Source: Flavobacteriales bacterium
GTDB taxonomy: Bacteria > Bacteroidota > Bacteroidia > Flavobacteriales_D > Sanyastnellaceae
Assembly: GCA_028825055.1 (NCBI GenBank)
Contig: JAPKAW010000001.1
Span: 1-29,737 of the forward strand
DNA: 29,737 nucleotides
Direction: 5' to 3'
The notes beneath the pieces were generated by a model. The model was given only the letters and a program-made list of their open reading frames with translations. It made no database searches and was not told the origin of the DNA. This document shows, in pieces, positions 1 to 29,737 of the stretch (positions are counted from its first letter, which is position 1; each line of letters begins with the position of its first letter). The translations under genes were made by a program, and so were the position numbers.

Positions 1-642
1 ACTGTAAGACCAATCGCTGTCACGTTTCCCGGAAATGGGTAGCACGAAATGCGCCAGACGAGGTCCTAAATCTCGAGCAGGGTTGATGGCGTACCCCGTT
101 GGTCCCCCCAATCCCATTCCAATCCCTGCGACCAACAAGGCCACAGGCAAGGCATCCAAAGCACCCAATGAGGTCGTAGGTTCCGAAATGGCTAAAGCAC
201 CAAAAACGAGCACAAAAGTGCCGATCAATTCGGTGATGAAATTGGAGAAGGGATGTCGGATTGCGGGGGAAGTGCTGAAAACACCCAGTTTTTTGTCGGA
301 ATCTTCTGTCGCTTCAAAATGCAGCCGAAATGCAGCCCATGCAGCAATAGCACCGAGAAAGGCACCCGTCATCTGAGCTGCGATGTAGCCGGCCATCAGT
401 CCAGAATCAAAATCTCCGAAAAGACTGAGGCCAATGGTGACAGCGGGATTGATGTGCCCGGACCCTCCCAAGTGGACTGCGGTATAGACCCCTACGAAGA
501 CGGCCATTCCCCAGCCCAATGACATCAGAATCCAGCCTCCATGTTGCCCTTTCGTTTTCGAAAGATTCAAGTTGGCATTCACACCGGCTCCCATCAAAAT
601 GAGCAAAAAAGTGCCTATGAATTCTCCGATGTAAGGTGCCAT
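1..642 (-). CDS. glpF: MIP family channel, glycerol uptake facilitator (GlpF-type); 3' end runs off the left edge of the window
   Basis: Not in the ORF track (open at the edge). Manual minus-strand translation from ATG at 642: MAPYIGEFIGTFLLILMGAGV...GGSGHINPAVT...LGVFSTSPAIRHPFSNFITELIGTF...GPTGYAINPARDLGPR...LPISGKRDSDWSYS. Two NPA motifs, and the NPARD second motif typical of aquaglyceroporins. Confidence 0.9.
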   Translation of the reverse strand, partial: MAPYIGEFIGTFLLILMGAGVNANLNLSKTKGQHGGWILMSLGWGMAVFVGVYTAVHLGGSGHINPAVTIGLSLFGDFDSGLMAGYIAAQMTGAFLGAIAAWAAFRLHFEATEDSDKKLGVFSTSPAIRHPFSNFITELIGTFVLVFGALAISEPTTSLGALDALPVALLVAGIGMGLGGPTGYAINPARDLGPRLAHFVLPISGKRDSDWSYS

Positions 643-786
643 GTTCTCGTCTGGTTTGAATCGACGGCGAAGTTAATCGTACACTCCGAATTCAAAACAA
701 CCCAAGTGGCGGTTTGGCCGTTCTCCCGTTTTTGGTTTAATTAGAGTGTGCGGAAAAGTTTACGGAGTTGGTTTTTATCAAAAATC

Positions 787-804
787 TTAACATTGCAATA
801 ACAT
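787..804 (+). promoter_or_regulatory. Possible Pho-box-like tandem repeat (TTAACAT / ATAACAT, 11-bp period)
   Basis: TTAACAT at 787-793 and ATAACAT at 798-804, in the glpF/porin divergent intergenic region. Resembles OmpR/PhoB-family direct-repeat sites. Confidence 0.3.
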
Positions 805-993
805 GGTTTTTGTAAGTGAATTGGATTCGTCGTTGAAGATTTGCACTACCAAAGCCTCACTGCAATGAACAGCCTTTTCGATGTCCGGTTCTGTCATTTA
901 GGCCTCGGTGTAGGAGACTTCGACTAACGAGGCCAAAACCAAGCGGATTTTGAAATCACTATTTCCTGCGCACAATCTGAACGAACAGTCACG

Positions 994-2193
994 ATGAAAA
1001 CATTTCAGCTTCTAGCAGTTTGTCTAGCTCTATCCGTATCTCTGACGCTTTGTGCCCAACAAACGATTGAGAGCACGTTTGGTAATGGGGTCACAGTTGT
1101 GGCTGCGGATGAGAGTTTTTCCATGAAGTTCAACGCACGTGTTCAGAGCTTATTCATCACCGAAGTGCCCGAGATGGATTTCAGTGAAGTGGAAACGAAT
1201 TGGCTCATTCGCCGGTCACGGTTGAAGTTTTCGGGCTTTGCATACAATCCCAAGTTGCAATACAAAATTGAGTTGGGCTTATCGAATCGCGACCACGGGG
1301 GCGAGACTCCGGAAACGAACAACACTTCAAACTTGATCCTTGATGCATTTATCAAGTGGAAAGTCGTGGACAACTTTGAGATCTGGGTGGGGCAAACGAA
1401 ATTACCAGGGAATCGTGAGCGTGTTATCTCTTCTCAAAAACTGCAATTTGTAGACCGGAGCCTCGTGAATTCACGATTCAATATCGATCGTGACATGGGC
1501 ATTCAATTTCGTAACAAGCATATGCTTGGAGGCATGGTCTTCAAAGAGGCTGTGGCTATTTCTCAAGGGGAGGGCCGAAATCGCACTGTTGGGAATCAAG
1601 GCGGATTGGAATACACCGGACGTGTTGAGTTCTTGCCGATGGGAGAGTTCACCAGAAAGGGCGATTATGTGAGTTCAGATCTTGAGCGTGAAGCCACGCC
1701 TAAGCTAGCCATTGGTTTGACTTTCGACCACAATGCCAATGCAGCCCGGGAGCGAGGCAATCTTGGGAGTTATGTAGCCGATACGGCATACAACAGTTTG
1801 CAAACGGTGCTTGCTGATTTCATGTTCAAGTACAATGGCTGGGTGGTTGCAGGTGAGTATGCGAACAAGAAAGCCTTGGGAGAGCGCCTGGTGGCTGGCG
1901 ATGAATTCATTAGCAACTACTACACGGGCTCGGGCGTCAACGTACAGTTGGGCTATTTGTTCAAGAACAATGTAGAACCGGCATTTCGATACACAGAAAT
2001 TACGCCAGAGTCGGCCGGGTTGTCATCGGATCGGGACCTGCAAAAGATGTATACGTTCGGATTGTCTAAATATGTTGTTGGACACAGCTTGAAAGTGCAG
2101 ACCGACGTGAGCTTCATTGACAATGATGCTGCATTCTCGCTAGAGCAAACCTTCGATATGCTCTTCCGGTTCCAGGTTGAGATGGCTTTTTGA
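994..2193 (+). CDS. Outer-membrane porin, phosphate-selective porin O/P (OprO/OprP)-like
   Basis: Signal peptide; IRRSRLKFSG, GQTKLPGNRERVISSQKLQFVDRS and DRDMGIQ motifs typical of Bacteroidota OprO/P-like porins; C-terminal aromatic strand (FRFQVEMAF). Confidence 0.75.
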   Translation: MKTFQLLAVCLALSVSLTLCAQQTIESTFGNGVTVVAADESFSMKFNARVQSLFITEVPEMDFSEVETNWLIRRSRLKFSGFAYNPKLQYKIELGLSNRDHGGETPETNNTSNLILDAFIKWKVVDNFEIWVGQTKLPGNRERVISSQKLQFVDRSLVNSRFNIDRDMGIQFRNKHMLGGMVFKEAVAISQGEGRNRTVGNQGGLEYTGRVEFLPMGEFTRKGDYVSSDLEREATPKLAIGLTFDHNANAARERGNLGSYVADTAYNSLQTVLADFMFKYNGWVVAGEYANKKALGERLVAGDEFISNYYTGSGVNVQLGYLFKNNVEPAFRYTEITPESAGLSSDRDLQKMYTFGLSKYVVGHSLKVQTDVSFIDNDAAFSLEQTFDMLFRFQVEMAF

Positions 2194-2233
2194 TCAACCA
2201 AGTAAGATTGCCTGAAAAACACGCATGAAAAAC

Positions 2234-2276
2234 AAACCGCCGCTAAGGATACACTCCTTCAGCGGCGGTTTATTTT
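2234..2276. terminator. Probable bidirectional intrinsic terminator
   Basis: AAACCGCCGCT (2234-2244) ... AGCGGCGGTTT (2261-2271) inverted repeat with A-rich and T-rich flanks, between convergent genes. Confidence 0.75.
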
Positions 2277-2312
2277 GATAGAACATTCAAGCTGAATTCG
2301 GAACCGCCGGCA

Positions 2313-4658
2313 TCAACGCACCAATGTCAAACTCCCTTGATAAATGATGGTCTGAGGGCCTTCCATTGTTTCGGGTCCATCAATCCCCGTGATCTCCAGT
2401 TCTTCGATCAGGATAGGGATTTCCAAGATGTAGTAGTAGGTACCTTCTGATGCGATCAGTCGCGGATCCCAACCTGCACTGGACCCAAAGTCATCATCGC
2501 TGAACATCAGGTTGCCCCAGCGATTGAATATTTGCATGCGCGCGTTCTGAATACTGAACAAGCCGTCCACATAAAACCGGTCGTTCTTTCCATCGCCATT
2601 GGGTGAGAACACGTTTGGGATGGTGATGCTGCAATCTTCGATTTCAACGGCAATGCTTCCCGTGGCCGAGAAATTGCAGGGCGCACCCGTCGCATAGATG
2701 ATTTGGTAAAGGCCCGGGCCGTAGTAAGCAGAAGCGGCAATCGGGCTGGGAAGCGGAATGGAATCGTTGGATTCTTCCGCCCAGAATGTCCAACTCAGTT
2801 GATACAACGGGTCCGCCTCCACGCCGAACAACAAAGAGCCGGGTACCGGGCAATAGACCAAGGTATCGCTCATCCAATCTTCTAAAACCGGAACCGGCAA
2901 CGGCATGATGTTTAAGTCCAACTCGACCAAACTGTCGCAGCCAGTGGCACTTGTCAACGTGTCCAGAAAGATCCCAGTACTGGCGTACGTGTTTCCATTC
3001 CATACGTAAGATTCGCAAGCGCTGGCGGAACTTGCGCCTGAGTAAGGCGGATAGAACGTAACGGTATGAAAGCTGCTGTCTGCGCATAAATCGCCTGTAA
3101 CATGCAAGCTCACATCATAGCTTCCCGGATTGACATCGTTGGCCACATAGAGGTCGTTACCGAAATCTTCGAAATTGAGCAAACCAAAGTCCCAATCCAA
3201 GACACCTCCACCGAGGGTGTCACCGCTGAATTCAAAAGTGGCGTCATCGCCCCAGCAGACGAAGTCAGGGGCTTCAAATGCCGCATCGATGTTCAATGAA
3301 AACCCCGAGTAATATCCCGAAAACCCAGCGTCGGCACTGCTGCCGAAAAGTCCGACTGCGACGGGGCCGGAAGATTCAACGGTGATGTCTCCAGTGAGGT
3401 CGAGGATGCGGTAGGTTTCCCAACCTTCAAACCCGTCCACGACCACCCCTCCACCATACAATACACCATCAATGGTCAGGGTGGCATCCTCCTCAGTAAT
3501 GGCGAAAATCCCCCCTGAATAGTTCGTGGATCCGATGGATTGAATGCTTGGTATTTCATCCACGGAATTCGGCATGCCGCAAGAAATCGGAGGAATGAAG
3601 TTCAATCCTGGAGTGGACTGGCTGCTACTGCCTGCCAAGAATTGATAGACGTACGCCGGCTCAGACAAGCGGATGTACACGTTCGAATGTGGCGCTCCTG
3701 TATAAGCGCTGTTAGGGGTCAGGTACCATTCTCCAGGCTGCAGGGTTGCCGAAGGGGTTGCCGATCCATTCAAGTACACCGCTGTATTGGGATAATGCGC
3801 AACAACCAACCCGCGTTCCTGTGAAGGGTCTCCAATGCCCTCCACCAAAATGTGGTCCTGACCGAGATACGGTACAGGGACAATTTGATCGGCGCCGATG
3901 TCTTGATTGCCTGTGCCCGTACCGATCGACCCGCACCAATTGCCAATGTTCACCACGATGTCTCCAGAGCTTTGGATTAGCGCGCCGATCATGCCGGCAA
4001 GATTGGCATCGGAATTGGCGTAGCCGGAGTAAACGCGGCATTCACCTGCATTGAGCGTAAAGGACAAGTTGTCGTCATTGACGGTGGGTGTTCCGGCGAA
4101 AATAACCTGGGAATTGTAATTGGAAATCTGCACCTGCACGGCCTCTTCGGTTGCCATGATCCCGAACACAAAAGACCGAATTCCGGCTTGATTGGAAATG
4201 GGCATCGCTCCAAATCGGAATGTCGTCCCTTTGGCCTTCGATCCTTTGGAGGTGAGCGCTTCGGCCTGCCAATTGCTCCGATAACGTGCATTGCAAAAAA
4301 CGGGCTCTGTCGACTCTACGATGAGGCCCCGGTTGCCAAGCGTGGTGTTCAATTCGTTTTCTGCCACCATCAACTTGCTTCCAGAAGTCTGTCCGTTTTC
4401 TATGTAAATCTCCAGTGGAGTGCCATTTTGAACGGTGTAAGGAGAATCTCCAAAGGGTGTGTCAGAACCGTCACGAATGGTGACTTCCACCGGGTCGATA
4501 CTCGGTGTCGACACGTACAAATAATGATCATTGATCTGACCCACATCTCGACTGTGAAGCGGCGGCACCCAATGGATCGTATCGAGTTGGCTCCACGATC
4601 CAAGACTAACGAGACACGTCGTCAAGAACAAAACGCCTTGAATGATGGACTGAATCAT
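2313..4658 (-). CDS. Secreted IgGFc-binding-domain protein with T9SS type-B (gliding-motility-associated, CHU_C) C-terminal domain
   Basis: Signal peptide; DQIVPVPYLGQDHILVEG...PAYVYQFLAG...GLNFIPPISC region typical of the IgGFc-binding N-terminal domain; one ACESYVWNG...GCDS repeat unit; IPNVFSPNGDGKND...IFNRWG...GTYYY type-B C-terminal domain. Confidence 0.8.
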   Translation of the reverse strand: MIQSIIQGVLFLTTCLVSLGSWSQLDTIHWVPPLHSRDVGQINDHYLYVSTPSIDPVEVTIRDGSDTPFGDSPYTVQNGTPLEIYIENGQTSGSKLMVAENELNTTLGNRGLIVESTEPVFCNARYRSNWQAEALTSKGSKAKGTTFRFGAMPISNQAGIRSFVFGIMATEEAVQVQISNYNSQVIFAGTPTVNDDNLSFTLNAGECRVYSGYANSDANLAGMIGALIQSSGDIVVNIGNWCGSIGTGTGNQDIGADQIVPVPYLGQDHILVEGIGDPSQERGLVVAHYPNTAVYLNGSATPSATLQPGEWYLTPNSAYTGAPHSNVYIRLSEPAYVYQFLAGSSSQSTPGLNFIPPISCGMPNSVDEIPSIQSIGSTNYSGGIFAITEEDATLTIDGVLYGGGVVVDGFEGWETYRILDLTGDITVESSGPVAVGLFGSSADAGFSGYYSGFSLNIDAAFEAPDFVCWGDDATFEFSGDTLGGGVLDWDFGLLNFEDFGNDLYVANDVNPGSYDVSLHVTGDLCADSSFHTVTFYPPYSGASSASACESYVWNGNTYASTGIFLDTLTSATGCDSLVELDLNIMPLPVPVLEDWMSDTLVYCPVPGSLLFGVEADPLYQLSWTFWAEESNDSIPLPSPIAASAYYGPGLYQIIYATGAPCNFSATGSIAVEIEDCSITIPNVFSPNGDGKNDRFYVDGLFSIQNARMQIFNRWGNLMFSDDDFGSSAGWDPRLIASEGTYYYILEIPILIEELEITGIDGPETMEGPQTIIYQGSLTLVR

Positions 4659-4802
4659 AATAACGTTCTGAGGTTAGATTATTCTTGGTGAGCAGCTTAA
4701 ACAACTCGAAATCTAAGCAATGATTGTAAAAGTGGAGAAGCGAGCCGCTGTAGACCCGTTGTATCTTCCGTTCATTAAAAATGGTTTCCAAAAGACAAGG
4801 CT

Positions 4803-5801
4803 ATGATTATAAAGATCGGTTGTTTTTTTGTGATGCTTGTGGGGATGGTATGTGCAGATGAAGCTGTTGCGCAGAATATCATCCCGGATCCGGGATTTGA
4901 AGCGGTCGAAGGTCCGTTTTGCGGCATCATGGGGCCCAATGATTTTAGCAATACCTTATTTAATTGGGCGAGCCCGACCTATGGCACTCCCCAAATGTTC
5001 TTTACGAATGCTGACGTGTCGTGTTACAACACGCAACCTGTCAGTACGTATTCCGGACCGATTGGAATCCGCGGCAACCAATTGCCATTGGAAGGGCAAG
5101 CGATGGCAGGATTGTATGCTTATACCATTGAAGGGTTCAATCAGCGTCATTATGTGCAAGCAGAACTGGAGGAGCCATTGGTTCCGGGGCAGGCTTATGC
5201 GGTCGGTTTTTATGTCTCGTTGGCGGATTACATTGAGTTCGCGTCTACGGGGTTGCAGGCGTTGCTCACCGCTGGGCCGGTTAATCTCAATAGTGATGAG
5301 GTTATCGATGCGCAGCCACAGGTCTCCTCGGAAGAGATGGTGGATGATGCGGTAGGGTGGACCCTCATTGTGGACACGTTAACCTTTGAAGGCCCCGTTG
5401 ATTTCATCACCATCGGAAACTTCAAGACCGATGAACAGACCCTGTTGGTACCCAACCCGACCTTTTCAGGAGCGGTCGGTACGTATGGAGCATTCTACTT
5501 CTTGGATGAGGTTTTTATTGAGGAGGTCGTCACGTCGAACCTCCAAGAAGTTGAAAATCAAAACGAGGTAAAATTCCTTTCGACATCACAAGGCCTTGAG
5601 GTCGTTTCTTCGGACTTCAAAACGGGACGCTTGCACGTGGAATTGTTTGGTCTTGATGGTCGACAAGTATTTGAGTCCTCGAGTAGGTCGTCTAGAATGC
5701 TAGTCCCTTGGACAGCGTGGTCTGGGGATTGTGCGATTGTGTCCGTGCGACTTGATTCTCATGTAACTTCTCAGGTTATCTGTCGAGGTGAATTCCGCTA
5801 A
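4803..5801 (+). CDS. Secreted protein with a beta-sandwich/carbohydrate-binding-like domain and a degenerate T9SS-like tail
   Basis: Signal peptide ending AVAQ; NIIPDPGFE...YVQAELEEPLVPGQAY..GFYVSLAD...YITIGNF-like segment...FYFLDEV pattern seen in Bacteroidota surface proteins; tail with LFGLDGRQV. Confidence 0.6.
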   Translation: MIIKIGCFFVMLVGMVCADEAVAQNIIPDPGFEAVEGPFCGIMGPNDFSNTLFNWASPTYGTPQMFFTNADVSCYNTQPVSTYSGPIGIRGNQLPLEGQAMAGLYAYTIEGFNQRHYVQAELEEPLVPGQAYAVGFYVSLADYIEFASTGLQALLTAGPVNLNSDEVIDAQPQVSSEEMVDDAVGWTLIVDTLTFEGPVDFITIGNFKTDEQTLLVPNPTFSGAVGTYGAFYFLDEVFIEEVVTSNLQEVENQNEVKFLSTSQGLEVVSSDFKTGRLHVELFGLDGRQVFESSSRSSRMLVPWTAWSGDCAIVSVRLDSHVTSQVICRGEFR

Positions 5802-5819
5802 TCCTTCAATAAGAATACG

Positions 5820-6818
5820 ATGAAAATTTTCATTCTATTGCTTGCGAGTTCTCTGACAATGTCAGGGTGCTGCGCTCAAAATACGGTGTGCTTGACGCTG
5901 GAGGAGAATCCATATCTCGACGACCCCGCTTTGTCAGAATTTTCGAAATATGTGCAGGTGCTCGGCTGTTTTGAATTGCTCGCCGAATCGTCTATTTCGG
6001 ATGAGAAGGTGCTGCATGCTGCAGCGGTTGCTGCTGAGTTGTTGGATCAAAATGAAGATGGTGTGGTAGACGACCAAAATGTAGCCAATGCCTTGGCTTC
6101 AGGTCAAGCACTCATGCCCATTTTTGAGGAAGAAGGTTCGATTGCGGAAGAGATGCTTTTTGAAAATTATGAAGGTGATGGCATTGGTGCAGTGTTGTAC
6201 TCAGATGAGATTAACCCCAACCAGCCGGGCTACTGGGGGGAAGACGCGACGGTAGAGGAGGTGCTCCATACCATCAATTCTGTGGGGCATGTTTCCGTGT
6301 ATCCAAACGCATTTAGTCTTTCCCCAGGTTCGTCGTTGCTATCAGCAGCCATGGATGTAGCCCGGGGTGGGCAGTACCTATCGGTCCCTGACATGTACCC
6401 GAAGGAGGCTTGGTACCATTACGATGATTGGACATGTGATTACGAATGCATGGCCATTGAATACCTATACTGGGCATTGGTGACGAAGATGGGGATTCTC
6501 GACGACCCTCAAACGGCCAGTGGTATTGCCGATGAATGGGAGTTGTATTCTGCCGAATTGTTGGAGGAAACGGATGTGTTGATTGACCAGCTAATCAGCA
6601 ACGCTCAATTCATGCTGCCATTAGTGGCTCCAGATGGCAACTACTGCCCTCAGGCGGTTGGAATTAGCGATGGATTAGAGTCTACTGTGCAGATTCCACA
6701 TGTTGTGCGCGTCGTGGATCTGATGGGGCGGGATACGGAGCCAATCCCAGGAATGCTGATGATTCACATGTACAGTGACGGCCACGTCAAGAAGCAATGG
6801 GTTTGCCCTGAGTATTAA
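5820..6818 (+). CDS. Secreted acidic hypothetical protein, possible zincin-like metalloprotein (EExxH), with short T9SS-like tail
   Basis: Signal peptide with SGC; DQNEDG calcium-loop-like motif; EEVLH (E146-H150) and downstream IEY (E214); VVDLMGR...MYSDGHVKK tail. Confidence 0.6.
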   Translation: MKIFILLLASSLTMSGCCAQNTVCLTLEENPYLDDPALSEFSKYVQVLGCFELLAESSISDEKVLHAAAVAAELLDQNEDGVVDDQNVANALASGQALMPIFEEEGSIAEEMLFENYEGDGIGAVLYSDEINPNQPGYWGEDATVEEVLHTINSVGHVSVYPNAFSLSPGSSLLSAAMDVARGGQYLSVPDMYPKEAWYHYDDWTCDYECMAIEYLYWALVTKMGILDDPQTASGIADEWELYSAELLEETDVLIDQLISNAQFMLPLVAPDGNYCPQAVGISDGLESTVQIPHVVRVVDLMGRDTEPIPGMLMIHMYSDGHVKKQWVCPEY

Positions 6819-6867
6819 GCGGTAGAGCTAACAGGGCGAAGGTCGAACGAGTTTGATGGGGATATCA

Positions 6868-6914
6868 TGCTTTTAAATATTTAAAAGCAATACGTCTTAA
6901 GTTGAGACGTATTG
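6868..6914. repeat. Back-to-back palindromes (22-bp perfect palindrome, then 10-7-10 inverted repeat)
   Basis: TGCTTTTAAATATTTAAAAGCA (6868-6889) is its own reverse complement; CAATACGTCT-TAAGTTG-AGACGTATTG spans 6888-6914. Confidence 0.85.
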
Positions 6915-6938
6915 ATGCTAACGATAATAACTAACATT

Positions 6939-8576
6939 ATGAAAAGAGAAAAATTCTTTCAACTCAGCAGCATTATCGCAATAGGTGCAACAGTAGCACC
7001 TCATCTAAGTCTTAAAGCTGGCATAGGAAGATTGCAGGATGTGGACGTCGTAATTATCGGAGCCGGTCTAGCTGGACTAACTGCAGCGTATAGGCTTATT
7101 CAAATCGGTGGAATCACGGTGAAGGTTCTCGAGGCAAATTCTCGTGTTGGAGGAAGAACTCTTAACGTAGAAACGGAGAGTTGTTATCCCGCAGAACTAG
7201 GAGGCCAATGGGTTGGTCCTACGCAAACCGCTATACTCGACCTAATGGATGAATTAGGGATAGAGAGCTTTCCATCTTACTTAGAGGGAGAGTCTGTTGG
7301 TGATGAAGGGTTGAGCGATTCTGAACAAATAACCTTAGGCGGCTTTGTAGCAGAGTTAGAAGAGATGGCTTCTAGCATTGACCCTAATGCTCCTTGGACT
7401 CACCCTATGGCCATGGAATATGACGCAATGACCATAGGCGACTGGATGGATAACAACGTGGGGTTCTTCATGAATACAAACGTATACCTGATGATGTATT
7501 TCGAAATTGCTGGATGGCTAGCTGAAGCTGATAACGTTTCTCTGCTCTACTTCCTGTTTTACCTGAAAAGTGCTGGTTCATGGGAAGATCTAGCAGTATC
7601 TGCCCAATCCATGCGAGTCAACAATGGTTCTCATTCCATATCTACTGCATTAGCTGATTCTATGAGTACAGATGTGTATCTAAACTCACCTGTGTCTGAG
7701 ATCATAGAGTCTGGAAATTCTGTAACTGTAGTTTATAACGGGGGCGAAATATCATGCACTAAAGTCATTATATGTATGAATCCTAAGGACGCAGCGAACA
7801 TCAGCGTAACACCAGAGCTCCCTAGCAGTAGACTGGCGCTGCAAAATAACTGGAACCTACAAGGAGGCTTAAAGAGTAGTGTATCATTCAACACACCGTT
7901 TTGGAGAGATAACGGATTAAACGGATCTGCTTCGAATAACGATATATATATCTGCTTCGACAACTCTCCCTCCGATGCTGCATGTGGAGCGATTGTAATG
8001 TTCCCATCCGAGTCTATCACAAATTTAACGTCTCTCGAAGCCCGTGAAAACGCGACTATAGCTGCTCTTGTGGTGTTATTCGGAGAGGAAGCAAATTCCT
8101 ATGTTGACTATGTTGAACATAACTGGAGTGAAGAAGAATTCATCAGCGGATGTGTTCCAGCAATAGTGCCTGGCTTCTTCGCGAATCATGGCAGCGCCTT
8201 GAAGCAGCCCGTTGGAAACATCCATTATGCTGGTACAGAAACTTCTGATGTTTGGGCAGGTTATATGGATGGTGCCGTTCGCAGTGGAGAAAGAGTAGCT
8301 TATGAAATTCTAGATGCCCTTTCAATCCTCGATCTCACAGCTGACACTCTTCAATTATACCCCAACCCTTCTAGCGATTTCTTTAGCATATCATTGGGGT
8401 CTAGGAATCAAGCTCTAGAGGTTCACCTCTATGACATCTCTGGCAAAATCGTCTTATCAAGCTCCATTCTTACGAATTCAGCAATAAGCATAAACCACTT
8501 AGCTAGCGGAGTATACCTCGCACACGTCACATTACAAAATGGAGAAACTTTTAAGAGGCGACTCCTAAAGAGATGA
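6939..8576 (+). CDS. Flavin-dependent amine oxidase (monoamine oxidase family) fused to a T9SS type-A C-terminal domain
   Basis: GAGLAG dinucleotide motif, EANSRVGGRT, ELGGQWVGPTQ, HYAGTETSDVWAGYMDGAVRSGER; C-terminal LYPNPSSD...LYDISGK...LASGVYL...KR. Start moved from the track's 6912 to ATG 6939, which gives a signal-like N-terminus. Confidence 0.85.
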   Translation: MKREKFFQLSSIIAIGATVAPHLSLKAGIGRLQDVDVVIIGAGLAGLTAAYRLIQIGGITVKVLEANSRVGGRTLNVETESCYPAELGGQWVGPTQTAILDLMDELGIESFPSYLEGESVGDEGLSDSEQITLGGFVAELEEMASSIDPNAPWTHPMAMEYDAMTIGDWMDNNVGFFMNTNVYLMMYFEIAGWLAEADNVSLLYFLFYLKSAGSWEDLAVSAQSMRVNNGSHSISTALADSMSTDVYLNSPVSEIIESGNSVTVVYNGGEISCTKVIICMNPKDAANISVTPELPSSRLALQNNWNLQGGLKSSVSFNTPFWRDNGLNGSASNNDIYICFDNSPSDAACGAIVMFPSESITNLTSLEARENATIAALVVLFGEEANSYVDYVEHNWSEEEFISGCVPAIVPGFFANHGSALKQPVGNIHYAGTETSDVWAGYMDGAVRSGERVAYEILDALSILDLTADTLQLYPNPSSDFFSISLGSRNQALEVHLYDISGKIVLSSSILTNSAISINHLASGVYLAHVTLQNGETFKRRLLKR

Positions 8577-8867
8577 ATTTAGAGGTACGGCCAATTGAAT
8601 GTCATTTTGTTGAACAGCCTGGAGGTATTGGATAATTCTGTCAAAGTGTCTGAAGCGCAAATCTTTTGGTGTGCTTTGATTCTCGTTGCGAAGAGGGGTT
8701 TATCGCATGAGAAAACGTCTTCTCTTAGTAGCTGTGATTTCCAGCATTGTGGCTAAGGGGGAAACGATCAGGTTACGACAAGTCAAATGCAAAAGTTTGA
8801 ACTAGAGAGTGAATTCTATTTTCTACGGTATCCTAGAGATATCATGGGCGCAGAGAGAAATACAAAA

Positions 8868-8899
8868 CGGAGAACCGGGGGAAAACAACCAATTCTCCG
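8868..8899 (-). terminator. Intrinsic terminator, possibly the displaced native tRNA terminator
   Basis: Minus strand CGGAGAATTGG-TTGTTTTCCC-CCGGTTCTCCG (11-bp stem, 2 G-U pairs) followed by TTTTGTATTT, just downstream of the tRNA 3'-end copy. Confidence 0.6.
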
Positions 8900-8904
8900 C
8901 TTGG

Positions 8905-8920
8905 GTGACCCCGGGAGGGT
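8905..8920 (-). repeat. att-like direct repeat: 16-bp copy of the tRNA-Arg 3' end
   Basis: GTGACCCCGGGAGGGT at 8905-8920 is identical to 10246-10261. Confidence 0.85.
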
Positions 8921-9073
8921 CACTCAATTAAACATACGCTATCGGCTTTGCAGGAATCGTCTGAGTCTGCTCCACTCGAACCAAAATCGTAAAGAAAGAA
9001 AGCATTCATTTCTTGCCTGATACTACGCCGACGCTGAGCCGTTAGAAGCGGGGTATTGAGATGAGTTTCCCCG

Positions 9074-10120
9074 TTAGTCACATAAGTCGTCATTGTTCAC
9101 ATCATAGCATGGGCAGTTTGTGCAGCCAACGATATTAGCTCCAGTCAATGTCGCACCTATATGCCAAGGATTACTTTGGTCAGGATAGGAATCATCTGAG
9201 AAGGTTGCGCCAGCGAGGATCGCACCACTCAAGTTGGCATTAGCTAGGTTTGTGCCACTGAAATCCCCGTCAGTAAAGTCGCCATTTGAGAGATCAGCGT
9301 ACATTAAATACGCATCAGAGAAATCGACACCATGTAGAGTGGCGTCGACGAGATCCGCACCGACTAAGTTGGCTCCTGATAAATCGATATCAGGGGCGTC
9401 CATTCCAGACGCGATATCATGGCCTTTAACTTCTTTAGGCCAAGTATAGAATCTTTTATTTAAAAAATGCATTGGGCCAAAATCTGTATATATAGGATCA
9501 CCTTCATAGTGGTAATCTGGTTCAGTATTCAGGGTAGATTTGGTGAGGCCTGACAAACCACCAAGGAAGTAACCGTCTAGAAATGCTGCTTTATCCGTGA
9601 ACTGTCCGTTTGGATATCCTAAATCGCCATCGATTACGTTAGCCCATTCTCCCATATATGTAATGTTTGCTTCGAGGTTTTCCCAACCTATAGAAACGGC
9701 GGTGCCATTAGATAAATTCATTATAGCTTGGTCAATCGCACTCATCACACTATTTAATGCCGGAATTCCAACATTGACAAGTTGTTTTAAACTCTCAGTT
9801 CCTGGGCTATTTAGGAGGCCGGCAAACCTATGCCACATGTAATCGTTGCAGAGTGATACTGAGTCGCTGATTAGTCTCATTTTTATGAGCTCAATGTCCT
9901 GAAAATCTTGGTTCGCTGCTAAGAATGTGAGTTCAGATTCTAGGCTATCTGTGTAAGCCTGAAGCGTTGAGATCTCAGCTTGCATAGTGTGTATTGTGGA
10001 TGCTAAACTTGAGAGATTCAAATTTATGTTTACCACACTTCCAGTAAGTGTGGTATCTATTATCTGTGCTCCAGCGTTCAATCCGGCCAGGAGAGCTACT
10101 AAGGTTACGATATACTTCAT
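9074..10120 (-). CDS. Secreted pentapeptide-repeat protein with N-terminal coiled coil and C-terminal Cys/Asp motif
   Basis: Signal peptide (AGA|Q); heptad-like STIHTMQAEISTLQAYTDSLESEL; about 13 A(D/N)LxG-type pentapeptides (IDLSG ANLVG ADLVD ... ANLSG AILAG); ends CTNCPCYDVNNDDLCD. Confidence 0.8.
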   Translation of the reverse strand: MKYIVTLVALLAGLNAGAQIIDTTLTGSVVNINLNLSSLASTIHTMQAEISTLQAYTDSLESELTFLAANQDFQDIELIKMRLISDSVSLCNDYMWHRFAGLLNSPGTESLKQLVNVGIPALNSVMSAIDQAIMNLSNGTAVSIGWENLEANITYMGEWANVIDGDLGYPNGQFTDKAAFLDGYFLGGLSGLTKSTLNTEPDYHYEGDPIYTDFGPMHFLNKRFYTWPKEVKGHDIASGMDAPDIDLSGANLVGADLVDATLHGVDFSDAYLMYADLSNGDFTDGDFSGTNLANANLSGAILAGATFSDDSYPDQSNPWHIGATLTGANIVGCTNCPCYDVNNDDLCD

Positions 10121-10207
10121 TACACTCTATTTGATAATAAAAATACGACATTAATCGTAGATTTATCTACTTTAATCGAAATACATGATTGGATTTTTTG
10201 ATTAAAA

Positions 10208-10246
10208 CAAAAAAGCCTGCAAATCAGTGATTTACAAGCTTCTTTG
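10208..10246 (-). terminator. Long hairpin directly 3' of the tRNA (terminator and/or element-end palindrome)
   Basis: Minus strand CAAAGAAGCTTGTAAATC-ACT-GATTTGCAGGCTTTTTTG: 18-bp stem with three G-U pairs and an AAATCAnTGATTT core. Confidence 0.65.
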
Positions 10247-10320
10247 TGACCCCGGGAGGGTTCGAACCTCCAACCATCAGAGCCGAAATCTGATATTCTA
10301 TCCAGTTGAACTACGGGGCC
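10247..10320 (-). tRNA. tRNA-Arg (anticodon UCG), CCA not encoded
   Basis: GGCCCCGTAGTTCAACTGGATAGAATATCAGATTTCGGCTCTGATGGTTGGAGGTTCGAACCCTCCCGGGGTCA folds as a cloverleaf: acceptor GGCCCCG/CGGGGTC, anticodon stem TCAGA/TCTGA with loop TTTCGGC, T-loop GTTCGAA. Confidence 0.95.
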
Positions 10321-10329
10321 AATCGGGCG

Positions 10330-10337
10330 CAAAAGTA
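10330..10337 (-). promoter_or_regulatory. Bacteroidota -7 promoter box for the tRNA
   Basis: Minus strand TACTTTTG matches the TAnnTTTG consensus, ending about 10 nt upstream of the mature tRNA 5' end. Confidence 0.6.
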
Positions 10338-10451
10338 GCGGTTTTATTACAAACCTGAAACAACGTGCGGTGAAGTTAATCTGTGAAGCCTCTATTGCGG
10401 GTTTATCGGGTCCAAAATGGCCTTGTTTGATGCTATCGCAGTGAACGGCCG

Positions 10452-12134
10452 TTAATGCAATACAACCATACGCTGAACTCCGATTCCTCGCTCGGAGTGA
10501 ACCTGCATGAAGTAGGTGCCCATGGCCAAGTGTGATAGGTCGATCTGAGTCTGTTTGTCTACAATGTGACGAGCAAAAACGTGGCGCCCGCTGAAGTCAA
10601 ACAAGGACACATCGACACCTTCCCATTGCTCTAACAGCAAAAGTACCGTACCGCTGGTAGGGTTTGGGTAGAGTGAAAACTCCAAGGCCACTTCCTTTCC
10701 GAGTCCGACATCGGGAACGCAGATTTCGAGCGGTATAGGGTTGACCTCAATGACCGTTCCGGAGGCGAAGTCGATGTCTTCAAAAGCAGGGAAATTTGAA
10801 GGATAGCGTTCCGCTCTAAAGGTGAGATTCTGATTCAGGCTCAATTCGACACCTTGCTCCACAGGAGCGCCGCCCAATAGAGGCGTACGGTATTGCCAAG
10901 CCAACTCCGCGTCTTCTGTCAGTTCAAAAATCTCGCCGGTACGACCGCTACAAATTAGGTTATTTCCATTGCCCAAACGCTGAAAGGAACTCAAGCCACT
11001 GCTGTTCAATCCGGGCTGTGTGTAGGTCCATTCAAATGTTTCAGGTCCCCAACGGCCAGTTGTTTCGTCAAATTCGTACCCTCCTTCGTATTCGTCAAAG
11101 ATGGGGTTGATGATGGCCACTTCACTGTGCGTGCCAATACTGTCGGGTACGCGATTGTTGAAGACGAAAAACTTGACGAAATCAGGATTTCCAGGTTCCA
11201 CAGACGGGCCATTGCCCCAATGGATGTCGTGTTGGTAGAAGAGCTTTTGATCGGTGCTGTCTCCACGGTCGTAGGCAAGCGGATTGCCCCAACGCCAAAT
11301 TAAATCGTCGCTAAACGACCAATCGTGCCAGATGGTCCACACTTCATTGAAGGTGGGAATGCTCACTACAATTTGTCCGGCACTATCATAAAATGGATAG
11401 TAGTCTATGGAATTCATGTGGAGCCAATCGGCAGGTTGACTGCTGACTGATCCGAAGTTGACGTCGATTTTATTTTGATGATCAGCGATAACGCCAAAGT
11501 TCAGTTTCGTGCTGTCAAAATCCTGGACCAAATGATCCCAAGCCCGCCATTCCCAAATAACATCGGCACCACCATTTCCATTGGGTTGCAACTCAATGAG
11601 TTTGTCACTCCAAAGCACGCCCGCCTCCAGCAATTCCGGGTTTCGTCCATTTTCGATACATTCCAAGCTATCGATGGCTTCCCAACAAATCGCGATGACA
11701 TTTCCGGTTGGAGTCACGGTCATATCGTGATGAAGGCGTAGAGAATTACTGCTGGTCGTGAAGCTCCAGATTACTTCATTGTCCCACGTGCGGCGCTCGA
11801 TGGTCTCACCAGCTCCGCCAGCCCAAATGGTAGCATCTCCTGCGGAAGCAGGACGTGAGGTGATGATGATGTCCCCGTTGGGCTGCAAGTAACTGGTATT
11901 TCCTGGCCGTCTGAGGGAGTCCATTTCCCATTGATGAACGACTTCGCCACATCCATTGAGCAACATGGCTCTATGCTGGTTGTGCGGATAAATTAGCGTG
12001 TATCCATCCGTGAACAAATCGGGATTGTAGGCAATGGTGCCAACGGTGTTTTGACCGTGCACCCCTACCAATACGAGGCACATGGAAAGCAATAGAAAAG
12101 CAGGTCGTAAGGAGGTGTTTGGGCACATTATCAT
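10452..12134 (-). CDS. Arylsulfotransferase (ASST)-like beta-propeller protein with T9SS type-A C-terminal domain (paralog B)
   Basis: LHHD, DWLHMNSI, YQHDIHW, RWGNP.AY and FQRLGNGN motifs; LYPNPTSG...LAMGTYF tail. Start set at ATG 12134, which overlaps the upstream TGA (ATGA). Confidence 0.8.
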   Translation of the reverse strand: MIMCPNTSLRPAFLLLSMCLVLVGVHGQNTVGTIAYNPDLFTDGYTLIYPHNQHRAMLLNGCGEVVHQWEMDSLRRPGNTSYLQPNGDIIITSRPASAGDATIWAGGAGETIERRTWDNEVIWSFTTSSNSLRLHHDMTVTPTGNVIAICWEAIDSLECIENGRNPELLEAGVLWSDKLIELQPNGNGGADVIWEWRAWDHLVQDFDSTKLNFGVIADHQNKIDVNFGSVSSQPADWLHMNSIDYYPFYDSAGQIVVSIPTFNEVWTIWHDWSFSDDLIWRWGNPLAYDRGDSTDQKLFYQHDIHWGNGPSVEPGNPDFVKFFVFNNRVPDSIGTHSEVAIINPIFDEYEGGYEFDETTGRWGPETFEWTYTQPGLNSSGLSSFQRLGNGNNLICSGRTGEIFELTEDAELAWQYRTPLLGGAPVEQGVELSLNQNLTFRAERYPSNFPAFEDIDFASGTVIEVNPIPLEICVPDVGLGKEVALEFSLYPNPTSGTVLLLLEQWEGVDVSLFDFSGRHVFARHIVDKQTQIDLSHLAMGTYFMQVHSERGIGVQRMVVLH

Positions 12135-13810
12135 AGTTTCAAAATTACGGTACTCCCAAAGATTCCCCAAGCATCCTCCCAACGCAAAATATAACTCCCC
12201 GCAGGAAGATGTCCCCAAGCGAAAACCGTGATTCCGTGAATGGTTTCGTGCATCAATGGCCGTCCCATTGCATCGAACAGGTCAATGTCAATTGGACGGT
12301 TTGCTTGAAAATGAAATTGATCTGAAAAAGGAGTAGGGCCGAATGAAACCATGGGAGAAAGAGCGTCATTCGGCAAGTCAGTCCCTTCTGATGTGGTCGT
12401 GCAATCTGACGGGTACGGAGCCAATTCGACCGGTTCTCCGGGAGTGAGGTCTCTTCCTACCAAACCAGGGTAGTCGGGGCCGTAGCGGTAAGCTCTGAAT
12501 GTGCCGTTTTCTATGGGTTCATTGCCTTGAGTGTTGGGGCCGAATTGGCTGGTCGCGGTGATGTATTCCCAAACCTTTTCCCCTGTGGCAGTCACTTCGA
12601 ATAGCTTGCCATCGTCCCCTTCGCAAACAAGGGTGTTCCCATTGGGTAAGCGCTGTGCACCGCTGATAAATGAACTGTAAAAATCGGGATCCAATACGGC
12701 GGGGTATGTCCAGTCAAAGTCAGAAGGGCCAAAGGCCTCCTCTTCGAGTAGCAGATACGTTCCGTTATCTAACAGGGGCAATGTCAATTCATCCACTGAA
12801 CTGCGGGGTCCACCCGGACGGCTCACTCCGTTGTTGAATAGAAGCACGGTGGATGAGTTGGATTCGCTAGCCCCACCTTCTTCGTAGTGAATCCAATGGG
12901 GGTCATGTTGACCGAACAGTTGACGATCCTCTGCCTCTCCTCGACCATATGCCTCGGGGTTCCCCCAGCGGTACAACACATCACCTCCTTGCCCTGCGGC
13001 CCCTCCCGATGAGCTGGTCGCTTCGTCCGAAGTGGTGCTGTGATCGATGATGTAAAACTCATTCCAGCGTCGGCTATTCAGCATGATTTGATCCAGTGTC
13101 TCATTGTAATGGATGGCATTGCAATGGAACCAATCACCGCTGTTTTGGCTCATCGGTCCTCCACCTCCAGGGCTCTCGTAATTGATGTCGAAACGGTGGG
13201 GGAAATCAGCGGGCTCTCCATAGTTCGGTAAGTTTGGATCAACATTTTGAATGAGATGATCCCAGGCATGCCATTCCCAAACAATGTTTCCTTCACTCGT
13301 ACCGACGGGCTCAATTTCTACAATCTGAGGTGGCCAGAGGGGTGAATCTCCCACGCGACCGAGCGTCTGCGCCTCCTCATTGGAATGGAATTCCCACGCA
13401 ATCAATAGGATATTGCCATTGGGCAAAACCGCCATGTCATGATGATGGTGGGCTTCCTCCGATGCGTAATCGAAGGACCATTCGAGCACGCCATCCCAAG
13501 AAAACCTTTCCAGTCTTCCACCTATGCCTCCTCCAAAGAAGACCGAGCCGCTTAGACGTGCGGTCCGCAATAGCGAGCCATCCTCCAAGAGGTAAGAAGA
13601 TTCTCCCATCCTGTAATCACTTTCCCATTGGTTTACCACCCTTCCGCAATTGTCAATCAAATGACTTTGCGTAGCGGAGTTTGCAGACACGAGTGTGTAC
13701 CCATCAAATGATTCAGGAGTGTTCTGAATGAGTCCAATCGTGGGTGTTTGGGCCAATCCACTTGTGAGAAAGGCTCCCAATAAAAGGATCAATATGGTGA
13801 TGTTTCGCAT
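12131..13810 (-). CDS. Arylsulfotransferase (ASST)-like beta-propeller protein with T9SS type-A C-terminal domain (paralog A)
   Basis: Signal peptide; HHHHD, DWFHCNAI, NSRR, GQHDPHW and SGAQRLPNGNTLVCEG motifs; GPTPFSD...FDAMGR...LPAGSYIL tail. Confidence 0.85.
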   Translation of the reverse strand: MRNITILILLLGAFLTSGLAQTPTIGLIQNTPESFDGYTLVSANSATQSHLIDNCGRVVNQWESDYRMGESSYLLEDGSLLRTARLSGSVFFGGGIGGRLERFSWDGVLEWSFDYASEEAHHHHDMAVLPNGNILLIAWEFHSNEEAQTLGRVGDSPLWPPQIVEIEPVGTSEGNIVWEWHAWDHLIQNVDPNLPNYGEPADFPHRFDINYESPGGGGPMSQNSGDWFHCNAIHYNETLDQIMLNSRRWNEFYIIDHSTTSDEATSSSGGAAGQGGDVLYRWGNPEAYGRGEAEDRQLFGQHDPHWIHYEEGGASESNSSTVLLFNNGVSRPGGPRSSVDELTLPLLDNGTYLLLEEEAFGPSDFDWTYPAVLDPDFYSSFISGAQRLPNGNTLVCEGDDGKLFEVTATGEKVWEYITATSQFGPNTQGNEPIENGTFRAYRYGPDYPGLVGRDLTPGEPVELAPYPSDCTTTSEGTDLPNDALSPMVSFGPTPFSDQFHFQANRPIDIDLFDAMGRPLMHETIHGITVFAWGHLPAGSYILRWEDAWGIFGSTVILKL

Positions 13811-13977
13811 TCAGATTGAAATTGGCGTTTTCGGTGTGTTTTACCGGATTCAAAATAAAATAAAATTCGTTTTTAATCTAATATCCGAAGCGTTTCGAAA
13901 TTTAATTTATTTCAAATGATGTCCACGCTTAAAGGCCAGAGATTCTCGCATCGGCGGTATTTTGTAAATTGTCCTCC

Positions 13978-14787
13978 ATGAAGGGTTTTTTATGGAAAGG
14001 CATATTGGGAGTCGCGCTAGCACTAATCTTCAATCCTGTGTTGGCGGATCATTGGGTTTATCAGGACTCAGAACGATCCCCCAGCCAAAAAACGGCCTTG
14101 ATCATCATGAATGGCTTTGGTGGGAGTAAATCTGCCTGCAAAGCGCAATTTGCATTTTGGAAGGAACAAGGGATGGACGTCTTCATTCCAGAAGTTTTGC
14201 TTCGGCCATCGCTCGAGTCGAGCTCGGTTGCCATGGAGAGTTTTATGGATGAATATGGCATTGCGGAGTATGCAGAGGTGCGTTCAATTTGTTACATCGC
14301 AGGGGCATTCTTACTCCATACGTATCTCGAATCGCACGCACTTCCCAATCTCAGATACGTGATTTACGATCGGAGTCCAATCCAAGAGCGGGCGCCACAA
14401 GCTGTGATGGCGGCAATTCCTGTTTTGGGCACTTGGATGAAAGGAAAAGTATTGAAAGACTTAAGCGAAGCAGTGTGGCCGGCCCCCATCGTTTCTCCAG
14501 AGGTTGTGACAGGTCTTTCCATTGAAAACCGGGCAACGGGTCTCATGCGCTGGCTGCAAGATGAAGCGGAGGCGCTCGGTCCGTTTGAATTCGATTGGAA
14601 AAAAATAGACAGAAACGCTTCTGACGCATTTCATGTGGCTTTGGATCATGACATGATGTACACACGATGGGACATCTTAGGCGCACCATTCTTACACTTT
14701 TTTGCGCACGGTGTTTTTCCAGAAGACGTATCGCGTGAACGGTTGACAAACCATCCATTCGATAAAAATCAGCCCATTCCCGAATGA
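13978..14787 (+). CDS. Exported alpha/beta-hydrolase-fold protein with degenerate nucleophile elbow (CYIAG)
   Basis: Signal peptide (VLA|D); IIMNGFGG oxyanion strand, GMDVFIP, ICYIAGAFLL where GxSxG is expected, DRSP, and a late DHD histidine. Start set at ATG 13978. Confidence 0.6.
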   Translation: MKGFLWKGILGVALALIFNPVLADHWVYQDSERSPSQKTALIIMNGFGGSKSACKAQFAFWKEQGMDVFIPEVLLRPSLESSSVAMESFMDEYGIAEYAEVRSICYIAGAFLLHTYLESHALPNLRYVIYDRSPIQERAPQAVMAAIPVLGTWMKGKVLKDLSEAVWPAPIVSPEVVTGLSIENRATGLMRWLQDEAEALGPFEFDWKKIDRNASDAFHVALDHDMMYTRWDILGAPFLHFFAHGVFPEDVSRERLTNHPFDKNQPIPE

Positions 14788-15389
14788 GAATACCTAGTAC
14801 ATATGCGCTCAAGCCGGCATTCCAACGGTTATTGAATCCAGTCGTTGCTTTGTTGCGAAGGGTTGGGGTGACGCCAAATGGATTGACATGGTCAGCCTTG
14901 GTGTTGTCGGGTGTGATGGGTTGGATGTTTGTTCAGGGACAGGAGCAACCGGTATGGTTTTTTGTCATTGTAATGTCTTTGCTGTTGCGCATGATTTTGA
15001 ATGCGTTGGATGGCATGATGGCTCGATCTCATGACATGGCAACCAAAGGCGGCGCCGTTTTGAATGAACTGGGTGATGTGGTCAGTGATGCCTTAGTGAT
15101 GTGGCCCCTAGCGCTAATGTCTGGCTTGCATGCAGGATGGGTAGGTCTTTTATTATGGCTGTCTGCGGTCAACGAATTATCCGGGGTTTTAGGCGGTTGG
15201 CTCAATGGTGAGCGACGCTATGATGGTCCCATGGGCAAAAGTGACCGTACTTTGGCTTGGGGTGTTCTCTGCTTGTTCCTTGGATTTGAAGCCGATGTCA
15301 GCGAGGGCTTGCCGATTGCGCTTTGTGTTGTCTTTTTGTGCTTGATTTGGAGCACGGCCATTCGGATCAAAAAAACGGTCAGATTATGA
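14784..15389 (+). CDS. ynbA: CDP-alcohol phosphatidyltransferase, YnbA-like
   Basis: YALKPAFQ.LL.P N-terminus, RM.LNALDGM.AR, GA.LNE.GD..SD and Y.GP.GKSDR motifs, which I recall from E. coli YnbA; ATGA overlap with the upstream gene. Confidence 0.8.
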   Translation: MRIPSTYALKPAFQRLLNPVVALLRRVGVTPNGLTWSALVLSGVMGWMFVQGQEQPVWFFVIVMSLLLRMILNALDGMMARSHDMATKGGAVLNELGDVVSDALVMWPLALMSGLHAGWVGLLLWLSAVNELSGVLGGWLNGERRYDGPMGKSDRTLAWGVLCLFLGFEADVSEGLPIALCVVFLCLIWSTAIRIKKTVRL

Positions 15390-16342
15390 ATAAGTTAATC
15401 GATGCATGGGGCATGAATGCTGAAGTTCAATGGGTGATTTTCATCATCCTGTGCATCCTCATTTTTAGCTCAACAGCATGGTATATCCTTGGGAAAGTAA
15501 AGCCTTCCAAAATGATCACCGAGCTACAAGTGCGAACACGGTCGTGGTGGATTATGTGTGCATGTTTTATTCTTTCGACCGTTGTACACCCGGTCATTAC
15601 CCACCTCGGTTTGGCATTCTTGAGCTATGCTTTATTGCGTGAAATGTATCCGCTGTTGAAGCTAGATGAAAGAGAACGCAATGTGGTGTTACTCTGTTAT
15701 GCCGTCGTTCCTGTGCAATATGGATTGGCATATTATGGCAAAACGGAAATCTTCCTTGCGTTCATTCCAGTCTTCATGTTTGTGATCATCCCATTTGTTT
15801 TGGTGACTCGAGGAGAAACACAGGGGATTGTTCGTTCCATTTCGCTGCTGCCCTATTCACTTGTTGCGTGGGTATATGGCATGAGTCACCTCGCTTTGTT
15901 GTTCCAAATGCCTGAAATAAAGGGGTTTACTGCCGGTCCTGAGGGGTTGATTTTGTACCTTATTTTCTTGGTGGGAATGAACGACGTCTTGCAATTCGCG
16001 TGGGGTAAAACGTTAGGGAAACACGCGGTATTGCCACGCGTCAGTCCCAATAAAACATGGGAGGGACTCATCGGAGGGGTCTTGTCCACAACGCTCCTTG
16101 CAATAGGCTTGCGCTTTCTGACCCCATTGGGAATTTGGGAAGCGGCGTTCACTGGGTTTTGTGTCGCGGTCGCTGGATTTATGGGAGACGCCATTGCGTC
16201 GGGAATCAAGCGGGACGTTGGAGTCAAGAACTCTGGCAACGCCATCCCCGGTCACGGAGGATACCTGGATCGTTTGGATGGTTTTTCTGCGGCAGCAGCG
16301 CCCTTTTTTCATTTGATCTACTTTTTCTGTAGTGCCAGTTAA
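15386..16342 (+). CDS. ynbB: Phosphatidate cytidylyltransferase, YnbB-like (CdsA paralog)
   Basis: RTRSWW, NDVLQFAWGKTLGK, SPNKTWEG, GFMGD...SGIKRD.GVK and IPGHGG.LDR.D motifs. Start set at ATG 15386 (ATGA overlap). Confidence 0.8.
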   Translation: MNKLIDAWGMNAEVQWVIFIILCILIFSSTAWYILGKVKPSKMITELQVRTRSWWIMCACFILSTVVHPVITHLGLAFLSYALLREMYPLLKLDERERNVVLLCYAVVPVQYGLAYYGKTEIFLAFIPVFMFVIIPFVLVTRGETQGIVRSISLLPYSLVAWVYGMSHLALLFQMPEIKGFTAGPEGLILYLIFLVGMNDVLQFAWGKTLGKHAVLPRVSPNKTWEGLIGGVLSTTLLAIGLRFLTPLGIWEAAFTGFCVAVAGFMGDAIASGIKRDVGVKNSGNAIPGHGGYLDRLDGFSAAAAPFFHLIYFFCSAS

Positions 16343-16363
16343 TGGATCTTTGTTGACTGACCA

Positions 16364-17053
16364 ATGTCGGATTTGAACCACTCTAAAAGGCTAAAACATC
16401 CTTCTCTTGGGAAGCACATCTTTTTCGTGCTGCTTTACAAGGTGTTTTGGCGGATTGTGTTTGGTCTGATCATTGGACTCAAGTACATCAAATTGGACAA
16501 GGCATCTTTGGATGGTCCGGTCATATATGTGGCCAATCACAACAGTCACCTCGACGCAATGGCCCTGATGACTGTGGTGCCCCGTGCCCGAATTCATTTA
16601 ACCCATTCGGTCGCCGCGCAGGATTTTTTTGGATCGGGATTCAAACGTTGGGGCATGCTCCATTTAGTCAACGCGGTGTTGATTTCGAGGAGTCGAAAAG
16701 AAAATGGAGAAGATCCCATTGAACAGCTGGACGCCATGCTTGTCGCGGGCCACAGTCTCATCTTATTCCCTGAAGGAACCCGAGGAGTTCCAGGTTCAAT
16801 GGGGGATTTTAAGCGTGGGGTAGGTCATCTCGCATCCCGCCATCCGGGCATCCCAGTCGTTCCAATTTACTTGGATGGCTTGTACCGCAATTTACCCAAG
16901 GGGCGCAGCATGATCGTGCCATTTGGTGGAAGCCTGCTGGTAGGGAAGCCGTTGGTGTTTTCAAACGAAAGTGTGGATGAGATTACGAATGCCACGCAAG
17001 TAGCCGTTGAGACGATGGCTCATGAATTGAAAAATTCCAATCGCTTGACTTAA
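16364..17053 (+). CDS. Lysophospholipid (1-acyl-sn-glycerol-3-phosphate) acyltransferase, PlsC family
   Basis: NHNSHLD (HX4D) and FPEGTR motifs. Confidence 0.85.
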   Translation: MSDLNHSKRLKHPSLGKHIFFVLLYKVFWRIVFGLIIGLKYIKLDKASLDGPVIYVANHNSHLDAMALMTVVPRARIHLTHSVAAQDFFGSGFKRWGMLHLVNAVLISRSRKENGEDPIEQLDAMLVAGHSLILFPEGTRGVPGSMGDFKRGVGHLASRHPGIPVVPIYLDGLYRNLPKGRSMIVPFGGSLLVGKPLVFSNESVDEITNATQVAVETMAHELKNSNRLT

Positions 17054-17066
17054 CTCACTTGCAGGG

Positions 17067-18083
17067 TTAAGGCGCCAAAGTTTCGCCCCACGTTACAAAT
17101 TGTGGGTCGTCTAAAGCCCGCAAGAAGGCCTTTAAATCCAAGCGTTGGGCTGCGGAGATTTCAAATGGTTGAATGGCTGTGGCTTGATTGAAATGGTTGG
17201 ATCCACCTTGCGCATACTGGTTGATGACGTCGTCCAGCGTGGCAATAGAACCATCGAACATGTAAGGTGCAGAATAGGAAAGATTCCGCAGACTGGCTGT
17301 TTTGAACTTCCCAATATCATCGGGGTTCAGCGTCAATCGATACAATCCTGAATCGGGGTAAACAACAAACAGCCCGTTGTTGCGTAATTCGAAATCTGAA
17401 AATTGAGGCCCTGAATGGCATTCCCCACATCCGATAGATTGAAAAACATCTTGTCCGTGCAAGGCGGCTTGAGACAAGGCTGATTCATCTCCTTCAAGCC
17501 AGCGGTCGTAGGCTGAAGTTCCGCTAATCAACGTGCGTTCAAATGCGGATAAAGCACGGGTGATGGTGTATGGACTGGGATTCATGCCAAAAGCATCCTG
17601 CGTCATTTTGACGTAAAGAGAGTCGCTGTTCAATTGTTCGGCAATCAGAACGATGTTGTGGTTGAGTTCATTTGTTTCCTGAATGGGTACGAGCACTTGC
17701 ATTTCAAGTGTCGTTACACCGCCCTCTCGGGTGAAATAGGGGTGCCATCCGATGTTACTCAATACGGGGACGTTGCGGGTTCCTGGTGCCCCGCCCACTC
17801 CAGGTGTAGTGGGCGTGGAGCCTCCGAACGCATGCGAAGGCAGATGGCAAGAAGAACAACTGGTCGAGCCGTCACTCGAAAGCTGCGGGTCAAAAAAAAG
17901 CTGGCGTCCCAATTCCCATTTCAACGCACTCAACGGATTGTCGTCAGGTATGAATTGCGTTCCAAAGTGTTCTGGAGTCTCTGGGAAATTCCAAATAAAA
18001 GTAGGTTCTGAATCCGTAGGTTTTTTGCAGCCGATGAGCACGACGCACGACGCAAAAACAAGGTACAATCGGCCCCAGAGCAT
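17067..18083 (-). CDS. mbnH: Di-heme cytochrome c peroxidase-like enzyme (MbnH/MauG family), probable lipoprotein
   Basis: CSSCH and CGECH heme motifs, LGRQLFFDPQLS, RNVP.L.N, FKTASLRN, APYM; lipobox-like LIGC; directly downstream of an mbnP-like gene. Start set at ATG 18083. Confidence 0.75.
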   Translation of the reverse strand: MLWGRLYLVFASCVVLIGCKKPTDSEPTFIWNFPETPEHFGTQFIPDDNPLSALKWELGRQLFFDPQLSSDGSTSCSSCHLPSHAFGGSTPTTPGVGGAPGTRNVPVLSNIGWHPYFTREGGVTTLEMQVLVPIQETNELNHNIVLIAEQLNSDSLYVKMTQDAFGMNPSPYTITRALSAFERTLISGTSAYDRWLEGDESALSQAALHGQDVFQSIGCGECHSGPQFSDFELRNNGLFVVYPDSGLYRLTLNPDDIGKFKTASLRNLSYSAPYMFDGSIATLDDVINQYAQGGSNHFNQATAIQPFEISAAQRLDLKAFLRALDDPQFVTWGETLAP

Positions 18084-18088
18084 CGGGC

Positions 18089-19039
18089 TTACTGTATAAT
18101 CAGTCTTTGCTGAAACAATACTGGCCCGCGCCCAACGAGCAGATACAAGCCAGGAAGCAGGTCGCTCGTGTTCCAAACATCAGTGCTTTGGGTGACGGTT
18201 CCACTCCGGCATACCCGGCCGCTTGGATCGAGAAGGGCATACGTGGTCCCCACGGCTTCCACTCCCCAATCGAGCTGAACACGGCCAGTGGATGGGTTGG
18301 GAAACAAAGAGCAAGTTGCACCACCGGTTTGCGCGATTCCAACGGAGCCTTGAAGTGGCTCGAAAACGAAGTCGCGCAGGTTCGTCAGTAAAGTGGCTGC
18401 TTCATCGACGGTAGAATGTTCAATCAGGCCGCCGGAAACGTCGATTTGGATAAACATGCTTTCGCATTTGGCACGCATGAACAGGTTGACAGTGCCATCA
18501 ACAGCTTCTTCGCTGAAGGCATGCGATTGCTGGAAGAAGTTATCGTCACCAAGCGCATGGATTTCAAACGTGCTATTGCCTTCAGGTGTCCCTTCCAATG
18601 CCGCGAATTTGTAGCCGCTTGCCCATCCCCAATGCATGTTGGGGCTTTGCGGAGCCAACGGATGTCCTGCTGCATACAGGGTTGGGTCGAGGTGGTTGTA
18701 CGCTTCATCTACGCCGATACTGAAAGCCATGGCCTCGACGGCATTGATGTCCCATTCGCCCAATGGGTGGATCGAAGCTCCTTCTGATGCATCCACGAGT
18801 AAAAAGACGTCGGAAAGGGCTGTCTCTTGGCCACCGTCATGGGTGATGACGAAATCAGACACATAGTATTGGAGGCGATCGAATTCGAGATTCGTACCAA
18901 AAACATCAACAGACGACTGGAATTGCAAAGGAGCGCCATTGAGCACATGCTGCAAATTCAGTTGAATGGCATTTTGGGCTTGCATAACCTGGGGAGCAAG
19001 AACGCTCAGACAGAGTAGGAAGAGTTGATAGCTTTTCAT
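18089..19039 (-). CDS. mbnP: MbnP-family copper-binding protein fused to a T9SS type-A C-terminal domain
   Basis: LQYYVSDF, F.IGVD...NH, MHWGWASGYKF..LEG (WxW motif W137/W139), HALG; LFPNPSTG...LDPSGR...LLPGLYLL tail. Confidence 0.75.
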   Translation of the reverse strand: MKSYQLFLLCLSVLAPQVMQAQNAIQLNLQHVLNGAPLQFQSSVDVFGTNLEFDRLQYYVSDFVITHDGGQETALSDVFLLVDASEGASIHPLGEWDINAVEAMAFSIGVDEAYNHLDPTLYAAGHPLAPQSPNMHWGWASGYKFAALEGTPEGNSTFEIHALGDDNFFQQSHAFSEEAVDGTVNLFMRAKCESMFIQIDVSGGLIEHSTVDEAATLLTNLRDFVFEPLQGSVGIAQTGGATCSLFPNPSTGRVQLDWGVEAVGTTYALLDPSGRVCRSGTVTQSTDVWNTSDLLPGLYLLVGRGPVLFQQRLIIQ

Positions 19040-19165
19040 TGCAACATAAGATTTTTAGAAAGTTAATGATATCGCTAGAAAGTTTGTGGACTTTGGACAT
19101 CTCACTGATTTGCGTTGGCATTCATTGGTTTTTATTCTCACTCAAAAGGTGTGATTTTTACAGCA

Positions 19166-19666
19166 ATGACCCAAGTTCGCATCTTAGAAAGAGGAGAAAT
19201 AATCCAACGACAGGGGGATGAAGTAAAGTTTCTGTTCAAAGTGCAAAGTGGTTTGTTACGTTCTTTTTTCGTGGACGAAATGGGGAAGGAGCATGTGTTT
19301 ATGTTTGCTCCAGAACAGTGGATTGTGGCGGATCTTGATGCCATCGGGTTTGACTTGCCATGCGCATTGAGTATTGAAACGTTGGAGCCATCGCGCATCG
19401 AAGTGGTTTCTTTTAAAAAAGGAGGAAAGCTGTTCTTGGGTTCAGAAGATTGTGAACTCGAATTTAGGCGGTTGATGCGCCGCGCAGGAAGCCTGCAGCG
19501 ACGGGTTCTTATGATGATGAGTACAAGCGCATTGGAGCGTTATGAATATTTTTTGAAGACCTATCCGGATTTAAGCCCGCGTTTAACGCAAAAGCAAATC
19601 GCTTCATACCTGGGCATTACGCCTCAACGATTGAGTAAATTAAGAGCAGAACGGGTGGGTAAATAA
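19166..19666 (+). CDS. Crp/Fnr family transcriptional regulator
   Basis: cNMP-binding-like region (GLLRSFFVDEMGKEHVFMFAPE) and C-terminal HTH (LTQKQIASYLGITPQRLSKLR). Start set at ATG 19166. Confidence 0.85.
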   Translation: MTQVRILERGEIIQRQGDEVKFLFKVQSGLLRSFFVDEMGKEHVFMFAPEQWIVADLDAIGFDLPCALSIETLEPSRIEVVSFKKGGKLFLGSEDCELEFRRLMRRAGSLQRRVLMMMSTSALERYEYFLKTYPDLSPRLTQKQIASYLGITPQRLSKLRAERVGK

Positions 19667-19725
19667 GGCTCTCGAAATGAATCTATGTGAAGCGTTCTCC
19701 GTGAAACAAGAAATATGTTTACAGA

Positions 19726-20307
19726 ATGAAAAACACGATCATGAACAAAGTCTTATCGAGTGTAGCATTGCACCTATTGCTTCTCGCACCTATATGTGCT
19801 CAAACATTGACTGTTGATGCTGGCAAGTCCAACATTCGCTGGGAAGCTGGTAAAGTCATTGGAGACCCGCATTACGGATCGCTGCAGTTGGCCGAAGGAG
19901 AAATTACATTGCAGGATAACAAAATTACCTCAGGTGATTTCGCCATCGACATGACGACCATTGCCAACGAGGACCTCGGTGGAGAATACGGTGACAAACT
20001 CGTTGGTCACTTGAATTCGGACGATTTCTTTAGCGTTGCTAAATTTCCTCAAGCACGTTTGGTTTTGCTCAGTAGCACCTCCTTTAAGAAAGGGAAGGCA
20101 ACAGTACAGGCGGAATTGACAATCAAAGGCCACTCGGAATCCATTGAGTTTGTGGTAGAAAAAAAGGGCAATGCGTTTGATGCTACGCTCAACGTTGACC
20201 GTTCCAAGTTCGATGTGCGATACGGTTCACCGTCATTCTTTAATGATCTTGGTGACGGCGCGATCAAAGATATTTTTGCTCTGGCTGTTCACCTTGAAGT
20301 CCGATAA
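19726..20307 (+). CDS. YceI family periplasmic lipid/polyisoprenoid-binding protein
   Basis: Signal peptide; S.I.W.A.K...H.G, F.IDMTTI, L.GHL.SDDFF.V.KFP, LTIKG and VDRSKFDVRYGS motifs. Alternative start at 19741. Confidence 0.85.
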   Translation: MKNTIMNKVLSSVALHLLLLAPICAQTLTVDAGKSNIRWEAGKVIGDPHYGSLQLAEGEITLQDNKITSGDFAIDMTTIANEDLGGEYGDKLVGHLNSDDFFSVAKFPQARLVLLSSTSFKKGKATVQAELTIKGHSESIEFVVEKKGNAFDATLNVDRSKFDVRYGSPSFFNDLGDGAIKDIFALAVHLEVR

Positions 20308-20312
20308 GTACC

Positions 20313-20552
20313 ATGGAAAATCCAAGATCAGCTGGAATGTCGCCGCAAATGGAGGCGCTAGAGGGAGGGAAGACATACGCCTGGTGCTCTTGCGGACTGT
20401 CTGAAAACCAGCCGTGGTGCAATGGCGCGCACTCGGGTACTTCGTTTCAGCCCAAGGTCTTCAAATCAGAAGAATCGAAACAGGCTGCTATGTGCACTTG
20501 TAAGCTCACAAAGAACCCACCATTTTGTGACGGAGCTCATCGCGCGATGTGA
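20313..20552 (+). CDS. CDGSH iron-sulfur domain protein (two motifs, CISD3/MiNT-like)
   Basis: WCSCGLSENQPWCNGAH and MCTCKLTKNPPFCDGAH. Confidence 0.85.
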   Translation: MENPRSAGMSPQMEALEGGKTYAWCSCGLSENQPWCNGAHSGTSFQPKVFKSEESKQAAMCTCKLTKNPPFCDGAHRAM

Positions 20553-20584
20553 TGCAATAACATTGCCGTACGATTGAATGCGCG

Positions 20585-20623
20585 GAAGGGCGGTAAACTA
20601 ATTTATTTAGTCTACCGCCCTTC
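20585..20623. terminator. 17-bp-stem hairpin between convergent genes, overlapping the last codons of the methyltransferase gene
   Basis: GAAGGGCGGTAAACTAA (20585-20601) / TTAGTCTACCGCCCTTC (20607-20623), one mismatch, 5-nt loop. Confidence 0.6.
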
Positions 20624-21364
20624 GACGTGAAGGACACGTGAGTAGCGCTTCAGACTGCGCAGCACGATAAAGACTACGAATGCTCCAGCGGTACTCCACA
20701 TCCAAAAGGGATTGAGAAGGTCATCAACTGTCGTTGCATCCTGATGGACGAAGTTCTTTCCTACGGAAATTACTGCGAGGCTTACGAATACGGCAAAGAA
20801 GCCATTGTATTCGCGTTTCAACACATTGCGCAAGGAGAAGGAGACATCGGGACCTTTCCATTTCAAATTGCGTGGCCAAAATGCGGGAGTGTACTCTGAC
20901 CAAGCCAAATACGCATCACCAAATCGCTTGCGCAGAAAGGCTTCTTCCGCAAACATGATGCGTTCGTAGTAAAGCCAGTAGAGCAAACAGCATACGATGG
21001 TGAACCAAATATTTCCGACATAGATCATGATCCCGAGCCACATGAAAAAATTGCCGAGATACAGCGGGTGCCGCACCAAACTGTACATGCCTTTCGAGTT
21101 TAGAACTTCGGCAATCTGTCCGTCCTTGGTATTGCGACCTGATGTGCCTCGGGGTGTGAAACCGATCGTCAGAGAACGGATGAGCAAACCGAACATGGAA
21201 ACACCCAAGCAGATGCTTGCGCTGGTCACATTGAATTGTCGAAAATGAGGATCCCATTCTAAGCCGATGACGACGGCGATGAGTCCATACAGTGCCAATG
21301 GGAAATATGAACGGCCTTTGAAAAGCCAATTTCCAGATCGTTCCAACTCTTCAATCAATGCCAT
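20612..21364 (-). CDS. lmtA: Isoprenylcysteine carboxylmethyltransferase-family membrane methyltransferase, lipid A 1-phosphate methyltransferase (LmtA)-like
   Basis: MALIEE...GNWLF..RSY N-terminus, TSGRNT...Q.AE.LN..G.YS.VRHPLYLGNF and YYERIMFAEE.FL...FG motifs, as recalled for Leptospira LmtA-type proteins. Start set at ATG 21364. Confidence 0.65.
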   Translation of the reverse strand: MALIEELERSGNWLFKGRSYFPLALYGLIAVVIGLEWDPHFRQFNVTSASICLGVSMFGLLIRSLTIGFTPRGTSGRNTKDGQIAEVLNSKGMYSLVRHPLYLGNFFMWLGIMIYVGNIWFTIVCCLLYWLYYERIMFAEEAFLRKRFGDAYLAWSEYTPAFWPRNLKWKGPDVSFSLRNVLKREYNGFFAVFVSLAVISVGKNFVHQDATTVDDLLNPFWMWSTAGAFVVFIVLRSLKRYSRVLHVEGR

Positions 21365-21487
21365 GCAATCAGTCGTTTTGAGACGCGTTTTAAGACGCCG
21401 AAAGATAGTTCTTGGAGGCACGTTTCCAAGTGATCCAAGGCGAGTCTATAAACAATGAAATCGCTTCATTCCGGCTGCGCCTTGTGC

Positions 21488-24400
21488 TCAATGGTGCACC
21501 ATGAAAGGCAACGAGGTTTCATTGACTCGAACGATATAGAGGCCGGGATACAAAGAGGAAACATTCATGTTTGCGCGTGTCATGCTGCGGCCTTGCCAAG
21601 GAATGGCTAAGCTCTGCCCGGTGATATTGAAAAGCGTGCAGGAGTGAATGGGGCTGTCTGAAGTGACGTTGATCCACTGGTTGGCCGGGTTGGGATAGAC
21701 TCGGAAACCTGCAGAGGAAGACACCTCGTCCTCGTTTTGCAACGCTCCCAAAGTCCAACTCGAAGCGAAGTGATTGTCCAGAAGGCTCGATACGATATGC
21801 AACGCCTCGGCACCTGCCTGTGGCACGGGCCATGGAGCTTCAGGAGCATAGCGCACAAAGTCCATGACCATTCCGGCTGCATTGGACAACACAATGCGCT
21901 CCCCTTCGTTGGCCAATTGGCCTGTTTGCCATTGGAAGACAGCATCTTGTGAGTTTTCGAAGAAACTTCCGTCGCGAACTACCCACAATGAAGCATCGGG
22001 TTCAAGAATAAAGGCCTCGGTGAGTGTCCATTGAATCGCATCACTCAGCGTATATCCTGTCATGTCGACCGATTCAGCACTTGGATTGAAAAGGCGAACC
22101 CACTCTTTGTTTGGGTTTTCAATACCGGCATAGCCAATCTCCACAATCGCAACATTTCGCTGGCCGCTCGGCCAATGGTTGAGTGTGCCCAAGTCCAAGC
22201 CGTCATTCGCAGCACCCAATGCGGGGGAGTTTTCGAGCAACGTAAAATCAAACCCATCGGGATCGGTGAAGAGGGGGTTGGCCCAATTGACTTCAGGGTC
22301 CTCCAGACTATCCGTATCACAGGTTGAATTCATCACCAATATAGAAGAGAGGGAGTCACTTGTGAACGGAGCATCGCTGGAGTTTGAAAGCAGTGTGTTT
22401 TGGACTGTGCCCCATCCACCGCCGCGTCCCACGTTTTTCTCATAAGCGCTCACTGCCGTTTGATTCCCGTACAATGTGACGTGATCGAGGTCGGCCGCAC
22501 CTTGGTCTTTCAGCGCTACACCCAGCGCACAGTGTGCGATGGTCATATTGCGAATAGTGGCATTTGAAGCTTGTCCAATGGAAATGCCTTTGTCCGTGCA
22601 ATGGTGAATCAACCCGCCTTCTATGAGGATGGACTCACTTTCTTCGCCAAGGTCGATGCCATCACTGTTTTCGCCATAGAAGGAGTGAATGGTGCAATGA
22701 AGAATGGATCCACCGACCACTTGGTCGTAATCAATGGCATCTGTATCAGGGGCGTCATTGCCAATGAACATGCACGAATCGATGAACCCAGAACCGTGGC
22801 GTACATTGATTAAATCGCCTGTAATATCTGAATGCAAGGTGCTGTTCGTGAGGACCACTTGCCCATATTCTGAGTACACCGGATTGCTGTAGTTGTTGGT
22901 CAATTCCACATGGTCCAGGGTTAAGTCGCTGAACCATACGGCAATGGCTGCACGATCGTGAACGGGGTGGGGCCCATCAGAGGCCGATTCTACAATGGCA
23001 TGTCGAATCAGATTCGGACTGGTGCTTTCTTGGAACTTGAGATGTCCCCATGGGCCTTCATAGTCCGGATTCAAACCAAATCGAATGGGCTCCATGGCAC
23101 TGCCTTCTGCATGCAGTTTTCCTTCAATAATCAAACTGACATCTGTAGGAAATAAGACTTCGACACCCGGTTCAATGGTCAAGGTCACATTCGGCAATAC
23201 GTGTGTGGTGCCGATGGCTAAATACGGGGAGCACGATAGCGCTAAAGTTAAGTCCTCCGTAATCTCCATGGGCAGGGTACATGCTCCATTGGGAGTGTAC
23301 CGTGCAGTAAAGCCTGAGCTTCCAGATAGATTTACCGATAAGGGATTTTCGGAAGAAAAGACGTCATCGGAAGCATCCAAAACGGAAAGAGTTAAATCAA
23401 AACTGATATCAGAACTGGTGCTGGAAAATTGATGGATCTCAACCGCGAGTGTATTGATGCCTGGGTTGAGGTCAACCTCCAAGGAAAAGTCATTCCAATT
23501 GGATTCGGAGGCACCTCCAACGACATCGCTTGCTGTGGTTTCGAAATCAATAGGTCCTATCGGCATATTGCTTCGGAAAAGTTCCTCCCCGTTGAGGTAG
23601 ACCACGGCACCATCGTCTCTTCTAATTTGCAAGAGTGCAGGTAGCGTTTGAGCACCATCGCTGTCAAAATTGAAGTTATGCCTGAAATACGTCGCAATGT
23701 GTTTGTCATTCGCGCTGCTTCCATATGATATGGTAGTCGCCTCATCCCCATCTCCATAGCCCAATTCGGCCTCTCCAGTCTGCCAATCGGCATCATCGAA
23801 TCCTGAAGATGTCCAATCGATTGGTGGCACATTGCCATCATCCAAAAATTTCCAATTGGACCCCGCAAGGATAAAGGGAGATAATTCCATCAGTGACCAC
23901 CCGATGAATTGCTGTCCAGGAAGTGGTTGGGCGGTTAGCTCGAATGGCATCTCTGGAAAATAGGCTCCATTCCATGGACTTCCGGGTATTTCAAATGCAT
24001 TTAGCCGAATGGTCCCCGAACCTGCGGGCAGATTTTCAGTGCGCAAATCGACGCTGGGTTCAAGGTTGAATTCGTCGGCCAAGTTTTCAAGCATATGCTG
24101 AGAGCGCTCATTTGCAAATGTTCGAAGTTCCTCGACCTCTTCTTCCCAAAACCCCACACTTTCAATGCCATTTCCATAGGATGATGTCGTTCCTTCCCAG
24201 CGTCCCACATGATACGGGATCTCCGTTTCAATGCGGTCTGCGAAATTTTGGACAACACGGTCTACACGTTGAGGATGAAACGAGGTGTATAAATGGTCGG
24301 TAAATCGTTGTGCGAAAAACGTAGCGTAGTCTGTGTTTTCAAAAGCGTGTCGGATCCAATTGCGCGCGTAGTCATAACTGTCATTCTGCGCCGTGGTGAA

Positions 24401-25954
24401 TTCGCCAATATCGTCATTGGTTGAGCCAGAAAACCCTCGGTCTAGATCGGTAAAAATGAAACGCCAGCGTCCTGAATCGGTAGGCTTTGAAAGGACGACA
24501 TTGTGACCCCAACTGCTGTTGCTGGACCAGATTTCAGTGGCCCAATAATCGGAAAACCCTTGGAAATCCATGACAGCCGCAGCCGCATCGAAATTGCTTT
24601 GGACCGAAAGGTCTTCATTCATTAACCCATCCATCAGGGCAAACGCAGCGCCATCTCCCTCCTCAATTTGACCATTGTCCGTAATTAAATCATAGGTGGC
24701 CGAGCTGAGGTTATAATTCTCTTCAATAAAGCCTTCATCAACGCGTGACCGGATGTTGTGGATGCCCATGTACTCGCCGTTGATGAATACGATGCTTGGT
24801 CGAAAGCCTTGCAATCCCACGGGAGCGTTGTCTTGGGGAAGGGATTGTCCAAGACCATCTCGCATCAGGGTATAGGCCCAATCGCTTCCACTTGCTCGCA
24901 GCACGAAGTCATCAAATTGGGTGCGGTCGCGATCATGGAACAGCGGATAATCCAACGAGCCGGCACCGTAGCCGCTTCTGAAATAGATGCCCAACATCTT
25001 TTGTGGAAGGACCCAACTGTTTTGTCCGTTTATTTTGACACCAGCTCGTTCATTGAATGCGGCTTCGTTGTTTCCGTCATTTTCAAAAAACTCAACATTC
25101 AAAGGCCATTCCCACTCTGGTTTAAAATCTTGCACATAGATTCCTGTGTCGGCATCCCAGAAGTAGTCAGGGTCTGTAACCAAGGAGAAAACAGGGAGTG
25201 GTCGCTCTGAAAATGTGGGGTCAAAGAAAAAGCTATGCGTGATGGTCTGACCGGGGATGTGGTTTTCGATGAATACACGTGCACGAATGAAAGCAGTGCT
25301 GTTGATTGCAAGTCCGTCTTCAAATTGAGGTGAATTCACTGTGGGCTCACGTCCATCCGTTGAGTATCGAATAGTTCCAGATAGTGCTGTTAACTCCAGC
25401 TCGAATGCCGATTCAAAAAAGCCGCCAATGTTTGAGAAGTGAGGCAGGTAATGGACGATCCCTTCATAAGCTGTAGACGCATTATTAGAGGTTCCAGGGG
25501 TGGGTACATCGAAGTAAGCCCAAGATGCGATGCCATCTTGATTCCGACCTCTGCTGACGTCAGTATTCTGTTCTCCGAAAACACGGCTGTCTTGAAGAAT
25601 CAGATCGGGGGTGTAAAGTCCGAGTTCCTCTCCCGTTCGACTCAATTTGAAGGAGGTATGAAGTCCCGTATCCTCGCCGTCACACCACACCAATAGAAAT
25701 CCACCTGGGGCAATGGTAGACTCAACAGGGAAGGACCATTTTGTGGAGTCGCTCAAATTGTCGGTCAGATACCAGCTACTGAGGTTGACTTCGTCGATTC
25801 CTGCATTGTAGAACTCCACCCAATCGGCATTGTTGGAGAATTCAGAGTCTTCAGCTCCTAAAGAATTGGACGCAACGAATTCATTGATTGTCACTTGACA
25901 TGCCATGTGACCAACCGCTATCATCGCGAGGATTAGGGCAATCGTCTTCATCAA
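21488..25954 (-). CDS. Large secreted CotH-kinase-family protein: lamin-tail domains, CotH domain, beta-sandwich, parallel beta-helix, T9SS type-A C-terminal domain
   Basis: INEFVASN...DWVEFYN lamin-tail domain; GVKINGQNS...QK, LRASGSDW...MRD, VFINGEYMGIHNIR, D.DRGF CotH motifs; DAIDYD/DGIDLG/DKGISIG beta-helix; VYPNPANQ...LYPGLYIV tail. Confidence 0.85.
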   Translation of the reverse strand: MMKTIALILAMIAVGHMACQVTINEFVASNSLGAEDSEFSNNADWVEFYNAGIDEVNLSSWYLTDNLSDSTKWSFPVESTIAPGGFLLVWCDGEDTGLHTSFKLSRTGEELGLYTPDLILQDSRVFGEQNTDVSRGRNQDGIASWAYFDVPTPGTSNNASTAYEGIVHYLPHFSNIGGFFESAFELELTALSGTIRYSTDGREPTVNSPQFEDGLAINSTAFIRARVFIENHIPGQTITHSFFFDPTFSERPLPVFSLVTDPDYFWDADTGIYVQDFKPEWEWPLNVEFFENDGNNEAAFNERAGVKINGQNSWVLPQKMLGIYFRSGYGAGSLDYPLFHDRDRTQFDDFVLRASGSDWAYTLMRDGLGQSLPQDNAPVGLQGFRPSIVFINGEYMGIHNIRSRVDEGFIEENYNLSSATYDLITDNGQIEEGDGAAFALMDGLMNEDLSVQSNFDAAAAVMDFQGFSDYWATEIWSSNSSWGHNVVLSKPTDSGRWRFIFTDLDRGFSGSTNDDIGEFTTAQNDSYDYARNWIRHAFENTDYATFFAQRFTDHLYTSFHPQRVDRVVQNFADRIETEIPYHVGRWEGTTSSYGNGIESVGFWEEEVEELRTFANERSQHMLENLADEFNLEPSVDLRTENLPAGSGTIRLNAFEIPGSPWNGAYFPEMPFELTAQPLPGQQFIGWSLMELSPFILAGSNWKFLDDGNVPPIDWTSSGFDDADWQTGEAELGYGDGDEATTISYGSSANDKHIATYFRHNFNFDSDGAQTLPALLQIRRDDGAVVYLNGEELFRSNMPIGPIDFETTASDVVGGASESNWNDFSLEVDLNPGINTLAVEIHQFSSTSSDISFDLTLSVLDASDDVFSSENPLSVNLSGSSGFTARYTPNGACTLPMEITEDLTLALSCSPYLAIGTTHVLPNVTLTIEPGVEVLFPTDVSLIIEGKLHAEGSAMEPIRFGLNPDYEGPWGHLKFQESTSPNLIRHAIVESASDGPHPVHDRAAIAVWFSDLTLDHVELTNNYSNPVYSEYGQVVLTNSTLHSDITGDLINVRHGSGFIDSCMFIGNDAPDTDAIDYDQVVGGSILHCTIHSFYGENSDGIDLGEESESILIEGGLIHHCTDKGISIGQASNATIRNMTIAHCALGVALKDQGAADLDHVTLYGNQTAVSAYEKNVGRGGGWGTVQNTLLSNSSDAPFTSDSLSSILVMNSTCDTDSLEDPEVNWANPLFTDPDGFDFTLLENSPALGAANDGLDLGTLNHWPSGQRNVAIVEIGYAGIENPNKEWVRLFNPSAESVDMTGYTLSDAIQWTLTEAFILEPDASLWVVRDGSFFENSQDAVFQWQTGQLANEGERIVLSNAAGMVMDFVRYAPEAPWPVPQAGAEALHIVSSLLDNHFASSWTLGALQNEDEVSSSAGFRVYPNPANQWINVTSDSPIHSCTLFNITGQSLAIPWQGRSMTRANMNVSSLYPGLYIVRVNETSLPFMVHH

Positions 25955-26297
25955 TACGGGAAGCTATTGAAATTCAAAGTGGAGTAAAAGTAGGTGTCAT
26001 CAGAGCATTCTCCCCTTTTATTCCGGACCTAAAGTGAAGCGATCACATACTGATGAATGAAATGGTATTGGGTTCAATGGAGAGACATGTAATCTATAAA
26101 ACTATCCTCTGGCGGCATTTTAGTGAGGGTGTGTTGATGTGTTTTAAAATAAGTTCGCAGAATTGGACTTCATATAAACGATGTAAACCAATGATAATCA
26201 GCATATAAACACATCAATGTTCATTCGTGAATTGGTCAATGTAAAATAGTGATAGTTCTAATTCCGTCTTTTGGGTAATTCTAAAAATCATTTCATA

Positions 26298-26810
26298 ATG
26301 AAAAAAGTATTTCTCTCTTTTGTTGCAGCTTCTATAGCGGTTGCCTCTTTTGCCCAGGATGACGCTGTTCTTCAGCCAAAAGGATCATGGTATCTAGGAA
26401 GTGCTAATGCGACAGACATCTTCAAGATTTTCTCGAATGACGGAATGAATGTAGATCCTTTCGTAGGCTATGCAATTGCCGACAACATTGCGATTACTCT
26501 CGGAGTTAACTTAAGTTCTATAACTATTGATGAGCCGTCTTTGACACAATCATTTTCCGAGATTTCGGTTGGAGCAGCGTACTTCTTTGGAGATAATTTT
26601 TTCGGTCAAGCTGGTGTTACAATGGGTGCTACAGACGATGGTAATGAAAACACAACGAGCATGACGTCAATTGGCCTTGCTCTGGGCAAGTACATTCCTG
26701 TGCGTGACATGTGGTACGTGAGCCCTTCCTTAGGATACAACACTGTGACCATGGACGGAGGTTCAGGTTCAGGAGCTGCTTTGGGTATCACTTTCGGAGC
26801 TCGTCTCTAA
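26298..26810 (+). CDS. Small outer-membrane beta-barrel protein (OmpA-TM/porin-like family)
   Basis: Signal peptide (SFA|Q); alternating amphipathic strands; ends LGITFGARL. Start set at ATG 26298. Confidence 0.75.
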   Translation: MKKVFLSFVAASIAVASFAQDDAVLQPKGSWYLGSANATDIFKIFSNDGMNVDPFVGYAIADNIAITLGVNLSSITIDEPSLTQSFSEISVGAAYFFGDNFFGQAGVTMGATDDGNENTTSMTSIGLALGKYIPVRDMWYVSPSLGYNTVTMDGGSGSGAALGITFGARL

Positions 26811-26829
26811 AGTTTACGGACTCAACAAG

Positions 26830-26858
26830 AAAGGGGAGGCATTAGCCTCCCCTTTTTT
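26830..26858 (+). terminator. Intrinsic terminator
   Basis: AAAGGGGAGGC-ATTA-GCCTCCCCTTT followed by further T residues. Confidence 0.85.
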
Positions 26859-26959
26859 CGCGCTAATAATCCATCATTTACCGTTCCATATCAGTTAGCA
26901 GACCGAGACAATTCAAGCGAAGACGATTCTAGCGCTTTCAGTTTTCTGTACTATCGAAA

Positions 26960-28042
26960 CTATCGACTTACTGCAACACGATGAATCGCACCATCAATTT
27001 TCACGAGGTAAAGTCCTGGGTCCAAACCAACAAGTTCGAAGTGCCACGTATCCGTGCTCGTATTGGATGCTGGTAAATCCAAACGTTGTCCGCTGAGGTT
27101 GAACCACTCCACAGATTCAATCGGCCCTGAAGATGAAGCAGTCAGGTATGAGTTCGCTGGATTGGGGTAAACTCGAGTGTCCTCATTGGAATAGGTGGTC
27201 GTTGCATTTGCTCCTCCAGATTCCATGCCTTCAAATGCATGTGCAGGCATGTCGAACAAATCGTCGTCGTCATTTCCTTCGTCGTCGTCATTCCCGACTC
27301 CTTCTCCAGGCCAATCAATGCTGCATGTTTCAAATGAATCTTGCCATTCCAACAGTTGCTCCTGATTATTCTCTTCAAGTATAAAGTTGAAGACCCAGTC
27401 CCCTCGAAAAGCCACGGTTCCGTCGCATTGAATGCCAAGAAATCCAAAGGGGCGTTGGAAGAAATTATTGTAGACAGCATTGTCTGGATTGTCTGCATAC
27501 AAGTTATACGGAAAGTTGAATTCTGGGGCGCTGTTCCACGAGTCTAGAGACCATCGGCGGTAAGCGTAATCCGGCGATTGGACCACGGTTGTGTCGGTCG
27601 AAGTCGTTGGAGGGCAGTTGCTAGGACAGTTGCCATCTGTCGGGTGAGCTTCAATGCCATACACGAAGATGTAATTGAACATGTCCTGCGTGTTTTCAAT
27701 GAATTCACTGACGACAAAGTAGGATTGATGGCTTTCAACGGAGTTAAATGCATTCCTGAAACGCAAACAAGAAACCGATCCGTTGATGATGACAACGGGT
27801 TTTTCGCCTGCGAGTTCTTCATACAGATTTATGGAATTGCCATCAAAATCGTACACTGTAAAATTGAAAACAGTATCACCAACGTGATAGCCGCCTGACA
27901 TATCATTCAAAGAGCCATAAAAGATGAGGTCATCCACGGCCTCCATGTCATCGGGTTGTTCTGAAATGCCAAAATCACCGTATTGAGCATGCAGAATAAA
28001 AATGGAATGCAAAAGCAATCCAATAGTGAGAAGATGTTTCAT
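26960..28042 (-). CDS. Secreted iodothyronine-deiodinase-like (thioredoxin/peroxiredoxin-fold) protein with T9SS type-A C-terminal domain
   Basis: KPVVIINGSVSCLRF matches DIO RPLVLNFGSCTUPxF; FVYGIEAHPTDG matches IYIEEAHPSDG; ADNPDN...RP matches VDTMxN...P. Acidic linker, then VYPNPANS...FNLSGQ...LDPGLYLV tail. Confidence 0.75.
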   Translation of the reverse strand: MKHLLTIGLLLHSIFILHAQYGDFGISEQPDDMEAVDDLIFYGSLNDMSGGYHVGDTVFNFTVYDFDGNSINLYEELAGEKPVVIINGSVSCLRFRNAFNSVESHQSYFVVSEFIENTQDMFNYIFVYGIEAHPTDGNCPSNCPPTTSTDTTVVQSPDYAYRRWSLDSWNSAPEFNFPYNLYADNPDNAVYNNFFQRPFGFLGIQCDGTVAFRGDWVFNFILEENNQEQLLEWQDSFETCSIDWPGEGVGNDDDEGNDDDDLFDMPAHAFEGMESGGANATTTYSNEDTRVYPNPANSYLTASSSGPIESVEWFNLSGQRLDLPASNTSTDTWHFELVGLDPGLYLVKIDGAIHRVAVSR

Positions 28043-28068
28043 TTTCTTGAGTCAATCAAACAAACAAC

Positions 28069-28093
28069 TGCGAACAGTCTAAAAATGTTCGCA
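28069..28093. repeat. Inverted repeat (terminator or operator) upstream of the deiodinase-like gene
   Basis: TGCGAACA (28069-28076), 9-nt spacer, TGTTCGCA (28086-28093). Confidence 0.5.
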
Positions 28094-28173
28094 TTCGATT
28101 AAGCCTGGGATTTTGTTCAGGCCTCCGGTTCTAAAATTGCAACGGCTGAGTCCATTGCAAAAGGATACAGAGC

Positions 28174-29736
28174 CTAATTTTTAACAGCGCGAATTGTACG
28201 GGTGTGAGTGCCTTGTTCCATCCGAATAGAATAAATCCCTGGCTTCCAAGACGCTGTTTTCAAAGGACCAAACGAGTTGGAATTGTTCAATTGGATGTTT
28301 TGCTGAACGACGAGCTCTCCCAACGCATTGTAAACCTGAATGGATGTAATCTCGTTTCCGTCACGAGCAATGTTCCCTATGAAAAGAACATCCGAGAATG
28401 GATTGGGAAATGCGATGGCTTGTTCGTTCCAGTCAACGCTGTTCACATCGACAGTTGCGTTGACATTGACCTGTTGATCCAAATCGCTGAAAGAGAAAGA
28501 GCCATCATAATCAAAAATTACAGCGATCGGTTCCTCCACATCATTCAAAGCTTGAATGCTACATGATCCATCCACGCCTCCAAATGCAGCGCCGTTCATG
28601 CCGTCGCCATAGTCATCCATCAATGTAAAAGTGAAGCATCCCGCACTCGGAAGGCTCACACCAATCTCATATTCCGTCAGATTGCTGTAGGCATTGGGCC
28701 CAGATTGTTGAACCAGAGAGCCTCCTTCATCGCGAATCTCCCAGGAGGTTTCATCGGCCCAGTTGTCCGTGTTCAACGTGATGAGCCATTGGGTCGTCCC
28801 TTCAGGTGATCCCGTAATGGATGCGGAGATGACATCATTGAGCGGGTTCAAATCCGGGGTTGTAATTTGAACGTTTACTGTGGTTGCAGCTTCAAAAGAA
28901 TAGGTGCCCATTTCAACGATTGCTGATTGGTATGATGCCAAACTCCCTTCCCATGGTTGCTCCAAAACGATGGAACCATCGACGACCAGTCCCAATTGGA
29001 CACTGGTGAGTTCATCACTACCCCAGTTGGTTAGAGATACAGCGACGTTCAGTGGGTCTGCAGAGCAAATGATCGTTTCGCCCAAGTACTCGGAAATACC
29101 AGCATCGGATGTAATTGCAGGTGTCATAGCCAATTTCCAATTGGTGTCCATGTAATCAAATGTTCCCGGATCCATGCTCATGCCATTGATGAGGTAAACC
29201 TCATTGTTGATGACAAAGGAAGAGGGGGCCCAACGGGACATGCCCGGATGCGCAGGCCATTGCGTCCAAGAATCGTCCAAGGGGTCGAATTGCCAAAATT
29301 CACCTGTAGGCATGGAGGTATGGCCTTCTCCGTCTCCGCTCAAGGCGTAGCCCATTCCATTATGAGCAAATTGGGCGCCGGCGACGCGACCTTGGTCCGG
29401 CAACGTGGTCATTTCCGTCCAGCTTTCACCTGTAGGGTCATACCGGTACCATTCGTTGAAAATTTCTGTGCTATGGTGACCGAAACCAACATATACCTGC
29501 CCATCGATTCCAAATTGATACGGGTGGTGGCGTTGCGTGTCAGGAAATGTTGGTTTTTCCGACCATGTGTCGGACTCCATGTCATATTCCCACCAATCAT
29601 TCAGGTCTCCAGTTGCTGAATTTCCAAGACCAACATAAATGTGATCGTCAATGGCGACGAAAGCGGGGTGCATCCTGGCGTCACACGGACATGATGCTTT
29701 CTCTTCCCAATTTCCAGTCGCCGGATCAAAGACCCA
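28174..29736 (-). CDS. Kelch-repeat protein with Ig-like/CARDB region and T9SS type-A C-terminal domain; 5' end lies beyond the right edge
   Basis: The frame stays open to the edge (WVFDPATGNWEEKASCPCDARMHPAF...), so the track's start at 29673 is internal. Kelch-like blades (GLG..DWWEYD, GFG..EWYRYD, LSG..EFWQFD); TDNWADETSW...DDYGDG domain; FPNPFSD...YNALGE...KPGIYSI tail. Confidence 0.8.
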   Translation of the reverse strand, partial: WVFDPATGNWEEKASCPCDARMHPAFVAIDDHIYVGLGNSATGDLNDWWEYDMESDTWSEKPTFPDTQRHHPYQFGIDGQVYVGFGHHSTEIFNEWYRYDPTGESWTEMTTLPDQGRVAGAQFAHNGMGYALSGDGEGHTSMPTGEFWQFDPLDDSWTQWPAHPGMSRWAPSSFVINNEVYLINGMSMDPGTFDYMDTNWKLAMTPAITSDAGISEYLGETIICSADPLNVAVSLTNWGSDELTSVQLGLVVDGSIVLEQPWEGSLASYQSAIVEMGTYSFEAATTVNVQITTPDLNPLNDVISASITGSPEGTTQWLITLNTDNWADETSWEIRDEGGSLVQQSGPNAYSNLTEYEIGVSLPSAGCFTFTLMDDYGDGMNGAAFGGVDGSCSIQALNDVEEPIAVIFDYDGSFSFSDLDQQVNVNATVDVNSVDWNEQAIAFPNPFSDVLFIGNIARDGNEITSIQVYNALGELVVQQNIQLNNSNSFGPLKTASWKPGIYSIRMEQGTHTRTIRAVKN

Positions 29737-29737
29737 C

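Follow-up and report, generated by a model that had tools for sequence, protein, structure and literature searches.

A predicted secreted FAD-dependent amine oxidase with a modified twin-arginine leader and a type IX secretion tail in a member of the Flavobacteriales

The whole stretch of DNA that was analyzed, in the following called the window, has a length of 29,737 nt. On its forward strand, positions 6939 to 8576 were found to be open over 545 amino acids, as a preliminary description of this DNA had stated. The features of the gene and of the region directly upstream are the following, with the basis of each assignment in parentheses.

6888..6914, no strand assigned: hairpin with a 10-bp stem, 25 nt upstream of the ATG (terminator-like scan and direct reading)
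6939..8576, + strand: coding sequence of an MAO-like flavoprotein, 545 aa, stop codon included (open reading frame list and translation)
6939..7019, + strand: leader, residues 1-27 (sequence, aligned with the RRxFLK leaders of homologues)
6942..6962, + strand: position of the Tat-type motif, K-R-E-K-F-F-Q, residues 2-8 (family consensus x-R-R-x-F-L-K)
7044..7076, + strand: Rossmann beta-1 and GxGxxG dinucleotide-binding motif, residues 36-46 (G41, G43, and G46 invariant in 120 relatives)
7068..8312, + strand: Amino_oxidase (PF01593) catalytic domain, residues 44-458 (Pfam E 7.3e-47, profile positions 1-443 of 443)
7872..7874, + strand: K312 in GGLK, the conserved active-site Lys of the MAO family, equivalent to MAO-B K296 (invariant in 120 relatives, aligned with the Lys of putrescine oxidase and of 8p84)
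7950..7952, + strand: I338, at the position of Rhodococcus putrescine oxidase Glu324 (counted from the 2yg7 alignment)
8151..8156, + strand: C405-V406, the FAD-linking Cys position of MAO followed by Val at the first cage Tyr (TGT GTT, aligned to MAO-A C406-Y407)
8262..8264, + strand: Y442 in GYMDGA, the second aromatic-cage Tyr (invariant in 120 relatives, aligned with the Tyr of MAO-A SGYMEGA)
8313..8354, + strand: linker between catalytic domain and tail, residues 459-472 (poorly conserved, pLDDT about 62 at residues 461-470)
8355..8573, + strand: type-A T9SS C-terminal sorting domain, residues 473-545 (PF18962 and TIGR04183 above cut-offs)

Initiation at the ATG at 6939 would yield an N-terminus that resembles those of the homologues P0008 and P0024. 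Other upstream starts (TTG at 6912 and ATG at 6915) are located inside or just past the hairpin. The hairpin, which has a perfect palindrome of 22 nt (6868-6889) immediately before it, therefore bears on the choice of the start codon. Promoter and terminator scans around the gene revealed no excess over the shuffled background.

The assignment to the MAO family of flavoenzymes, which had been proposed from the letters alone, was borne out by the match to the complete PF01593 profile and by the closest relatives, which belong to the branch of MAO, putrescine oxidase (PuO), and cyclohexylamine oxidase (CHAO). The Pfam profiles NAD_binding_8, DAO, and FAD_binding_2 all match at the dinucleotide-binding motif. 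Sequence comparison with the PDB yielded 8p84 (E 4e-68), putrescine oxidase (about 1e-59), and human MAO-A/B (about 1e-55). The AF2 model has a mean pLDDT of 90.6, with mostly more than 93 per 10-residue block in the catalytic domain, and Foldseek gave a target-normalised TM score of 0.89 to both 8p84 and 2bxr. The E-values of the domains and the positions kept across more than 100 homologues are far beyond chance. The best explanation for the gene product, as judged from its sequence, is a predicted secreted FAD-dependent amine oxidase of the MAO/PuO/CHAO branch.

Residue equivalences were taken from the HMMER alignment to human MAO-A (2bxr, 2z5x). Four residues had been named in the preliminary description, and all four were recovered: the FAD-linking Cys is kept (C405 on MAO-A C406, codon TGT at 8151-8153), the next residue, V406, falls on the first cage Tyr, MAO-A Y407, and both the second cage Tyr (Y442) and the conserved Lys (K312) are present. 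Like the other two conserved residues, C405 is invariant in the 120 relatives. In place of the cage of two tyrosines (Y407/Y444 in MAO-A, Y398/Y435 in MAO-B), the protein therefore has Val406 first and Tyr442 second. The claim of an altered aromatic cage held insofar as the Cys-Val pair is real, but the alteration is not peculiar to this gene. Position 406 is V or T in all 22 members that carry a T9SS tail, and it is V in each of the 68 relatives that are not actinobacterial, the majority of which have a leader; the 30 actinobacterial relatives, which lack a leader, have Tyr. In putrescine oxidase, too, the cage deviates from the Tyr/Tyr pair, and thus the change in the cage lowers the case for an MAO proper, not that for an amine oxidase. 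The FAD is perhaps bound covalently through C405, a putative linkage suggested by the location of this Cys at the 8-alpha-S-cysteinyl position of MAO-A C406 and MAO-B C397. The FAD-binding and catalytic residues are fully kept, which argues for a working holo-enzyme.

Glu324 of putrescine oxidase has a role in diamine binding, where it holds the second amino group. At the equivalent position 338, all tailed members carry a hydrophobic or aromatic residue, and a specific role as a diamine oxidase of the putrescine oxidase type was therefore rejected. The substrate of the enzyme is probably a hydrophobic monoamine, given the hydrophobic residues at the cavity positions and the Ile in place of the diamine-binding Glu. 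Two further candidates were discarded: L-amino-acid oxidases gave far weaker and only partial matches (E about 1e-22, in two stretches), and a NicA2-type dehydrogenase was rejected as there is no neighboring cytochrome c within 4 kb.

Homologues that combine an Amino_oxidase domain with a T9SS tail were found 21 times, making 22 together with the copy in the window. These 22 proteins and two tail-less proteins form one clade (SH-aLRT 100), which is nested among relatives from other phyla. One tailed homologue is from a cultured species, Aquimarina discodermiae (WP_367589300.1), and has an RR-type leader. A tailed orthologue was present in none of 400 sampled Bacteroidota genomes. The genomic context was compared for seven metagenomic loci with tailed homologues, and no neighboring gene was shared between these loci or with the window; also, no CxxCH open reading frame was found within 4 kb of the gene or in the seven homologous loci. 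The neighborhood is not conserved, and therefore, the gene context supports no particular substrate.

The C-terminal tail turned out to be as clear as had been described. Por_Secre_tail matches residues 473-540 with an E-value of 8.6e-13 and 48.8 bits (cut-off 27), and TIGR04183 matches with 2.1e-12 and 46.8 bits (cut-off 23); the tail is intact. With 53 bits it has the top score among the 64 Por_Secre_tail matches in the genome. It is modeled as seven strands (pLDDT 83-91), and the PNP and G-x-Y motifs are kept in the alignment of the 22 homologues. The genome encodes the T9SS components SprA (1389 and 500 bits, on two contigs) and PorV (334 bits), as well as the Tat components TatC (209 bits) and TatA, the latter twice (61 and 53 bits).

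The leader carries K2-R3 in its n-region and an F6-F7 pair. Its h-region consists largely of Ala, Gly, Thr, and Ser and is terminated by Pro, and the basic residue K26 lies in the c-region, SLKA; residues 8-31 are disordered in the AF2 model (pLDDT below 50). R3 and F6 are invariant in the alignment of the 22 tailed members. Position 4 is variable, with R in 13 members, K in 6, S in 2, and E in 1, the latter being the copy in the window. None of the 131 other leaders examined has an acidic residue at this position. The consensus S/T-R-R-x-F-L-K is present in 13 of the 21 tailed homologues and in 54 of 54 scorable leaders of relatives from other phyla, where it takes the form RRxF[LI], and it is absent from the copy in the window. 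Pfam TAT_signal, a model of little power on these leaders, matched 2 of the 22 tailed members, and the protein analyzed here was not one of them.

Quantification of the hydropathy placed the leader between the two export types. Its best 10-residue value is 2.12, versus a median of 2.57 for the 51 T9SS-cargo leaders of the genome, itself included. On average, Tat-type leaders have a value of 1.7, the tailed clade 1.98, and Sec-type cargo 2.53. The leader also differs from the other 50 T9SS-cargo leaders of the genome; those are short, have a higher hydrophobicity, and in most cases terminate with AQ, SQ, or GQ. By homology, it is a modified twin-arginine leader derived from a Tat signal.

In E. 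coli, the second Arg of the Tat motif is reported as the more critical one. The usage in Bacteroidota was assessed with 108 leaders of GH109, an unrelated cofactor enzyme, from marine members of the phylum. The Arg at position -3 from the Phe is fixed by the motif anchoring in this control, and the residue that follows it is K in 56, R in 18, L in 18, and S in 9 of the 108 leaders; two adjacent basic residues that include the anchored Arg are present in 106 of them. This result suggests that the twin-arginine motif is relaxed in a manner specific to the phylum. The K-R-E of the leader resembles K-R-S, K-R-I, and K-R-N of GH109, and K2-R3 conforms to a relaxed Bacteroidota usage of one fixed Arg and an adjacent basic residue. 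The description of the leader as a degenerate twin-arginine signal was therefore right in that R-E-x-F stands for R-R-x-F in the alignment with the 21 tailed homologues, but the leader is less degenerate than it looks, since K2-R3 fits the GH109 usage, which is mostly R-K or [RK]-R-x. The same control weakened a candidate interpretation by which RK, RS, and RE would reflect a decaying Tat signal among the tailed proteins (9 of 22 versus 0 of 54), because RK is dominant in an unrelated enzyme of the same phylum.

Routing from Tat to T9SS had been put forward as a possibility. With a T9SS tail, a modified twin-arginine leader, and the genes for both machineries in the genome, it is now the best reading. 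We consider it somewhat more probable than not that FAD is loaded in the cytoplasm, that the folded enzyme leaves the cell via Tat and then T9SS, and that it acts outside as an amine oxidase that forms H2O2. The protein would fold and bind FAD in the cytoplasm, and TatABC would export it in the folded state upon recognition of a relaxed motif of the Bacteroidota style, i.e. an Arg three residues before the Phe with an adjacent basic residue (K2-R3). The leader would be cleaved after SLKA. The C-terminal beta-sandwich could then be recognized by PorV/SprA, the enzyme would cross the outer membrane still folded, and PorU would remove the tail, so that the enzyme might be released or stay bound to the cell surface. 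There, it would convert a primary amine to an aldehyde and ammonia and pass the electrons to O2, yielding H2O2. T9SS transports folded cargo (PMC9251779), and Tat-exported flavin amine oxidases (Tat-FAOs) without an adjacent cytochrome c mostly proved to be true oxidases (PMC12224317).

The main alternative is that the leader has lost its Tat competence and is now an ordinary Sec signal, in which case FAD would be gained in the periplasm or outside the cell, or else an inactive apo-protein would be secreted. The Glu in place of the second Arg is unique among the 132 leaders examined, L7 and K8 of the consensus are replaced by F and Q, so that three of the six motif positions are off consensus, the hydropathy of 2.12 is inside the range of the Sec-type cargo leaders of the genome, and every characterized T9SS cargo uses Sec. 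There is also a precedent for periplasmic FAD loading, Shewanella FccA with the exporter Bfe. Nevertheless, the invariant Arg, the Phe, the adjacent Lys, the h-region rich in Gly, Ala, and Thr, the helix-breaking Pro, and the basic c-region have all been kept, and the leader has not drifted to the Sec pattern of the genome (MK-hydrophobic-AQ). Furthermore, conservation is complete at the catalytic and FAD-binding residues, and proteins with the MAO fold fold around FAD. Taken together, we regard the loss of Tat competence as unlikely, albeit to be taken seriously.

Two other explanations concern the function rather than the export. The enzyme might be an amine dehydrogenase that, like NicA2 and Pnao, uses cytochrome c or a different electron acceptor, with the transfer taking place either in the periplasm or on the cell surface. 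Many Tat-exported members of the superfamily are cytochrome-c-dependent dehydrogenases, switches of the oxidant are frequent, and one Tat-FAO without an adjacent cytochrome reacted poorly with O2 (PMC12224317); in addition, the genome encodes at least one T9SS-tailed CxxCH protein (C163). Against this stand the lack of a CxxCH open reading frame within 4 kb here or in the seven homologous loci, the lack of any conserved neighbor, the affiliation with the MAO/PuO/CHAO branch (E about 1e-55 to 1e-68) and not with NicA2/Pnao (E about 1e-14), and the T9SS tail, which removes the enzyme from the periplasmic respiratory chain; a dehydrogenase is therefore improbable. Less probable still is a co-evolved extracellular toolkit for halogenated phenolic amines (6939-28042), formed together with nearby T9SS-tailed deiodinase-like and arylsulfotransferase-like genes. 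The window does contain two ASST-like genes (10452-12218, tailed, and 12131-13810) and several other T9SS cargos. However, the seven loci with tailed homologues share no neighbor with the window or with each other, and a convergent pentapeptide-repeat gene and a tRNA separate the genes. T9SS cargos are common in this genome, and with 64 tail matches in 2.2 Mb the presence of several cargos in one window is unremarkable.

Extension of the Tat-then-T9SS route to the whole clade is held more tentatively, at slightly less than an even chance. It would mean that a clade of amine oxidases of marine Bacteroidota is secreted folded and FAD-loaded by Tat and then T9SS, that the Tat system of Bacteroidota reads a relaxed motif with one fixed Arg and any adjacent basic residue, and that Cys-Val(Thr) marks extracellular amine oxidases of a new substrate class, maybe with covalent FAD.

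The pairing of a Tat-type leader with a T9SS tail is undescribed in reviews of type IX secretion. In reviews and in the T9GPred pipeline, T9SS cargo is defined as Sec-dependent, and one prediction pipeline even demands the absence of a Tat signal; a Tat signal is present in none of 102 experimentally shown T9SS cargos, and our literature search found no paper that links Tat to T9SS cargo. If the route operates throughout the clade, it contradicts the rule of Sec dependence. If the route is real, T9SS is not limited to cargo delivered by Sec and could place cofactor-loaded redox enzymes outside the cell, and the prediction of T9SS secretomes would change, because a Tat signal leads to the exclusion of a protein in at least one pipeline. 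A relaxed motif would affect every count of Tat substrates in Bacteroidota, since standard RR-based predictors would miss much of the Tat substrates of the phylum, including the protein described here. The enzyme offers a compact test case: it has a single subunit and a fluorescent, possibly covalent cofactor, and an RR-type orthologue exists in cultured Aquimarina. If a marine flavobacterium had an extracellular amine oxidase, dissolved organic amines would be converted to ammonia and H2O2 at its surface, which is of relevance for nitrogen scavenging and for antagonism to algae and bacteria.

Flavin monoamine oxidases from Thermoanaerobacterales (8p84, 9h5p), human MAO-A/B (2bxr, 1gos), Rhodococcus PuO (2yg3), and CHAO (4i58, 6lqc) have the same fold, with target-normalised Foldseek TM scores of 0.79-0.89 and E-values of 1e-53 to 4e-68, and they share with the protein the FAD motifs, the second cage Tyr, the conserved Lys, and a Cys where MAO is flavinylated. 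The identity to this set is 29-34%, and the protein differs by Val at the first cage Tyr and Ile at the PuO Glu. In contrast to the protein with its export leader and T9SS tail, these enzymes, which reside in the cytoplasm or are attached to the outer membrane of mitochondria, have neither.

With regard to secretion, a similar two-step route is used by PlcH/PlcN of Pseudomonas aeruginosa, which are exported as folded enzymes by Tat and then T2SS. PlcH/PlcN belong to another phylum and depend on a conformational T2SS signal, whereas the protein analyzed here has a C-terminal T9SS domain. Type-A CTD cargos such as the gingipains of P. gingivalis and enzymes of F. johnsoniae (TIGR04183) have the same seven-strand tail, which scores above the curated cut-offs here, and SprA and PorV are encoded in the genome. 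However, described T9SS cargos have Sec signal peptides, whereas the family presented here has a Tat-type leader and a passenger that bears a cofactor.

Tat-exported FAOs such as NicA2 and Pnao (Akram et al. 2025, PMC12224317) likewise have an FAD enzyme of the Amino_oxidase fold behind a twin-arginine-type leader, and the absence of an adjacent cytochrome c matches the class of "periplasm-localised oxidases" in that study. NicA2-type FAOs belong to another branch (E about 1e-14) and stop in the periplasm, whereas the protein has a tail for secretion across the outer membrane and a modified twin-arginine. Marine L-amino-acid oxidases, e.g. of Aquimarina sp. antisso-27 and Pl-LAAO of Pseudoalteromonas luteoviolacea, are extracellular flavin oxidases with antibacterial or algicidal action via H2O2 (PMC6316408). 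They act on L-amino acids, whereas the protein matches amine oxidases far better (E about 1e-60 versus 1e-22).

The reading frame at 6939-8576 is open and encodes 545 residues (ORF list and translation), with the following features:

6939-8576, plus strand: tailed amine oxidase gene
Residues 44-458: complete Amino_oxidase domain (Pfam, E 7.3e-47)
Residues 473-540: Por_Secre_tail domain (Pfam, 48.8 bits; cut-off 27)

TIGR04183, the NCBIfam model for type-A T9SS sorting domains, also matched the tail. The nearest solved protein by sequence was 8p84, a Thermoanaerobacterales monoamine oxidase (E 4e-68), followed by Rhodococcus putrescine oxidase (E about 1e-59), human MAO-A and MAO-B (E about 1e-55) and cyclohexylamine oxidases (E about 1e-53); the matches to L-amino-acid oxidases and NicA2/Pnao were far weaker than these. 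An AlphaFold2 model built from an alignment of 120 relatives had a mean pLDDT of 90.6, with disordered leader residues 8-31, a short linker of low confidence and a tail forming a seven-strand domain. Foldseek gave target-normalised TM scores of 0.79-0.89 for the catalytic part against 8p84, MAO-A/B, putrescine oxidase and cyclohexylamine oxidase. Within the flavin amine oxidase superfamily the enzyme looks ordinary; its branch is so far uncharacterised. The MAO-like domain, the tail and the active-site residues named in the preliminary description of the gene were all found.

In the HMMER alignment of residues 370-464 to human MAO-A, C405 (codon TGT, 8151-8153) fell on MAO-A C406, the FAD-linking Cys, V406 on the cage residue Y407, and Y442 on its MAO-A counterpart, the second cage Tyr; K312 matched the active-site Lys of the MAO family in the alignment to solved relatives. 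C405, K312 and Y442 were invariant in the 120 relatives. All 22 tailed proteins had V or T at position 406 and 68 other relatives had V, and Tyr at this position was limited to 30 relatives that formed a separate, leaderless actinobacterial clade in the tree. The altered cage noticed earlier is thus real, but not particular to this gene: it marks a large non-actinobacterial, mostly leader-bearing branch. In putrescine oxidase, Glu324 contacts the far amino group of the bound diamine; at its position the query has Ile338, and every tailed member has a hydrophobic or aromatic residue, which argues against a diamine as substrate.

The unusual feature of the protein is its export architecture. The database search yielded 21 clusters of the same architecture with 38-52% identity, all with both the Amino_oxidase and the Por_Secre_tail domain; some derive from surface water sampled by Tara Oceans, and one from the cultured Aquimarina discodermiae. 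The Tat-type leader and the T9SS tail are conserved across this rare marine Bacteroidota clade, which comprises 21 clusters besides the query; a sample of 400 Bacteroidota genomes contained no tailed orthologue. The N-termini of the homologues aligned with the query without gaps, which bears out the earlier reading of R-E-x-F instead of R-R-x-F. In the tailed proteins, R3 and F6 were invariant, and positions 7 and 8 were mostly L/I and K/R. At position 4, 13 of them have R, 6 have K and 2 have S, and the query is the only one with E. R-R-x-F occurred in all 54 other-phylum relatives with a scorable leader; Planctomycetota, Actinomycetota, Myxococcota and Pseudomonadota were among the matches listed in the genome scan. 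In a maximum likelihood tree of the catalytic domain (quick search, LG+G4), the 22 tailed and two tail-less proteins formed a single clade (SH-aLRT 100) inside the RR-leader group. This nesting and the uniform R-R-x-F of the relatives indicate that the query leader is a Tat signal by descent. A tail-less Bacteroidota homologue (L089, G311:C9:721359-725780) has the R-K leader M-Q-R-K-E-F-L-K, and the Emticicia homologues (Bacteroidota) are without any leader.

The main rival explanation is that the query copy now uses Sec, and the Glu at the second Arg position speaks for it; an acidic residue at position 4 was found in the query alone among 132 leaders. Going by the tree, the second Arg was lost at least five separate times in the Bacteroidota clade and never outside it. 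As a control for R-R usage, an unrelated exported cofactor enzyme of the same genome was analyzed:

C120:7417-8826 (L091): GH109 / Gfo-Idh-MocA protein, leader start M-R-R-S-D-F-L-K

Its best 120 relatives (P0146-P0265), the named ones mostly from Flavobacteriales and other Bacteroidota MAGs, included 108 leaders with a recognisable motif, anchored on the Arg three residues ahead of Phe. The anchor was followed by K in 56 leaders, the commonest form, by R or L in 18 each and by S in 9, so that the textbook R-R stood at the canonical positions in only 18 of 108; apart from these and the R-K leaders, most were R-R-x-x-F or K-R-x-x-F. An adjacent basic pair including the anchor Arg was present in 106 of 108 (e.g. 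R-R-L, K-R-S, N-R-K). R-K and [RK]-R-x are thus the common leader forms in Bacteroidota, and K2-R3-E4 of the query fits the latter. As R-R is rare in the GH109 leaders of marine Bacteroidota, RR-based predictors would undercount the Tat substrates of Bacteroidota. A Fe/Mn superoxide dismutase of the same genome (L092, C208:6348-7082, minus strand) has the Tat-type K-R leader M-K-K-R-T-F-I-K followed by a lipobox Cys, and looks like an exported, lipid-anchored enzyme.

Leader hydropathy, taken as the best 10-residue window, gave the same picture as the motifs. The means, which are purely descriptive because the sequences are related to one another, were 1.98 in the MAO clade (query 2.12), about 1.7 in the GH109 and likewise the other-phylum MAO leaders, and 2.53 in the genome's other T9SS-cargo leaders, 50 in number. 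The latter are short, start with M-K and mostly end with A-Q, S-Q or G-Q, and leader inspection revealed no Tat-type leader among the genome's other T9SS cargos. The genome, a MAG of 2.19 Mb and 80% completeness, encodes TatC, two TatA-family proteins, SprA and PorV, and the query tail scored highest of its 64 Por_Secre_tail matches. Most likely, FAD would be loaded in the cytoplasm, the enzyme would be exported across the inner membrane by Tat and secreted by T9SS, and amines would be oxidized extracellularly to aldehyde, ammonia and H2O2.

The surroundings of the gene contain these features:

4803-5801 and 5820-6818: co-oriented ORF pair directly upstream, exactly 332 aa each
6868-6889: perfect 22-nt AT-rich palindrome, directly 5' of the hairpin
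6888-6914: hairpin, stem of 10 bp, 25 nt before the start codon
10452-12218 and 12131-13810, minus strand: tandem arylsulfotransferase-like (ASST) beta-propeller genes

No neighbours were shared with the window or between seven metagenomic loci with tailed homologues, and all ORFs within 4 kb of the gene, in the window as in these loci, lacked a CxxCH haem motif; the gene thus seems to stand alone. Both 332-aa ORFs have signal-like N-termini; neither matched a Pfam family, and neither occurs around the tailed homologues. The palindrome and hairpin (6868-6914) overlap alternative upstream start codons and could act as an operator or as a structural element of the 5'-UTR. Only the downstream ASST-like gene carries a T9SS tail, and its true start is probably further in, because the ORFs as listed overlap by 88 nt. 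Elsewhere in the genome, L093 (C163:657-2240, minus strand) encodes a 528-aa protein that combines a leader of the Sec type with a CxxCH haem-c motif close to its N-terminus, matches Cu2_monoox_C weakly and has a T9SS tail of 26.8 bits, just below the Pfam cut-off of 27. This protein may be secreted and use haem or copper in redox reactions.

In this superfamily, Tat-exported enzymes encoded next to a cytochrome c are dehydrogenases, and those without such a neighbour are mostly true oxidases (PMC12224317). This pattern, and a tail that takes the enzyme out of the periplasm, favour O2 as the electron acceptor. According to reviews, T9SS cargo enters the periplasm by Sec (PMC9251779; PMC7073777; PMC9127263), and T9GPred requires candidates to be without a Tat signal, since Tat signals are missing from all 102 cargos shown by experiment; a description of a Tat-exported T9SS cargo was not found in the literature searched. 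T9SS moves folded proteins, and folded sfGFP bearing a tail is secreted (PMC9251779; PMC9127263), and therefore the handover of a Tat-exported holo-enzyme to T9SS is plausible as a mechanism.

Follow-up and report, generated by a model that had tools for sequence, protein, structure and literature searches.

The locus described here raises the question of whether a marine bacterium exports an enzyme of the deiodinase (DIO) type and, if so, what chemistry such an enzyme would carry out. The window, that is, the whole stretch of DNA analysed, comprises 29,737 nt of the Flavobacteriales bacterium GCA_028825055.1 (contig JAPKAW010000001.1, positions 1-29,737, forward strand), whose GTDB lineage is Bacteria; Bacteroidota; Bacteroidia; Flavobacteriales_D; Sanyastnellaceae. 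A complete coding sequence at 26960..28042, on the minus strand like all the features given below, encodes a putatively secreted DIO-like protein of 360 aa plus stop, here called P0001. The preliminary description of this reading frame had quoted several deiodinase motif blocks, and all of these are present: GDTVFNFTVYDFDGNSINLYEELAGEKPVVIINGSVSC, VYGIEAHPTDG, ADNPDNAVYNNFFQRP and GTVAFRG.

P0001 begins with a Sec signal peptide read from the sequence (residues 1-19, MKHLLTIGLLLHSIFILHA; 27986..28042), whose cleavage would expose Gln20. The deiodinase-like thioredoxin-fold catalytic domain follows (residues 20-241; 27320..27985), as indicated by profile, AF2 model and structural matches; it includes a conserved N-terminal extension (QYGDFG...P30). 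An acidic low-complexity linker rich in D, E, G and N (residues 242-287; 27182..27319) was recognised from the homolog alignment and because the full-length model falls to a pLDDT of less than 50 there, and its length varies between homologs in the family (alignment columns 260-400). The protein ends in a type-A C-terminal sorting domain belonging to the type IX system of secretion (T9SS), identified by PF18962 and TIGR04183 (residues 288-360; 26963..27181).

Searches for relatives of P0001 returned 234 homologs at E<=0.001 with a word-indexed method and 216 with an exhaustive one. As a single sequence, P0001 gave only non-significant DIO matches against the PDB (Dio2, E=0.4), and a full-length profile reached Dio3 at E=0.075 with the T9SS tail dominating. 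Since the tail swamped the full-length profile, the profile was trimmed to the domain, and the DIO matches then became significant: the domain-only family profile (A3) matched Dio2 (9h48) at E=1e-14 and Dio3 (4tr3) at E=5e-13, versus 2e-5 for BCP, the best peroxiredoxin, and 8e-5 for ResA as the next fold classes. A comparison of Pfam T4_deiodinase with Redoxin and AhpC-TSA had been proposed as a check: P0001 reached only 21.8 bits against PF00837 (E=1.3e-4, residues 41-139 only), under the gathering threshold of 27 bits, but had no match to AhpC-TSA or Redoxin even at E<=10. A few close homologs have a precomputed PF00837 match. Across the wider superfamily, PF00837 was matched by 37 of 43 members at E<=0.01 (best 7e-12) and NF038285 (deiodinase_rel) by 41 of 43, with a best E of 1.7e-27 and no sampled relative near its cut-off. 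P0001 itself scored 52.5 bits against NF038285 (E=5e-14, profile positions 152-342 of 347), compared with a cut-off of 250 bits, and is therefore not that equivalog. Sequence identity between P0001 and the DIOs is only 17-21%; from the profile comparisons, we judge the block-wise DIO likeness to be far beyond chance.

The AF2 model of the catalytic domain has a pLDDT of 94.7. With this predicted structure, an exhaustive search of 48,161 PDB representatives placed Dio3 first (Z 15.2, 167 of 188 residues aligned, 21% identity), the runner-up reaching Z 13.8 with 148 residues aligned and the redoxins aligning over at most 156 residues versus the 167 of Dio3. Foldseek, in the kind of comparison of a predicted model with Dio3 that the preliminary description had proposed, likewise ranked Dio3 and Dio2 on top, and the next-best matches were Prx Q, BCP and Tpx. 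Each of the four structural comparisons, covering full-length and domain models, put the DIOs first and gave them the most aligned residues. Their lead over the ResA, TlpA and Prx folds is modest for these predicted models (Z 15.2 vs 13.8). The full-length AF2 model is mediocre (pLDDT 69, with the invariant loop below 50) and places a DIO first but hardly separated from ResA. A search of AFDB Swiss-Prot with the full-length model listed no DIO, and we suspect that entries containing Sec lack models there; from the AFDB clusters came nothing but entries named automatically as redoxin or T9SS proteins. The insertion that sets DIOs apart, made of loop-D, strand betaD and helix alphaD, is present in the predicted structure. 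We looked for the outcome that had been named beforehand as speaking against a deiodinase-like fold, namely best hits among redoxins that lack the EAH helix insertion, and found the reverse: DIOs are the best matches by profile and by structure, and the insertion is present. Judged by profile and model, the domain of P0001 is a genuine, distant, cysteine-type member of the deiodinase-like branch of the thioredoxin/peroxiredoxin fold.

In the active site, G88-S89-V90-S91-C92 aligned with the GSCT-U/GSAT-U of the DIOs, and the domain profile placed Cys92 on the residue that 9h48 and 4tr3 have changed from Sec to Cys. The codon at this DIO selenocysteine position (27767..27769) reads TGT rather than TGA, as had been noted from the sequence, while Terriglobia homologs carry an in-frame TGA at the same position. 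Cysteine occupies position 92 in 42 of 43 superfamily members, and E131 and H133 are retained in 41-42 of the 43. The same profile alignment superimposes the EAHP of P0001 on the EAHP of the DIOs and D184/N188 on their D..N motif, and Gln155, Arg162, Asp184 and Asn188 are further conserved residues. The DIO proton relay consists of Ser167, Thr169, Tyr197, Glu200, His202 and His219 (Dio3 numbering; PMC11592359), five of which are kept in P0001 as S89, S91, Y128, E131 and H133; the position of His219 is taken by Ser156, and by Pro in the family consensus. The residues that bind thyronine in Dio3, Trp207, Glu259 and Arg275 (PMC11592359), correspond to Asn138, Phe199 and about Trp216, so the clamp is absent. 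The auxiliary cysteines of the DIOs, proximal Cys168 and distal Cys239 (PMC11592359), are replaced by Val90 and Tyr179. Because P0001 has neither the thyronine clamp nor His219 nor either of the auxiliary cysteines, the alignment indicates that thyroid hormone is not its substrate; and since the DIO substrate-binding residues are not conserved, nothing points specifically to iodinated substrates.

The EAH motif runs directly into a cysteine motif, E131-A-H133-P-T-D-G-N-C139-P-S-N-C143-P (27611..27652), which is invariant in all 36 close homologs and sets CPSNCP at the start of loop-D; within CPSNC, the codon of Cys139 lies at 27626-27628 and that of Cys143 at 27614-27616. In the profile alignment, EAHPTDGNCPSNCP occupies the place of the Trp-containing DIO loop (EAHPSDGW), exactly where the first reading of the sequence had put it. 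Two more subfamily cysteines, both invariant in close homologs, are Cys206 at a beta-hairpin turn (27425..27427) and Cys240 directly after the last helix (27323..27325). The four extra cysteines (C139, C143, C206, C240) co-occur in 136 sequences, and among superfamily members C139/C143 are confined to the subfamily. A further 81 relatives have a single Cys only, and about ten distant 2-Cys relatives have, besides Cys92, only a loop Cys that stands in a C-P-[YFL] motif. The loop-D segment borders the active site in DIOs (PMC11592359). We infer that a loop cysteine of CPSNCP may act as the resolving partner of Cys92, a role that gains some support from these roughly ten distant relatives with only Cys92 and one loop Cys.

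Compared with Dio1-3 (PF00837; mouse Dio3 4TR3/4TR4, Dio2 9H48), P0001 shares the thioredoxin fold, the Prx-like N-terminal beta-hairpin and the DIO insertion, together with the G-S-x-[ST]-[U/C] active site, the Tyr, Glu and His relay (VY..EAHP), the Q..(7)..R of the insertion helix and the D-x-x-x-N before helix 2. It differs in having Cys for Sec and a signal peptide plus T9SS tail for the DIO N-terminal membrane anchor, in lacking His219, the proximal and distal cysteines and Trp207/Glu259/Arg275, and in adding the loop-D CPSNCP, two more cysteines and a 30-residue N-terminal extension. Bacterial deiodinase-like proteins were predicted computationally from marine metagenomes by Zhang, Fomenko & Gladyshev in 2005 (PMC1088965; reviews PMC9312934, PMC13188914), and as of a 2026 review none has a known substrate or activity data (PMC13188914). 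These catalogued proteins and NF038285 resemble P0001 in being prokaryotic and marine, in occurring in Sec and Cys forms and in their homologous domain, but the catalogued bacterial selenoprotein has a UxxC motif whereas P0001 reads C-L-R-F, with no second Cys at +3. In the literature library searched, no paper contains both 'deiodinase' and 'type IX secretion'. Bacterial DIO-like proteins have been known since 2005, and the subfamily of P0001 is unstudied.

We then considered where the protein would act. Its tail scores above both curated cut-offs (PF18962, 29.1 bits vs 27; TIGR04183, 32 bits vs 23), and the family profile matches the solved T9SS C-terminal domains 8glj/8glk. Gln20 is invariant in 36 of 36 close homologs and, standing directly after the predicted cleavage site, fits the Bacteroidetes Q-rule for signal-peptide cleavage (PMC5837995). 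P0001 therefore combines what defines type-A T9SS cargo, a sorting domain above the cut-offs and an N-terminal Sec signal peptide, in agreement with the architecture first proposed for it, and is predicted to be a T9SS cargo protein that is surface-located or secreted. At least 57 other ORFs of the same genome have a T9SS C-terminal domain above cut-off. The Sec signal peptide would direct P0001 to the periplasm, where cleavage would leave Gln20 at the N-terminus; the type-A sorting domain would then carry the protein over the outer membrane to be released or surface-anchored, with the acidic linker spacing the 220-residue catalytic domain from the sorting domain.

The gene is transcribed in the ocean: marine metatranscriptome contigs of at least 99% identity tile 26778-27871, and at that identity none was found on 27948-29355. 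A conserved operon partner was sought in the clade of the window and none was found, the synteny there reflecting no more than close relatedness. In 12 loci, a cytoplasmic CxxC redoxin of 186 aa lies near the gene; it was rejected as an obligate partner because in this genome it is on another contig. A small 4-Cys lipoprotein is encoded directly upstream of the gene in 21 of 40 loci, but a search of this genome, whose completeness is 80%, did not find it; a complex prediction for this lipoprotein and its DIO-like neighbour scored 0.00, which speaks neither for nor against binding. The subfamily is patchily distributed in marine Flavobacteriales, and its carriers include at least one species in culture, Sanyastnella coralliicola. 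Rooted on a Terriglobia Sec homolog, the subfamily tree has a 10-unit branch, so it does not show whether the link to the lipoprotein was gained or lost. The genome that encodes P0001 also exports a thioredoxin-like protein with WCGPC and a second protein with a redoxin domain, both of them possible surface redox partners of P0001. Copper-related MbnP/MbnH genes lie 8 kb from the P0001 gene.

Taken as a whole, P0001 is probably an exported, cysteine-type, DIO-like thiol enzyme with DIO/peroxiredoxin-type chemistry and resolution by a loop cysteine. In such a mechanism, the Cys92 thiolate would attack an electrophilic heteroatom, which could be a peroxide oxygen or the halogen carried by a halogenated phenolic compound. 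This would produce a sulfenyl intermediate, and the leaving group would be protonated by the Glu/His/Tyr/Ser relay. A CPSNCP cysteine in the mobile loop-D would resolve the intermediate to a disulfide, and an external thiol or a co-exported redoxin would regenerate the enzyme. Among the possible chemistries, we tentatively place the removal of halogen from halo-aromatics first, though it is less likely than not. There is no obvious electron donor for an extracellular thiol enzyme in oxic seawater.

Thiol peroxidase chemistry is a close second, and itself only a possibility: P0001 would be a secreted 2-Cys enzyme with Cys92 as the peroxidatic and a loop-D Cys as the resolving residue, clearing H2O2 or organic hydroperoxides from the surface of a marine bacterium with a small genome. 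A peroxiredoxin-like module and motif underlie the DIOs themselves (PMC11592359), and P0001 resembles peroxiredoxins such as BCP/PrxQ, Tpx and AhpE in fold class, in the single nucleophilic Cys where helix 1 begins, preceded by Ser/Thr at -3 (Ser89 stands at the Prx Thr position, S-x-x-C) and in a possible resolving Cys on a mobile loop. Weak AhpC-TSA matches in 22 of 43 relatives, the place of Prx Q, BCP and Tpx as next-best structural matches and the exchange of Sec and Cys, which is typical of peroxidases too, point the same way. Set against these are the lack of any AhpC-TSA or Redoxin match in P0001 itself and the replacement of the Prx Pro of PxxxTxxC by Ile85. A Prx-type Arg is not established: R197 is subfamily-specific (Ala in 25 of 43), and R162, though superfamily-invariant, is at most a candidate. 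The EAH relay and the insertion, both specific to DIOs, are strictly retained. The question of the reductant weighs on peroxidase and dehalogenase alike.

We think it unlikely that P0001 is a thiol-disulfide oxidoreductase or isomerase whose targets would be exported proteins, such as T9SS cargo or surface proteins, and not a small molecule. Its close structural neighbours include ResA, TlpA, DsbE and a PDI-like protein from Bacteroides, many proteins with T9SS tails are exported by this genome, and Porphyromonas gingivalis HBP35 offers a precedent (PMC2907840, PMC3120885). By description, HBP35 is also a thioredoxin-fold domain with a T9SS C-terminal domain at the surface of a member of the Bacteroidota, but it has CxxC and hemin binding and lacks the DIO-type active site and insertion. 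The active site of P0001 is S-V-S-C and not the CxxC of TlpA/ResA/DsbE, the 81 single-Cys relatives lack a second cysteine, disulfide exchange has no use for a Glu/His/Tyr relay of the DIO type, and the profile affinity to ResA/TlpA lies nine orders of magnitude below that to DIO.

Less likely again is a non-catalytic Cu or Zn site formed by His133, Cys139, Cys143 and Cys92. Sco copper chaperones have a metal site made of CPxxCP and a His, and C-P-S-N-C-P has the same spacing and prolines; Sco proteins also occur among the structural matches (4wbj, 4txo; 1xzo), and the MbnP/MbnH genes are not far off. But the CxxxC of Sco sits at the thioredoxin active-site position and CPSNCP 47 residues after it, in loop-D; the Sco matches are low (E about 3e-5, rank 29-42); the 81 relatives without the extra cysteines retain Cys92, Glu131 and His133; and Sec at position 92 in homologs indicates redox catalysis. 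Finally, an ordinary TlpA/AhpC-type redoxin with a superficial DIO resemblance, which would agree with the sub-threshold PF00837 score, the non-significant single-sequence search and the redoxins as close structural runners-up, is highly improbable, being contradicted by the family profile (Dio2 1e-14 vs redoxins >=2e-5), by the structural ranking and by the EAHP, Q..R and D...N motifs and insertion common to P0001 and the DIOs.

Returning to the DIO-like thiol enzyme, we offer as a speculation that its subfamily consists of extracellular reductive dehalogenases that work by thiol chemistry without a cofactor. Abundant marine Flavobacteriales would employ them to take I or Br off algal or invertebrate halophenolics and halotyrosines; the CPSNCP pair would serve as an internal electron relay, and a co-exported thioredoxin-like protein would recharge it. 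Public annotation names the subfamily after its T9SS tail only, leaving the catalytic domain invisible in databases. Its Cys form needs no selenoprotein expression system and, being compact, strongly conserved, modelled with high confidence, transcribed in the ocean and present in cultured S. coralliicola, the subfamily is a tractable entry point. The predicted surface export of P0001 would place DIO-type chemistry outside the cell, and this location raises the question of the electron source of extracellular thiol enzymes. If the dehalogenase reading is true, it would give bacterial deiodinase-like proteins their first function and add a new enzymatic route to the marine iodine cycle.

The DIO-like gene lies at 26960-28042 on the reverse strand (360 codons), and every motif named in the preliminary description was present in its product, P0001, with TGT (Cys92) as the active-site codon at 27767-27769. 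P0001 opens with a typical Sec signal peptide that ends in LHA immediately before Q (Gln20). This glutamine directly follows the predicted cleavage site; it never varies within the close family and is conserved in 30 of the 43 proteins of a broader set, which fits the Bacteroidetes Q-rule (PMC5837995, PMC10653852). At the other end, a T9SS type-A sorting domain spans residues 291-351 (29.1 bits against the Pfam cut-off of 27), and the NCBIfam model TIGR04183 reached 32 bits against a cut-off of 23. The linker between catalytic domain and tail is acidic and of low complexity, ranging from about 20 to more than 100 residues across homologs. Almost all close homologs carry the T9SS tail. The window's genome, a 2.19-Mb MAG that is 80% complete, has 64 matches to it, at least 57 of them over the cut-off; tagged products encoded within the window include CotH/LTD, Kelch, amine-oxidase, arylsulfotransferase and MbnP proteins.

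Pfam T4_deiodinase matched residues 41-139 of P0001 below threshold (21.8 bits against a cut-off of 27, E=1.3e-4), and the NCBIfam model deiodinase_rel (NF038285) matched at E=5e-14, far under its 250-bit cut-off. A domain-only family profile placed mouse Dio2 (9h48, E=1e-14) and mouse Dio3 (4tr3, E=5e-13) ahead of BCP (2e-5), YkuV (3e-5), ResA (8e-5) and GPx (4e-4), a margin of about nine orders of magnitude over other classes. Dio2 and Dio3 ranked top even with the full-length AF2 model, which was of middling quality (pLDDT 69). Modelling the domain alone from an alignment of 80 sequences gave high confidence (pLDDT 94.7, pTM 0.91; pLDDT 83-91 in the invariant loop), and Foldseek with the resulting model gave Dio3 at 5e-8 and Dio2 at 8e-8 versus 2.8e-6 for the best peroxiredoxin. 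In an exhaustive structural alignment against 48,161 PDB representatives, Dio3 came first (Z 15.2, 167 residues aligned, 21% identity), with the runner-up at Z 13.8 (148 residues, 14% identity). On the predicted structure, the margin of DIO over other folds is modest yet consistent. Since Dio2 and Dio3 led both profile and structure searches, an ordinary TlpA/AhpC redoxin was rejected and the deiodinase-like assignment originally proposed was borne out.

Homologs at E<=0.001 numbered 234 in a word-indexed search and 216 when 1.8 billion representatives were searched exhaustively. Across 36 diverse close homologs, the invariant positions are Gln20, G88-S-V-S-C92, R94, R96, Y128, the entire block E131-A-H-P-T-D-G-N-C-P-S-N-C-P144, Q155, Y159, R162, D184, N185, N188, R197, C206 and C240. 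The core surviving in the broader set (n=43, 20-35% identity) consists of S89, C92 (42/43), Y128, E131, H133, Q155, Y159, R162, D184 and N188; C139, C143, C206, C240 and R197 are specific to the subfamily. T4_deiodinase matched 37 of these 43 proteins (best 7e-12), while AhpC-TSA matched 22 more weakly (best 2.6e-6). NF038285 matched 41, and none of the 43 appears to reach its cut-off.

We mapped residues by domain-profile alignment, with functions as given in the paper on the Dio2 structure (PMC11592359). Sec170 of Dio3 corresponds to Cys92. Of the six residues proposed for the proton relay, five are kept (Ser167, Thr169, Tyr197, Glu200 and His202 of Dio3 as Ser89, Ser91, Tyr128, Glu131 and His133), as are Gln218, Arg225, Asp244 and Asn248 (Gln155, Arg162, Asp184 and Asn188). 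The catalytic core is thus predicted to be DIO-like. However, His219 is replaced by Ser156, the proximal and distal auxiliary cysteines Cys168 and Cys239 by Val90 and Tyr179, Trp207 by Asn138, and the substrate clamp Glu259/Arg275 by Phe199 and about Trp216. The absence of the thyronine-binding apparatus argues that thyroid hormone is not the substrate of P0001.

Distant exported homologs from Terriglobia MAGs (L050:5701-6600 and L046:5701-6630, both on the forward strand) read ASYT-U-GPFRR and YIREAHPTDGN, the latter sharing the EAHPTDGN motif of P0001. Their in-frame TGA falls exactly at the Cys92 position and the frame runs on past it, so that both are probably selenoproteins. Gene callers would truncate such homologs at the TGA. 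Where Sec and Cys naturally replace each other at a position, the classical interpretation is a redox-active catalytic residue, and the Terriglobia TGA therefore points to Cys92 as such a residue.

Among 238 homologs that carry the EAH motif, 136 have C92, C139, C143, C206 and C240, and 81 have C92 alone. The C-x-S-N-C motif, C206 and the C-terminal Cys co-occur, also in a wider clade that includes TSP3 calcium-binding repeat proteins. About 10 distant relatives combine C92 with a single loop Cys (C-P-[YFL]) at one of the two CP dipeptides of CPSNCP. The CPSNCP motif lies 6-11 residues past His133, at the start of DIO loop-D, an omega loop flanking the catalytic centre and closing over the substrate (PMC11592359). 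These relatives and this position lend some comparative support to the resolving role first suggested for CPSNC, and we infer that a loop cysteine may resolve the Cys92 intermediate.

In named genomes, the subfamily occurs only in uncultured marine Flavobacteriales (Cryomorphaceae-/Crocinitomicaceae-type MAGs) and Sanyastnella coralliicola. DIO-like matches at E<=1e-10 were found in 17 of 151 sampled genomes of the order and, besides the window's own single-copy genome, in 8 of 21 of its family. A tandem of four small DIO-like paralogs (open frames 240-260 aa) lies at G050:C19:15682-18376 in a genome of the same order, and two relatives, G103 and G109, have two copies each. A 41%-identical homolog with a long tree branch sits on a 4.7-kb contig (L040, CAZKMC010000227.1) binned as 'uncultured Comamonadaceae', either mis-binned or transferred outside Bacteroidota.

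Only close relatives (65-88% identity) share the gene order Kelch, DIO-like, small OMP, CotH-LTD, YceI, and relatives at 45-60% have different neighbours; therefore, these neighbourhoods reveal no conserved operon partner in the window's clade. In another, paralogous clade, to which it is limited, a small lipoprotein gene precedes the DIO-like gene by 70-100 bp, in the same orientation, at 21 of 40 loci (L006:5637-5924 on the forward strand, L002:7613-7912, L021:5598-5885, L029:5601-5882, L044:5544-5840 and others; alignment A4). Its product has a lipobox, about 75 mature residues and four invariant cysteines (C...CxC...PC), matches no Pfam or NCBIfam family, and may act in the periplasm as a partner or chaperone. 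Neither single-protein nor profile search found it in the window's genome (80% complete). The Flavobacteriales MAG CAJWIF01 has both paralog types (L013 and L031): its window-type copy (88% identity) lacks the lipoprotein, which accompanies the 58% copy. At 12 loci, a gene for a cytoplasmic 186-aa CNHCPF thioredoxin-like/AhpC-TSA protein lies no more than a few kb from the DIO-like gene (including L002:6648-7571, L006:1680-2590 and L007:7084-7644), often adjoining ABM-domain protein and TonB-dependent receptor genes; the window genome's ortholog (65% identity) is on a different contig, C198.

The DIO-like gene is transcribed, parts of it being present in 13 marine metatranscriptome runs from seven studies. 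In four runs, picked for holding this gene and two of which look like one data set filed twice, contigs at least 99% identical tile 26778-27871 (gene body and 3' end) and also cover 26292-26817 in the convergent small outer-membrane beta-barrel gene (26271-26810, forward strand; 179 aa, sub-threshold OMP_b-brl match). None of the contigs in these runs falls on 27948-29355 or 25900-26283, and the Kelch and CotH genes are uncovered where the small OMP gene is covered; these silent flanks argue against DNA carry-over. T9SS cargo-rich stretches with unusual catalytic domains occupy 6912-8576, 10452-13810, 21488-25954 and 28174-29736 of the window. They encode two arylsulfotransferase-like proteins (one T9SS-tailed), a flavin amine oxidase, a CotH kinase/lamin-tail/beta-helix protein of 1488 aa and a Kelch propeller, whose gene sits immediately upstream of the DIO-like one. 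Phenolic or aromatic-amine compounds would be the substrates of several of these enzymes.

In the mechanism we propose, Cys92 would attack an electrophilic heteroatom, the Glu/His/Tyr/Ser network would give the proton, a loop-D cysteine would resolve the sulfenyl intermediate and an external thiol would recycle the enzyme. The DIO-specific relay and insertion, lacking in peroxiredoxins, are the most strictly conserved features, and we therefore tentatively favour, as the likeliest single chemistry of P0001, the dehalogenation of halogenated phenolics. Thiol peroxidase activity is a close rival, if a somewhat more doubtful one. Protein disulfide exchange is improbable, and metal binding more improbable still. 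For every redox reading, dehalogenation included, the main weakness is that an extracellular electron donor is missing.

Deiodinase-like proteins of bacteria, in Sec and Cys forms, have been known from the Sargasso Sea since 2005 (PMC1088965), and reviews of 2022 and 2026 still list them as functionally unknown (PMC9312934, PMC13188914). Our literature search found no publication pairing 'deiodinase' with 'type IX secretion'. What is new here is a five-cysteine, CPSNCP-bearing, T9SS-exported subfamily whose deiodinase likeness standard annotation misses, close homologs being publicly named only 'T9SS type A sorting domain-containing protein' or 'hypothetical'. Two more exported redoxin-domain proteins are encoded in the window's genome: a T9SS-tailed protein of 491 aa with a signal peptide and a WCGPC thioredoxin/AhpC-TSA domain (L010:1441-2916 = G000:C119, forward strand), and a redoxin-cupredoxin-fasciclin ORF with AhpC-TSA/Redoxin, cupredoxin and fasciclin domains (L009:1-1713 = G000:C231, reverse strand). 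They suggest a surface thiol-redox toolkit with possible reductants for the DIO-like enzyme, and surface thiol redox chemistry may therefore be a wider theme in this organism.
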